NCBI GenBank assembly: GCA_045627605.1 | Contig: JAZQOA010000056.1 | Span: forward strand, 23,685-87,684 | DNA: 64,000 bases | From: Kiritimatiellia bacterium | Lineage (GTDB): Bacteria > Verrucomicrobiota > Kiritimatiellia > RFP12 > JAAYLN01 | Direction of reading: 5' to 3' | In this document: in pieces, positions 1-64,000 of the stretch | Numbering within the stretch: the stretch's first letter is position 1 | Layout: every line of letters starts with the position of its first letter | Position numbers and translations under genes: made by a program | Notes under the pieces: model-generated | Databases searched by the model: none | Told to the model about the DNA's origin: nothing | The model's input: only the letters and a program-made list of their open reading frames with translations

Positions 1-16
1 CCTGTCTTGCGTTTTC

Positions 17-1921
17 CTACAGCAGGCCCGAGACAAGCTTGACGAAGTCAAGCGGGTTGCGGGGCTGCGACCCTTCGCCCACGAGGGCGAGGTCATAGAG
101 CGCCCCGATCTTCGAGAGGAGCGCCTCGTCGTCGCGGACTTCCGACTTGAGTTCGTCGGCCAGGCGCTTCATCACGGGGTGCCTGGGGTTGAGCTCGAGG
201 ATGCGGAGTTGCTTCGGGACGTCCTGGCCCATCGCCTTCATCATGCGGACCATGGTCTGGTTCATCGCGCCTTCTTCCGCGACAAGGCAGCAGGCGCTGT
301 CCGTGAGGCGGGGCGAGAGACGGACGTCCTTGACGTCTTCCTTCAGCTTGTCCTTGATGAAGTCGAGAAGCGCCTTGTACTCCTTGCCGGCCTCTTCGAG
401 ATCCTTCTTCTCGGCGGCCTTCTCCTCGTCGGTGCCGAGCTCGATCTCGCCCTTGTCGATGGCGCGAAGCTTGCATCCGTCGTATTCGGAGAGGGTTTCG
501 AGCATCCACTCGTCTACAGGGTCGGTGAAGAAAAGCACGTCGAGCCCGCGCTTGCGGAAAGCTTCGAGCTGCGGGGAGTTCCTGGCGTTTTCAAGAGACT
601 CCGCGACAAGGTAGTAGATGTCCTTCTGGCCTTCGGGCATGGCATCCTTGTAGGCCTTGAGCGTGGTCATCTTGCCGCCCTCGGTCTTGACGGATGCGAA
701 CATCAGGAGTTCCTTGAGCTTGTCGGCGTGCTCGTAGTCGGAATGGACGCCTTCCTTGAGGACCTTTCCAAAGCCGCGGAAGAAGTCGAGGTAGGTGTCG
801 GCGTTGTCCTTCTTGAGCGCCTCGAGATCGGCGAGGATCTTGCCGACGAGCGACGAACGCATCTTGCGGATCACGGCGTCGTCCTGCAACATTTCGCGCG
901 AAACATTGAGCGGCAGGTCCGAGGAGTCCACCACGCCCTTGACGAAGCGCAGGTACTCGGGCAGGAGCTCCTCGAAGTCGGAGCCGATGAAGACGTTGCG
1001 CACGTAGAGCTGCAGGCCGTGCTTGCGGTTGGGCATGAAGAGGTCGAAGCCGGGCTTCGGCGGGATGAAAAGCAACGCCTTGAACTCGAGCTGCCCCTCG
1101 GCCGAGTAGTGGATCGTGCGGAGCGGCGCCTCGTAGTCGTGCGTGACGTGCTTGTAGAACTCGGCGTATTCCTCGTCCTTGATCTCGTTCTTCGCGCGGC
1201 GCCAAATCGCGCGCATCGTGTTCAGCGGCTTCTGCTCGTCCTCTTCGCGGCGCTTCCTGTCCTCATCCTTCTCGTCGGCGGGGACTTCGGCGTTGCGGAA
1301 GCGGATCGGGTAGGCGATGAAGTCGGAGTACTGCTTGACAAGCGACTTGATTTCCCACGAGTCGAGGAACTGCTTGTGGGCCTCGCCGAGCTTGAGCGTG
1401 ATCGTCGTACCGGGCGCGGTGCGGTCGGAGGGCTCGATCGTGTAGTTGCCCTTGCCGTCGGAAATCCAGCGGACGGCCTCGTTGCCCTCGCCGCGGCGGA
1501 GCGTGTCGACCTTGACCATGTCCGCAACCATGAAGGCGGCGTAGAAGCCGACGCCGAACTGGCCGATCATCTCGGGTGCGCCGGCGGCGTCCTTCTTGAG
1601 GGAGTCCATGAACGCCTGGGTGCCGGAACGGGCGATCGTGCCGAGGTTCGACTCCGCCTCCTCGGCGGTCATGCCGATGCCGTTGTCCGAAATCCTGAGT
1701 GTGCCATCCTTCTTGTTGGCCTCGATTGAGATCGCCCATTCGGGGGAGTCCGCCACGAGGGTCTTGTCCGTGAGGCCGAGGTACTGCGCGCGGTCGATGG
1801 CGTCGGATGCGTTTGAGATAAGTTCGCGCAGGAAGATTTCCTTCTTCGAGTAGAGCGAGTTCACGACGAGGTCGAGCATCTCGCCGACTTCCGCCTGGAA
1901 TGCCTTGGTTTTCTTTTCCAT
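17..1921 (-). CDS. htpG: Molecular chaperone HtpG (Hsp90)
   Basis: 634-aa ORF. N-terminal GHKL ATPase motifs (ELISNASDAIDRA, NGIGM) and full-length HtpG-like architecture. Confidence 0.95.
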   Translation of the reverse strand: MEKKTKAFQAEVGEMLDLVVNSLYSKKEIFLRELISNASDAIDRAQYLGLTDKTLVADSPEWAISIEANKKDGTLRISDNGIGMTAEEAESNLGTIARSGTQAFMDSLKKDAAGAPEMIGQFGVGFYAAFMVADMVKVDTLRRGEGNEAVRWISDGKGNYTIEPSDRTAPGTTITLKLGEAHKQFLDSWEIKSLVKQYSDFIAYPIRFRNAEVPADEKDEDRKRREEDEQKPLNTMRAIWRRAKNEIKDEEYAEFYKHVTHDYEAPLRTIHYSAEGQLEFKALLFIPPKPGFDLFMPNRKHGLQLYVRNVFIGSDFEELLPEYLRFVKGVVDSSDLPLNVSREMLQDDAVIRKMRSSLVGKILADLEALKKDNADTYLDFFRGFGKVLKEGVHSDYEHADKLKELLMFASVKTEGGKMTTLKAYKDAMPEGQKDIYYLVAESLENARNSPQLEAFRKRGLDVLFFTDPVDEWMLETLSEYDGCKLRAIDKGEIELGTDEEKAAEKKDLEEAGKEYKALLDFIKDKLKEDVKDVRLSPRLTDSACCLVAEEGAMNQTMVRMMKAMGQDVPKQLRILELNPRHPVMKRLADELKSEVRDDEALLSKIGALYDLALVGEGSQPRNPLDFVKLVSGLL

Positions 1922-1959
1922 AAGTTAAGATTCCCTATTTTGCTTTTCGAGTCAGGTGT

Positions 1960-1996
1960 TAAAAACAAGGGGCCGGGGCGGATGCCCCGGCCCCCC
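1960..1996 (-). terminator. Rho-independent terminator downstream of groEL
   Basis: GC hairpin GGGGCCGGGGC-GGAT-GCCCCGGCCCC. On the minus strand it is followed by TTGTTTTT, immediately 3' of the groEL stop. Confidence 0.6.
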
Positions 1997-2014
1997 GCGT
2001 GAGAACGGGACGGA

Positions 2015-3661
<1,647 letters not shown>

Positions 3662-3718
3662 TTTTATTTCTCCTTTTGCCGCGGCGGCCGCCGGTGGGCG
3701 CCGCCGCGAAACCGATGT

Positions 3719-4006
3719 TTATTCGAGAACGCCGAGAAGATCCTCTTCGCGGACGAGCTGGTAGGTCTTGTCGTCGAGCTTGACCTCGGTCCCGCCGTAC
3801 TTCGGCAGGAGGACGCGGTCGCCGACCTTGACGTCGAACTTGAGTTCCTTGCCGTCCTTGTCGCGCTTGACGCCGACGGCGATCACCTTGCCCTCCATGG
3901 GCTTTTCCTTGGCGGTGTCGGGAATGTAGATGCCGCCCTTGAGCTGTTCCTTAGCCTCGACAGGCTCGATGAGCACGCGCTCACCCAGGGGTCTGATTTT
4001 AGCCAT
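3719..4006 (-). CDS. groS: Co-chaperonin GroES (10 kDa)
   Basis: 95-aa ORF starting [23 protein letters not shown], 57 bp upstream of groEL. Confidence 0.95.
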
Positions 4007-4042
4007 GATGTGTTTTCTCCGTTGTTGTTGGTTAGGAATTGT

Positions 4043-4076
4043 CCCGCGGCGGCGTGGTGGGGTCGCCGCCGCGGGG
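4043..4076 (-). terminator. GC-rich inverted repeat between the dnaK stop and the groES start (possible dnaK terminator or attenuator; no T-tract)
   Basis: Perfect 12-bp stem CCCGCGGCGGCG / CGCCGCCGCGGG with a 9-nt loop. No U-tract, so read-through into groES is possible. Confidence 0.35.
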
Positions 4077-4085
4077 AAGTCGAAG

Positions 4086-5996
4086 TTAGTTGTTCATCGT
4101 GAAGTCGCCGTCGATGACGTCGTCGTCCTTCTTCGCGCCGGCGTCGCCGCCGGGCGGAGGCGGGGGAGGCGTGCCGGCGCCCGGCTGGGCGCCCTGCGCG
4201 CCGGCCTGCTGGGAGTAGAGCTCCTGGCCGATGGCCTGCACCGCGGTCATGAGCGCCTCCTTCTTGGCCTTGATGGCCGCGAGGTCGGAGCCCTTGAGCG
4301 CGTCCTTGAGGTCGGCGAGCGCCTTCTCGACCGGGGCCTTCTTCTCGGCGGAGATCTTGTCGCCGCTTTCCTTGAGGGCCTTCTCGGTCTGGTAGACCGC
4401 GCTGTCCGCCTGGTTGCGCTCGTCGATCTCCTCCTTGCGCTTCTCGTCCTCGGCCGCGTGGGCCTCGGCGTCCTTGCGCATCCGCTCGACCTCCTCCTTG
4501 GAGAGGCCCGAGGGGGCGGTGATCGTGATCTTCTGCTCCTTGCCCGTGCCGAGATCCTTGGCGCTCACGTTGAGGATGCCGTTGGCGTCGATGTCGAAGG
4601 TGACCTCGATCTGCGGGACGCCGCGCGGCGCCGGCGCGATGCCGTCGAGCATGAAGTTGCCGATCTTCTTGTTGTCCGCCGCCATCTTGCGCTCGCCCTG
4701 GAGCACCACGATGTCGACGCCGGGCTGGTTGTCCGCGGCCGTGGAGAAGATTTCGCTCTTCTTCGTCGGGATCGTCGTGTTGCGCTCGATGAGCGGCGTG
4801 GAGATGCCGCCGAGCGTCATGATGCCAAGCGTGAGCGGCGTGACGTCGAGGAGGAGCACGTCCTTGACCTCGCCCTTGAGGATGCCGCCCTGGATCGAGG
4901 CGCCGATCGCCACGACTTCGTCGGGGTTCACGCCCTTGTGCGGCTCCTTGCCGAAGACCTCCTTGGCCTGGTCCTGGAGGCGCGGCATGCGGGTCTGGCC
5001 GCCGACGAGGACGACTTCGTCGACCTTGTCGATGGAGGCGTCGCGCATGCAGCCGCGGCAGGGGCCGACCGTCCGCTGGACGAGCGACTCGGAGAGCTGC
5101 TCGAGCTTGGCGCGGGTGAGGGTGAGCTGGAGGTGCTTGGGGCCGGTCGCGTCGGCGGTGATGAAGGGGAGGTTGATCTCCGAGTTCATCGCGCTCGAAA
5201 GCTCGATCTTGGCCTTCTCCGCCGCCTCGCGGAGGCGCTGGAGCGCCATCTCGTCCTTCGAGAGGTCGATGCCGTTGGAGGCCTTGAAGTCGTCGATCAT
5301 CCAGCGCATCACGGCCTGGTCGAGGTCGTCGCCGCCGAGGTGCGTGTCGCCGTTGGTGGCCATGACCTCGAAGACGCCGTCGCCGATGTCGAGGATCGAG
5401 ACGTCGAACGTGCCGCCGCCGAAGTCGTAGACCGCGATCTTCTCGTCCTTCTTCTTGTCGAGGCCGTAGGCGAGCGACGCCGCGGTCGGCTCGTTGATGA
5501 TGCGCTTGACGTCGAGGCCCGCGATGCGGCCCGCGTCCTTGGTCGCCTGGCGCTGGCTGTCGTTGAAGTACGCCGGGACGGTGATGACCGCCTCGGTGAT
5601 CTTCTCGCCCAGGAAGGCCTCGGCGTCGGTCTTGAGCTTCTGGAGGATCATCGCCGAGATCTCGGGCGGCGAGTAGGTCTTGTCGCCGACCTTGACGTGG
5701 GCGTCGCCGTTGGCGGCGCGGACCACCTCGTACGGCACGAGGTCGATTTCCTGCGAGACCTCGTCGTACTTGCGGCCCATGAAGCGCTTGATCGAGTAAA
5801 TCGTCATCTTGGGGTTCGTGACGGCCTGGCGCTTGGCGGCCTGGCCGACGAGACGCTCGCCGTTCTTCGTGAAGGCGACAATCGACGGCGTCGTACGCGC
5901 ACCCTCGGCGTTGGGGATTACGGTAGGCTGGCCGCCTTCCATGACGGCCATGCACGAATTGGTCGTGCCCAAGTCTATTCCAAGTACTTTTGACAT
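4086..5996 (-). CDS. dnaK: Molecular chaperone DnaK (Hsp70)
   Basis: Motifs [21 protein letters not shown] and GGDDLD. Start taken at MSKVLG (ATG at 5996, AAGGAGA RBS), not at the longer upstream ORF start at 6086. Confidence 0.95.
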
Positions 5997-6242
5997 TTTC
6001 TGTTTCTCCTTTGTGCCGCCCTCTACGTCTCTTTTCGACTGGAGCGGTCGCCTAATATTCAAGCAATCGCCATGCCAACTTTGCAAGGCCTCGGCATTTC
6101 ATCGCGCCAAACACCTGCGCAACAACTTTCTAATTTAATGAAAACAAAAATTGGCACACGGGGCCTGTCACACCGTGAATGTCACACTTTTCCGGACGCC
6201 AACCCAAAACTGCGACATCGTGTCACACCCCGGTTGCGGCGG

Positions 6243-6532
6243 CGCGAACCTTTCGCGTCTCGTGTCCTTCTGCGGCGAGCAAGGGCGTGAGACACGAGAC
6301 GAGAGACATGAAGCACCAGCTCCATCCTCGATCAACTGCGGCGGCGGGGCGATCCTTTCGCGTCTCGTGTCTCGCGTCTCGTGTCCTTCTGCGGTGAGCA
6401 AGGGCGTGAGACACGAGACGCGAGACATGAAGCACCAGCTCCATCCTCGATCAACTGCGGCAGCGGGGCGATCCTTTCGCGACTCGTGTCTCGCGTCGCG
6501 TGTCCTCTGCGGTAAGCGAGGGCGTGAAGCAC
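6243..6532. repeat. Array of ~123-bp hairpin-containing repeat (REP-like), about 2.5 units
   Basis: Unit GCGATCCTTTCGCGTCTCGTGTC...GAGACACGAGACGCGAGACATGAAGCACCAGCTCCATCCTCGATCAACTGCGGCAGCGGGG, with a 13-bp inverted repeat CGCGTCTCGTGTC / GACACGAGACGCG. The same family recurs at 7345-7477 and 15470-15885. Confidence 0.85.
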
Positions 6533-6534
6533 CC

Positions 6535-6574
6535 AAAAAGCATCGTGTGCGCGTCTTCAAACGCGCACACGATG
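6535..6574 (-). terminator. Rho-independent terminator (13-bp stem plus T-tract on the minus strand)
   Basis: CATCGTGTGCGCG-TCTTCAAA-CGCGCACACGATG, followed on the minus strand by CTTTTT. Lies 3' of the duplicated adhesin 3'-end fragment. Confidence 0.6.
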
Positions 6575-6585
6575 CCGCCACCCTA

Positions 6586-6720
6586 CTTCATTTCGACCTT
6601 GACGTGGAAGAACCGGTGCGACGCCTCGACGGGGCTGCTCCACATGCCGCCGAGTTCCGCCTTGCCCTTGATCGTGTAGGTGCGCTTCGCCTCGTCCTCG
6701 GGCGGCGTGAAGGCACCGTC
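6586..6720 (-). pseudogene. Duplicated 3'-terminal fragment (about the last 45 codons) of the adhesin gene at 9366-13508
   Basis: About 90% nucleotide identity to 9366-9500. It encodes ...SSPVEASHRFFHVKVEMK-like C-terminus plus a stop, with no upstream coding continuity. Confidence 0.75.
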
Positions 6721-6739
6721 TGACCAGAAATACGCTTGC

Positions 6740-6800
6740 GATAACACCGTAATTCATGTATACTATACGGCAAAAACAAGCCAAATGAGGTAGGTTCACA
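6740..6800 (+). promoter_or_regulatory. Putative dinJ-yafQ promoter/operator with palindrome GTATA-C-TATAC
   Basis: Near-perfect inverted repeat GTATACTATAC at 6758-6768 overlapping a TATACT -10-like hexamer. The region is conserved upstream of the second TA copy (15035-15105), with GAGGT RBS. Confidence 0.4.
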
Positions 6801-7070
6801 ATGTCGAGCATGACTATTTCAGTAGATGACAAAGTCAAACGTGAGTTCTCGGCCTTCTGCAGCGATGTCGGGCTCTCCGCTTCCGCGCTCATCAACGTGT
6901 TCATGGTGAAGACGGCACGCGAACGCCGTGTGCCGTTTGTCATCGAAGTGCCGCACAGCCCAAATGCTGAAACCATCGCCGCGCTTGAAGAAGGAGATCG
7001 CATCGTCAATGACCCTACGCGCAAAAGGTACACAAACCTTGAAGAGCTTTGGAAGGATCTTGAATCGTGA
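6801..7070 (+). CDS. dinJ: Type II antitoxin, RelB/DinJ family
   Basis: 89-aa ORF MSSMTISVDDKVKREFSAFCSDVGLSASALINVFMVK, typical of DinJ. Its stop overlaps the toxin start (GTGA). Confidence 0.85.
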   Translation: MSSMTISVDDKVKREFSAFCSDVGLSASALINVFMVKTARERRVPFVIEVPHSPNAETIAALEEGDRIVNDPTRKRYTNLEELWKDLES

Positions 7071-7342
7071 AGTACGCGATTGACAGGACTGCCACTTTCA
7101 AGCGCGACTACAAAAGGGCAATCAAACGAAACTTGCCGATTGAGAAGCTTCAAGCCGTCATCGGCAAACTCGCCAGAGGCGAAGAACTTCCGCCAGCCAA
7201 TCACGACCATTCGCTTTCAGGAAACTGGTCAAACCACCGCGAATGCCATATCGCCCCAGACTGGCTGCTGATTTACCAAATCAAGGAAAGTGTCCTCGTC
7301 CTTGAATTGACACGTACCGGCACCCACGCCGACTTGTTCTAA
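7067..7342 (+). CDS. yafQ: Type II toxin, YafQ/RelE-family mRNA interferase
   Basis: 91-aa ORF with the YafQ-like C-terminus HRECHIAPDWLLIY...LTRTGTHADLF. GTG start overlaps the antitoxin stop. Confidence 0.85.
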   Translation: MKYAIDRTATFKRDYKRAIKRNLPIEKLQAVIGKLARGEELPPANHDHSLSGNWSNHRECHIAPDWLLIYQIKESVLVLELTRTGTHADLF

Positions 7343-7344
7343 CC

Positions 7345-7477
7345 CGCCGCCGACGCGATCCTTTCGCGTCTCGTGTCCTCTGCGGCGAGCGAGGTCGTGA
7401 GACATGAGACGCGAGACAAGAAGCACCAGCTCCATCCTCGATCAACTGCGGCAGCGGGGCGATCCTTTCGCGTCTCG
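7345..7477. repeat. ~123-bp hairpin repeat, about 1.1 units
   Basis: Same family as 6243-6532. It begins right after the yafQ stop with CCCGCCGCCGACGCGATCCTTTCGCG. Confidence 0.85.
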
Positions 7478-7590
7478 CGAACGATTCCCGGCTCTTTAAT
7501 CGGCGGGCAAAAGCCCGCCTATGTAAAAAGAGCGATGTAAATTGCCGAGATTGCCGAGGCAATTCACGGTAAAATGCTACAAAATGACCG
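7478..7590 (+). repeat. ~110-bp repeated element X with three consecutive palindromes (copy 1)
   Basis: CCGGGAA-CGA-TTCCCGG; GGCGGGC-AAAA-GCCCGCC; ATTGCCGAG(ATTGCCGAG)GCAAT; then GGTAAAAT. A second copy lies at 14805-14905. Confidence 0.7.
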
Positions 7591-7632
7591 GGAAATGTCA
7601 ATTACGCGGCGTTCTGGGTTCTATGCACGGGT

Positions 7633-8919
7633 TTAAGGACGAAGACAACCGATGGGGCAGATCAGGGTTCCGTCGTTCGCCTGATAGGCGTAAGCACCCT
7701 CTGCAACGACGATCATCCTGAACGACGGAGCCTTCATTAGCTTCGTGTCAATTTCTTCCTCAAGCTTTTTAAGCTTTTCACGCCCCTCTGATATAAGTGC
7801 CTCGCCGCCCAGCTTCACTTCAATGAGTCCGTACTTTCCGTTGCGCAAATGCATGACCGCATCGCACTCAAGCCCGCTCTTGTCACGGTAATGACTAACT
7901 TTCCCGTCATTCGCCTCCGCATACGTTCGCAGATCTCGCGCAACAAGCGTTTCGAAGAATAGCCCGAATGTCTTCAGATCGTTCATCAGATCGTCCGGCC
8001 CCAGTCCCAGCACCGCCGTTGCAATCGATGGATCAGTGTAATATCTCGTATCCGTCGTCCGCACCGGTGTCTTACAGCGGAGATTTGGGCACCACGCCGG
8101 CATATCCTCGACGACAAAGAGCTTTTTCAATGCTCCGATGTACGAAAAGATTGTATTCTCATGAACGCCACTTTTCGGTAAATTCGGGACAAGGTCGGCC
8201 TTGACCGCAGAGGCGGCTGATTGCGTGCCCTGCAAACGGGCCAAAGACTTCATGATGCGAAGCGCAAGGTCGGGGTCCCGCCGAATGTCGTCCACTCTGG
8301 AAATGTCCGCATTGACAATGGCATCCACATAATCAAATGCCTGACGCAATGCCGCCCTTCCCGTTTTCTCTGTTGCCTTAGGCCATCCACCGCGACAGGT
8401 CAAGTACGCGATCTCCTCCAGCGTATGCGGCATTGCATCGCCTAGTCGAACCTTACCAGCAAACAATTCTGCGAAAGAGACACCCCCCGACGATTCCTCG
8501 CTCTCGAACAATGCCATTGGGCGCATCTTGATCCAGGCAAACCTTCCGGTTCCCGTATGATGAATCTTTTTCTTCGCTTCTTCATCCAAAGGAACCGCAC
8601 TGCCAGTAAGAATGTATTTGCCGTCCCCATCCGAATGATCAACGTCAAAACGGATTGCATCCCAAAGCTCTGGCGCAATCTGCCACTCGTCAATCAACCG
8701 CGGATTATCCCCCTCCAAAAGACGTTGCGGGTTCGTTTGCGCCGTCAAAAGATACTGCCCTTGACATTTGGGGTCGTTCAGGTAGATAATACTTTTGGAA
8801 ATCTGCTCGGCTGTTGTCGTCTTCCCACACCACTTAGCCCCTTCAATCAGAACAGCGGCCTTCGCCTGAAGCGCGTCAGCCAAAATAGCGTCCAATACTC
8901 TATTTTTATACTTTTTCAT
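7633..8919 (-). CDS. AAA+ ATPase, COG1373 family (AAA_14 plus DUF4143-like C-terminal region)
   Basis: 428-aa ORF with Walker A GAKWCGKTT and Walker B LIDEWQ. Its GC is lower than the flanking DNA. Confidence 0.8.
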   Translation of the reverse strand: MKKYKNRVLDAILADALQAKAAVLIEGAKWCGKTTTAEQISKSIIYLNDPKCQGQYLLTAQTNPQRLLEGDNPRLIDEWQIAPELWDAIRFDVDHSDGDGKYILTGSAVPLDEEAKKKIHHTGTGRFAWIKMRPMALFESEESSGGVSFAELFAGKVRLGDAMPHTLEEIAYLTCRGGWPKATEKTGRAALRQAFDYVDAIVNADISRVDDIRRDPDLALRIMKSLARLQGTQSAASAVKADLVPNLPKSGVHENTIFSYIGALKKLFVVEDMPAWCPNLRCKTPVRTTDTRYYTDPSIATAVLGLGPDDLMNDLKTFGLFFETLVARDLRTYAEANDGKVSHYRDKSGLECDAVMHLRNGKYGLIEVKLGGEALISEGREKLKKLEEEIDTKLMKAPSFRMIVVAEGAYAYQANDGTLICPIGCLRP

Positions 8920-8958
8920 AGTGTTATTGTATCAAATAGAATATCTGGCATCAAGCCT

Positions 8959-9081
8959 CATTGTGACGGTTGGCGCGATTTCATTGTGGCGGTTGGCGCG
9001 ATTTCATTGTGGCGGTTGGCGCGATTTCATTGTGGCAGTTGGCGCGATTTCATTGTGGCAGTTGGCGCGATTTCATTGTGA
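8959..9081. repeat. 23-bp perfect tandem direct repeats x about 5.3 (iteron-like), in the 5' region of the ATPase gene
   Basis: CATTGTG(A/G)CGGTTGGCGCGATTT repeated head-to-tail with period 23, with only 1-2 substitutions between units. It starts 40 bp upstream of the ATPase start codon. Confidence 0.9.
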
Positions 9082-9090
9082 GTCCACGAG

Positions 9091-9136
9091 CATCCCTTAT
9101 GCCCCCGCATCTGTGGGGGCATAAGGGATGTTTTTG
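9091..9136 (+). terminator. Strong stem-loop with T-tract (terminator-like) on the plus strand
   Basis: Perfect 16-bp stem CATCCCTTATGCCCCC / GGGGGCATAAGGGATG with a 9-nt loop, followed by TTTTT. Confidence 0.5.
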
Positions 9137-9365
9137 GGGCGGACGAGACGATCCAGCTGACCGACTCGCGCACGGCGGAGGTGTACCCGACGAGCTGCGC
9201 CGCGTGACCGCCATGGTCGAAATCAACGGCAGAAGGCAGAAGATGACGTTCCTCACAAACACCCCGTCTGGGCGGCCTCGACCGTCGCCGAACTCTACCG
9301 GGATCTGCGGGAGATTCATTAAGGTCGGTCGGCGCGAAGGCGGCGACTGACCAAGAATAGCCACC

Positions 9366-12300
9366 CTACTTCATCTCCACCTTGACGTGGAAGAACCGGT
9401 GCGATGCCTCGACGGGGCTGCTCCACGTGCCGCCGAGTTCGGCCTTGCCTTCGATCGTGTAGGTGCGCTTCGCCTCTTCCTCGGGCGGCAGCTTCGGCTC
9501 CCATGAGACCACCGGGGCACCGTTCTCGAACGCGATCCGCGCCCGGAAAACGGCATCCTTGTCCGTCGGGTCGAGCCCGGCGACGTAGCACTGCCAGACC
9601 TTGTCCACGCCGTTCGCGGCGGTCGCCATCGCCGCCGTCTCGTACGCCGCCTCCGTGCCGCCAAGCCCGTATTCGTCGAGCCATTCGTAGGGCACCGGCA
9701 CGGGCGTGGTCTGCGTCTCGGACGACTCCGACGGCATTTCGCCGCTCCACGACACGCAGTCGATCGCCACGAAGTCCGCGATGTCGTCAGCGGTGCCTGC
9801 GTTCCAGAACTCCCAGCGGACGACATGCTCGCCTTCGCCGGTGATTTCGGTTGACATCGCCGTCCAGCCGCAGGTGTCGTAGAGTCCGTCAACGGGTTCC
9901 CCGTCGATGAACAGGTCGAATCCCGCCGCATGCCCCGTCGAGACCATCGCCTTGTAGGCGAGCGTCCCCGGCCCGGTGACCGTCGTTTCAAGGCAGCTCA
10001 CGTCGTCCCCCAGCACCGGCCCGGAAACCGCCGCGCCCGTGGCGTCCGACGCGATCTCCAGCTGCGGCGTCCAGGCGGCGGCGCCGTAGGTCGTCCACTC
10101 CAGCTTCGGCGCGTCGAGGACGCCGCCGAGGGTGACGGCGTTCACCGCGACCGCCAGCGAACGCGGCCTGTCCGCGACGAACGAGAGCGAATTGCCGTCG
10201 CGGGTAACGCCCGTCCTGTCGCCCGACACCTCGGCCGTGTAGAACGCCGTTGTCGGCGCGAAGTCGATGCGGACGCTCTCGCCGTACTTCACCCACCGGT
10301 TCGTGAAGGACGTCGTGGCGGGGCCCGTCAGGGAGAGCTCCACCCAGCAGTTCGTCTCCCACAGCCACGTGATCTCCGAATCCTCGTAAAGGACAAACGA
10401 AACCGTGTTCGACGGGCCGCTTGCGGGAATGCTCCCGCTTCCGGCCCAGCCGATGCAGCCGTACCGCCAGCCGTCTTCCTCGACGACCGCCTCCACCGAG
10501 GCCGTCACCACGTCACCGTAGTGGCGCGCGCCCTCCGTCCCCGACACGACCGCCGTGCCGTGCGCGGACGACGCGGTGACATTCTCCACCGGCAGCCACG
10601 AGGTGCAGACGGCGGAAATCGTCCGCGGCCTGTCCGCGACGAAGACCAGCGCGTCGCCCTCGCGGGCAACGCCCGACATGTCGCCCGTGAAGGCGAACTC
10701 GTAGAAGAGGGCGTCCGTCGCGAAGTCGATGCGGACGCTCTCGCCGTACTTCACCCACTGGTTCGTGAAGGCCGTCGTGGCGGGGCCCGTCAGGGAGAGC
10801 TCAACCCAGCAGTTCGTCTCCCACAGCCACGTGATTTCCGAATCCTCGTATAGCGTAAACGAAACCGTGTTCGACGGGCCGCTTGCGGGAATGCTCCCGC
10901 TTCCGGCCCAGCCGATGCAGCCGTACCGCCAGCCGTCTTCCTCGACGACCGCCTCAACCGAGGCCGTCACCACGTCGCCGTAGTGCCGTGCGCCGTCCGT
11001 CCCCGACACCACAGCCGTGCCGTGCGCGGTCTGGGCGGCGACGTCAAGGAACGGCCGCCACGAGACATTGTCCACGAAACCCGCGTCCTCGCCGGCGGCC
11101 GTGGTCGAGCCCTTCTCGTAGCGCCAGGTGACGGCGTGCTCGCCGTCGCCCAGCTCGAACGCCACATGCGCCCACGCCTTCTCGCCGCTGACTCTCGCCT
11201 GCTGGACGCCGTCGGCGTACACCGCGAGGAAATGGCCGCGGGCATTGCAGGAGACGCGCCAGTCGAAGGCGAAGATGCCCGCGCCCGAAACCGCGACGGA
11301 CATCTCCGTCGCCGCGCTGCTCCCGATCTCCGGGCTCCGCACCGCGTAGCCGCCCGGGCTGTCCGCGTCCGCGACCGCGTACCACTCAAGTTCGTTCGTC
11401 ACGGAGACGGGCCAGACGTACACGCCCAGCGAATCCGTGATCACGAAGGGCACCTCGACCGCGCCCGTGTAGTTGACCCCGCCCGTCACAACCGCGCAGC
11501 CCGTCCCCGGGCGGTCGTTGTCGCGGTAGGACACCTCGTAGTTCCCCGGGGCGACGTCGCGGCCGTCCGCCGTCACGGACACCGCCGGGCAAATCGCCTC
11601 GCCGAGATACACATACACATTGGGGTCGCACGTGGCCGTCCATTCCTCGACCGGGAGGATCGTGAACGTCGCCCCCGTGAACGAAAGCGTGTAGTTCCCG
11701 CCCGCGTCGAGCGTCCCCTGCCCAATCGCGTAGGTGCCCGCGTTCTCGCCCGCCGCGCGGGTCAGCGCTCCCGTCATCTTGTCGGTTCCCACAAGGCCGC
11801 TCGCCGTGTAGGTCAGGGCCGGATCGGCGGCACCGTAGGTCTTTGACGCGGCGTTGGCGGTCACCGTAAGAGCCTTCTTGTTGATGATGAAATTCGCCCC
11901 CGTGAACGAAAGCGCATAGTTCCCGCCCGCGTCGAGCGTCCCCTGCCCGATCGCGTAGGTGCCCGCGTTCTCGCCCACCGTGCGGGACAGTGCACCCGTC
12001 ACCTTGTCGGTACCCACAAGGCCGCTCGCCGTGTAGGTCAGGGCCGGGTCGGCGGCGCCGTAGGTCTTCGACACGGCGTTGGCGGTCACCGTAAGAGCCT
12101 TCTTGTTGATGGTGAAATTCGTCCCCGTGAACGCTATCGTGTAGTTCCCGCCTGCGTCGAGCGTTCCCTGCCCGATCGGGTAGGTGCCCGCGTTCTCGCC
12201 CGACGCACGGGACAATGCACCCGTCACCTTGTCGGTTCCCACAAGGCCACTCGCCGTGTAGGTCAGGGCCGGATCGGCGGCACCGTAGGTCTTTGACGCG

Positions 12301-13508
12301 GCGTTGGCGGTCACCTGCACGGCGCGTTTGGCGATGCAGACGGGGATGACGCCGGTTTCAACGACAGCACCGTTAATGGTGACCTTGTACCAGATGTTCG
12401 TGTCGCATACATCCCTAAAGACGGGCCTTTCGGAAGAGTAGGCGCCGTTTTCGGAAGATGCGTAGGAGACGGCGCACGGTACGCTTCCGCACTCCGCCGT
12501 GACGGACACCTCCAACGCCACGCCGTCGTAGCATTTCTCGCAGCCGTTCTCGGGCACGTTACAATCGTACCGCGTCATGCGAAGTCCCCGCCAGGTTCCA
12601 TCGGAGGAAATCGCCGCTTCCCACTCCTCGCTGAACTTCGACGGGTAGTATCCGGCGGAGCAGTACGAGCCGAAGTCACGATAGTCAAAACTGACATCGG
12701 GAACGCCTTCTGGAAAGATGAATGACGTTAGGCTGCGGCAACCGTAAAACGCATCGTCCCCGATGCTCGTCACCGACGACGGAATCGTCACTGACGCCAA
12801 GCCGCTGCAATAATAAAACGCTTCCATCCCGATGCGCGTCACGCCATCGGGAATCGTCACAGACGTCAGCCCGCTGCAATAATGAAACATTCCAAATCCG
12901 ATGCTCGTCACGCCCACGGGAATCGTCACAGACGTCAGGCCGCTGCAACCCGCAAACGCAGAGCTCCCGATGCTCGTCACCGAAGACGGGATCGTCACAG
13001 ACGTCAGGCCGCTGCAATTGTAAAACGCAGAGTCCCCGATGCTCGTCACGCCCTCAGGGATCGTCACTGCCCCGTTTTTACCGGCAGGGCATTGGATCAG
13101 CCCTGTTTGCGCTATGTCATAGAGAATGCCGTCAACGGAATAATACGACGGATTGCCGTTGGCAACGGCGATCGCCGTTAGACAGCGGCACCCCCTAAAC
13201 GCACCATTCCCGATGCTCGTCACGCCTTCGGGGATCGTCACAGACGTCAGACCGCTGCAATTGTAAAACGCATAATCACCGATGCTCGTCACGGGATAGC
13301 CGTTGATCGTTTCGGGGATGGCGACGCTCCCGCTCGTGCCTGTCGGAATCGCCGACGACCAACCGTTGCCTATCGTCGCCTTTCCGCCACTAACGCTGTA
13401 CTGCCACGTCACACCGTTGCCGTCGGTGTACGTGTCGCCAAAGGCAACGGCCGCGCTGAACACTAACGCGGCCGCAAGCGCACAAAAGCGCAAAGCAAGT
13501 TTTTTCAT
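9366..13508 (-). CDS. Large surface adhesin-like protein: signal peptide, BspA-type leucine-rich repeats, 3x MBG domains, 2x ~160-aa tandem repeat (Listeria-Bacteroides-repeat-like)
   Basis: Start taken at MKKLALRFCALAAALVFSAAVAFG (ATG at 13508), not the upstream ORF start. Repeated xIPxxVTSIGxxAFxxCxxLTSVT modules. Three ~76-aa KTYGAADPALTYTASGLVGTDK...GGNY repeats. Confidence 0.85.
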   Translation of the reverse strand: MKKLALRFCALAAALVFSAAVAFGDTYTDGNGVTWQYSVSGGKATIGNGWSSAIPTGTSGSVAIPETINGYPVTSIGDYAFYNCSGLTSVTIPEGVTSIGNGAFRGCRCLTAIAVANGNPSYYSVDGILYDIAQTGLIQCPAGKNGAVTIPEGVTSIGDSAFYNCSGLTSVTIPSSVTSIGSSAFAGCSGLTSVTIPVGVTSIGFGMFHYCSGLTSVTIPDGVTRIGMEAFYYCSGLASVTIPSSVTSIGDDAFYGCRSLTSFIFPEGVPDVSFDYRDFGSYCSAGYYPSKFSEEWEAAISSDGTWRGLRMTRYDCNVPENGCEKCYDGVALEVSVTAECGSVPCAVSYASSENGAYSSERPVFRDVCDTNIWYKVTINGAVVETGVIPVCIAKRAVQVTANAASKTYGAADPALTYTASGLVGTDKVTGALSRASGENAGTYPIGQGTLDAGGNYTIAFTGTNFTINKKALTVTANAVSKTYGAADPALTYTASGLVGTDKVTGALSRTVGENAGTYAIGQGTLDAGGNYALSFTGANFIINKKALTVTANAASKTYGAADPALTYTASGLVGTDKMTGALTRAAGENAGTYAIGQGTLDAGGNYTLSFTGATFTILPVEEWTATCDPNVYVYLGEAICPAVSVTADGRDVAPGNYEVSYRDNDRPGTGCAVVTGGVNYTGAVEVPFVITDSLGVYVWPVSVTNELEWYAVADADSPGGYAVRSPEIGSSAATEMSVAVSGAGIFAFDWRVSCNARGHFLAVYADGVQQARVSGEKAWAHVAFELGDGEHAVTWRYEKGSTTAAGEDAGFVDNVSWRPFLDVAAQTAHGTAVVSGTDGARHYGDVVTASVEAVVEEDGWRYGCIGWAGSGSIPASGPSNTVSFTLYEDSEITWLWETNCWVELSLTGPATTAFTNQWVKYGESVRIDFATDALFYEFAFTGDMSGVAREGDALVFVADRPRTISAVCTSWLPVENVTASSAHGTAVVSGTEGARHYGDVVTASVEAVVEEDGWRYGCIGWAGSGSIPASGPSNTVSFVLYEDSEITWLWETNCWVELSLTGPATTSFTNRWVKYGESVRIDFAPTTAFYTAEVSGDRTGVTRDGNSLSFVADRPRSLAVAVNAVTLGGVLDAPKLEWTTYGAAAWTPQLEIASDATGAAVSGPVLGDDVSCLETTVTGPGTLAYKAMVSTGHAAGFDLFIDGEPVDGLYDTCGWTAMSTEITGEGEHVVRWEFWNAGTADDIADFVAIDCVSWSGEMPSESSETQTTPVPVPYEWLDEYGLGGTEAAYETAAMATAANGVDKVWQCYVAGLDPTDKDAVFRARIAFENGAPVVSWEPKLPPEEEAKRTYTIEGKAELGGTWSSPVEASHRFFHVKVEMK

Positions 13509-13612
13509 CGTGCATTCTCTTTCGCGCCAACCTTGTCGAGGCCTGCCGCTCCGGCGCGAAAAGAGGAGCGGCTGGCCTTCCAGTTCTAAACTCGTCTTCC
13601 GACACAAAACCG

Positions 13613-14548
13613 TCACTTCGACCCTTTGCACATGGCGCAGTGAGTGTCGCATTTGGCGCAGCAGTCGCAAGGCCCAATGCGAAGATTCCCCTTGAACAAG
13701 CTTTCCATAATCGGGTTGAACTCGTCCGACACGCCAGCAGCGCGTCTGATGAAATCACGGACGGCTTCGACCAGATCCCCATGGCATTCTTCATCGTTTA
13801 CACAGACACGGAGCCGCCCGATCAGGCTCTCACGCTCCATCCAGGGGCCTGTAACCACCGGGGGATGATTTTTATCACCCTCCTTGCCGTACTCGAGCAT
13901 CTCGGCCAAGACATCAGTGGCCTCAATCTCAATCTTATCCGCTTTGACACCTTCGGGAAGTGTGACAATAAGACGGGCCTCCCTCTCGTCACGCCAGCCA
14001 AGATATTTTGACACTCCGGGGAGGAGTTTTATGTTTTCCTGGAAATTACCCATCCCATCCGACATTATGCAAATTTCGCCATTCGAGAAATGCACAAGAT
14101 TTTCTTTATTCCCGGAGAGGTAGCACACATACGACAACTTCGCCTCGGCGGCAACGCAGTGATCCTCTTGAACATGTCCGCCGACAACAGGATATGCATT
14201 CAGTTTCCCGCCTTTGAAAAGGGCCAGAATCTTGCTCCTTGAAAAGCGAAGGCGAATCGCCTCGTTCCTTGTCCGTCCATAGACTGTCCACATGGCCGGA
14301 CTCTCCGTCGGGGCGGCGGAAAGGGAAAAGACGAATGTACGATCAGCTCCGGGGAACTTTTCCGTACCGTCATTCATCGCGTCGGCACGGGAAAGACGGA
14401 GCCGTCCGTACTTGAGCATGCCAAGCAGACCTTCGATCCTGGTATGGTGAAACATATTGTATTGCCCACCGACTGTTTTTTCATCGATGCGGAGCCGTTC
14501 ACATATCTGATCTGCCGTCAGACTTTCAAGCGTAGTTTTCGTGCTCAA
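13613..14548 (-). CDS. DUF2971-family protein with Cys-rich C-terminal tail
   Basis: 311-aa ORF. MFHHTRIEGLLGMLKYGRLRLSRADAMNDGTE matches the DUF2971 N-terminal NDxxE signature. C-terminus GPCDCCAKCDTHCAMCKGSK. The start is uncertain: either TTG at 14548 or ATG at 14455 (MFHHT). Confidence 0.65.
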   Translation of the reverse strand: MSTKTTLESLTADQICERLRIDEKTVGGQYNMFHHTRIEGLLGMLKYGRLRLSRADAMNDGTEKFPGADRTFVFSLSAAPTESPAMWTVYGRTRNEAIRLRFSRSKILALFKGGKLNAYPVVGGHVQEDHCVAAEAKLSYVCYLSGNKENLVHFSNGEICIMSDGMGNFQENIKLLPGVSKYLGWRDEREARLIVTLPEGVKADKIEIEATDVLAEMLEYGKEGDKNHPPVVTGPWMERESLIGRLRVCVNDEECHGDLVEAVRDFIRRAAGVSDEFNPIMESLFKGNLRIGPCDCCAKCDTHCAMCKGSK

Positions 14549-14804
14549 TTCATGATGCCTCTTTCGCGCCTACCTTGTTGAGGCCCGCCGCTCCGGCGCG
14601 AAAAAAGAGTGGCGTGCCTTCAGAATATGTCTTATCTGAGGCACCGCCAAGCGCCCATAGCTAAACATAATGATGAAAGTACGCCACGTGATCGCATCAC
14701 GTGACGCAACCTTCGTATTCGCTTAGCTATTGAAAAATTGGCGGTATTTCAGATAAAGCCAAATACGCAGTTGCGTACGTCCCCCGGCCCGAGGCCGGGA
14801 CACA

Positions 14805-14905
14805 CCGGGAACGATTCCCGGCTCTTTAATTGGCGGGCCACGCCCGCCTATGTAAAAAGAACAACGCAAATTGCCGAGGCAATTCGCAGGTAAAATATTA
14901 CACAA
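14805..14905 (+). repeat. Repeated element X (copy 2)
   Basis: CCGGGAACGATTCCCGGCTCTTTAATTGGCGGGCCACGCCCGCCTATGTAAAAAGA...AAATTGCCGAGGCAATTCGCAGGTAAAAT. About 85% identical to 7478-7590. Confidence 0.7.
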
Positions 14906-15109
14906 AAGCGGCAGTTGTGTCAAACAATTCTGGAGATGCCGCGGCTGCCACCGCGTCGCGACACCTCCTTTTGAACGGGCTAAAGAATCCCCTCCTTTTA
15001 GAGTCCTTTCCAGGCGGCGACCGACCTTGAATACGCTTACGACAACACCGTTGTTTACGTATACTATACGGCAAAACCAAGCCAAACGAGGTAGAGCTCA
15101 ATCTCGAGC

Positions 15110-15467
15110 ATGACTATTTCAGCAGATGACAAAGTCAAACGTGAGTTCTCGGCTTTCTGCAGCGATGTCGGACTCTCCGCTTCCGCGCTCATCAACGTGT
15201 TCATGGTGAAGACGGCATGTGAACGCCATGTGCCGTTTGTCATCGAAGTGCCGCACATCCCCAATGCCGAAACCATCGACGCGCTCAAAGAAGGCGATCG
15301 CATCGTCGATGACCATACGCGCAAAAGGTACACAAGCCTTCAGGAAACTGGTCGAATCACCGCAAATGCCATATCGCCCCCAGACTGACTGCTGATCTAC
15401 CAGATCAAGGAAAGCGTCCTCGTCCTTGAATTGACTCGTACCTGCACCCACGCCGATTTGTCCTGAC
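15110..15467 (+). pseudogene. Degenerate dinJ-yafQ locus: DinJ antitoxin fused out-of-frame to the 3' end of yafQ after a ~190-bp deletion
   Basis: The first 76 codons are about 90% identical to dinJ at 6801. A deletion removes the dinJ 3' end and yafQ codons 1 to about 50. The remaining yafQ tail (HRECHIAPD...) is out of frame. Confidence 0.75.
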
Positions 15468-15469
15468 CC

Positions 15470-15885
15470 GCCGCCGACGCAATCTTTTCGCATCTCACGT
15501 CCTCTGCGGGGAGCAAGGGCGTGAGACACGAGACGAGAGACAAGAAGCACCAGCCCGCCCTCGATCAACTGCGGCAGCGGGGCGATCCTTTCGCGTCTCG
15601 TGTCCTCTTCGGGGAGCGAGGTCGTGAGACACGAGACGAGAGACATGAAGCACCAGCTCCATCCTCGATCAACTGCGGCAGCGATGCGATCCTTTCGCGT
15701 CTCACGTCTCGCGTCTCGTGTCCTCTGCGGCGAGCAAGGGCGTGAGACACGAGACGTGAGACAAGAAGCACCAGCCCACCCTCGATCAACTGCGGCAGCG
15801 GCGGGGCGATCCTTTCGCGTCTCGTGTCTCGCGTCTCGTGTCCTCCCGCGGTGAGCGAGGGCGTGAGACATGAGACATGAAGCGC
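15470..15885. repeat. Array of ~123-bp hairpin repeat, about 3.5 units
   Basis: Same family as 6243-6532 and 7345-7477, and again starts CCCGCCGCCGACGC right after the TA stop. Confidence 0.85.
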
Positions 15886-15913
15886 CCGCCCAACCCCTCA
15901 CCCGAAACGGAAA

Positions 15914-15982
15914 CCGAATCTGACCGAATGAAAATGCCGAATCTGACCGAATGAAAATACAAAATATGACCGAACGAAATCA
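15914..15982. repeat. 23-bp tandem repeat x about 2.5
   Basis: CCGAATCTGACCGAATGAAAATG repeated with period 23. It is AT-rich relative to the surrounding DNA. Confidence 0.7.
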
Positions 15983-16096
15983 AGACGCTGCAGGCGGCAT
16001 TCGCCTCGCAAGCATTGCAAAGCGCAGTTGTTTCGCATGCCTCCTGTGGGGAAAATGCTTGCGAACAAGTCCGCAGTTTGCCATAATTTCTCCACC

Positions 16097-16894
16097 ATGA
16101 ATGTTGGAAAGTATCTGGAACGCATCGGCTACCAGGGCGGTCTTGAACCGAACGCCGCAAACCTCGCCGCGCTCGTGCAGGCCCACCGTCTCACGGTTCC
16201 CTACGAAACGTTCGACATCTGGCGCGGGCGCCATACGACACTCGCCATCGAGGACATCTACGGGAAAATCGTCACGCGCCGCCGCGGCGGCTACTGCTTC
16301 GAGCTGAACGGCCTCTTCGCCTGGCTGCTGCGCGAACTCGGCTACAATGTGCGCGAATACTTCGGCCGCTGGCTCCTGGGCGAAGACCGGGCCGTGCCAA
16401 AGCGCCGCCATCGCGTCGTGTGCGTCGCCCTGCCGTCGGGCCCGAACAAGATCGCCGATGTCGGCATCGGCATGCCGTTCGTCCTCTCGCCCCTCGACTT
16501 CGTCCTCGACGTCCCCCAAGTGGGCGACAACAAGATCTACCGCTTTGTGAAGGATCCTGTCCTGACTTGCGCGGTGCAGGCGAAAAAGCGGGACGGCACC
16601 TGGGTCAATCTCTTTTCATTCGACACCGCGCCGCAGCTGCCGATTGACTTCGCCTACGCGCACTGGTGGTGCGAGACGCACCCCGACAGCCCGTTCCGGA
16701 AAAACGCCTGGGCCTTCCTGCCCCTTCCCGACGGCGGCTTCAAGTCCATCCGCCTGGAAGCCGTCCCCGGCACGGACGAACCGCTCCCCGTGTTTTCGGC
16801 CGTCGCCGCCGACGGAACGGAGCAAAAGTCCATTTTGCACGGCGAGACGGCCCTCGCCGAAGCGCTCAGGGAGCATTTCGGCATCGTCGAATAA
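16097..16894 (+). CDS. Arylamine N-acetyltransferase (NAT family)
   Basis: Catalytic-Cys motif RGGYCFELNG. Start taken at MNVGKYLERIGY, the typical NAT N-terminus. Confidence 0.85.
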   Translation: MNVGKYLERIGYQGGLEPNAANLAALVQAHRLTVPYETFDIWRGRHTTLAIEDIYGKIVTRRRGGYCFELNGLFAWLLRELGYNVREYFGRWLLGEDRAVPKRRHRVVCVALPSGPNKIADVGIGMPFVLSPLDFVLDVPQVGDNKIYRFVKDPVLTCAVQAKKRDGTWVNLFSFDTAPQLPIDFAYAHWWCETHPDSPFRKNAWAFLPLPDGGFKSIRLEAVPGTDEPLPVFSAVAADGTEQKSILHGETALAEALREHFGIVE

Positions 16895-16972
16895 ATCCGT
16901 AACCTTTTCACCTCCCGTTCGTAAACAACACGGAAACGAAACGACAAGCACGAACCCAGCAGGAGGGGAAAA

Positions 16973-26215: not shown

Positions 26216-28582
26216 ATGAAAAAGACCCTCCTCCTTGCACTCTCGCTGGCCGCCTTCGCGGCGCTCGCCGCGCCGGATCCCGGCGTCTACAGGCAGAAGG
26301 TCCAGGACGTCGCCGTAAGATCGGGCGGCACGGAAATCGCCGGCGACACGGCGGACTTCGTCGCATCGCACGTTTCCGCCGCGAAGGGCGGATTCATCTC
26401 GCAGCGCGAACTCGCCGCCGACCAGCGCAACTTGCTTGACTCGGGCATCTTCTCGGACGTCAGGATCTTCATCGAAAACGTCGCGGACGGCGTGCGCGTC
26501 GTCTACGACGTCAAGGTGGCGCCGCGCGTGCGCCTGCCGCTCGTCATCCGGGGCAACAAGGCCTTTTCCATCGGCCGCGTCCGCGACGTCCTCGACATCG
26601 ACGACGGCGAGCGCATCGACCGCGCGCGCCTCGACGCCGCCTGCGACAAGCTCCGCGAGGCCTACCGCAAGTCCTACTACAACAACGCCTCCGTGAAGGC
26701 CGCCATCGCCGAAGACGGGAAGGGCTTCGCGACCGTTTCGCTCGACATCGAGGAAGGACAGCGCGAAAAACTCCTGACCTTCGTCTTCGAAGGCAACGAG
26801 GCGCTTTCCGCCGGCGAGCTCCGCTCCGCGCTCGGGCGGCCCTCGGACTGGAACCCCTTCAAGATATTCTACTCGCAGTGGCGAATCGACGCCTTCGACC
26901 GCGAACTTGTCCGCGACCGCGTCGCGGCGGCCTACCGCGCAAAGGGCTACCTCGACGTCGAGGTCGGCGAGCCGACGCTCTCCCGGGAAACGCCTGAATC
27001 GCGCCCCGTCATGCACATCCCCGTGAAGGAAGGCCGCCGCTACACGATCAACGCCGCGTCAATCAACGGCGTGTCGCTCTTCCCCGAAAATGAAATCCGC
27101 AAGACGGTCTCGGACTTCGTCAAGCCCGGCACCCCGGCGTCGGACAAGGCCATCGCCGCGGCGGAAAAGGCCGTCCGCGACTACTACGGTTCGCGCGGCT
27201 ACGTCGAGACAGAAGTGGCGGCCAAGGTCGTTTCGCTTCCCGGCCAGGCGGAGGGCGGCGACATCAGGACCACCCTGCGCGTCAACATCAGGGAAGGCTT
27301 CCTCGCCCATGTGCGCTCCGTCGAGATCCGCGGCAACACCTACACCAAGGACAAGGTCGTCCGCCGCGAACTTGTCATCGCCCCGGGCATGCTCATGAAC
27401 GAAGTCCTCGCCGAAGTCTCGCGCAAGCGCGCCGAAAACCTCGGCTACTTCGAGAACGTCCGCATGCGCGAAGTGCCGTCGCCCGACGACCCCGCCCTGC
27501 GCGACGTCATCTTCGAGGTCTCGGAAAAATCAACGGGCATGCTCATGGCCGGCATCGGCACCTCGAACGTCGACGACATCCTCGGCTACGTCGACATCTC
27601 GCAGAACAACTTCGACCTCTTCAACTGGCCGACCTTCCGCGGCGCCGGCCAGAAAATCAGGCTGACCATCTCGGCGGGCTCGACCTCCAACTCGGGCGAA
27701 ATCTCCTGGACCGACCCCTGGTTCCTCGACCGCCAGCAGGCGCTGAACGTCACGCTCTACCGCCGCGAATACGGCTACAGCGAATACGACGAGACGCGCA
27801 TCGGCGGCGACGTTTCGCTCGGCGTGCCGCTGAAATATGGCCGCTTCACCGCGAAGATCGGCGCCGAAATGGTCGAGAACGACGACTTCCTCTGGGGCGT
27901 CTACCACCTCGAAGACGACCCCGGGACGGACTTTTCCTTCGACCAGATCGACCACAAGTACATCCGCGTCCCCCTGCGCCTCTCCTGGTCCTACGACACC
28001 CGCAACCACCCGTTCGTCCCCTCAAGCGGCTCGCGCAACAACATCTTCTTCGAGGCGATGAACTCGTCGTTCGGCTCCGACTACGACCTCTACCGCGTCG
28101 GCGCCGACCTGCGGCAATACGTCCCCGCGTTCTTCAACCACTTCCTCTCGCTGCATCTCCGCGCGGAATCGGTCGACTGCTACGGCGACACCGGCGAGGT
28201 GCCAATGAACGACCGCTACTTCCTCGGCGGCGCGCGCTCCATCCGCGGCTACCGCTACCGCGATGTCGGCCCCAAGGCGATTCCCGGCGAAACGACCGGC
28301 GGCCGCGCCCACCCCGTCGGCGGCCAAACCCTGGCGCTCTTCTCGGCGGAATACAACATCCCCATCGTCAAGGTCCTGCGATTTGCCGCCTTCTACGACG
28401 TCGGCAACGTCTGGGACGACCCCTTCGACGCCGATTTCTCCGAACTCGCCTCAACCTGGGGCCTGGGCATCCGCTTCGACATCCCCGGGTTCCCCATCCG
28501 CCTCGACTACGCGATGCCCCTCTCGCGCGACGACGACTACACGCGGACCGAACGCTTCGTCTTCTCAATAGGATTCGAATAA
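26216..28582 (+). CDS. bamA: Outer-membrane protein assembly factor BamA (Omp85 with POTRA domains)
   Basis: 788 aa. Signal peptide, POTRA-like repeats, and a C-terminal beta-barrel ending ...RFVFSIGFE. Confidence 0.85.
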
Positions 28583-29604
28583 TGAACACCAGCAAACACG
28601 TGTTGGCGGCGCTTTTCGCCGCGGCACTGGCCACCCTTTCGGGGTGCGGCGGCGGCGAAAGCCGGGCCATCCGCCTCAACTACAGCATATTCTTCCCGCC
28701 GACGCACATCCAGACCGTCCTCGCGGGCGAATGGGCGCGTGAAATCGAGGCGCGAACACAGGGACGCGTCCAGATCCGCATCTTTCCCGGCGGCATCCTG
28801 ACCAAGGCCGACCAATGCTACTCCGGCGTCGTGGACGGCATCTCCGACCTCGGCATGAGTTGCTTCGCCTACACGCGCGGGCGCTTCCCGCTCATCGAAG
28901 GCCTCGACCTGCCCGTGGGCTACCGCGACGGCGCTTCCGCCACGCGCATCGCCAGCGCGATGATCGCCAAGTACAACCCGGCGGAACTGAAGGACGTCCA
29001 CTTCCTCTACGCCCACGCCCACGGCCCCGGCGTGATTGCCTCGCGGACGCCCGTCCGCACCGCCGAGGACCTCAAAAACCTCTCGGTCAGGGCGACGGGA
29101 CTCTCCGCCAAGATTGTCGACGCCCTTGGCGGCAACTCGATCGGCATGGCGCAATCCGACACCTACGAGGCGCTCCAGAAGGGCGTCGTCAGCGCCACCT
29201 TCTGCCCGGTCGAGACGCTCAAGGGCTGGAAGCAGGGCGAAGTCATCAAGCACGTCACGAAGACCCCCGCCACCGGCTACACGACCGTGATGTTCGTCGT
29301 GATGAACAAGGAACGCTGGGAAAGCCTCCCGCCCGACATCCAAAAGGTCTTCGAGGAGGTCACCGCCGAGTGGCTGCCCAAGCACGGCGAAGGCTGGAAC
29401 CAGGCCGACGCCGCCGGCTGGGAGATGCTCGCGGAACTGGGCAAGGACGTCTACGAACTCGACGACGCCGAAACGGCGCGGTGGACCGGGATGGTCTCGC
29501 CCATGCTGGAGCAGTTCGCCGAGAAAGCCGAAGGCAAGGGCCTCCCCGGAAAGGCCTTCCTCGCCGACCTGCTGAAACTCGTGAAGGAGGATGAAGGCAA
29601 ATGA
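28582..29604 (+). CDS. dctP: TRAP transporter substrate-binding protein (DctP family), lipoprotein
   Basis: Lipobox LSGC. DctP-like fold. TAATG overlap with bamA. Confidence 0.85.
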
Positions 29605-30086
29605 AAAGCACATGGGATCCGTTGAGGGGGCTCGTCAAGTGGGCCGGCAAAATCTCAGCCCTCGGAGTTCTCTTCATGATGGCGGTCACCTGCGTCGACA
29701 TCGTCCTCCGCCGCTTCGGGACGGCCATTCCCGGGGCCTACGACCTCGTGCGGCTTGGCGGCGGCGTGACAATTGCCGCGGCGCTGCCGCTCACGACGGC
29801 GGTCAAGGGACACGTCGCCATCGAATACTTCTTCCACCGGATGGGCCGCGTGGGCCGGCTCGTGGTTGACTCGGCCATGCGCCTCCTGCAGGCGGCGCTC
29901 TTCCTCTTCGCGACCGTGGCCTTCGTCCGCTACGGCAACAGGCTGCTCGCCAGCGGCGAGGTCATGCCCACGCTGCAGTGCCCGGTCTTCTGGCTCGCCT
30001 GGCTTGTGGCCCTCTCCTGCCTGCTGACCGCGCTCGTCTCCCTCTTCCATCTCGCCAAACCCTCCGAGGAGTTTATCCGCAAATGA
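29601..30086 (+). CDS. dctQ: TRAP transporter small permease (DctQ)
   Basis: 161-aa protein with 4 transmembrane segments between dctP and dctM. Overlapping start/stop. Confidence 0.8.
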
Positions 30087-31384
30087 CACCTCTCGCAATC
30101 GGCGTGCTCGGGCTCGCCGCGCTTTTCCTGCTTCTCGTCGCCTCGCTCCCCGTGGCGTTTGTCATGACCGTTGTCGGCGTCGCAGGCTTCGCCGCCATCG
30201 TCTCGCCCCACGCGGCCCTCGCGGTTCTCGCCGCCGACTTCCAGGACTCCTTCACGAACTACGGGCTCACGGTCATCCCGCTCTTCGTCTTCATGGGCCA
30301 GGTCTGTTTCCACACCGGCATCAGCGCCAGGCTTTTCGCCTCGGCCAACAAGTGGTTCGGCGCGCTGCCGGGCGGGCTCGCCATGGCGACGGTCGGCGCC
30401 TGCGCCGCCTTCGGCGCGATCTGCGGCTCGGGCCCCGCGACGGCCGCGACGATGGCCGCCGTCGCCCTGCCCGAAATGCGCCGCCACAACTACAGCCCGT
30501 CCCTCGCGGCCGGTACGATTGCCGCGGGCGGTTCGCTTGGCATGCTGATCCCGCCGAGCGTGGTCTTCATTGTCTACGGCATCCTCACCGAGCAGTCCAT
30601 CGGCAAGCTCTTCATCGCCGGCGTCCTGCCCGGACTGCTCGTGTCGCTGCTCTTCTGCGCGGTCATCGCCGTGCTCTGCCTCCGCGACCCGACCTGCGCC
30701 CCGCGGCAACCCGCCTGCCCCCTCCGCGAGAAAATCCGCTCCCTCAAGGGCGTCGTCGAAACGCTCGTCCTCTTCGCACTCGTCATCGGCGGCATGTTCG
30801 GCGGGCTCTTCACACCGACCGAAGGCGCGGCCTTTGGCGCCGCAGGTTCGCTCATCGTCGCGGCGGCAGTGCGCAAGCTCACCCTCAAGATGGTCTCGAA
30901 AGCGCTTGAGGAGACCATCCGCACCTCCTGCATGGTCATGATCATCGTCGCGGGCGCCTCGGTCTTCGGGCACTTCCTCGCCGTCACGGGCATTCCCACG
31001 GCCCTCGCGCAATGGCTCTCGGCCCTCCCCCTCCCGGCCTGGATCGTCATCCTCATCATCGGCGCCTTCTACCTCGTCGCCGGTTGCTTCGTCGATTCGC
31101 TGGCGCTCGTCATGCTCACCGTGCCGATCTTCTACCCGGTCATCCTCAAGCTCGGCTACGACCCGATCTGGTTCGGCGTCTTCATCGTCGTCATCACGCA
31201 GATGGGCGTGATCACGCCGCCCGTGGGCGTCAACGTCTACGTCGTGAGCGGCATCGACCGCTCCGTGCCCATCCACGACATCTTCCGCGGCGCAATGCCC
31301 TTCCTCGCGGCGCTCGTCGCCGCAATTGCGCTCCTCATCATCGTCCCCGGCCTGGCCACGTGGCTTCCGGCTTGCGCAAACTAA
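30083..31384 (+). CDS. dctM: TRAP transporter large permease (DctM)
   Basis: 433-aa polytopic membrane protein. ATGA overlap with dctQ. Confidence 0.9.
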   Translation: MTPLAIGVLGLAALFLLLVASLPVAFVMTVVGVAGFAAIVSPHAALAVLAADFQDSFTNYGLTVIPLFVFMGQVCFHTGISARLFASANKWFGALPGGLAMATVGACAAFGAICGSGPATAATMAAVALPEMRRHNYSPSLAAGTIAAGGSLGMLIPPSVVFIVYGILTEQSIGKLFIAGVLPGLLVSLLFCAVIAVLCLRDPTCAPRQPACPLREKIRSLKGVVETLVLFALVIGGMFGGLFTPTEGAAFGAAGSLIVAAAVRKLTLKMVSKALEETIRTSCMVMIIVAGASVFGHFLAVTGIPTALAQWLSALPLPAWIVILIIGAFYLVAGCFVDSLALVMLTVPIFYPVILKLGYDPIWFGVFIVVITQMGVITPPVGVNVYVVSGIDRSVPIHDIFRGAMPFLAALVAAIALLIIVPGLATWLPACAN

Positions 31385-31402
31385 AGGAAAGAGAGGCAGA
31401 CC

Positions 31403-31849
31403 ATGGAAATCGGATTCCAAAAGATTCTTTTCTGCACCGACTTCTCGAAAGGCGCAGCCAAGGCGTTCAAATTCGCCTTGAAATCGGCGGTCAACAACAA
31501 GGCCAGGCTCTTCATCATGCACGTCCTGCCCGAAGCGGACGCCCAGTTCTGGAAGGGGTATGTCGTCGCGGACGACCGCGACATCGAGGCCAAGGCGCGC
31601 GAAGCGCTCCACGAGAAGGTCGCCGCCGAATACCTCTCGCAAATACCCGAAGGCGTGGAGTGCGAGACGGTTTACCGCGTCGGCAACGCCGCGCAGCAGA
31701 TCGTCGATTTCGCGCGCGAACGGGAAATCTCCCTCGTTGTCATCACCCGGCCAAGGCCGCGCTTCCTGCGCTCGTTCCTCTACGGCAGCACCGCGTCGAA
31801 AGTCGCGCGCACCGTCCCCTGCCCCCTGCTGGTTGTTCCCGCCGAATAA
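31403..31849 (+). CDS. Universal stress protein (UspA family)
   Basis: 148 aa, with KILFCTDFS ... GSTASKVARTVPCPLLVV, typical of UspA. Confidence 0.85.
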   Translation: MEIGFQKILFCTDFSKGAAKAFKFALKSAVNNKARLFIMHVLPEADAQFWKGYVVADDRDIEAKAREALHEKVAAEYLSQIPEGVECETVYRVGNAAQQIVDFAREREISLVVITRPRPRFLRSFLYGSTASKVARTVPCPLLVVPAE

Positions 31850-32294
31850 GGCAAGTCCCCGTTGTCCGATGAGCAATCGCTTCCCAGCGTAGTCTGCGCT
31901 GGGTTGCGATTTCCCATCTTTCATCGTTCATCCCACGAAGCGGCATCATCAACGGCGATATTTGAAGTCCAGACCGCAGGAACGACTTCTCGTAGCGAAA
32001 AGCAAAGAAATCGCGCCGGGGCGATTCCACGATCGTCCCGACACGGTCGCCCCAAAGCGAGACATTGACGCGGGAAACGTGCCTGAAGGTCGTTAATATT
32101 ATATTACAACTGTTCTTATAAAGGCAATAGCAAAATCATGAATAAATAAAGGGACAGTCAATGAATTGAGGCTGTTTTCATTTTTGGCATCGGCGATGAG
32201 AATACCGTGCGGAAGTCTCGCCAAGACTGGTGGCCCGTTTGCCTCCCCGGATGCTTACGCGGTTTTACGTTACGTAAAATCACATAAGCAGCGA

Positions 32295-32323
32295 TTGCCG
32301 CAGTTCGCGGCGTTTGGTATAAT
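32295..32323 (+). promoter_or_regulatory. Sigma70-like promoter with extended -10 (TTGCCG-N17-TGgTATAAT), preceded by palindrome TTTTACG-N3-CGTAAAA at 32263-32279
   Basis: The hexamers lie in an AT-rich island upstream of the 32422 ATPase gene. Confidence 0.45.
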
Positions 32324-32421
32324 GAAGGGGAATGGCAAGACCTCGCCCTTGTGATTCGGCCGATGCCTTGGGCATCGGACAGGATCGGTTGCGGGACTGG
32401 CTCCATTTTTAAGGCTAAGTT

Positions 32422-33141
32422 ATGTTTTCAAATCCGTTCAAATTCGGCAGGGAAGTTTCGGGCGACCAGTTTTATGATCGCACGAAGGCTTTTGACAAGT
32501 TGTACCGTCGGCTTGCCTGGGGATCGAGCAATGTCGTCATGTACGCCCCGCGGCGATATGGCAAGACCTCGTTGGTCAAGAAAGTCCTGGGCCGTCTTGA
32601 GGGCGAGGGTGTCCCGACAGTTTCCGTTGACTTGAACAAGGTCGCCAACATCGAGAAGTTTTGCGAACTCTACGCCCTCGCCCTCTGCAAGATTGCCGGG
32701 CAGGGGCAGTCAATTGCCAATCGTGTCGCGAATTTCCTGTCGCATCTGAACCCGACATTTTCATTTGGCGGAGAATCCGTCGTGTCCGTGAAATTCAACT
32801 ACGGCGCCAAAATGACGGAAAAGTCACTCTCGTCTGTCCTTGACCTTGCGGAGAAGCTTGCCGCGGAAGTTGTCGGGAAGCCCATCGTCGTCGCGTTCGA
32901 CGAATTTCAGGAAATTGAGCGACTTTCGTCTTTGTCGGTTATGCAGCGGCTGCTTGTCGCGGCCCTTGCCGCCGAACCTGTACGGGAGTTCACCGAAGAC
33001 TACCGCGCACGGCATGCGCTCGGCGGTTCCTCCACCGTCCACACGGCACTCAAGGCGGTGATAAAAAAGGGTCTTGTCGAAAGCGAGGCCGACGGTTATT
33101 TTCTCGGCGATCCTTTTTTCGCGAGGTACATCCGCAACTGA
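32422..33141 (+). CDS. Short AAA-type ATP-binding protein (archaeal-ATPase/PF01637-like N-terminal domain only)
   Basis: Walker A APRRYGKTSL and Walker B VVAFDEFQE. It is 239 aa, so it lacks the usual C-terminal DUF234-type extension. Lower GC than the neighbours. Confidence 0.65.
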   Translation: MFSNPFKFGREVSGDQFYDRTKAFDKLYRRLAWGSSNVVMYAPRRYGKTSLVKKVLGRLEGEGVPTVSVDLNKVANIEKFCELYALALCKIAGQGQSIANRVANFLSHLNPTFSFGGESVVSVKFNYGAKMTEKSLSSVLDLAEKLAAEVVGKPIVVAFDEFQEIERLSSLSVMQRLLVAALAAEPVREFTEDYRARHALGGSSTVHTALKAVIKKGLVESEADGYFLGDPFFARYIRN

Positions 33142-33165
33142 AGCCGCCTGCGCGGCCTGCCTTCC

Positions 33166-34614
33166 CTACCGCTCGATCGCGGCGCGGGCCGCCGCCAGAT
33201 CGGTGAAAACCCCGGCGGAGAGCATCTGCACAATGAGGTTGCCGATGGCCGTGCCTTCCACGGGGCCGGCAATGACTTCGAGGCCCGTTGCCTGCGCGGT
33301 GAGTTCGTTGAGCAGGCCGTCGCGGCAGCCGCCGCCGACGATGTTGATGGACGTGTATTTTTTCCCGGTGATGCCCGAAAGCCCTTCGATCGCCTCGCGG
33401 TAGCATTCCGCAAGGCTCTGGTACACGCACCGCATCAGTTCGCCGACGGTCGCGGGCGCGGCGAAGCCGCCCTCCGCGCAGGCCCTGCACACTTCCCCGA
33501 CCATGCTCGCGGGCGACATGAAGCGGTTGTCGTTGACGTTGACGCGGCCCTCGTATTTCGCCGCGCGCGCCAACCCCTCGAGTTCCGCGAAGCTGAAGGG
33601 CCGCCCCTCGCGCCCCGCGGCAAACGCCGCCGCGTCGCCGGTCTGCTCGCGCCCCTTCACGTAGGAGACGCCATTGAGTTCGCGGCGGATCGACTGGATC
33701 ATCCAGAGGCCCATGATGTTCTTGAGGTAGCGGAAGCGGTAGGCGTAGCCACCTTCGTTGGTGAAGTTGGCCCTCCGGCTCGCCTCCGTCGTGATCGGGG
33801 CCGCGTTTTCAACGCCGAGGAGCGACCAGGTGCCGCTCGAAATGTAAACGGCCCGGTCATCGCGCGCCGGGACGGCCAGGTAGGCGCTGGCCGTGTCGTG
33901 CGAGGCGGAGAGAACCACCTTGCAGTTGAAGCCAGTCTCGCGCGCGACCTCCGGGAGCAGCGGGCCGACCTCCGCGCCGGGCATGGAGAGTTCGCCGAAG
34001 ATGCGCTGCGGGAATCCCAGCCGCGCGATGAGGTCGCGGTCCCAGTCCTTCGCCTCGGCATTGAGCAGGTTGGTCGTCGAGGAATCCGTGTAGTCGTGGA
34101 CGATCCGGCCCGTGAGCCTGAAGGCAAGGTATTCGGGCATCAGCAGCAGGTGCGCGGCCTTTTCGAGTGCCGCGGGGTCGTCGCGGCGCAAGGCGGCGAG
34201 CTGGTAGATGGTGTTGAACGGCATCTTCTGGATGCCGGCGCGCGCGTAGAGTTCCTCTTCGGGCACGGCCTGGAAGACGAGGGCGTCGGCGCCGTCCGTG
34301 CGCGGGTCGCGGTAGGCCACGGCATCGCAGCAGGGCGCCAGCGACTCGTCGAGAAGCACGAAATCCACGCCCCAGGTGTCGATGCCGACGGTTTCGGGAA
34401 TCTTCCCGGCCGCACCGCAGGCCTTGATGCCCGCGACAACGTGGCGGACGAGGCTCTCCACGTCCCAGCAGTCGTGCCCGCCGCGGCGGACTTGCACGTT
34501 GTCGAAGCGGTAGACCTCCTCCAACTTGATTTTGCCGTCCGCGACGTGGCCGAGGATGTGGCGGCCGCTTGAGGCGCCGATGTCGATTGCGAGGAAGTAT
34601 CTTTCGGTGGACAT
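33166..34614 (-). CDS. rhaB: Rhamnulokinase (FGGY family)
   Basis: AIDIGASSGR, GIDTWGVDFVLLD, FNTIYQL, LKNIMGLW and VGGGCRD closely match RhaB. Start taken at MSTERYF (ATG at 34614). Confidence 0.9.
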   Translation of the reverse strand: MSTERYFLAIDIGASSGRHILGHVADGKIKLEEVYRFDNVQVRRGGHDCWDVESLVRHVVAGIKACGAAGKIPETVGIDTWGVDFVLLDESLAPCCDAVAYRDPRTDGADALVFQAVPEEELYARAGIQKMPFNTIYQLAALRRDDPAALEKAAHLLLMPEYLAFRLTGRIVHDYTDSSTTNLLNAEAKDWDRDLIARLGFPQRIFGELSMPGAEVGPLLPEVARETGFNCKVVLSASHDTASAYLAVPARDDRAVYISSGTWSLLGVENAAPITTEASRRANFTNEGGYAYRFRYLKNIMGLWMIQSIRRELNGVSYVKGREQTGDAAAFAAGREGRPFSFAELEGLARAAKYEGRVNVNDNRFMSPASMVGEVCRACAEGGFAAPATVGELMRCVYQSLAECYREAIEGLSGITGKKYTSINIVGGGCRDGLLNELTAQATGLEVIAGPVEGTAIGNLIVQMLSAGVFTDLAAARAAIER

Positions 34615-34627
34615 TTGGCAGGTTCTC

Positions 34628-35806
34628 CTATTCCGCCGGGGCGGCGGGCCGTCCGAGGACGGCGAGCACGGCTTCGGCCGCGCGGCGCGCGGCGTCGCCG
34701 CCGCCAAGCGCCTCGTTGACTTCGCGCAGGCCGTCGATCGCCGCGTTGCGGCTGGCGGTGTCCGTGACGTATTCGACGAGCTTGTCGGCCAGCGCCTCGG
34801 GCGTGAGGTCGTGCTGGATGAGTTCGGGCATGATTTTCTTGCCGGTGATGAGGTTGGCGAGCCCAATGCAACCCGCCTTGCGAAGGACGATGCGCCCAAT
34901 GCGGTACGTGAGCCACGACGCCCGGTACACCAGCACCGTCGGGCACAGCATCAGCGACGCCTCAAGCGTGGCGGTGCCCGAAGTGACGGCGGCGGCCTCG
35001 GCCTGGCGAAGCACTTCGCGCGCCATGCCGTCAACGACGGCGAGGTGCGAGGGCTTTCGCGGCGCGGCGTCGATCACGGCGTTGATCTGGGCGCGGATGC
35101 GGTCCGACGACGCCGGCACGATGAAACTGGCGGGTTCCTCAAGCTGCGCCTCGACCTGTGCCGCGGCGGCGAGCATGTCGGGGAGGAGTTTTGCGATTTC
35201 CCCGGGGCGGCTCCCCGGAAGAAGCGCGATGCGCCGCCCCGAGGCCAGCCACGGGAGTTCCGCCTCGGGCGAGGCGTGCGTTTCGGCGGCGCGGTCAATG
35301 AGCGGGTGCCCCGCGAAAACGGGGCGGAGCTTCGTCGGCGCGAAGCAGGCGGGCTCAAAGGGGAAGATCGTGACGAGGGCGTCGAGGACTTCGGCTATTT
35401 TCCAGATGCGGCTCCGGTGCCAGACCCACACCTGCGGGCAGATGTAGTGGACGGTCTTCACGCCGTTTTTCTTCGCGGCGGCGGCCAGGCGGAGGTTGAA
35501 GCCGGGATAGTCGACGGTGAGCAGGATGTCGGGCCGCCAGTCGCGGATTTCGTCCGTCATCCGGCGGAGCAGGCGCGCGAAGAAACGGAGGCGCTTGAGC
35601 ACCTCCCAGAATCCAATCACCGCGATCGAGTCGCAGTGGAGCAACTGCTCCTGGCCCGCCTCGCGCATCGCGTCGCCGCCGATGCCGCGGAAAACCACGG
35701 GCCGCGGCGAAAACTCGCGGAGGGCGCGCATCAGGGGCGCGGCATGCTGGTCGCCCGAGGCTTCGCCGGCGACAATGAAAATCCTGAGAGGTTCCTCTTC
35801 GTTCAT
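34628..35806 (-). CDS. lpxB: Lipid-A-disaccharide synthase
   Basis: LRIFIVAGEASGD...DYPGFN are LpxB motifs. Start at MNEEEP. ATGA overlap with the lpxI stop. Confidence 0.9.
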   Translation of the reverse strand: MNEEEPLRIFIVAGEASGDQHAAPLMRALREFSPRPVVFRGIGGDAMREAGQEQLLHCDSIAVIGFWEVLKRLRFFARLLRRMTDEIRDWRPDILLTVDYPGFNLRLAAAAKKNGVKTVHYICPQVWVWHRSRIWKIAEVLDALVTIFPFEPACFAPTKLRPVFAGHPLIDRAAETHASPEAELPWLASGRRIALLPGSRPGEIAKLLPDMLAAAAQVEAQLEEPASFIVPASSDRIRAQINAVIDAAPRKPSHLAVVDGMAREVLRQAEAAAVTSGTATLEASLMLCPTVLVYRASWLTYRIGRIVLRKAGCIGLANLITGKKIMPELIQHDLTPEALADKLVEYVTDTASRNAAIDGLREVNEALGGGDAARRAAEAVLAVLGRPAAPAE

Positions 35807-36639
35807 GGCCTTAGGGGGGCGGGAGGGAGGCCGGAATCCAGCGCGACGACGGCAATGCCGTGGCGGTCCGCCTCCCGGATGACTTCTTCGCGGTCGAGAA
35901 GGATGGCGCGTCCGGCCTGGAAGGCGAGGGCGGACGCCTTTGAGCGCACGAGCCGCCGCATCGTCTCCTTGCCGACGACGGGGATGTCGAAGCGCATGTC
36001 GTGGCCGTCGCGGGCAACCTTGACGACGACGGCGCCGCGCCCGCCGAGCCGGCAGCCGCGCTTGATGGCGGCGTTGGTCCCCTCGAAAGCCTCGACGGCG
36101 AGAACCATGCCGTCCTTGACGACGACGGTCTGGCCGACGTCGACGACGCCGACCGCCATGGCGGCCGCGTGGCCGCGCGCAATGTCGGCTTCCTCGCGGG
36201 CGTCGGGTGCGCGCCGCGTCAGTACGCCGGCCTGGGGGATGCAATCGTCCATGTAGGACGAAGCGGGCAGCACGCGCAAGCCGAAACCCGAGAGATATTC
36301 GAGAACGGCGCCGAAAATCGAGTGCGCGCATTTCGCGCCGAGCTTGGCGAGGATGCCGCGGGCAACGGGATCGAAACGGGTGGTGAAAAGCGCGGCGGGC
36401 GAAATCTGGCCGGCCAAAACGACGTTCTTGACGCCGGTCGAGAGGATCCAGTCTTTCATCCGCCCGACTTCGCCGACGCCGAAGCGGGCGCTGAAGTCGG
36501 CGGCGCAAAGCGAACGCGAAGTCTGGCCGCGGAAAGCCAGGACGCCGATGCGGCCAACCCCCGCCTTCCTCGCCCCGTCAAGCAACAGGCGCGGATAGCG
36601 TCCTTTGCCCGCGATGATCAAAAGATCGTCGTTGTCCAT
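35803..36639 (-). CDS. lpxI: UDP-2,3-diacylglucosamine hydrolase LpxI (DUF1009)
   Basis: DVGQTVVVKDGMVLAVEAFEGTN...IPVVGKETM...AGRAILLDREEVI matches the LpxI C-terminal domain. The ORF track extension through the tRNA is rejected. Confidence 0.85.
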   Translation of the reverse strand: MDNDDLLIIAGKGRYPRLLLDGARKAGVGRIGVLAFRGQTSRSLCAADFSARFGVGEVGRMKDWILSTGVKNVVLAGQISPAALFTTRFDPVARGILAKLGAKCAHSIFGAVLEYLSGFGLRVLPASSYMDDCIPQAGVLTRRAPDAREEADIARGHAAAMAVGVVDVGQTVVVKDGMVLAVEAFEGTNAAIKRGCRLGGRGAVVVKVARDGHDMRFDIPVVGKETMRRLVRSKASALAFQAGRAILLDREEVIREADRHGIAVVALDSGLPPAPLRP

Positions 36640-36646
36640 AAAAAAA

Positions 36647-36720
36647 TGGAGCGGGCGAAGGGAATCGAACCCTCGTGACCAGCTTGGAAGGCTGGTGTTC
36701 TGCCATTGAACTACGCCCGC
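36647..36720 (-). tRNA. tRNA-Gly (anticodon TCC)
   Basis: GCGGGCGTAGTTCAATGGCAGAACACCAGCCTTCCAAGCTGGTCACGAGGGTTCGATTCCCTTCGCCCGCTCCA. It has a 7-bp acceptor stem, D/anticodon/T arms, anticodon loop CTTCCAA, and an encoded CCA. Confidence 0.92.
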
Positions 36721-36788
36721 TCTTTCACTGAAAAAGTTGCCTATTATTCTACTTGAAAACGAAACGGCAGTCAAGAACCGCAACGCCG

Positions 36789-38996
36789 TCACCCCTCGGC
36801 GGAGAACTCGAAGACCGCGGAGTCATACCCCGCGCCAAGCCTGACGGGCAGGCCGGCGGAGGCCAATGCGTCGCCGCCGACGGGTTGCGCGATCTCCTCG
36901 GCGTGGCGACAATCCGCGACATTGATCTCCGCGACGCGGTAGCGCTTCGCGGGGTCGAGCCCCTGGAGGCGCAGGGCCGGGATGTAGTTCTTGTAGATGC
37001 CTCGCGCCAAGCCATACGCGAAGAGCACGGCCCGGGACTTGTCCTCCGAGACGTACATCAGCGCCGCGTAGTCGCCGGCGTAGGGGGAGGCGAGCCGGTA
37101 GAGGTCGCCCTGCTGCACGACGGGCCGGATGCGCCCGTAGGTTTTGACGGCCGCCTTGATGAACGGGACTTCGTCCGGCGCGACGTTGCCCGGGTGGAGC
37201 TCGAAGCCAAGCCGCCCCGACATCGCCACGTCAAAGCGGAACTTGATGGGCATCGGGCGCCCGGTCTGGTGGTTGGGCGAGGCCGTGACATGGCAGCCGA
37301 TGGCGTTGGCCGGGTAGAACTGGGTCTCGCCCCACTGGATGAAGACGCGCATGTGGGCGTCCGTGTCGTCCGAGCCCCAGCATTCGTCGGCGTATGTCCC
37401 CAGCGAACCGTATTCGACGTGGCCGCCGCCCGACGAACACGCCTGGAACATGACAGAGGGATGGGCCTTGGCGAGCCGCGCGGCAAGCTCGTAGACACCT
37501 GTCGCGTAGTCGAACCAGACGTTGGCCTGGCGGTCGGCGGGCAGGTAGGCGGACCCCGCGTTCATCACGTTGGCGTTGGCATCCCACTTCACGTAGGTGA
37601 TGCCGGGAACCTCCGTGAGGATCGCGTCGATTTGCCTGAAAATCGCGTCGCGGACGGCCGGGTTGCACATGTCGAGCACGACTTGCGTGCCGCCACGCCC
37701 CTGCCGCAGCGCCCGGGTTGGCTCGCGGAGCACCCAGTCCGGATGGTCCCGGACGATTTCGCTGCGGACGTTCGCCATCTCCGGCTCGAACCAGAGGCCC
37801 AGCCGCAAGCCGCGCTTCGCCGCCTCGGCGGCGAGGTACTTCGGGCCGCGCGGAAGCTTGTCGTAGTTCCACGTCCAGTCGCCGAGGCCGCACGTGTCGT
37901 CGGCGCGGGCGAATTCGCCACGCCCGAACCAGCCGTCGTCGATGACGAACATCTCCCCGCCGAAGTCGCGGACGCCGTCCATCATGTCCGTCAGCGTCTT
38001 CTCGGTGAACTTGAAGTAGGCGCCCTCCCAGCTGTTGAGCAGGATCGGCCGCAATTCGCGCCCGCGCGGCATGCAATGGCGCCGCGCCCACGCATGCAGA
38101 TTTCGCGAGACCTGGCCGCGGCCGGCGTCCGAATAGGTGAAGACGAACTTGGGGAGCGTGATCGCCTTGCCCGGGTCGAGCACGTAGGGGCCGGAGCAGT
38201 TCTCGACGCCGGCGTGGATCGCGAGGGCATCGGCGTGCGTGCGCATCGCGCCCGCCCCCCAGGCGCCCGACCAGGCCAATGCGCCGCCAAAAACCCGCCC
38301 CGAAGTCTCGGAAGATTCGCCATAGGCGACCATAAACGCGGGGTTCGACTCCCATGCGCCGCGGACGCCCGAGCGCGAGCCGATCGACACCGTGGCGCCG
38401 CGGCCGATTTTCGTCGCGTCGCACTGCGCCTCGGCCGCCCAGTGTCCTGAAAGATGGAAAAGCGTCGCGTCGCGCCCGGCGCCATTGATCTCCATGGCGA
38501 ACGAGTCCATGCGGGAAATCGACACCGGCCCCTTCTCGCCGTTCTCCAACTCCACCCAGGTCTCGAAGACGTCGCAGTCGGGCCAGGCGCGGAAATGCTG
38601 CGTCGCGAAAAAGCGGTAGACGGCGTCACGCATCCTGAAGACAAGGTGCGACGCGCCCCCCGGCTCCGTCTCGACGGAGGCGGCGTCCGCGACAAGCGCC
38701 GTCGAAGCCACGCCGTCTGCGTGGATCACGGCAAGGGCGCCGTAGGCGTCCATTCCCTGGCGGGGCTTGCCATTTCCTCCCTTGAGGTCGTCGCACGTGT
38801 CGTCGCCAAAGGCCGGGTACGACGCCTGCGACGGGTAGTGCAGCCCCGTGTAGAAATTCCACCCGCCGGGCCGCAACGCGAGGGCGTCGGAGGGGTTGGC
38901 GACCTTCCGCCCGAAATAGGCGTAGGAATAGCGCGATTCTTCACGCACGAAGGCGAGCATGCAGTTCGCCGTCGAAAGTTCAACGAAGTCTTCCAT
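36789..38996 (-). CDS. Alpha-galactosidase (GH36, melibiase family)
   Basis: 735 aa with FVIDDGWF, KWDANAN and the CSSGGG region. GH36 architecture. Confidence 0.85.
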   Translation of the reverse strand: MEDFVELSTANCMLAFVREESRYSYAYFGRKVANPSDALALRPGGWNFYTGLHYPSQASYPAFGDDTCDDLKGGNGKPRQGMDAYGALAVIHADGVASTALVADAASVETEPGGASHLVFRMRDAVYRFFATQHFRAWPDCDVFETWVELENGEKGPVSISRMDSFAMEINGAGRDATLFHLSGHWAAEAQCDATKIGRGATVSIGSRSGVRGAWESNPAFMVAYGESSETSGRVFGGALAWSGAWGAGAMRTHADALAIHAGVENCSGPYVLDPGKAITLPKFVFTYSDAGRGQVSRNLHAWARRHCMPRGRELRPILLNSWEGAYFKFTEKTLTDMMDGVRDFGGEMFVIDDGWFGRGEFARADDTCGLGDWTWNYDKLPRGPKYLAAEAAKRGLRLGLWFEPEMANVRSEIVRDHPDWVLREPTRALRQGRGGTQVVLDMCNPAVRDAIFRQIDAILTEVPGITYVKWDANANVMNAGSAYLPADRQANVWFDYATGVYELAARLAKAHPSVMFQACSSGGGHVEYGSLGTYADECWGSDDTDAHMRVFIQWGETQFYPANAIGCHVTASPNHQTGRPMPIKFRFDVAMSGRLGFELHPGNVAPDEVPFIKAAVKTYGRIRPVVQQGDLYRLASPYAGDYAALMYVSEDKSRAVLFAYGLARGIYKNYIPALRLQGLDPAKRYRVAEINVADCRHAEEIAQPVGGDALASAGLPVRLGAGYDSAVFEFSAEG

Positions 38997-38997
38997 T

Positions 38998-39696
38998 TCA
39001 CCAGATGTCGTAGTGGACCTTTTTCTCGTCCCACTTGTCCTTCGGCTGCGGGTCCTCGGCGGGGTAGCCGACGGGGACGATGTTGAGCGGCACGTAGCCC
39101 TCGGGGATGCCGAGGATACCGCGCACGGCGGCGATGCGTTCCTCGCCGGGGTAGACGCCCGTCCAGATCGCGCCCAACCCGAGGGAATGGGCGGCGAGCA
39201 GGAGGTTCATCGTGGCGGCCGAGCAGTCGCAGACCCACCAGCCGTCACCGTTCGCCGCGTTGCCGCAGACGATGATCGCGAGCTTTGCGCCGTTGCCGAC
39301 GCGGCAGTAGGGGTTGTTGTCCGCGAGGGCCTTCAGCTTCGCCGGGTCGCGGACGACCAGGAACTCCCACGGGCGCTTGTCGAGAGCCGACGGCGCGCAC
39401 ATCGCGGCCTTCAGGAGTTTTTCGACCGTCGCCTGGTCGACCTCCCTGGACGGGTCGAACTTCCTCACGGACTTCCGCGTGCGGATCGCGGATAGCGCAT
39501 CGGGCACCTTGCCGTCGGCCACCTCTTGCACACCGTCGCCCAAGCCGCCGAAAAACTCGGCCGCGCCCTTGCCTACGAGCTCCCCGCCTTTTCTCGCCAT
39601 CTTTCCTCCGGTCCTTTCAACCTTGTCGCACCCGGCGGCGACAACCACCGCCAACGCGGCGAACGCCGCGACCTTGAAAAAGCTCACTTGCAACAC
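38998..39696 (-). CDS. Nitroreductase-family flavoprotein with a predicted lipoprotein signal peptide
   Basis: Nitroreductase domain (RKSVRKFDPS...PWEFLVV...GLGAIWTG) preceded by MLQVSFFKVAAFAALAVVVAAGC (lipobox). GTG start, with an AAGGAAA RBS. Confidence 0.7.
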   Translation of the reverse strand: MLQVSFFKVAAFAALAVVVAAGCDKVERTGGKMARKGGELVGKGAAEFFGGLGDGVQEVADGKVPDALSAIRTRKSVRKFDPSREVDQATVEKLLKAAMCAPSALDKRPWEFLVVRDPAKLKALADNNPYCRVGNGAKLAIIVCGNAANGDGWWVCDCSAATMNLLLAAHSLGLGAIWTGVYPGEERIAAVRGILGIPEGYVPLNIVPVGYPAEDPQPKDKWDEKKVHYDIW

Positions 39697-39702
39697 CTTT
39701 CC

Positions 39703-40557
39703 TTAATTGAGGCCAAATTCAAGCCGCATGAACTCCGCGAGGGCGGCCTTCCAGTCCGGCATTGGCGGCAGTCCCGAAAGACGGAGCATCATCTTGTCAA
39801 GGCGCGAGTTTTTCGGCCGCGGCGCGGGACGCGGGAATTCCTCCGTGGCGCAGGGCTGGATCTTCTGGTCCACGCCGGCGAGGCGAAAGATTTCCGCGGC
39901 GAACTCCGCCCACGAGGCCTCGCCTTCGCATGTCATGTGGAATGTCCCGCAAAGATTCGGGCGCTTCAGGATTTCGCGCAGTTCGCGCGCGACGGCAAGC
40001 GCACTCGTGGGGTTGCCGCGCTGGTCGTCCACGACCTTGAGCACGGGGCGGGTGCCGTCCGCGAGCTTGAGCATCGCGTGCACGAAGCTCGGCCCGCCAA
40101 AGCCATAGAGCCACGAGATGCGGGCCACCACGTGGTTTGGGCAGAGCTGGCGGACAAGCTCCTCGCCCGCGAACTTGCTTTTGCCGTAAACCGTGGCCCC
40201 GCCCGTCGGGCGGTCAAATTCGCAATAGGGTCTTTCCGCGCCGCCGTCGAAAACGTAGTCCGTGGAAATCGCGACCAGGCGCGTCCCGTGCCGGTTGCAC
40301 GCCGCCGCGACATTGGCGCTGCCACGGGCATTCAGCCTGAAGGCGAAGTCAACGGCCTCCTCGCACTTGTCCACCGCCGTCATCGCCGCGCAATGAACCA
40401 CGGCATCGGGACGGTATTTGGCAATGACGCCGTCAATGCAGTCCTCGTCCGTGATGTCCGCCTCGGGGAGGTCTGTCGCAATCACTTCGAAATCGGTCAG
40501 CTCGCGCGAAATCGTGCGCCCGAGCATTCCCTTGCCGCCCGTGAGAAGCACTCTCAT
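39703..40557 (-). CDS. rfbD: dTDP-4-dehydrorhamnose reductase
   Basis: MRVLLTGGKGMLG...STDYVFDG, with RmlD signatures. Confidence 0.9.
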   Translation of the reverse strand: MRVLLTGGKGMLGRTISRELTDFEVIATDLPEADITDEDCIDGVIAKYRPDAVVHCAAMTAVDKCEEAVDFAFRLNARGSANVAAACNRHGTRLVAISTDYVFDGGAERPYCEFDRPTGGATVYGKSKFAGEELVRQLCPNHVVARISWLYGFGGPSFVHAMLKLADGTRPVLKVVDDQRGNPTSALAVARELREILKRPNLCGTFHMTCEGEASWAEFAAEIFRLAGVDQKIQPCATEEFPRPAPRPKNSRLDKMMLRLSGLPPMPDWKAALAEFMRLEFGLN

Positions 40558-40575
40558 ACCCGCTCCGCGCCACGC

Positions 40576-41442
40576 CTATACGAGGCCCTTGAGGTAGACG
40601 CCGTAAGACGACTTGCCGTAGCCGGCCGCAAGCTTGGCGAGCTGCGCGTCGGAAATCCACTTCTGGCGCCAGGCGATCTCCTCGATGCACGACATCTGGA
40701 GGCCTTGGCGTTCCTCGATGGCGCGGACGAAGCTCGTCGCATCGGCCAGCGACTGGTGCGTGCCCGTGTCGAGCCAGGCGAATCCACGGCCCATGAGCTT
40801 GACCTGGAGGCGCCCCTGGGCGAGGTAGGCCCGGTTGACATCGGTGATCTCGTACTCGCCGCGTGCCGAAGGCTTGAGATTCGCGGCGACATCCACGACG
40901 TCGTTGGGGTAGAAATAGAGCCCGACGACCGCGTAGTTCGACTTCGGCCGGGCGGGTTTCTCCTCGATGGTCTCGGCCTTCCCGGTGGCGTCAAACGACA
41001 CCACGCCGTAGCGTTCGGGATCCGTGACATGGTAGCCGAAGACCGTCGGCGCAGACGATGCCGTGGCTTCGCGGAGCAAGGCCGGGAGATTGGCGCCGTA
41101 GAAGATGTTGTCGCCGAGGACCAGGCAGGCGTCATCGCCCCCGAGGAACTCGCGGCCCAGCACAAAGGCCTGGGCAAGCCCGTTGGGCACCTCCTGCACC
41201 TTGTATGAGAACTTCATGCCAAGGTCGCTTCCGTCGCCAAGGAGGCGCTCGAAGTTCGGCAGGTCCTGCGGCGTGGAGATGACCAGCACCTCGCGGATGC
41301 CGGCGAGCATCAGCGTTGAAAGCGGGTAGAAAACCATTGGCTTGTCATAGACCGGCAGCAACTGCTTCGACACGACACGTGTGAGCGGATGCAGCCTCGT
41401 ACCGGCGCCGCCGGCGAGAATTATTCCCTTGCGCATTTGCAT
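40576..41442 (-). CDS. rfbA: Glucose-1-phosphate thymidylyltransferase
   Basis: [17 protein letters not shown], the RmlA signature. Strong AGGAGGAAT RBS. Confidence 0.92.
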
Positions 41443-41526
41443 TCCTCCTTGAAGTCTCGGCTATTTAGTATAGCAAACTCGCGGCGAATGTATGGTAAAA
41501 TATTAACCTTCCTTTTGGAGACGCAA

Positions 41527-42078
41527 ATGCCATTTTCTTTTGAAACAACGGAAATACCCGAAGTCATCCTCGTCAAGCCCAAGTTCTTCGGCGACGCAAG
41601 GGGCTTCTTCGAGGAAACCTACAAGGAGGCCGACTTCAAGGCCGCCGGAATCGACGCCCGCTTCGTCCAGGACAACCATTCGTTTTCGCGGCGCGGCGTC
41701 TTGCGCGGCCTTCACTGGCAGAAGGCGCCCTTCACGCAGGGCAAGCTCGTCGGCGTCGTCACTGGCCGCATCTGGGATGTCGCCGTCGACATCCGCAAGG
41801 GGTCGCCGACATACGGGAAATGGACGGCGCGCGAACTCTCCGAGGAAAACCACGCCATGCTTTGGGTGCCGCCGGGCTTCGCCCACGGTTTCGCCGTGCT
41901 GAGCGAAACCGCGCACTTCACCTACAAGTGCACGAATGTCTACGCCCCCCAGGCCGAAGCCAACTGCCGGTGGAACGACCCGGACCTCGCCATCGCCTGG
42001 CCACTCGAAGGCCTGGAGCCCTGCACTTCGCCCAAGGACAATGCCGCGCCGCGCTTCCGCGACATCGAGCCCCTCTGA
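41527..42078 (+). CDS. rfbC: dTDP-4-dehydrorhamnose 3,5-epimerase
   Basis: PEVILVKPKFFGDARGFF...RGLHWQ...MLWVPPGFAHGF. Cupin RmlC motifs. Confidence 0.92.
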   Translation: MPFSFETTEIPEVILVKPKFFGDARGFFEETYKEADFKAAGIDARFVQDNHSFSRRGVLRGLHWQKAPFTQGKLVGVVTGRIWDVAVDIRKGSPTYGKWTARELSEENHAMLWVPPGFAHGFAVLSETAHFTYKCTNVYAPQAEANCRWNDPDLAIAWPLEGLEPCTSPKDNAAPRFRDIEPL

Positions 42079-42082
42079 CGCC

Positions 42083-42901
42083 ATGACCGTCTCCGTCGTC
42101 ATCCCGACCTACAACTACGCGCGCTTCCTGCCGCAGGCCATCGACAGCGTCCTCGCGCAAACGGTCAAGCCGCTTGAAGTCATCGTCGCGGACGACGGCA
42201 GCACGGACAACACCGAAGAGGTTGTCGCCGCCTACGGAGACAAGGTGCGCCATCTCCGCTACGGGCACATGGGCGTCTACGCCGTGCGCCAGGCGCTGCT
42301 TGCGGAAATCAAGGGCGACTGGTTCCTCAACCTCGACGCCGACAACTTCGTCGAGCCGGACTTCATCGAGAAATCCCTCGATGTCCTCGCCACATCCCCC
42401 GGGGACTGCGCCTTCGCCTATCCCGACCGCGTCACTTTCGGCGCATTCGTCCAGCATGTGCGCGTCCCGGAATTCGACATCGCCCTCTTCAAGAAGAAGA
42501 ACTTCGTCGACATGAATGCGCTCGTCAACACCGAGATCGCGCGCAAGACCGGGTTTGACCCGGCCTTCAACGACGGGTGGGGCGACTACGACTTCTTCCT
42601 CCGCGTCGCCAAAGCCGGCCACAGGGGCGTCGCCCAGCACCAAAGCCCCCTCCACTACCGGGTGCATTCGGCGAGCATCACCGCCGCCACGGAAAACTCG
42701 CTCGACAAAAAGCACAAGCTCATGCAGCGGATGGTGGAAAAGCACACGGACTTCTTTTCGCGGGAAGAGGCCGAAGCCGCCCTGAAATACTTTTCAAGGG
42801 CGGCCGCCCGGCGCACCCACGTCTGCACCCTGCTTCTCGAGCGGCGCTACCTCGCCGCCGCGGGACGGCTCCTCGCCTACAACTTCAAGCTCCTCGGGTA
42901 A
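42083..42901 (+). CDS. Glycosyltransferase family 2
   Basis: VSVVIPTYNYARFL...VIVADDGSTDNT...LNLDADN (DxD). Confidence 0.85.
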   Translation: MTVSVVIPTYNYARFLPQAIDSVLAQTVKPLEVIVADDGSTDNTEEVVAAYGDKVRHLRYGHMGVYAVRQALLAEIKGDWFLNLDADNFVEPDFIEKSLDVLATSPGDCAFAYPDRVTFGAFVQHVRVPEFDIALFKKKNFVDMNALVNTEIARKTGFDPAFNDGWGDYDFFLRVAKAGHRGVAQHQSPLHYRVHSASITAATENSLDKKHKLMQRMVEKHTDFFSREEAEAALKYFSRAAARRTHVCTLLLERRYLAAAGRLLAYNFKLLG

Positions 42902-42905
42902 CGCC

Positions 42906-43886
42906 ATGTCCCGCGATTTCGACATCTCGGTCGTCATCCCCGTCTTCAATGGCGCAAACACCCTTCGCCACGCAGTGGACTCGGTCCTGGAGCAACCCGA
43001 AGCCGCCGAAATCGTCATCGTCGACGATGGCTCCGCCGACGGTTCCCCGGCGCTCGCCGAATCCATCGCCCGCGAACATCCCGGCAAGATACGCGCCGTG
43101 CGGCATCCCGACGGCGGCAACCACGGCGCGGGCGCCAGCCGCAACCTCGGCATTGAAAGCGCCACGTGCGACTGGATCGCCTTCCTCGACGCCGACGACT
43201 ACTACCTTCCTGGCCGTTTCAGGAAAGACGCCGAAACCTTGGCCGGGGACCCCGCGCTCGACGGCGCCTACGACGCCCTCGGGCTCGACCTCTCCGACGA
43301 CAAGGACGACTGGTGGCGGAAATCGGGCAACTACCAGGGTCTTGTCACCATGGCCCGCGCCTATCGGCCCGAACATCTCTTCAGCCACATGAACCCCGTC
43401 GGCATCGACGGGTCGTTCAGCACCGACGCGATCGTCGTCCACCGGCGCATTTTCGACAAGACCGGCTGCAAATTCAGTCCGATGAAGTTCGGCGAAGACA
43501 CCCTGCTCTGGATGCAGATGGCCGCCGTCGGGCGGCTCGCCGCCGCATCGATTGCAACCCCCGTCGCGATGAGACGGGTTCACGCCGGCAACTCGATCCG
43601 AAGCAACACCGACCGCCGCGCGACCATCGCCGCGGTTTTCGCCGCCTTCAGGGCCTGGGACCGCTTTGAAAGCATCGGCGAGGCCAACAGGACGGCCTTC
43701 CGGCAGGCCGGCATCCATCTCGCGCGCGACTGGCATGAATTGGCGGAGGCCTTTCGCCTCGGCAACGGCTTCGCCTCGGCGGCGGCCTGGCGCGCCTTTC
43801 TCCGCTGGTTCTTCATCCGGCAATTCCCCGAAGACCCGTTTCTGCCGGGATTCATGCCAACGGCAAGGCGACGCACCCAGCGATGA
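42906..43886 (+). CDS. Glycosyltransferase family 2
   Basis: ISVVIPVFNGANTL...IVIVDDGSADGS...FLDADD. Paralog of the 48011-48979 gene. Confidence 0.85.
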   Translation: MSRDFDISVVIPVFNGANTLRHAVDSVLEQPEAAEIVIVDDGSADGSPALAESIAREHPGKIRAVRHPDGGNHGAGASRNLGIESATCDWIAFLDADDYYLPGRFRKDAETLAGDPALDGAYDALGLDLSDDKDDWWRKSGNYQGLVTMARAYRPEHLFSHMNPVGIDGSFSTDAIVVHRRIFDKTGCKFSPMKFGEDTLLWMQMAAVGRLAAASIATPVAMRRVHAGNSIRSNTDRRATIAAVFAAFRAWDRFESIGEANRTAFRQAGIHLARDWHELAEAFRLGNGFASAAAWRAFLRWFFIRQFPEDPFLPGFMPTARRRTQR

Positions 43887-45310
43887 ACCTCTCGTCACTC
43901 CTCTTCCTCTTCATCTTCCTGCCCGCCGTCATGGCGGCGTATTTTGCCGTGCGCCGATGGACGCCCCGGCGGGGCAACGGAGTGCTTCTCGCGGCAAGCC
44001 TCGCGTTCTACGCCTGGGGCGAGCCAAAGTTCATCTACGCGCTCGCCGGAATCGCGCTTCTCAACTGGGGCCTTGGCCTTGGCATGGCCCCCGGCCGCCC
44101 CGGGGCGCTTCGCAAGGCCGCATTCGCCTCCGCGCTTTCAATCGACATCGGCGTGCTCTTCGCCTACAAGTATTTCGGATTTGTACACGGCAACATCCTC
44201 GCCGCGCTCGGGTCAAATGCCGCGCCGTTTTCGCTTGCGCTGCCCCTGGGCATTTCGTTCTTCACGTTTTCCATGGTTTCATACGCCATCGACGTCTATT
44301 CGGGGAAATACGCGCCGGAAAGACACCTCTCGAATTTCGCCCTTTACGTCACCTTCTTCCCGAAAATCGCCGTCGGCCCAATCTCCCGCTACCCTGAAAT
44401 GGCGGCGGAACTTGCCTCCCGGCGGGAAACGCCCGGCGATGTCGCCGCCGGCATCGGCAGATTTGTCGTCGGCTTCGGCAAGAAAGTCTTTTTCGCCGGG
44501 CATCTCGGCATCATCGCGGACAACCTCTTTCTCCTTGCCGAAGACGGCCATCCCCTTTCGGCGGCCTCGGCCTGGATCGGCCTCATCGCCTATTCGCTCC
44601 AAATCTACTTTGATTTCTCCGGCTACTCCGACATGGCGATCGGCCTCTGCCGCGTCTTCGGCTTTCGCATCGGCGAAAACTTCAACCACCCCTACGCCGC
44701 GACAAGCGTGACGGACTTCTGGCGCCGGTGGCACATGTCCCTTTCCTCCTGGTTCCGCGACTACGTCTACATTCCGATGGGCGGAAACCGCCGTTCGCAA
44801 CCAAGGGTGATTTTCAACCTCTTCGTCGTCTGGCTTCTCACGGGCGTCTGGCACGGCGCGAACTGGACGTTCATCGCCTGGGGCCTCATGTACTTCTGCC
44901 TCCTCATGTTCGAGCGTTCAACCGGGCTTGTGAAAACAGCAGGCCTGCCGCTTGCGAAACGCCTTGCCATGCGCGGCTGGACGCTTCTGGCCGTCGCGCT
45001 CTGCTGGGCCGTCTTCCGTTCCACGTCGCTCTCCGACGCCGCCAACTACATGGGCCTGCTTTTCGGTTCGTCGGGGGTCGCCTTCGACGCGATGGCCAAA
45101 TCATACCTCGTCAACGGCGGCGGCGTGATGGCCCTCGCCACAATCTGCGCCTTCCCCGTTTCAAACCTTCTCGAAAAGTTTGCGAAAAACCGCGGATTCA
45201 CCCCGGCCTACCACGCCCTTTGCCTTGTCTTTCTCGCCGCGACACTTGTCCTCTCCGTCCTTATGTGCTTCAAGTCAAGCCACAACCCCGCGATCTACTT
45301 CCAGTTCTAA
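43883..45310 (+). CDS. MBOAT-family membrane O-acyltransferase (AlgI/DltB-like)
   Basis: 475-aa polytopic protein with MBOAT His region ...WHMSLSSWFRDYVYIPMGG. ATGA overlap with the previous gene. Confidence 0.85.
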   Translation: MNLSSLLFLFIFLPAVMAAYFAVRRWTPRRGNGVLLAASLAFYAWGEPKFIYALAGIALLNWGLGLGMAPGRPGALRKAAFASALSIDIGVLFAYKYFGFVHGNILAALGSNAAPFSLALPLGISFFTFSMVSYAIDVYSGKYAPERHLSNFALYVTFFPKIAVGPISRYPEMAAELASRRETPGDVAAGIGRFVVGFGKKVFFAGHLGIIADNLFLLAEDGHPLSAASAWIGLIAYSLQIYFDFSGYSDMAIGLCRVFGFRIGENFNHPYAATSVTDFWRRWHMSLSSWFRDYVYIPMGGNRRSQPRVIFNLFVVWLLTGVWHGANWTFIAWGLMYFCLLMFERSTGLVKTAGLPLAKRLAMRGWTLLAVALCWAVFRSTSLSDAANYMGLLFGSSGVAFDAMAKSYLVNGGGVMALATICAFPVSNLLEKFAKNRGFTPAYHALCLVFLAATLVLSVLMCFKSSHNPAIYFQF

Positions 45311-46536
45311 TGAAGGCGACACGAACATACGACATCGGCGTGAAAGTGGCGACAGGCTTGTTCCTGGCTTTCATCGCGGCGGGATTCGCCGTCTTCGGCA
45401 CAAGATACGCCCTCCGCTCCCTTGCCGGCGCCCAAGTGCGCGATTCCCGGTTCGGCGACTTCGTCCTTCGCGGCGGGCACACGGAAATCGCCGGCACCAA
45501 GGCCAGGCCCAAGGGCAATGAAAAGGCCGCCCTGCAATGGGAGATCAGCGACAACCCCCCGGCAAAAATCAAGCTGCTGGAAGCCGCCGCGGCAATAGAC
45601 CGCCACCTCGGCTGGAACATCCCCGCCGTTTCGCAACGGGGGCCGTTTCACTTCACAATGGGCGGCGGCTACCTGGGGAACGCCTCCTACGTGACGCGGG
45701 CCCGTCTTGCAAGCCGAACACGCTGGTTGAAGAATTTCACCGCGAAACTCAAGGCGGCTGGCGGCACGAACATCGTCTTCGCCGTCTGCCCGTCGCGCTA
45801 CGACGAGGGCGACCGCCTCTACGAAAATGTCTTCGACTTCGAACTCGCCGCCATCCGCGAGGAGGCGAAGGTCCTTGCCGCTGACGGCATTTCAACCATC
45901 GACCTCGCGGACAGGATGCGGAAATCCAACCTGCGGCCACACGACGCCTTCTACGCCACCGACCATCACTTCAATGATCGCTGCGCCATTTGGTCCGCAA
46001 AGGAATTGGCAACGTTCGTAAACGACGAGTTCGGAACCGGCCTCGACCTCGGCGCACTCGCCCCGGGCAACTTCAAGGCGCATCCCTACAGGCAAATGTT
46101 CCTCGGCGCCATTGGAAAGCGCGCCACGCTCTCGCTTTGCCAGAAGGACGACTTCCGCTTCCTCGGCACAGTCCTTCCGGTGGAATTCGAATTCGAAGCC
46201 ATACGTCCCAATGGAAGCGCCCTTCACACACGCGGCGGCCCCAAGGCACTCGCCTCCGACCCGACGCTCCGCCGGGAAACCCCCTACGCGGCAAATCCCT
46301 ACGGCGCCTACGCCTATTCGGACAACGCCATAGCAAAAATCCACAACCACTCACAGACGAACGGAACCCGCCTGCTCTTTTTCTCGGATTCCTCCGACAA
46401 CATTCTGCTACCCGTCGTCGCCTGCGCGGCGACCGACGTGGAAAGCATCGACCTCCGCCACTACAAGGACGATCCGTTCGGCTACGTCTCGACCAACCAC
46501 TTCGACGCCGTCATCTTGTTCTGGAGCCACCCGTAG
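45310..46536 (+). CDS. AlgJ/AlgX/DltD-like SGNH-type O-acetylation partner protein
   Basis: N-terminal transmembrane anchor then a periplasmic domain. Lies immediately downstream of the MBOAT gene (TAATG overlap), the typical AlgI-AlgJ pairing. Confidence 0.6.
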   Translation: MKATRTYDIGVKVATGLFLAFIAAGFAVFGTRYALRSLAGAQVRDSRFGDFVLRGGHTEIAGTKARPKGNEKAALQWEISDNPPAKIKLLEAAAAIDRHLGWNIPAVSQRGPFHFTMGGGYLGNASYVTRARLASRTRWLKNFTAKLKAAGGTNIVFAVCPSRYDEGDRLYENVFDFELAAIREEAKVLAADGISTIDLADRMRKSNLRPHDAFYATDHHFNDRCAIWSAKELATFVNDEFGTGLDLGALAPGNFKAHPYRQMFLGAIGKRATLSLCQKDDFRFLGTVLPVEFEFEAIRPNGSALHTRGGPKALASDPTLRRETPYAANPYGAYAYSDNAIAKIHNHSQTNGTRLLFFSDSSDNILLPVVACAATDVESIDLRHYKDDPFGYVSTNHFDAVILFWSHP

Positions 46537-46669
46537 CCTTGGCCAATCAGGAGCGGACGATGTGGATCGCCTTGCCGTCTTGCACCGCGTAAATAAGGCG
46601 TTTTGGAGTGATGAAATTTCGTAAATAAGGCGTTTAAGAAGCGTGAATTTTCCCAAATAAGGCGCTTCG

Positions 46670-46707
46670 CGTTGACACACAGAAGAAAGAAAGTGTATAA
46701 TACGTGC
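46670..46707 (+). promoter_or_regulatory. Canonical sigma70 promoter TTGACA-N18-TATAAT, preceded by 3 direct repeats AAATAAGGCG (46580-46670)
   Basis: TTGACACACAGAAGAAAGAAAGTGTATAAT immediately upstream of the ATG at 46708. The segment is low-GC. Confidence 0.5.
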
Positions 46708-47979
46708 ATGAATTTGAGCAAAATACAGCTTATTTTGGCAGATCAGAAGGGAATTCTTGACGGTTTGCTTGCTTCTGAGACTTGTCATCGTGCTGAAGAG
46801 AGGCTGGTCAATCTCGACAGCAAGCTTGCGCAGGTCGTTACGGGAGTTCGTCGTTCCGGCAAGTCCACGCTCTGCCTAAATGTCTTGCGGGATTCTGGCA
46901 AACGCTTCGGATATGTTAATTTCGATGACGAACGGCTTGCGAATCTGACGGGGGCGGATCTTGACGATGTGCTTACGGCGGCATATAAAGTTTACGGGCA
47001 ATTCACACATCTGTTTTTAGATGAACCCCAGAACATTCCAGAATGGAGCCTTTTCGTCAATCGCCTTTTGCGCGGCGGGATGCACGTTCTGGTTACAGGG
47101 TCGAATTCAAATCTTCTTGCCGGTGAACTTGGCACTCATATGACCGGGCGATATACGGAGATCAAGCTGTTTCCGTTTTCCCTTAGGGAATATTGCGCAT
47201 TGAAGAAGGTGGATTTGGATTCGATGGCTTTGAAGGCGCGTGCGCTCAGGTCGGCGGCATTCGATGATTACCTGAGGGATGGTGCATTTCCCGAAGTGGC
47301 AAAGGGAGAATCGCCGCGTTCGTACGTGCGAACGCTGATTGAGAACATTCGCACGAAAGACATCGAGCGGCGCCATAAGATACGTTATCGTTCGGCTCTG
47401 AAGAAGTTGATGGATTATGTTCTGAATGTTGTACCGACGACACCTGATTTTGACGAGCTCGCTCGACTTTGCGGTTTCTCGAGCCGCCACACTTCCGAGA
47501 ACTATGTCGAATATATGGAGCGATCCTTCCTGATTAATCGCATCAGCAAGTATTCCTCCAAGCCGCGTGTCCGCATGGTTGGCGAGAAGCTTTATGCTGT
47601 GGACGTATCCTTTATGTCGGAACGCGACAATGCGCTACAGGGCGAGAACCTCGGTTGGCGAATGGAAACAATCGTCGCGCTGGAACTCTTGCGCCGCATG
47701 CGTCCGCTGTTCAAGGACGTGTATTATTACGCCGATTCCGGACATGAATGCGATTTCGTCGTGTGCGATCGCCGCAAGGTGGAATCTCTCATTCAGGTGA
47801 CTTATGATATGTCCGCCCCAAAGACGAGAAAGCGCGAGATTGGCGGTGCGGTAGCCGCCGCAAAGGCGACTGGACTCAAAGAGGCGACGATTGTAACTTA
47901 CTCGGAACTTGACGACATCGTTGATCCGTCCGGAGTGACGGTTCATCTTGTGCCCGTTGCGGATTGGCTCGTTTCATGA
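46708..47979 (+). CDS. AAA+ ATPase, COG1373 family (AAA_14 plus DUF4143), second paralog
   Basis: Walker A GVRRSGKST and Walker B LFLDEPQ. C-terminal DUF4143-like region. GC is about 48%, against about 65% in the flanks. Confidence 0.8.
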   Translation: MNLSKIQLILADQKGILDGLLASETCHRAEERLVNLDSKLAQVVTGVRRSGKSTLCLNVLRDSGKRFGYVNFDDERLANLTGADLDDVLTAAYKVYGQFTHLFLDEPQNIPEWSLFVNRLLRGGMHVLVTGSNSNLLAGELGTHMTGRYTEIKLFPFSLREYCALKKVDLDSMALKARALRSAAFDDYLRDGAFPEVAKGESPRSYVRTLIENIRTKDIERRHKIRYRSALKKLMDYVLNVVPTTPDFDELARLCGFSSRHTSENYVEYMERSFLINRISKYSSKPRVRMVGEKLYAVDVSFMSERDNALQGENLGWRMETIVALELLRRMRPLFKDVYYYADSGHECDFVVCDRRKVESLIQVTYDMSAPKTRKREIGGAVAAAKATGLKEATIVTYSELDDIVDPSGVTVHLVPVADWLVS

Positions 47980-48010
47980 ACATGCGGACAATCTGTCCGC
48001 CGCCGCAAGC

Positions 48011-48979
48011 TCACCGACCACGCGCCAGGATGATTCCCGCGTAAAAACGGAAATACATCCACGCCACTTTTGGGAGAAGCAAGTCGAATGGATGGCGCAA
48101 AAGCAGGGAAAAAGACGAGACTTTCGAGTATTTCCGCCCGTACCGCAGCCAGCCGCGGTGAAGGGCGGCGATACGCCGGAATGAAATTCCGCGCTTCGCG
48201 CCGAAATCCCGCGCCTCAAGCAGCATCTCCGCGACGCAATCAAAGCGATGCTGCGCCTCGCCGCTGTTTTTGCGCGTGAGATTGCCGGCGTGGATGCGGC
48301 GCATGGCCATTGGGGGTTCGGTCGGGGCAATGCCAACCTTGGCGACAAGCGCGACCTTGGCGTGGAAAGTCGCGTCCTCCGCCCAGTTCCGCCCGGGGAA
48401 GCCCCCGGCAGACAACGCGATGTCACGGCGAACCGTCACCGTGCCGGCCACTCCCGGCCCCAGATTGCCCATGGGATACAGATGCTCGAAGTAGGTTTCG
48501 GGGCGAATCGAGGGATCGACAAAGGAATGGAAACGCGATTCGGCGTTTTTCCGGCCCGTGTATTTGACAAACCAGGCTTGTTCCTCGTCGCCGGCGTCAA
48601 AGCCATTGCCCAGGGAATGCCGGACAAAGCCCAATCCCGGATCGGCCTCGAAGGCCTTCTTGTCGAAGGTGAAGCACCCGTCCACATACCAGTCGTCGGC
48701 ATCGAGAAAAGCGACATACGGGCAACGCGCCGTGGAAAGGCCGAGGTTGCGGCTCGGCCCCGGCCCGCGGTTGGCGCGCCCCTCGTGCCACGCCAGAGTC
48801 ACCTTGCCGGGGTGTTCCTCCGCGAGTTGCCCGCAAAGGGCGGGCGAACCATCTGAAGACCCGTCATCCACGAGGACCACTTCCCCCACCTCGGGCTGGC
48901 GAAGCGCCGACTCCACCGCCTCGCGGAGGAAGCGCTCCGCGTTGAAAACCGGAATGACAACTGAAACCTGGAAGTCCAT
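48011..48979 (-). CDS. Glycosyltransferase family 2
   Basis: VSVVIPVFNAERFL...VVLVDDGSSDGS...FLDADD. Confidence 0.85.
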   Translation of the reverse strand: MDFQVSVVIPVFNAERFLREAVESALRQPEVGEVVLVDDGSSDGSPALCGQLAEEHPGKVTLAWHEGRANRGPGPSRNLGLSTARCPYVAFLDADDWYVDGCFTFDKKAFEADPGLGFVRHSLGNGFDAGDEEQAWFVKYTGRKNAESRFHSFVDPSIRPETYFEHLYPMGNLGPGVAGTVTVRRDIALSAGGFPGRNWAEDATFHAKVALVAKVGIAPTEPPMAMRRIHAGNLTRKNSGEAQHRFDCVAEMLLEARDFGAKRGISFRRIAALHRGWLRYGRKYSKVSSFSLLLRHPFDLLLPKVAWMYFRFYAGIILARGR

Positions 48980-50758
48980 CTACCCGTTGCACCTTTTTAT
49001 TTTATCGAAAACCGCGCGGCAGGCCCGAAGCCCGTTGTCCTTGTCGCGCCGCGGGAAAAACGCCTGCGCACGTCTTTCATACTCAGCCCCGCGAACGCAC
49101 CCGTCCGCAAGGATGCCGGAAATCGCGTCAACGACCTTGCCCTCGTCTTGGACGACGGGGCCAAATCCGTCGTCCTTCCACGAAAAGAAACTCTCCGCGT
49201 ACCCTTGCGTCGCATAGAACTCGTCGTGGTCGAACTGGTAGTAGACGACAGGTTTCCCAAGGTAGGCCATGTCCATGGCGATCGACGAGTAGTCCGTGAC
49301 GGCAACCGAGGCGTCGCGGTAAATGTCCTCGTAGGGGATGTCTTCGGGCACGATGCGCACATAGTCGGGGAAATTGAAAAACGACATGGCGTTTCTCATG
49401 AGGGGGTGTGGCAGGAACTCGAGCGAATAGCCGTATTTCACGGCGAGATCGTGCAGTTGCGGATTCGCCAGCAGGGCCTGCAGCTTCGCCTTGTATTCGG
49501 AGTTTTCAAGCAAGGCGCCGTATTTGCGCTCCTTGGTGACGGGATCGGAACTCTCGACAAGGTTGTTCCTCCAGGTGAAGACGAAATAGATTTTCTTCCC
49601 CGGCTCGCTTTCACGGTCGTCCCAGCGCGGCAGCCCCGTGCAGACGACATCCTCGCCGGCATACCCCCACAAGCCTCCGCGCTCATATTCGGCTTCGCGT
49701 TCCACGCCGGTCAGCATAAGGTTGAAATTGTTGAAGTCCCTTCCGTAGATTGCCGAAAGATCGTGATGGACAAGGCCGTGGAGGGAACTCACGCGGAGTT
49801 GCCAGGCTGTGATATCCGAATAGGGCGCCGACGGAACAAAAGGCGCATATCCGCCCTCGGAAGTCACGCTCGCCTCGGCCGCCAGGAAAAGCAGCCGGTG
49901 GCGAAGCGAGAGGTAGCGCACCGTCTTGAGTTTCGGCGGCAGTTTCACGCGGAGCGAATGCCGGCCGTCGACCAGGTAGTACGGGACGATGCGTTCCGCG
50001 TCGAAGGCCCCGTTCCCGACCAGGGCCTTCGCCACGGAATAGGCGCTGTCGATCGGGTTTGACAACTTGTCGGAAAAAATCCAGTAGCGCCCCCGGTGGA
50101 ACGGGCGCCAGAAAAAGAAGGCGACCCTTGTAAAGGCGGCAATCCATTCCGGGAGGGTGCGGTGCGCAACCAGTTCGGCGAGGAACCCGATTTCCAATGC
50201 GGCCCGGCGGGCAGGCGTGGGCCTGAACACGGCAAAAGACCCGTCACGCCTCATGCGCAGGGCCTTGTCTTTCGCAAGGCGCACCCATTGGTTGCGGTAG
50301 TTGAAGGCAAGGGGAAAACGCGGGCCAAGGGCGATGCCGCATGGCTTTTCGAACGCGGCATGGTAATCGCCGTATTCAAGCGCCCCCAGCCGGACTTCAA
50401 AACGCGCGCCCTCGGTTACTTCCCTCGCGAAAAGGAACTGCGAGCAAGGTTCAAGGGGAATCTTCTGGCGGGACGAACGCGAAACAAGGAAAAAGGCATT
50501 CCCGGCAGAGCCCCGGGTCCGGCGGAAGGCCTCCGGGACAAATCCGCGGACAACCGCCACGCCGCCCGCCTTGTCCAGGTATTGGAAAACCACGCCGGAT
50601 GTGCAATCCCCCCGCGGCGGGCTTTTCCAGCTCCTGAAGGCAAGCGCCTGCAAGACGGCGCAAGCCCCCTGCTCCCGCCAGACATCCAGCATTCTCGACA
50701 CCCAGCCGCCCCTCGTCCCGGTTGCCGGGTCCTGTGCCATGACTGATTCTTTCTTCAT
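48980..50758 (-). CDS. CDP-glycerol glycerophosphotransferase-like protein (TagB/TagF family)
   Basis: TagF-like C-terminal domain (...VTDYSSIAMDMAYLGKPVVYYQFD...). Start ambiguous: TTG at 50800 (overlapping the upstream stop), or ATG at 50758 or 50740. Confidence 0.7.
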   Translation of the reverse strand: MKKESVMAQDPATGTRGGWVSRMLDVWREQGACAVLQALAFRSWKSPPRGDCTSGVVFQYLDKAGGVAVVRGFVPEAFRRTRGSAGNAFFLVSRSSRQKIPLEPCSQFLFAREVTEGARFEVRLGALEYGDYHAAFEKPCGIALGPRFPLAFNYRNQWVRLAKDKALRMRRDGSFAVFRPTPARRAALEIGFLAELVAHRTLPEWIAAFTRVAFFFWRPFHRGRYWIFSDKLSNPIDSAYSVAKALVGNGAFDAERIVPYYLVDGRHSLRVKLPPKLKTVRYLSLRHRLLFLAAEASVTSEGGYAPFVPSAPYSDITAWQLRVSSLHGLVHHDLSAIYGRDFNNFNLMLTGVEREAEYERGGLWGYAGEDVVCTGLPRWDDRESEPGKKIYFVFTWRNNLVESSDPVTKERKYGALLENSEYKAKLQALLANPQLHDLAVKYGYSLEFLPHPLMRNAMSFFNFPDYVRIVPEDIPYEDIYRDASVAVTDYSSIAMDMAYLGKPVVYYQFDHDEFYATQGYAESFFSWKDDGFGPVVQDEGKVVDAISGILADGCVRGAEYERRAQAFFPRRDKDNGLRACRAVFDKIKRCNG

Positions 50759-50796
50759 TGCAAAACGGCCAATCCGCCACCTTCCCCATCGGCTCT

Positions 50797-53700
50797 TCAA
50801 AACTTGAACAAGGCCTCGTCCCCCGCAATGGGCCTGTCGTTTCCGGAAAGGATGCGCACGATCTTCCTGCGGAAAAGCCCGGCGTCATAGAGTTTGCCAA
50901 GCTTTTTCTTCGCCAGTGCGCCCATGGCGGCGGTCCAGGCGGGGTCGCCAATGACCTTTCGCATCTTTTCCGCGAGTTCTTCGGGCGACTCGCTTTTGAA
51001 AATGAGTTCCGCCAATGCCCCCGAATAGTTGTCCGCCGTCCCCGTATGATCGGAGATGATGGATGGCACGCCCTGTTGGGCCGCCTCCGGGACGACCAGC
51101 GGCTGCGCGTCTTCACGCGAAGACACGACGACGCAATCGACCCCGGCGTAGAAATCCGCCATTTCGCCGTGCGGAATCGGTTCGCGGAATTCGATTTCGC
51201 CAATGCCCGCGGCGGATGCCACCAGCTTGCCGTGGAAATCGGGAACGACGTGGCGGCCCAAGATCAGGAACCGCGCCTTCCGGCGTTCTTCGGGCGGGAG
51301 GAGTTTCACGGCTTCGACGAAGACATCCTGCCCTTTCTGCGGCTCGACGGAACCGACAACGGCAAAGACAAGAGGCCCGCCCACAGGCCGGGCCGCCCGC
51401 TTCTTCACGCCCGCCGGGGAGATGCCATAGCGCAGCACTTCGGACGCATAGTCGAACCCGAAGCGCAAAAGGCTCCTCGCGCAATAGTCATGCACGACGT
51501 AAACCTTGGTATTTTCCGGCAATCGGCGCGGCATCAGTCCCTTGGCAAGTTCCATCGCGACACCGCCCTCGTGAATCCACCAGGCAACGGGGATGCGCAT
51601 CGAAGACAATGCGATCACGGCGGGAACGACCACCACGGTGTTGCAGAAAACCATGGCGAACTTTTCGGCGAAACGCCGGAACTCGAAAAGATTGAAGAAA
51701 AAGGAATCGTCAATCACGACCGTCGCGCCGAGAGCGGCGAGATCTTGGTGGAGCGGACCGTCCACAGGGGAGACGACCGTCACCTTGTCGCCTTGCCCGA
51801 GGGCGATGCGGACGACGTCCGCAAGGAGATGCGGGGCCCCGGTTTTCGACAGTTCGTGCGAAACGAACAAAAGCGACCTCTGGCGGCGCAGGCGCCTCCA
51901 GAGGAACTTGCCGCGCCCCGCGCGCCACGCCTTGCCGCGAAACACACCGGGGCCAAGCAACTGGCGGGCGGGGGCCAGGAGCCGCCAGCTCAGGGACCCC
52001 CTCACGGAGGAAAGCTCCCGGTTGACCTTGTCCAGCAACCGGCGAAGGACGAACACCCTCACCTCGGCGGGGGGCTCGTCCTCTATGAAATCGGATGTCG
52101 ATATGGAAAAATTCCGGTTGTAGTAGGGGTCGCCCGCCGCGATGACATCCCGGTGCCGCTTCCTGAGTTCAACGGCCTCCTCCCAGAAACGCTTCTGCTT
52201 TTCCGGCGTGGTGTCGAGGCCGCGGCTTACGCTCTCGTAGTGGTACAATTCGGCGAAAGGCGTCCAGACGACAAGATAGCCGGCCTTGCGGATCCGCAGA
52301 CAGAGGTCGACGTCGTTGAAGGCGACGGCAAGCCCCTCGTAAAAGCCGCCTGCCTTTTTAAAGACGTCGGTACGCATCATCATGCACGCGCCCGTCACCG
52401 CCGTGTAGTTCTTGACATTGATTCCGTGCCCGTTCGCACTATATCCCCGGGGCCTGCCCCGCAGGAGATGCTGGGCCACGCCCAAGCCGTCAATCACCAC
52501 GCCGGCGTGCTGGATCGTGTCATCGGGGAAATACAGCATGGCGCCGACCACGCCGACATCGTCGCGCTGGGCGAACATCAGCATTTCCTCGATCCAGCGC
52601 CGGGAAATCACCTCCGTGTCGTTGTTGAGGAAGAGCAGCATGTCGCCCCGGGCCTGCCCGGCGGCGAAATTGTTGATTTTCGAATAGTTGAAAGGCGCGT
52701 CGTAGCGTAGGACGCGGGCCTTGCCCTCCCGTTCGAGCCGGGCAAGGTAGCCGAGCGTTTCGGGATCGTCGGATGCATTGTCCACGACGATGATCTCGTA
52801 GTTCCGCCAGGTTGTCCTCAGGTTAATGGAGTCAAGGCATCGCCTAAGCAAATCCACCCGGTTGCGCATGGGGATGACGATGCTGACAAGCCAGGGGCGG
52901 GCGATGTCGTACTGGACGCGGTACATCGTCTGGCAACAAGGGAGGTTCCCCACCTTGCCGGAAAGCCCGGCTCGCCTCAGGCTGGCTTCCACCGCGGCGA
53001 TGCCGGCCGCCGAGACATAGGGCTTTGCGTCGAGGCCCGCGGCACAGGACTGGGCATGGGCGCGCCAAAAGTAGAGGACTTCCGGGATGTGGACGATGCG
53101 GGAGGCCCGTTCCGAGAGCCGAAGCACAAGGTCGTGGTCCTGGCTGCCGTCGTATTCCCTGCGGAAAGGCCCGCCGGCCTTTTCCATGAGCGCCTTTGAA
53201 AAGACCATCAAGTGGCAGATGTAGTTCTGGCAGCGGAGGAAATCCGGGGAAAAAGCCGGCTTGTGGTTCACATAGGTCATTTTGCCCGTTTCGGCATCGA
53301 CCGTGCACTCGTCGGAATACACCAGGTCGGCGCCCTCGCGGTCAATGGCCTCCGCCACCTTGAACAGCGCGGCGGGATGAAGCAAGTCGTCGTGGTCGAG
53401 GATGGCGATGTATTCGCCCGTCGCCATTCCAATCGCCGCGTTGGAATTAAGGGAAATGCCGCCGTTGGAGGGGAGTTTCCGGTACTTGACCCGCTTGTCT
53501 TTCGCCGTGAAAAACGAGATGATTTCGCCGACATACCCATGGGCGGCGTCACTTGCGTCCGCCAGGCAAAGTTCCCATTCGCCGTAGGTTTGCTCAAGGA
53601 CGGAAAAGACCATTTCGGCCAAAAGGCGCGGCGGCGTGTTGTAAAGGGGGGTAATGACGCTGATCTTCGGCTTTCCGGAAAAAACGACCCGGGCTTCCCG

Positions 53701-54003
53701 AAGGCGCTCGCTTTCGTAGATCCTGTCGCGGACGGCAAGACTGCCGTTCCTTGTCACGCCGGAAAGGATTCCGGCCTTCAGCCCGGCAAGAACGGCGTCC
53801 GCCTCATGCCCCCGGCGCCGCCAGGCGCGGCACTTCGCCCGCGCCGCGACAACCAGCCCCCCCAGAAACCTGAGGGGAGCCGTCACTTTCCATGACGGCG
53901 AATTGCGAATTTGGCGAAGACGCCTTTGCTTTTCGCGGATTTCCGCTTCCAACCGCCCGATTTCACGGGACCAGTCACCCGTCTCTGCTTTTTGGCCGCC
54001 CAT
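50797..54003 (-). CDS. Multidomain glycosyltransferase (GT2 + GT2 + C-terminal GT4/group-1)
   Basis: Two GT2 cores (ISVITPLYNT...DHDD and VSIVIPMRNR...NND) plus a C-terminal GT4 domain (E-x7-E region ...SSREDAQPLVVPEA). About 1068 aa. ATG at 54003 preferred over the upstream ORF start. Confidence 0.8.
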   Translation of the reverse strand: MGGQKAETGDWSREIGRLEAEIREKQRRLRQIRNSPSWKVTAPLRFLGGLVVAARAKCRAWRRRGHEADAVLAGLKAGILSGVTRNGSLAVRDRIYESERLREARVVFSGKPKISVITPLYNTPPRLLAEMVFSVLEQTYGEWELCLADASDAAHGYVGEIISFFTAKDKRVKYRKLPSNGGISLNSNAAIGMATGEYIAILDHDDLLHPAALFKVAEAIDREGADLVYSDECTVDAETGKMTYVNHKPAFSPDFLRCQNYICHLMVFSKALMEKAGGPFRREYDGSQDHDLVLRLSERASRIVHIPEVLYFWRAHAQSCAAGLDAKPYVSAAGIAAVEASLRRAGLSGKVGNLPCCQTMYRVQYDIARPWLVSIVIPMRNRVDLLRRCLDSINLRTTWRNYEIIVVDNASDDPETLGYLARLEREGKARVLRYDAPFNYSKINNFAAGQARGDMLLFLNNDTEVISRRWIEEMLMFAQRDDVGVVGAMLYFPDDTIQHAGVVIDGLGVAQHLLRGRPRGYSANGHGINVKNYTAVTGACMMMRTDVFKKAGGFYEGLAVAFNDVDLCLRIRKAGYLVVWTPFAELYHYESVSRGLDTTPEKQKRFWEEAVELRKRHRDVIAAGDPYYNRNFSISTSDFIEDEPPAEVRVFVLRRLLDKVNRELSSVRGSLSWRLLAPARQLLGPGVFRGKAWRAGRGKFLWRRLRRQRSLLFVSHELSKTGAPHLLADVVRIALGQGDKVTVVSPVDGPLHQDLAALGATVVIDDSFFFNLFEFRRFAEKFAMVFCNTVVVVPAVIALSSMRIPVAWWIHEGGVAMELAKGLMPRRLPENTKVYVVHDYCARSLLRFGFDYASEVLRYGISPAGVKKRAARPVGGPLVFAVVGSVEPQKGQDVFVEAVKLLPPEERRKARFLILGRHVVPDFHGKLVASAAGIGEIEFREPIPHGEMADFYAGVDCVVVSSREDAQPLVVPEAAQQGVPSIISDHTGTADNYSGALAELIFKSESPEELAEKMRKVIGDPAWTAAMGALAKKKLGKLYDAGLFRRKIVRILSGNDRPIAGDEALFKF

Positions 54004-54016
54004 TCCGAAAATCTCT

Positions 54017-56554
54017 TCAATCGCCCTTGACCCAGGCAATGGTTTCGCACAACTTGCCGGGGCCGTCTTTCCGTTCTGATTCGTCGCCGTTTTTCAACGC
54101 CCCCACCATTGCCGAAACGACATTGGACGTAAAGTTCCGGAAAGCGGGTTTTTCAATGAAATCGCGATAGGCGCGGGCCGCCTTCGCAGGAGTGAGCATT
54201 GATTCGGCAAAGGAACGGGCCTTTTCGCCGGTGGCCTTCAGCCATCCGGGATTCCCCAGGCATTTCCGCATGGCGTTTGAAATCGCCAGGACCTCCTGGT
54301 CCTCGGTCAGGCCCTCCGCGGGAGGCAACTTGAGGCAGATATCGGAGGGAATCTGCGTGAAACTCCCGGAATTGTTGACGATGGCCACGCAACCAGCCGC
54401 AAGAATGCGATAGAGGGAAGCGGATGTCTCGCCATTGGAGGACTTCCGCAAATTCAGGCAGGCATCGGCCGCGCAGATGTAGTCGTCGAAATCGGAGAGC
54501 GGCACAAAGCCCATGGTCTTGACGCGGGAGGACAACGCATACTTGGCCACAACGCCCTCGGCCGCAGCGGCAATCTCCTCGGAGAACTGCCCCGCGAAAA
54601 GCAATTTCACCGGATTCCCCGGGGATTGCAGGCGGCTAAACGCCTTGAGAATCTGGATGATTCGTTTTGTCGCGCTTCCGAACCCGAAGACCCCGAAAAC
54701 AAAATCGCCATCGCCATACCCGAGTTTTGCGCGGGTTTCCGCCCTCCTTTCCGGTGATGGGGCGGGGCCGATTGGCGTCGGAAGCCAAATCTGGCGCACG
54801 TCATGGCCGAGATTGCGCGAGAGCAGCTTTTCCTTGGCGTCGAAACTGTGCACAACGATCTTGTCGGCGTAGTTGGCGACAAAGCCATTGACCTCAAGCT
54901 TCGTCTCCCACGGCAACGACTTCCCGACCTTGATTTTCTCGGTTTGCCCAAGGGCGACGTCACCCGGGTAGTCCAATTCCAGGCAGTACTTGTAGAAGGC
55001 GTAGTCACGCGCACCCGCAACGGCGTATTCATAGAGTTCGCCGTGGAGGTTGAAGTCGTGGAGGACGACGACGCCGTGGAACTTCCTGACATAGTCGAAC
55101 ATGTACTGGTGGAACCGGCTGTTCCCGACTTGGAAAACGACGTTGGAGTAGAGCCCGCGGCGCGCGAAGAAGGCCCCGTGGTTGTAGATGCCAATTCCCT
55201 CGCCCAGCGAGACCGACGGTTCATAGCCGTCGTCGATGAAGACGTCGATATCGTAATATTCAGCAAGGGCGCCAAGGAGCACGACGCTGTAGTCCGAAAT
55301 GCCGGAAGGCAGAGGCGGGAGCGGGGTGAAAAAGGCCAGTTTTCTTTTTCCGGGCGCCGGTGCCGGCGGGCGGTTTTCGCAAAGGGCGCGAATGCCTTCA
55401 TAGGCGAGATCCGCGACACGGCTCCACTGGTAGAGGGCGAGCCGTTCCCTTCCGCGGCGCGCGTAGTCGGCGAGGTCGCACGCCGTTAGCGCGTGGCGCA
55501 ACCCTTCCGCGATGGAATCCTCCGACGACGGATCGACCGTGATCGCGGCATCGGCGGCAATCTCGCCGAGGCTAGAGTTGCCGGATGTCAAAACAGGCTT
55601 GCCGCAGGCCCACGCCTCGACCACGGGAAGGCCAAAGCCTTCGTAGAGCGAGGGGAAAACCACCAGCGCCGCCAAGTTGTAGAAACTCACAAGGTCTTCG
55701 TCGCTGACAAAACCCGTGAACACGACGCGGTCCCCGACGCCATGTTCTTCGGCAACGGACCGCAGGACATCGATCCGCTGCTTGGACAATTTGCACACGA
55801 CAACCAACTGGTAGACGGCGACAAGCGCCTCCGGCAAGCGGGAATACGCGCTGATGAGACGGGGCAAGTTCTTGCGGTAGCCGTCCCCCCCCGTGCAAAG
55901 CAGAAAGTCCCCCGGAATCCCGTGGCGCTCACGAAGTCGCCGCTCTTCGTCCGCGGCAGGTCGTCTCACCGCGAACCGGGCGTCAACCCCCGCGTAAATC
56001 ACCCGGATTTTCGACGCGTCGAAACCCAGGTGGGAAACCAAGTCGTCCTTGACGCTCTGCGAGAGGGCGTGGATTTCGTCCATCCACCTCAACGAGTCAA
56101 TCCTCTCCCTGTAGACTTTGGACTCGCCCGGCCGGGAAAGATACTGGCCGGGGAAAAGCCAGGGGATGATGTCGTAGGCGATGGCAATCGTCCGGCAACC
56201 GGCGAACCATTCCTTCCGGTAGCAGGCGCGGGAAAGGCCCCATTCAATTGCCGTGGTAAGGTAAAAGACGTCTATTCCGTTTTCATAGATGAACTTGCGG
56301 AAGATATCGCCAACGGCCTCATCGTCGGCCGCGATCAACTGGCCGTTGCTGCCGAAATACTTGTGGAACACCGTCACTTTTGCCCCGTGGGGAATGCCGC
56401 CGGGCAATTGGAAATCTCCGTCCGCCAAGTTGAAAAGGTAGTACTCGTCCTCGGGATGGCGCGCGATCAATTCCCGGACAAGGCCCGCGGAATAGTTGCC
56501 TATGCCCCGGCCTTTGCTGATCACCATCCCGAATATGTCAAACGCGATTTTCAT
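54017..56554 (-). CDS. Tandem double GT4 (group 1) glycosyltransferase
   Basis: Two GT-B/GT4 modules (FPSLYEGFGLPVVEAWACGKPV... and a second domain). Start at MKIAFDIFG (ATG at 56554). Confidence 0.8.
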   Translation of the reverse strand: MKIAFDIFGMVISKGRGIGNYSAGLVRELIARHPEDEYYLFNLADGDFQLPGGIPHGAKVTVFHKYFGSNGQLIAADDEAVGDIFRKFIYENGIDVFYLTTAIEWGLSRACYRKEWFAGCRTIAIAYDIIPWLFPGQYLSRPGESKVYRERIDSLRWMDEIHALSQSVKDDLVSHLGFDASKIRVIYAGVDARFAVRRPAADEERRLRERHGIPGDFLLCTGGDGYRKNLPRLISAYSRLPEALVAVYQLVVVCKLSKQRIDVLRSVAEEHGVGDRVVFTGFVSDEDLVSFYNLAALVVFPSLYEGFGLPVVEAWACGKPVLTSGNSSLGEIAADAAITVDPSSEDSIAEGLRHALTACDLADYARRGRERLALYQWSRVADLAYEGIRALCENRPPAPAPGKRKLAFFTPLPPLPSGISDYSVVLLGALAEYYDIDVFIDDGYEPSVSLGEGIGIYNHGAFFARRGLYSNVVFQVGNSRFHQYMFDYVRKFHGVVVLHDFNLHGELYEYAVAGARDYAFYKYCLELDYPGDVALGQTEKIKVGKSLPWETKLEVNGFVANYADKIVVHSFDAKEKLLSRNLGHDVRQIWLPTPIGPAPSPERRAETRAKLGYGDGDFVFGVFGFGSATKRIIQILKAFSRLQSPGNPVKLLFAGQFSEEIAAAAEGVVAKYALSSRVKTMGFVPLSDFDDYICAADACLNLRKSSNGETSASLYRILAAGCVAIVNNSGSFTQIPSDICLKLPPAEGLTEDQEVLAISNAMRKCLGNPGWLKATGEKARSFAESMLTPAKAARAYRDFIEKPAFRNFTSNVVSAMVGALKNGDESERKDGPGKLCETIAWVKGD

Positions 56555-56579
56555 TGAGGCATTCCTGACTGCCCGAAGG

Positions 56580-57068
56580 CTATTGCGCGGATTTTCCGCC
56601 CGCCACAGCCTCCTCGATCTTGTCGATGCGCCGCGACATCTCGACCTGGTATTCCGCAAGCTCCCGGGAAAGCCGCTCGTTTTGCGCCCGCAGCCTGGCG
56701 TTTGACTCTTCGAGGACGGCGATTTGCCCGGAAAGCTCGTTGCACATGACGGCAAGCACCTTGTTGACATCGGTCTGCTTGCGGCATGCGGGATCGAGAT
56801 ACCAGGCGACGAAATGCCGCCCCAGGCGCTTCACGAAGCCGGCGGGGCCACCGCCGGCGCGCTTCAGGAAACCGCTATACGAACCGCCGTCGGGATTCAC
56901 GACCTTGTTTCTGTTCAGCCGTTGCAAATGCGCCTGCATGCGCGACAAGGTGCTTGACGGCTCCTCCAGCATCCTTCGCCGCGCCTCGATTGCTTCGCAC
57001 GCCTTGTCGACCGCCGCCTTGACGACGCCTTCCGTCACCGATTTGTTATCCACTTCGCATTGCTCCAT
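56580..57068 (-). CDS. Hypothetical coiled-coil protein
   Basis: 163-aa ORF with a C-terminal heptad-rich segment (LEESNARLRAQNERLSRELAEYQVEMSRRIDKIEE). First gene of the minus-strand GT operon. No recognisable family. Confidence 0.4.
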   Translation of the reverse strand: MEQCEVDNKSVTEGVVKAAVDKACEAIEARRRMLEEPSSTLSRMQAHLQRLNRNKVVNPDGGSYSGFLKRAGGGPAGFVKRLGRHFVAWYLDPACRKQTDVNKVLAVMCNELSGQIAVLEESNARLRAQNERLSRELAEYQVEMSRRIDKIEEAVAGGKSAQ

Positions 57069-57144
57069 TCTGCAAGCCCGCCGGAAAATCCTCCCGCACC
57101 CCGTCTTTCCAAACTGCCAACAAGTATAGCAAAGGAGAATTTCT

Positions 57145-64000: not shown

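Follow-up and report, generated by a model that had tools for sequence, protein, structure and literature searches.

Three arrays of a hairpin-forming repeat, located between dnaK and an arylamine N-acetyltransferase (NAT) gene in a 64,000-nt stretch of DNA (the window), were concluded, with a probability of roughly 55%, to be a species-specific, locus-restricted minisatellite. It would be a mosaic of the BIME/NIME type that provides a homology tract for the gain and loss of gene cassettes. The repeat family has not been described before, and its host is an uncultured gut Kiritimatiellia. The arrays are a new example of a familiar type of bacterial intergenic repeat rather than a new system, and the mechanism is not new either, as mosaic intergenic repeats in Neisseria and Enterobacteria are already known sites of cassette flux driven by homology. 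The case comes from a gut lineage that has hardly been sampled, with only 4 members in its GroEL cluster (90% identity) among 15 billion proteins. In it, a small hairpin minisatellite appears to organise the gain and loss of accessory genes, namely a toxin-antitoxin (TA) cassette and an island with a BspA-like LRR surface protein, beside a core heat-shock operon.

Anatomy of the arrays

The units of the three arrays (Table 1) all lie on the same strand, head to tail in one orientation. The first-pass annotation had counted about nine copies of a ~123-bp unit. Nine is the total, but only six units are full and three are truncated, and the length had to be corrected to 103 to 105 nt (short form) or 119 to 120 nt (long form), the long form carrying an additional 14 nt that correspond to two more heptads in the 5' arm. 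Each unit consists of a hairpin of GTCTCNN/GAGACNN heptads followed by a conserved 45- to 55-nt tail plus head. Two GATC sites, separated by 21 nt, lie in the head/tail junction (CCTCGATCAACTGCGGCAGCGGGGCGATCCTTTCGCGTCTC), which is nearly invariant while the remainder of the unit varies. All arrays begin and finish inside the tail segment.

The existence of a tandem family in three arrays was borne out by several measures. Tandem Repeats Finder reported 6253–6527 (period 119, 94% matches, score 494), 15482–15828 (period 103, score 434), and 15591–15880 (period 118). The arm TCGCGTCTCGTGTC, with up to 2 mismatches, was found 21 times against 1.44 expected, all within the three arrays, and a profile HMM of 24 units matched only these arrays in the window. 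The proposed conserved tail was likewise supported by the 17-mer CCTCGATCAACTGCGGC, which has 6 exact occurrences, in the arrays only, and does not vary among the full units of the window. The repeat is far above chance. That it is not CRISPR, as originally stated, also holds, since the segments between the hairpins are conserved, where a CRISPR array would have unique spacers between identical short repeats; no cas genes were seen in the Pfam results.

Table 1. Positions of the arrays and neighbouring elements in the window
Feature	Coordinates	Strand	Remarks
Array 1	6233–6532	+	Partial tail 6233–6244, then units; ~240 bp upstream of the divergent dnaK start (5996)
Array 1 units	6245–6349; 6350–6468; 6469–6532		Short (105 nt); long (119 nt); truncated, lacking the 3' arm
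Intrinsic terminator	6539–6576	−	Canonical; 17-bp stem and T run
130-nt duplicate of the 3' end of the LRR_5/MBG_2 gene (9360–9489)	6577–6706	−	94% identical
Intact type II TA cassette	6711–7342	+	relB 6801–7070, yafQ 7067–7342
TA promoter-like site	6736–6764	+	TTGCGA-17-TATACT
Array 2	7343–7478	+	Leader CCCGCCGCCGACG straight after the yafQ stop; short unit 7356–7459 (104 nt); ends in a 19-nt stub of the next unit, interrupted by element X
Element X (left copy)	7479–7601	−	Hairpins; promoter-like TTGACA-16-TAGCAT (7601 to 7574)
Island cargo	7633–14548	−	Three genes
AAA_14/DUF4143 ATPase	7633–8919	−	
LRR_5/MBG_2 surface-type protein	9366–13670	−	
8xMP-family protein	13613–14548	−	
Element X' (right copy)	14809–14925	−	Promoter-like TTGACA-17-TAATAT (14923 to 14895)
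TA' pseudogene	15012–15466	+	~90% identical to the intact TA cassette
Array 3	15467–15895	+	Leader CCCGCCGCCGACG as in array 2, then units
Array 3 full units	15480–15582; 15583–15686; 15687–15806		103 nt; 104 nt; 120 nt
Array 3 terminal truncated unit	15807–15895		Closes in a distinct end module (GAAGCGCCCGCCCAACCCCTCACCCGAAACGG)

Association with the TA loci and the island

Two TA loci had been reported, each followed by an array with a common start. The first locus is intact, but the second (TA') proved to be a pseudogene with a 177-bp deletion that removes the 3' end of relB and the 5' half of yafQ, a change of the relB ATG to ATC, and a 1-nt insertion. The common start was confirmed, the leader CCCGCCGCCGACG and then the first unit being found after both loci with an identical junction sequence. 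In both arrays, the units start 13 nt past the toxin stop with no terminator between. Array 1 follows no TA gene.

The location of two arrays directly 3' of relB-yafQ cassettes, with identical junctions, might suggest an element that serves the TA system, either as a binding array for RelB/YafQ, as had been considered, or as an RNA antitoxin or decoy comparable to the type III ToxI repeats, which are also tandem direct repeats adjoining a toxin gene. This was deemed extremely improbable. The identity of the junctions is explained by duplication of a TA-plus-unit module, no 8-mer is common to the arrays and the TA promoter/operator region, and none of 7 related RelB/YafQ loci elsewhere (toxin 75 to 87% identical) has an array after the stop codon. 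With these last two findings, and with array 1 following no TA gene, a functional link to the TA systems was not supported. Furthermore, the system already has a protein antitoxin, its YafQ/RelE-type toxin being paired with RelB. Type III arrays have repeats of about 34 to 45 nt and are co-transcribed with an endoribonuclease toxin that lacks a protein antitoxin. ToxI units, at ~36 nt, precede the toxin gene and are cleaved by the toxin, whereas the present units are 103 to 120 nt, lie downstream of a type II toxin gene, and also occur away from TA.

The elements X and X' form direct repeats that bracket the island. The promoter-like site of X points toward array 2 and the TA cassette, antisense to both, while that of X' faces the 8xMP-LRR-AAA_14 genes. 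GC3 is 0.62 to 0.64 in the TA cassette and 0.57 to 0.64 over the cassettes, which are deduced to be foreign because the core genes have values of 0.8 to 0.95. The window genes examined and the flanks showed no recombinase, integrase, or Y1 transposase.

Strain comparison and recombination

Six assemblies of the species were compared (an NCBI MAG, four ENA samples, and Logan). All strain comparisons are between short-read metagenome assemblies (k141 contigs), in which tandem repeats are prone to misassembly. While the flanks are 98 to 99% identical between assemblies, the arrays differ in every one, and 24 of the 25 full units are distinct. The units are combinatorial mosaics: the 5' arm has two, three, or four heptads and the 3' arm one to three, and there are also several apical loops, two variants of the tail, and three different unit ends. 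The comparison of copy number between strains that the first-pass annotation had suggested gave variable counts, with 3 to 4 units (full plus truncated) in array 1 and 3 to 5 in array 3. Head-to-tail order, a unit length within 10 to 150 bp, strain-variable number, and conserved flanks, as seen in these short-read assemblies, are the properties of a minisatellite or VNTR.

The arrays account for the assembly breaks at this point in the species, and three contigs (L005, L006, and L007) break inside them. Such breaks, and the use of metagenome assemblies throughout, are what would be expected if the arrays or their variation had arisen from misassembled short reads. An artefact of this kind is scarcely credible, as the family was recovered with the same boundaries in six independent assemblies, distinctive unit types are shared across assemblies, and the differences between units are large enough to be resolved at k=141.

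The neighbouring elements also vary. The terminator at 6539–6576 is present in the window and missing from contigs L001 and L002, and the 130-nt LRR_5/MBG_2 duplicate is shared by the window, L001, L005, and L007, with L002 and L006 lacking it.

The L001 haplotype lacks the whole stretch from X to TA' (the 8.1-kb island). Its post-TA array has a first unit of the array 2 type followed by two units of the array 3 type, and alignment of its flanks gives 99.3% on the left and 98.1% on the right. The hybrid array and the missing island therefore place a crossover inside the array, in unit register, which upholds the earlier suggestion of a recombination substrate, the join being taken from a single short-read contig. 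Whole-cassette loss or insertion by array recombination is shown by this haplotype, subject to the same assembly caveat.

The minisatellite reading is proposed to operate as follows. The sequence repeats both every 7 nt and every 104/120 nt or so, and expansion, contraction, and reshuffling are therefore expected. As judged from the unit mosaics, they would proceed by replication slippage and by unequal or homologous recombination. The arrays would flank the horizontally acquired cassettes of this accessory-gene hotspot with directly repeated homology; these cassettes are the TA cassette (RelB/YafQ) and the 8-kb AAA_14-LRR-8xMP island. With array homology on either side, unit-register recombination would therefore delete whole cassettes or insert them in the Campbell manner. 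Any influence on gene expression would probably be a by-product, for instance 3'-UTR hairpins terminating or stabilising the TA transcript, or insulation of dnaK.

An integron-like array, whether of attC sites, of a CALIN (an attC cluster lacking an integrase), or of another site-specific recombination site, could produce a similar arrangement. In Vibrio cholerae, imperfect palindromes of ~60 to 140 bp occur straight after the stop of TA cassettes that bring their own promoter and sit in a variable part of the chromosome, resembling the ~100- to 120-bp imperfect palindromes seen here after TA cassettes. The array ends, all within the tail segment, and the nearly invariant head/tail junction would also be accommodated. 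This explanation was nonetheless regarded as highly improbable. No integrase or recombinase was seen in the region examined, no complementary R''/R' pair exists at the stem base, and the sole near match to a core site is GATCAAC in the tail, which approximates RYYYAAC with no same-strand GTTRRRY partner. Up to 5 units follow one another in tandem with no cassette in between, in place of one site per cassette, and the crossover in L001 is in unit register, as homologous recombination gives.

The near-constant head/tail junction may reflect binding by a factor, or a favoured site of crossover, instead of neutral variation. It is very unlikely that the arrays are the recognition or crossover sites of an undescribed, integrase-distant system for cassette capture, with TA cassettes and surface-protein islands being inserted and excised. 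A trans factor encoded elsewhere might then bind or cut the head/tail junction beside the heptad hairpin. If this were true, it would constitute an integron-like hotspot in Kiritimatiellia with a new type of site.

Folding of the units

The 13-bp inverted repeat originally ascribed to every unit is perfect in some units only; others are 93 to 95% complementary over 14 to 21 nt. The stems span 11 to 27 bp, with loops of ~5 to ~24 nt and a stem base of TTTCGCG/CGAGA. A second, inner pairing register is present, in which pairing is kept in every unit through G.U wobble, on the + strand only. Since the inner-stem variation is confined to interchanges of G.U with A-U and of U.G with C-G, + strand pairing is never broken. 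The + strand RNA is ~4 kcal/mol stabler than the − strand RNA, and the fold z-scores were −4.3 and −4.4 for the long units. The wobble pairing of the inner register and the strand difference in stability fit a transcribed element.

These observations, along with the terminator-free 13 nt between the toxin stop and arrays 2 and 3, would also agree with a + strand RNA that is itself selected, either as stem-loops in the 3' UTR, terminating or stabilising the relB-yafQ transcript in the manner of E. coli REP, or as an array of small RNAs. This was considered unlikely. Compensatory changes across units were not above those of shuffles, and chimeric arm swaps between units folded as stably as the real combinations; selection on pairing left no sign in either. 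The z-scores of the short units were only −0.2 to −2.6. On the + strand, neither a gene nor a promoter precedes array 1, and no U tract follows the array hairpins, although the organism uses canonical terminators (6539–6576 and 9088–9135). The element is missing at the related TA loci, and one of the two array-bearing TA copies is dead. In a search with 4227 Rfam covariance models, only a tRNA elsewhere in the window reached the gathering threshold, and E-value mode returned only sub-threshold miRNA-hairpin noise. The suggestion of a structured sRNA family was accordingly not supported by the shuffle, arm-swap, and Rfam results. The arrays may conceivably act as 3'-UTR hairpins. BIME-2/REP hairpins are often in 3' UTRs and affect the fate of the mRNA (PMC3333891; bioRxiv 10.64898/2026.03.23.713779).

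Distribution of the family

No copy of the repeat was found outside the locus in ~71 kb (the other ~61 kb of the window and 10 kb to its left), and the profile HMM had no match in other Kiritimatiellia loci. Searches of GTDB genomes, plasmids, and phages gave no match, and JGI metagenomes and IMG/VR gave single chance matches only, which lacked the hairpin arms. Array-derived ORFs matched the same locus in two strains only among 5.8 billion proteins, the same result came from HMMER run index-free over 1.84 billion representatives, and none was found elsewhere among 15 billion proteins. The protein-based census detects only arrays in which the gene caller placed an ORF, and the nucleotide census of the species spans ~74 kb, so that further arrays beyond it are possible. 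All of these partial censuses point to a family restricted to the dnaK-NAT locus rather than one that is genome-wide. The novelty first claimed for it stands, as neither Rfam nor the other databases searched held a match.

These censuses also bear on whether the three clusters merely sample an ordinary genome-wide family of the REP/BIME type, possibly mobilised by a RAYT or an IS200/IS605-type Y1 transposase. The likeness to the BIME-2/REP clusters of Enterobacteria is considerable, as those are intergenic, combine palindromes with conserved linkers, have a tandem period of roughly 100 bp, and vary in copy number between strains. In addition, the 5' arm contains CGTC, REPs with a CGTC tag are known from PVC (Planctomycetes-Verrucomicrobia-Chlamydiae) bacteria, and the census is partial rather than whole-genome. 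A genome-wide family was still thought quite unlikely, given the single locus recovered at both the nucleotide and protein levels and the differences in architecture. REP/BIME families are typically dispersed through many intergenic regions at tens to thousands of copies per genome. BIMEs have alternating REP orientation (head-to-head and tail-to-tail), hundreds of loci, and a link to RAYT (for GTAG types), whereas the present units are head to tail with heptad-run arms at one known locus, with no RAYT seen and no Y1 transposase among the window genes examined. REPs are short palindromes that carry an unpaired GTAG or CGTC tag on one end and a 3-nt tail, the CGTC type having a stem of 8 to 9 bp and a loop of 4 to 5 nt (PMC3733652); here the stems are 11 to 27 bp, the loops are at least 5 to ~24 nt, and CGTC lies inside the paired arm. 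The remark that the size and organisation are unlike classic REP elements was thus substantiated by the 11- to 27-bp stems and the head-to-tail order.

Other mosaic and tandem repeats

The NIMEs of Neisseria, in which RS units are bounded by dRS3, resemble the arrays in being mosaics of 50- to 150-bp units with short inverted repeats. NIMEs adjoin genes for variable or surface proteins and are thought to promote recombination and the exchange of neighbouring cassettes. They differ in being dispersed in many copies, and dRS3, a 20-bp element classed as a CGTC-1 REP, is also a phage integration site. No sequence similarity of the arrays to NIMEs was found, and no dispersal was seen here.

The MIRU VNTRs of mycobacteria are tandem units of 40 to 100 bp, intergenic in operons, with a strain-specific copy number that is useful in typing. 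The likeness lies in tandem intergenic units of strain-specific number. MIRUs, however, occupy ~40 loci, contain small ORFs through which the flanking genes are translationally coupled, and have no long hairpins, whereas in the present arrays unit lengths of 103, 104, 105, 119, and 120 break the frame and the ATG is unconserved (GACATGAAG versus GACAAGAAG). The arrays are usable as a strain-typing marker.

Repeat arrays and their units

The existence of the repeat family proposed in the first-pass annotation was borne out by tandem-repeat detection and motif counts. TRF reported 6253-6527 as a tandem array with a period of 119 (94% matches, score 494), and 15482-15828 and 15591-15880 as arrays with periods of 103 and 118, respectively. 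The arm TCGCGTCTCGTGTC (14 nt, at most 2 mismatches) was found 21 times against 1.44 expected, always within the three clusters, and the tail 17-mer CCTCGATCAACTGCGGC exactly six times, confined to the arrays. Units were delimited by splitting the arrays at the head motif. They fell into two size classes, of 103 to 105 nt and 119 to 120 nt, rather than the ~123 bp given previously, and the long form was found to have two additional heptads in its 5' arm. The unit consists of the head CGATCCTTTCGCG, a 5' arm of 2, 3 or 4 heptads TCTCNNG (GTCTC plus two variable bases), the apical segment TCC-TCTGCGGNGAGCRA-GGKCGT, a 3' arm of 1 to 3 heptads GAGACNN, and the tail GAAGCRCCAGC-(TCCAT/CCGC)-CCTCGATCAACTGCGGC-AGCGGGG. 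GATC was ~4 times as dense in the arrays as outside, and GTCTC was mildly under-represented outside them (O/E 0.75); neither frequency was distinctive enough to build on.

Features of the dnaK-NAT locus and other parts of the window
Feature	Position	Strand	Remarks
htpG-groEL-groES-dnaK	left end of window	-
Array 1	6233-6532	+	~240 bp upstream of dnaK; units of 105 and 119 nt and one truncated unit
Terminator	6539-6576	-	between array 1 and the LRR fragment
Duplicate of LRR gene 3' end	6577-6706		130 nt
relB-yafQ cassette (TA)	6711-7342		intact; own promoter-like site
Array 2	7343-7478	+	directly 3' of the toxin stop codon; unit of 104 nt and 19-nt stub
X	7479-7601		left copy of direct repeat
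AAA_14/DUF4143 gene	7633-8919	-	between X and X'
TCATTGTGGCGGTTGGCGCGATT tandem repeat	8958-9135		5.3 copies of 23 nt, 98% identity; range includes the terminator
Intrinsic terminator	9088-9135	+
Short ORF	9141-9323	+
LRR_5/MBG_2 gene	9366-13670	-	between X and X'
8xMP gene		-	between X and X'
X'	14809-14925		right copy of direct repeat
TA'	15012-15466		degraded copy of TA: 177-bp deletion, lost start codon, frameshift
Array 3	15467-15895	+	units of 103, 104 and 120 nt and one truncated unit
ACCGAATCTGACCGAATGAAAAT tandem repeat	15913-15979		2.9 copies of 23 nt
NAT gene	16097-16894		beyond array 3 and the ACCGAATCTGACCGAATGAAAAT repeat
Paralogous gene pair	16973-20394		460 and 463 aa
Tandem repeat	46588-46664		2.4 copies of 32 nt
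Second AAA_14/DUF4143 gene	46672-47979
630-aa gene	61147-63039		near window right end

Strain variation and probable exchange between arrays

The locus was recovered by exact-protein look-up from five further assemblies (ENA ERZ27247149, -192, -115 and -126; Logan ERR6929681), in which the flanking DNA was 98 to 99% identical to the window. Array copy number varied between strains, with 3 to 4 units in array 1 and 3 to 5 in array 3, and among 25 full units, 24 were distinct in sequence. The differences were combinatorial: units mixed in many ways the number of heptads, the apical and tail variants and the type of unit end, and the junction of head and tail was nearly invariant. Judged from the sequences, such variation is the probable signature of slippage and inter-unit recombination. 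The segment joining array 1 to TA was of three kinds: it held both the LRR fragment and the terminator, the fragment alone, or neither.

A 138.6-kb contig of one of these assemblies (L001) runs from dnaK through array 1, an intact TA and one array directly to NAT, and the whole stretch from X to TA' is missing. The first unit of its post-TA array is the array 2 unit, with the diagnostic GGTCGT apex and GAGACATGAGACGCGAGACAA arm and 2 differences only. The next two are array 3 types, also present at the end of array 3 in another of them (L002). The flanks aligned at 99.3% and 98.1%. It was deduced from the unit types and flanks that the haplotypes differ by an exchange, in unit register, between arrays 2 and 3. 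The earlier suggestion of a recombination substrate is thus favored by this single short-read contig. A false join across the repeats is a residual possibility there, although the identical inter-unit stretches are ~45 to 60 nt, well below k=141. The exchange may have been a deletion or a Campbell-type insertion.

The best explanation, to which we assign a probability of roughly 0.55, is that the arrays form a hairpin minisatellite, prone to slippage and restricted to this locus, the units of which would serve as portable homology for the gain and loss of cassettes at a dnaK-NAT hotspot. The chief competing readings are a 3'-UTR RNA element under selection and a dispersed REP/BIME family.

Relation to the toxin-antitoxin loci

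More than 2300 homologues of the YafQ toxin were found at E <= 1e-10. Seven loci whose toxins were 75 to 87% identical, two of them on long Kiritimatiellia contigs, lacked an array after the toxin stop codon, and the sequence there was unrelated. Array 1 has no upstream TA gene. The CCCGCCGCCGACG junction is identical at both TA loci of the window, an identity accounted for by duplication of a TA-plus-unit module. On these data the proposed functional linkage of the family to TA loci found no support. No 8-mer occurred in both the arrays and the TA promoter/operator region, which also argues against a binding array for the TA proteins.

Close YafQ homologues (70 to 87% identical; L063-L077) were very numerous and mostly on contigs of <3 kb, which suggests that in gut Kiritimatiellia the surroundings of these TA cassettes are as a rule repeated or variable. 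In one other MAG (L069) the cassette adjoins dnaJ-grpE and a tRNA gene. A RAYT-like gene noted by eye after a related toxin (L075/L076; PDHLHF motif) had no Pfam match and was dropped.

Folding of the units

The inverted repeats of the units were 14 to 31 nt long with 76 to 95% complementarity, and the 13-bp perfect inverted repeat described previously holds for some units only. Two pairing registers were found. The outer is the Watson-Crick stem noticed at first pass, with a loop of ~24 nt; in the inner, GTCTCNNGTCC pairs with GGGCGTGAGAC via G.U pairs around a loop of ~11 nt. Long units accommodate both simultaneously, giving a stem of ~27 bp (-58 to -60 kcal/mol, z-score ~-4.4), and for short units the fold z-score was only -0.2 to -2.6.

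A selected 3'-UTR RNA element would be consistent with the inner-stem variants, which were G.U<->A-U and U.G<->C-G, and with the + strand fold, which was ~4 kcal/mol more stable than that of the - strand; this asymmetry was the sole hint of RNA-level constraint. Paired cells made up 87% (inner register) and 90% (outer register) of the 24-unit alignment, but covariation measures were equal to those of shuffles. Furthermore, chimeras that combined the 5' and 3' halves of different units were no less stable than real units (-33.7 against -33.8 kcal/mol). It was concluded that pairing survives because the same heptad builds both arms, not through compensatory change. As an Rfam search also gave no match for the arrays, the notion of a structured RNA family was not sustained, and selection as a 3'-UTR element is considered unlikely.

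Distribution and affinities of the family

Sampling of the host lineage is very sparse: at 90% identity its GroEL cluster held only 4 members, all this organism, and the nearest GTDB genomes by MatE were Kiritimatiellia MAGs from rumen and other samples at 67 to 79% identity. A GTDB scan with the neighboring MatE protein found neither synteny nor arrays. The tail pattern had 0 matches in GTDB genomes, a 21-mer had 18 single chance matches in JGI metagenomes, and a 17-mer had 32 in IMG/VR, none with hairpin arms; the species is absent from those collections. Plasmids and phages gave no match for the repeat. A profile HMM built from 24 units (nhmmer --max) matched only the three arrays and the equivalent arrays in the species' other assemblies, with no match in the 10-kb stretch to the left of htpG, the MatE-homologue loci of other Kiritimatiellia MAGs or the related TA loci. 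Array 1 is sometimes called as an ORF by gene callers; among 5.8 billion proteins, the array ORF of L002 (P0013) matched nothing beyond itself and the ORF called on array 1 of the window (P0014), and an index-free HMMER scan with P0014 (1.84 billion representatives) returned the same two. These censuses, each partial and none whole-genome, indicate that the family is confined to the dnaK-NAT locus. That an ordinary dispersed REP/BIME family was missed by them is judged slightly less probable than the RNA element.

As the first-pass annotation held, the arrays are unlike classic REP elements: membership of the CGTC/GTAG REPs, defined by 8-9 bp stems, 4-5 nt loops and an unpaired tag (PMC3733652), was rejected. 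BIMEs were rejected since they alternate in orientation, are dispersed and are associated with RAYT; attC sites because the arrays are without R''/R' cores and their units stand in tandem; and type III TA repeats on unit size, position and TA type. CRISPR was rejected, in agreement with the annotation, since the inter-hairpin segments are conserved. An origin or iteron function had no support from the context, and no replication genes came to light. By the operational definition the arrays are VNTRs (minisatellites). The closest in working are mosaic intergenic repeats (BIME-2, Neisseria NIMEs), which are likewise hairpin-bearing, strain-variable arrays beside accessory genes, providing homology for rearrangements and incidental 3' UTR hairpins. 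The sequence family is new, and the kind of element is known.

Other features of the locus

The TA, AAA_14 and 8xMP genes look acquired, since their GC3 (0.57 to 0.64) is below that of core genes (0.8 to 0.95). The examined window genes and flanks yielded no integrase, transposase or Y1 transposase. No database record was found for the AAA_14 gene or for the 630-aa gene. The ~120-nt element X, which brackets the 8-kb island, carries two hairpins and a strong - strand promoter-like site (TTGACA-16/17-TAGCAT/TAATAT). In the right copy this site is directed at the 8xMP-LRR-AAA_14 genes, and in the left copy at array 2 and the TA operon, in antisense orientation. The ACCGAATCTGACCGAATGAAAAT repeat separates array 3 from the NAT promoter-like site and has one copy fewer in L001; part of it (TCTGACC..GAAAT) resembles the TA cassette left edge (6718-6735). 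Internal repeats of 462, 225 and 69 bp are present in the LRR_5/MBG_2 gene, the length of which varies between strains (1434 aa in the window, 1613 aa in L002), and the duplicate of its last 130 nt beside TA is present in some strains only.

The TCATTGTGGCGGTTGGCGCGATT repeat, followed by its terminator, is just upstream of and divergent from the first AAA_14/DUF4143 gene, and the 32-nt repeat precedes the second; tandem repeats of this kind may recur at these genes in a regulatory or small-RNA role. The short ORF (end ...ELYRDLREIH) resembles by eye an IS4-type transposase C-terminal end, with no Pfam match. The paralogous pair (DNA repeats D11/D12, 73 to 80% identical; no Pfam match) flanks a small CesT-like chaperone gene and looks like an effector-chaperone module. 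To the left of the window, a ~135-nt intergenic element with the hairpin AAGGGACTGTCCCCTT follows the MatE gene as a tandem pair in two strains and singly in a third (L078 13441-13711, L079 13441-13690, L080 4322-4437), a further case in this species of an intergenic duplication that varies between strains.

Follow-up and report, generated by a model that had tools for sequence, protein, structure and literature searches.

An insertion/deletion polymorphism with a toxin-antitoxin pair and an ATPase gene between two copies of an adhesin gene tail in a gut Kiritimatiellia genome

In this Kiritimatiellia genome, the 3' end of a large adhesin gene occurs twice in the interval that separates dnaK from a gene for an N-acetyltransferase, which raises the question of how the genes between the two copies came to lie there. 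We analyzed the locus within a window of 64 kb (the whole stretch of DNA considered), and in comparison haplotypes that are all short-read metagenome contigs from different samples. We conclude that the 2.65-kb block between the copies represents a genuine insertion/deletion polymorphism, of a fairly ordinary sort, in an adhesin/TA/ATPase locus prone to rearrangement, and that it is not a classic transposon. The conserved left anchor is dnaK (Hsp70; 4086-5996, minus strand; Pfam HSP70, E 7.6e-264), whose product has 636 aa and is called at the same length in contigs L001 and L002. The NAD-GH ORF antisense to it (3930-5993) is the well-known spurious ORF. The adhesin-like surface protein (9366-13508, minus strand) starts with MKKLALRF and has a signal peptide, BspA-type LRR_5 (E 1.4e-50), three MBG_2 domains (E 7.9e-62) and repeated C-terminal modules. 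In L002, its 3' half is kept and the 5' half is swapped for other sequence.

The adhesin tail forms a gap-free direct repeat of 130 nt (6577-6706 and 9360-9489; 122/130 identical, 93.8%) that spans the final 40 codons and the stop together with 6-7 bases of flank (GCCACCC), and the duplication is about 130-139 bp long. The sequence-only reading had described a duplicated tail with the same stop, about 90% identical and located at 6586-6720 and 9366-9500. The duplication and the shared stop (CTA on the plus strand at 6583-6585 and 9366-9368) hold. The positions were roughly right, although the exact limits are those given here, and the identity is 94%; bases 6707-6720 have no adhesin likeness. 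Copy A (6577-6706, minus strand) adjoins a repeat array and is a dead stub, or pseudogene, at the old position, and copy B (9360-9489, minus strand) is continuous with the gene body and keeps the adhesin gene intact. Searched with tblastn against the whole 64 kb, the adhesin tail has the stub as its sole other significant match (E 8e-22). Homology stops sharply at both ends, and the stub is not part of a remnant of a longer paralogue. A diversity-generating retroelement was considered and rejected, with only two of the eight A/B differences at an A in the stub; no reverse transcriptase domain was found among the ORFs scanned with Pfam.

The insert (6707-9359; 2,653 bp) enters the adhesin 40 codons inside its 3' end and has a GC content of 50-55%, compared to 62-70% in the flanks. 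Pfam and NCBIfam scans indicate that it encodes only RelB, YafQ, an AAA_14/DUF4143 protein and a scrap of an IS4-superfamily transposase, and the order of features first read from the letters (dinJ-yafQ, repeat, element X, ATPase, 23-nt repeats, hairpin, gene remnant) was confirmed. The toxin-antitoxin genes, here TA1 (6801-7342, plus strand), are intact and preceded by a promoter-like site (6736-6764). The dinJ (6801-7070) and yafQ (7067-7342) ORFs overlap by 4 nt (7067-7070) and constitute one operon, RelB/DinJ then YafQ, with both domains above the gathering score (RelB, E 3.6e-11; YafQ_toxin, E 9.9e-35); by domain order this is a predicted type II DinJ(RelB)-YafQ system. Following it are rep_M (7348-7477), a single unit of a 119-nt repeat family, and element X (7476-7584), a structured sequence of 109 nt (fold -38 to -40 kcal/mol, z about -3) that has a 79% identical copy, X', at 14806-14905 and matched no Rfam family.

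The ATPase gene (7633-8919, minus strand; Pfam AAA_14 and DUF4143) is of the PADLOC PDC-S01 type. Its product matches HMM PDLC04790 over residues 1-426 (profile positions 8-417 of 422; E 2.4e-63), and is thus a predicted phage-defence candidate in a family that is itself only a candidate. Proteins with this architecture (COG1373, AAA_14 plus DUF4143) have a predicted PD-(D/E)XK domain (PMC3424549). Upstream are 23-nt repeats (8958-9080; TRF, 5.3 copies, 98% matches). Over 8000 homologues of the ATPase were identified, many of them 80-95% identical and on short contigs, and ATPases that are 92-93% identical to this one, in unrelated contexts, have three to four copies of the 23-nt repeat upstream. 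The ATPase gene and its 23-nt repeats are an independent, dispersed module. The transposase scrap (about 9136-9319, plus strand; about 60 codons) is frameshifted and internal: a stitched peptide of 62 aa matches NCBIfam NF033592 weakly at positions 231-285 of 332 (E 0.0019). No homologue was retrieved by word-index search, and the window and fetched comparison loci contain no intact copy. The cluster resembles defence islets in being small, low in GC and strain-variable, and in its make-up of a predicted TA pair alongside a defence-candidate ATPase and remnants of an IS, with full-length HMM matches. Unlike other such islets it lies inside a surface-adhesin tail, framed by local repeat arrays.

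Both insert ends carry a 24-nt motif. DR_L (6709-6732, plus strand) flanks the TA1 module on its left and DR_R (9336-9359, plus strand) lies directly against copy B. They are imperfect direct repeats (5/24 mismatches), and the motif occurs at only three sites in the 64 kb at up to 7 mismatches; in 20 shuffles there were no matches at up to 6. Direct local alignment of the insert ends scores 23 (shuffle mean 13.2, sd 2.1). Aligned in inverted orientation, the two 100-nt ends reach a best score of 13, which is the shuffle mean (13.0), so terminal inverted repeats are lacking. Neither the ORF list nor Pfam/NCBIfam scans revealed a recombinase, integrase or excisionase, whether inside the insert or up to 5 kb from it. 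A transposon or IS identity was rejected given the lack of terminal inverted repeats and intact transposase and a duplication of 130-139 bp, which is not short. The proposal that the tails are a transposon's target-site duplication is thus not supported.

A variant of that proposal invokes an unusually long target-site duplication made by an IS beside copy B, the interior of which was later replaced. Insertions of IS1634 and IS1549 are bounded by long, variable direct repeats of 8-514 bp, and among IS, duplications of 130-139 bp are known only for these two (PMC2266710). The likeness extends to a duplication of over 100 bp around the inserted DNA and a trace of IS4-superfamily transposase at one end, only 40 nt from copy B. 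Yet here the ends are direct rather than inverted, of the transposase there is only a short internal piece, whose weak match is to an IS4 model and not IS1634, the cargo is unrelated to IS, and an intact IS copy is lacking from the window and fetched loci. We consider this explanation very improbable.

Contig L014 (ENA ERZ27247148), from a related strain, has dnaK followed by the repeat array, then the stop codon of the adhesin gene and its body. The contig aligns to window positions 2336-6416 at 97.9% and then to 9361-12315 at 96.0%, with nothing between, and lacks the TA genes, ATPase and IS scrap at the adhesin end. The unoccupied site predicted for relatives therefore exists, and the adhesin end against the array upstream of dnaK is probably the ancestral state. 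The junction of repeat, CCACCC and stop codon is common to the intact gene end of L014 and to stub A. Copy A has one truncation point and four private substitutions in all four sequences that carry it (the window, L001, L004 and L010), and the copies B of the window and L002 have two derived changes in common relative to L014. Copies A and B thus each look derived from an L014-like end. Per 130 positions, that end has 4-6 differences from copy B and 8 from copy A. Copy B also includes 7 nt of the repeat-array terminus, which indicates that it was copied from the resident context.

These comparisons bear on site-specific integration with a core near codon -41, in which copy B would be element-borne, copy A the displaced native end, and the integrase later lost. 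In E. coli, e14 and phage 21 integrate into the icd 3' end, and a pseudogene, icdC, is left behind (Hill et al., 1989; described in PMC13626634). The topology here matches icd ... e14 ... icdC exactly: an intact gene stands on one side of an accessory element and a truncated second copy of that gene's 3' end on the other, the flanking copies are direct repeats differing by few substitutions, their recombination would remove the element, and a relative (L014) has the unoccupied site. There are also 11 identical bases, CCTCGGGCGGC, at the 5' limit of the repeat, and elsewhere an ATPase module of the same family appears, from overlapping contigs (L027 and L028), to lie between two surface-protein gene tails. 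In contrast to e14, this 2.65-kb mosaic has no integrase, excisionase or phage genes, and its ends also carry the 24-nt direct repeat. The gene-attached copy looks resident rather than element-borne: it is the nearer to the empty-site end and holds the 7 nt of array terminus. Integration of this type is therefore improbable.

Hairpin-forming intergenic repeats frame the locus. The left array (rep_L, 6236-6527; TRF period 119, 2.3 copies, 94% matches) has a unit that folds at -53.5 kcal/mol (z -2.8) and a copy number that varies between strains, and its last partial unit adjoins the adhesin end in the empty-site strain. The right array (rep_R, 15472-15895) belongs to the same 119-nt family. Arrays of intergenic palindromes of the REP/BIME type are substrates for deletions and duplications. 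The arrays here are similar in their tandem hairpin-forming units, strain-variable copy number and position at breakpoints (the L001 crossover), and differ in the length of the unit (105-119 nt) and its confinement to one locus in the 64-kb window. Beyond the adhesin operon lies TA2' (15010-15600, plus strand), a degenerate, 89-90% identical paralogue of the DR-TA1-rep segment in which a 172-nt internal deletion joins relB to the yafQ 3' end. Its RelB' (92 aa) is identical in L011 and L021, the latter from the same sample as the empty-site contig; we assume that L014 and L021 represent one strain. L021 has the degenerate TA2' and lacks an intact TA1. Identical TA1 proteins are encoded on contigs from other samples, and exact dinJ and yafQ look-ups retrieved contigs from five samples or runs, none of them the empty-site sample.

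The other haplotypes carry parts of the insert separately. L001 has the stub and TA1 without ATPase or adhesin, and L002 and L009 have TA1, ATPase and adhesin without the stub. A three-way alignment places the change in L001 from TA1-type to right-array-type sequence at about 7440-7476, inside a repeat unit, and rep_R is the partner of rep_M in the deletion that gave this arrangement. The insert is a mosaic and not a single mobile unit; one discrete cassette of about 2.7 kb, as initially envisaged, is not supported by these haplotypes or by the occurrence of the ATPase and 23-nt repeats alone elsewhere.

The demonstrable recombination of the arrays (L001) also speaks for an alternative history, in which a segment was duplicated, or exchanged non-allelically between strains, and then decayed. 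Unequal recombination of the left and right arrays would have doubled everything between them (adhesin, upstream gene, X, TA and rep). In the left copy, a microhomology deletion would then have taken out the whole stretch between adhesin codon -41 and the TA flank, so that stub A came to lie beside TA1, with the block of X, ATPase and IS inserted separately at the array-adhesin junction. A, TA1 and rep_M are colinear with B/adhesin ... TA2'-rep_R, the divergences of TA1/TA2' (89-90%) and A/B (94%) are statistically compatible, the A-TA1 junction falls on the microhomology CGGGCGGC, the left limit of the A/B repeat is the array terminus, and the stretch from X to DR_R resembles the left part of an X'-107 nt-DR unit. 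However, at least three events are needed, and among the haplotypes examined none has two full adhesins and none has the ATPase block without TA1. Further, the empty-site sample has the same TA2' with the same 172-nt deletion. Had the duplication come after that deletion, TA1 could not be intact; the exceptions would be a reverted empty site, or a TA1 that came from another lineage as a divergent allele. We regard this history as possible, if rather unlikely.

Overall, recombination among local repeats is a more likely origin of the insert than transposition. We favor, as a reasonably probable account, acquisition of the islet by Campbell-like or microhomology recombination into the adhesin tail, followed by local reshuffling. 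The dnaK to N-acetyltransferase interval would then probably be a strain-variable islet of surface-protein and defence genes. Recombination is preferred over transposition because the 24-nt direct end repeats are the TA-module flank, the ends are not inverted and there is no recombinase. The incoming DNA would have been a circle or have exceeded one unit in length, and homology or microhomology to the adhesin tail would have mediated the joining; the direction of events is likewise a matter of inference. Exchange between arrays would later delete the ATPase and adhesin operon to give the L001 type, short-homology deletion would remove the stub to give the L002 type, and A x B recombination would restore an empty site. 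The empty site itself may be such a revertant: this is compatible with the SNPs, as a crossover in the first 50-78 nt leaves no A-private variant. The analysis recovered neither a donor molecule nor a circle nor a recombinase for the insert. The end repeats diverge more (5/24) than A and B (8/130), so the two duplications may not share one event. The resemblance of TA1-rep-X to X'-TA2'-rep across the adhesin operon is not predicted by a simple foreign-insert model.

The L027/L028 arrangement, inferred by contig overlap, has an apparent tandem or circular period of 1.7 kb. Conceivably, the ATPase gene and 23-nt array are a self-spreading cassette that takes up residence at the 3' ends of genes for large surface proteins, duplicating their tails or carrying them along. 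The A/B repeat and the tail/ATPase/tail-stub order of L027/L028 would then be two independent footprints of one homing-like process. We consider this doubtful.

The two strong hairpins relate to the expression of the adhesin. As reported from the letters, a strong minus-strand terminator lies by the truncated copy: 6539-6576 has a 17-bp stem (dG -31.9 kcal/mol, z -5.8) followed by a U-tract, UUUUUGGG, and so has the GC-rich stem-loop and U-tract of an intrinsic terminator. The intact adhesin 3' end (copy B) lacks such a terminator, again as described. The idea that the insert parted the adhesin from its "original" terminator is not upheld, given that the 43-nt hairpin by the stub is missing from the empty-site contig L014 and from the stub-bearing L001, L004 and L010. 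No other copy was found in the 64-kb window or the 21 comparison loci searched, and the hairpin is a lineage-specific addition private to this genome. It would now halt minus-strand read-through towards dnaK. The second hairpin (9084-9137) is an inverted repeat, I1, with a dG of -49.4 on the plus strand, followed by UUUUUGGGG, and of -40.2 on the minus strand, without a U-tract. It is a predicted plus-strand terminator and not a canonical one for the minus-strand adhesin, because the U-tract is present on the plus strand only.

The locus provides a clean, internally documented case from an uncultured gut Kiritimatiellia population of small defence/addiction genes taking up a place in a large adhesin gene's tail while the gene stays intact. 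The adhesin is now without a canonical terminator, and the stub should be annotated as a pseudogene and not called as a gene. Local repeat arrays shuffle the adhesin, TA pair and ATPase independently between strains, and the presence or absence of the adhesin within the species can flip by a single inter-repeat recombination. A broader question is whether this very abundant ATPase family has a preference for the 3' ends of surface-protein genes.

We identified two copies of the 3' end of an adhesin-like surface protein gene (9366-13508, minus strand, 1,380 codons), whose product carries a signal peptide together with BspA-type LRR_5 and three MBG_2 domains. The copies form an ungapped direct repeat of 130 nt, with 122 of 130 bases identical, at 6577-6706 (copy A, a truncated stub) and 9360-9489 (copy B, the true end of the gene). 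A encodes the last 40 residues of the adhesin with three changes, the identical stop codon and the identical 6-7 bases downstream; similarity ends at 6577 and 6706, with none beyond. The duplication recognized in an earlier sequence-only reading is thus a real repeat, although the coordinates were 9-14 nt too long and the identity is 94% rather than 90%. A is the sole match to the adhesin tail in the whole window (tblastn, E 8e-22). A C-terminal sorting motif common to many paralogues was rejected, as the window holds no other copy and database relatives of the C-terminal 300 amino acids reach at most 47% identity. A 26-mer from the tail had no match in JGI metagenomes. A template/variable repeat pair of a DGR was considered for A and B and rejected.

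The surrounding features occur in the order originally described. To the left are dnaK (4086-5996, minus strand), a tandem array (6236-6527) whose 119-nt unit forms a hairpin and a terminator (6539-6576), followed by A. The insert between the copies (6707-9359) begins with an intact dinJ-yafQ pair (TA1, with RelB and YafQ_toxin domains), then a single further repeat unit (7348-7477), the structured element X (7476-7584), a gene for an AAA_14/DUF4143 ATPase (7633-8919, minus strand), 5.3 copies of a 23-nt repeat (8958-9080) and a hairpin (9084-9137). Between this hairpin and B is a frameshifted scrap of a transposase gene, which matches the IS4 family weakly (E 0.002); a word search for the source IS gave no homologue. 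The GC content of the insert is 50-55%, compared with 62-70% in dnaK and the 3' half of the adhesin gene and 62% for the window. Beyond the adhesin operon are X' (14806-14905, a 79% copy of X), a degenerate TA copy (TA2', ~15010-15480, 89-90% identical to TA1) and, next to it, a second array of the 119-nt-type repeat (15472-15895).

X and X' fold into two stem-loops and have an exact 22-mer in common (GAACGATTCCCGGCTCTTTAAT) despite their 79% overall identity; the 22-mer had no match in JGI metagenomes, and Rfam gave nothing relevant across 6000-16200, leaving X/X' without an Rfam family. A CRISPR-like reading of the 119-nt array was rejected, as whole units recur and unique spacers are absent. 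TA2' is a pseudogene in which relB and yafQ are fused (15110-15480) and 172 nt are deleted internally; its 92-aa product is identical in two other samples, so its decay is older than the split of these strains. A second 23-nt tandem repeat, unrelated to that beside the ATPase gene (15913-15979, 2.9 copies, apparently fewer in contig L001) lies upstream of an N-acetyltransferase gene, and a 32-nt tandem repeat (46588-46664, 2.4 copies) is distant from the locus.

Exact-protein look-ups recovered same-species contigs from several metagenome assemblies in ENA and Logan (those with the ATPase, dnaK, a CesT-like protein and P0029 returned no record); a GTDB scan with the acetyltransferase gave one distant, non-syntenic Kiritimatiellia MAG. 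This relative and the names of homologues assign the genome to Kiritimatiellia. Flanks of the related contigs are 98-99% identical to the window, and four arrangements were seen, the window type being one. In L014 (ERZ27247148) the site is empty: dnaK is followed by the repeat array, the adhesin stop codon and the adhesin body. This contig aligns to window positions 2336-6416 (97.9%) and then directly to 9361-12315 (96.0%), and lacks the TA, ATPase, IS scrap and terminator. The junction in L014 (...GAAGCGCC|CCCACCC|stop) recurs beside stub A in L001, L004 and L010. These three represent another type, with the order repeat array, stub A, TA1, repeat array and acetyltransferase in L001 (L004 and L010 are alike as far as they reach). 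L001 lacks the ATPase, the IS scrap and the entire adhesin operon, and its switch from left-type to right-type sequence falls inside a repeat unit at ~7440-7476. L002 and L009 are window-like, with repeat-array sequence in place of stub A and the terminator; it joins the TA1 flank at CGGGCGGCG.

The proposed comparison with an empty site is therefore positive; we did not find the opposite outcome, in which no empty site exists and the stub derives from an independent, longer remnant of a paralogue. The haplotypes compared are all contigs assembled from short-read metagenomes. The A/B repeat is too short and divergent to collapse at k=141 (the longest exact run is ~26 nt), making an assembly artefact unlikely for L014. 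Repeat-array units differ too much among strains for unit typing to order events.

The strong minus-strand terminator noted earlier (6539-6576; 17-bp stem, -31.9 kcal/mol, with a U-tract) is present beside A, with none at B. The proposal that it was the original terminator of the adhesin gene is not supported. Its 43-nt hairpin is a clean indel seen in the window genome alone: it is missing from L014 and from the stub-bearing L001, L004 and L010, with no second copy in the window and none in the 21 loci searched. As the empty-site stop codon directly meets the repeat array, and the hairpin occurs only in the window, it would more simply be a lineage-specific gain, although it may instead have been lost in other lineages. 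Its base and tail (GCATC...GATG, TTTTTGGG) are similar to those of the plus-strand hairpin at 9084-9137. The latter has its U-tract on the plus strand only, and so provides no canonical terminator for the adhesin gene.

Insertion relative to an ancestral empty site, via recombination rather than transposition, is the best-supported history. Imperfect direct repeats make up the first 26 and the last 24 bases of the insert (GAAGGCACCGTCTGACCAGAAATA left, GAAGGCGGCGACTGACCAAGAATA right); this motif is found elsewhere in the 64 kb only at the left flank of TA2'. The insert ends have no inverted terminal repeats, and no recombinase is encoded within. Integration of the e14/icd type has the right topology, but the integrase is absent here; an IS1634-like event would share the long target duplication, but both inverted ends and an intact IS are missing. 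The junction of A with the insert coincides with the microhomology TCGGnCGGCG. A plasmid origin was rejected, as the insert had no plasmid match; so was a phage origin, with only two weak (~69%) partial ATPase matches on unannotated faecal phage contigs and no close relative in IMG/VR. Nor is the insert a single cassette, as was first suggested: some contigs have the stub with TA1 but lack ATPase and adhesin, and others have TA1, ATPase and adhesin but lack the stub.

All four A copies have a single truncation point and four private substitutions in common, and the B copies of the window and L002 have two derived changes in common relative to L014. The empty-site end lacks both sets, polymorphic sites aside, so A and B resemble two descendants of an L014-like end. 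From these substitutions A looks like a pseudogene drifting faster than B. B includes 7 nt of the repeat-array terminus, which points to the resident context as the source of its sequence. The insert would have joined the empty site by recombination, either through Campbell-like entry of a molecule that was circular or longer than one unit and carried the adhesin tail, or through microhomology joints. The L001 type would have arisen later through exchange between repeat arrays, and the L002 type, also later, through short-homology deletion.

In the main alternative, the whole inter-array segment was duplicated and the left copy then suffered a deletion. This accounts for the colinearity of A, TA1 and the repeat with B, TA2' and the repeat, but requires more events and is at odds with the presence of the degenerate TA2' in the sample that has the empty site, unless that site is a revertant. 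L021, from the ERZ27247148 sample too, begins shortly before TA2' (its linkage to L014 is assumed), and no TA1 contigs from this sample were among the look-up results. The SNPs are compatible with reversion, and the empty site may have arisen in this way.

The adhesin gene itself varies among strains. It contains in-frame long tandem repeats at 10162-11029 (462 nt x 1.9), 11669-12315 (225 nt x 2.9, spanning the MBG_2 domains) and 12724-13049 (69 nt x 4.7), and its product has 1613 aa in L002 versus ~1380 aa in the window. The 5' half and the gene upstream (~11460-14558; GC low, 51-59%; right limit 14558 conserved) differ in other strains, where unrelated sequence takes their place: L002 (14346-18230) has another N-terminus and an 8xMP membrane protein, and L011 (1-724) has an 89-aa ORF and a further secreted protein. 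A 64-nt sequence at 13517-13580 and 14559-14621 (87.5% identical), directly upstream of the starts of the adhesin and the preceding gene, marks the edge of the variable segment and may be a common leader or promoter module.

Along its whole length, the ATPase matches PDC-S01, a defence candidate in PADLOC (E 2.4e-63). Its ORF and the upstream 23-nt repeats are a dispersed module (loci L020 and L022-L028), also found in unrelated contexts (window 7637 to ~9031-9081, nothing further). Since they recur together elsewhere, the repeats belong to the upstream region of the ATPase gene and are not plasmid-type iterons of a cassette. In L020 a protein 92% identical to the window ATPase is encoded beside a regulator gene; one sequence 93% identical is shared by 7 contigs and spans at least 4 contexts, where it usually comes a few bases past the stop of a large surface-protein gene with the ending ...GTLIFVR*. 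More than 8000 close homologues belong to the family, and most of them lie on short contigs. In L028 the ATPase is followed (1371-1737) by a ~65-codon stub of a surface-protein gene tail and then 23-nt repeats. This stretch has 97% identity to the tail and repeats that precede the ATPase in L027 (L027:1-190). Judged from these overlapping contigs from different samples, the ATPase appears to be flanked by two tail copies; the overlap implies a period of ~1.7 kb, so that tail, repeats and ATPase may form a unit that is tandem or circular.

The locus is a known kind of event, well documented here: an accessory islet between duplicated gene tails, at a rearrangement hot spot. Of the leads, the ATPase module is the most interesting in its behaviour, with its frequent position just after the stop codons of large surface-protein genes.
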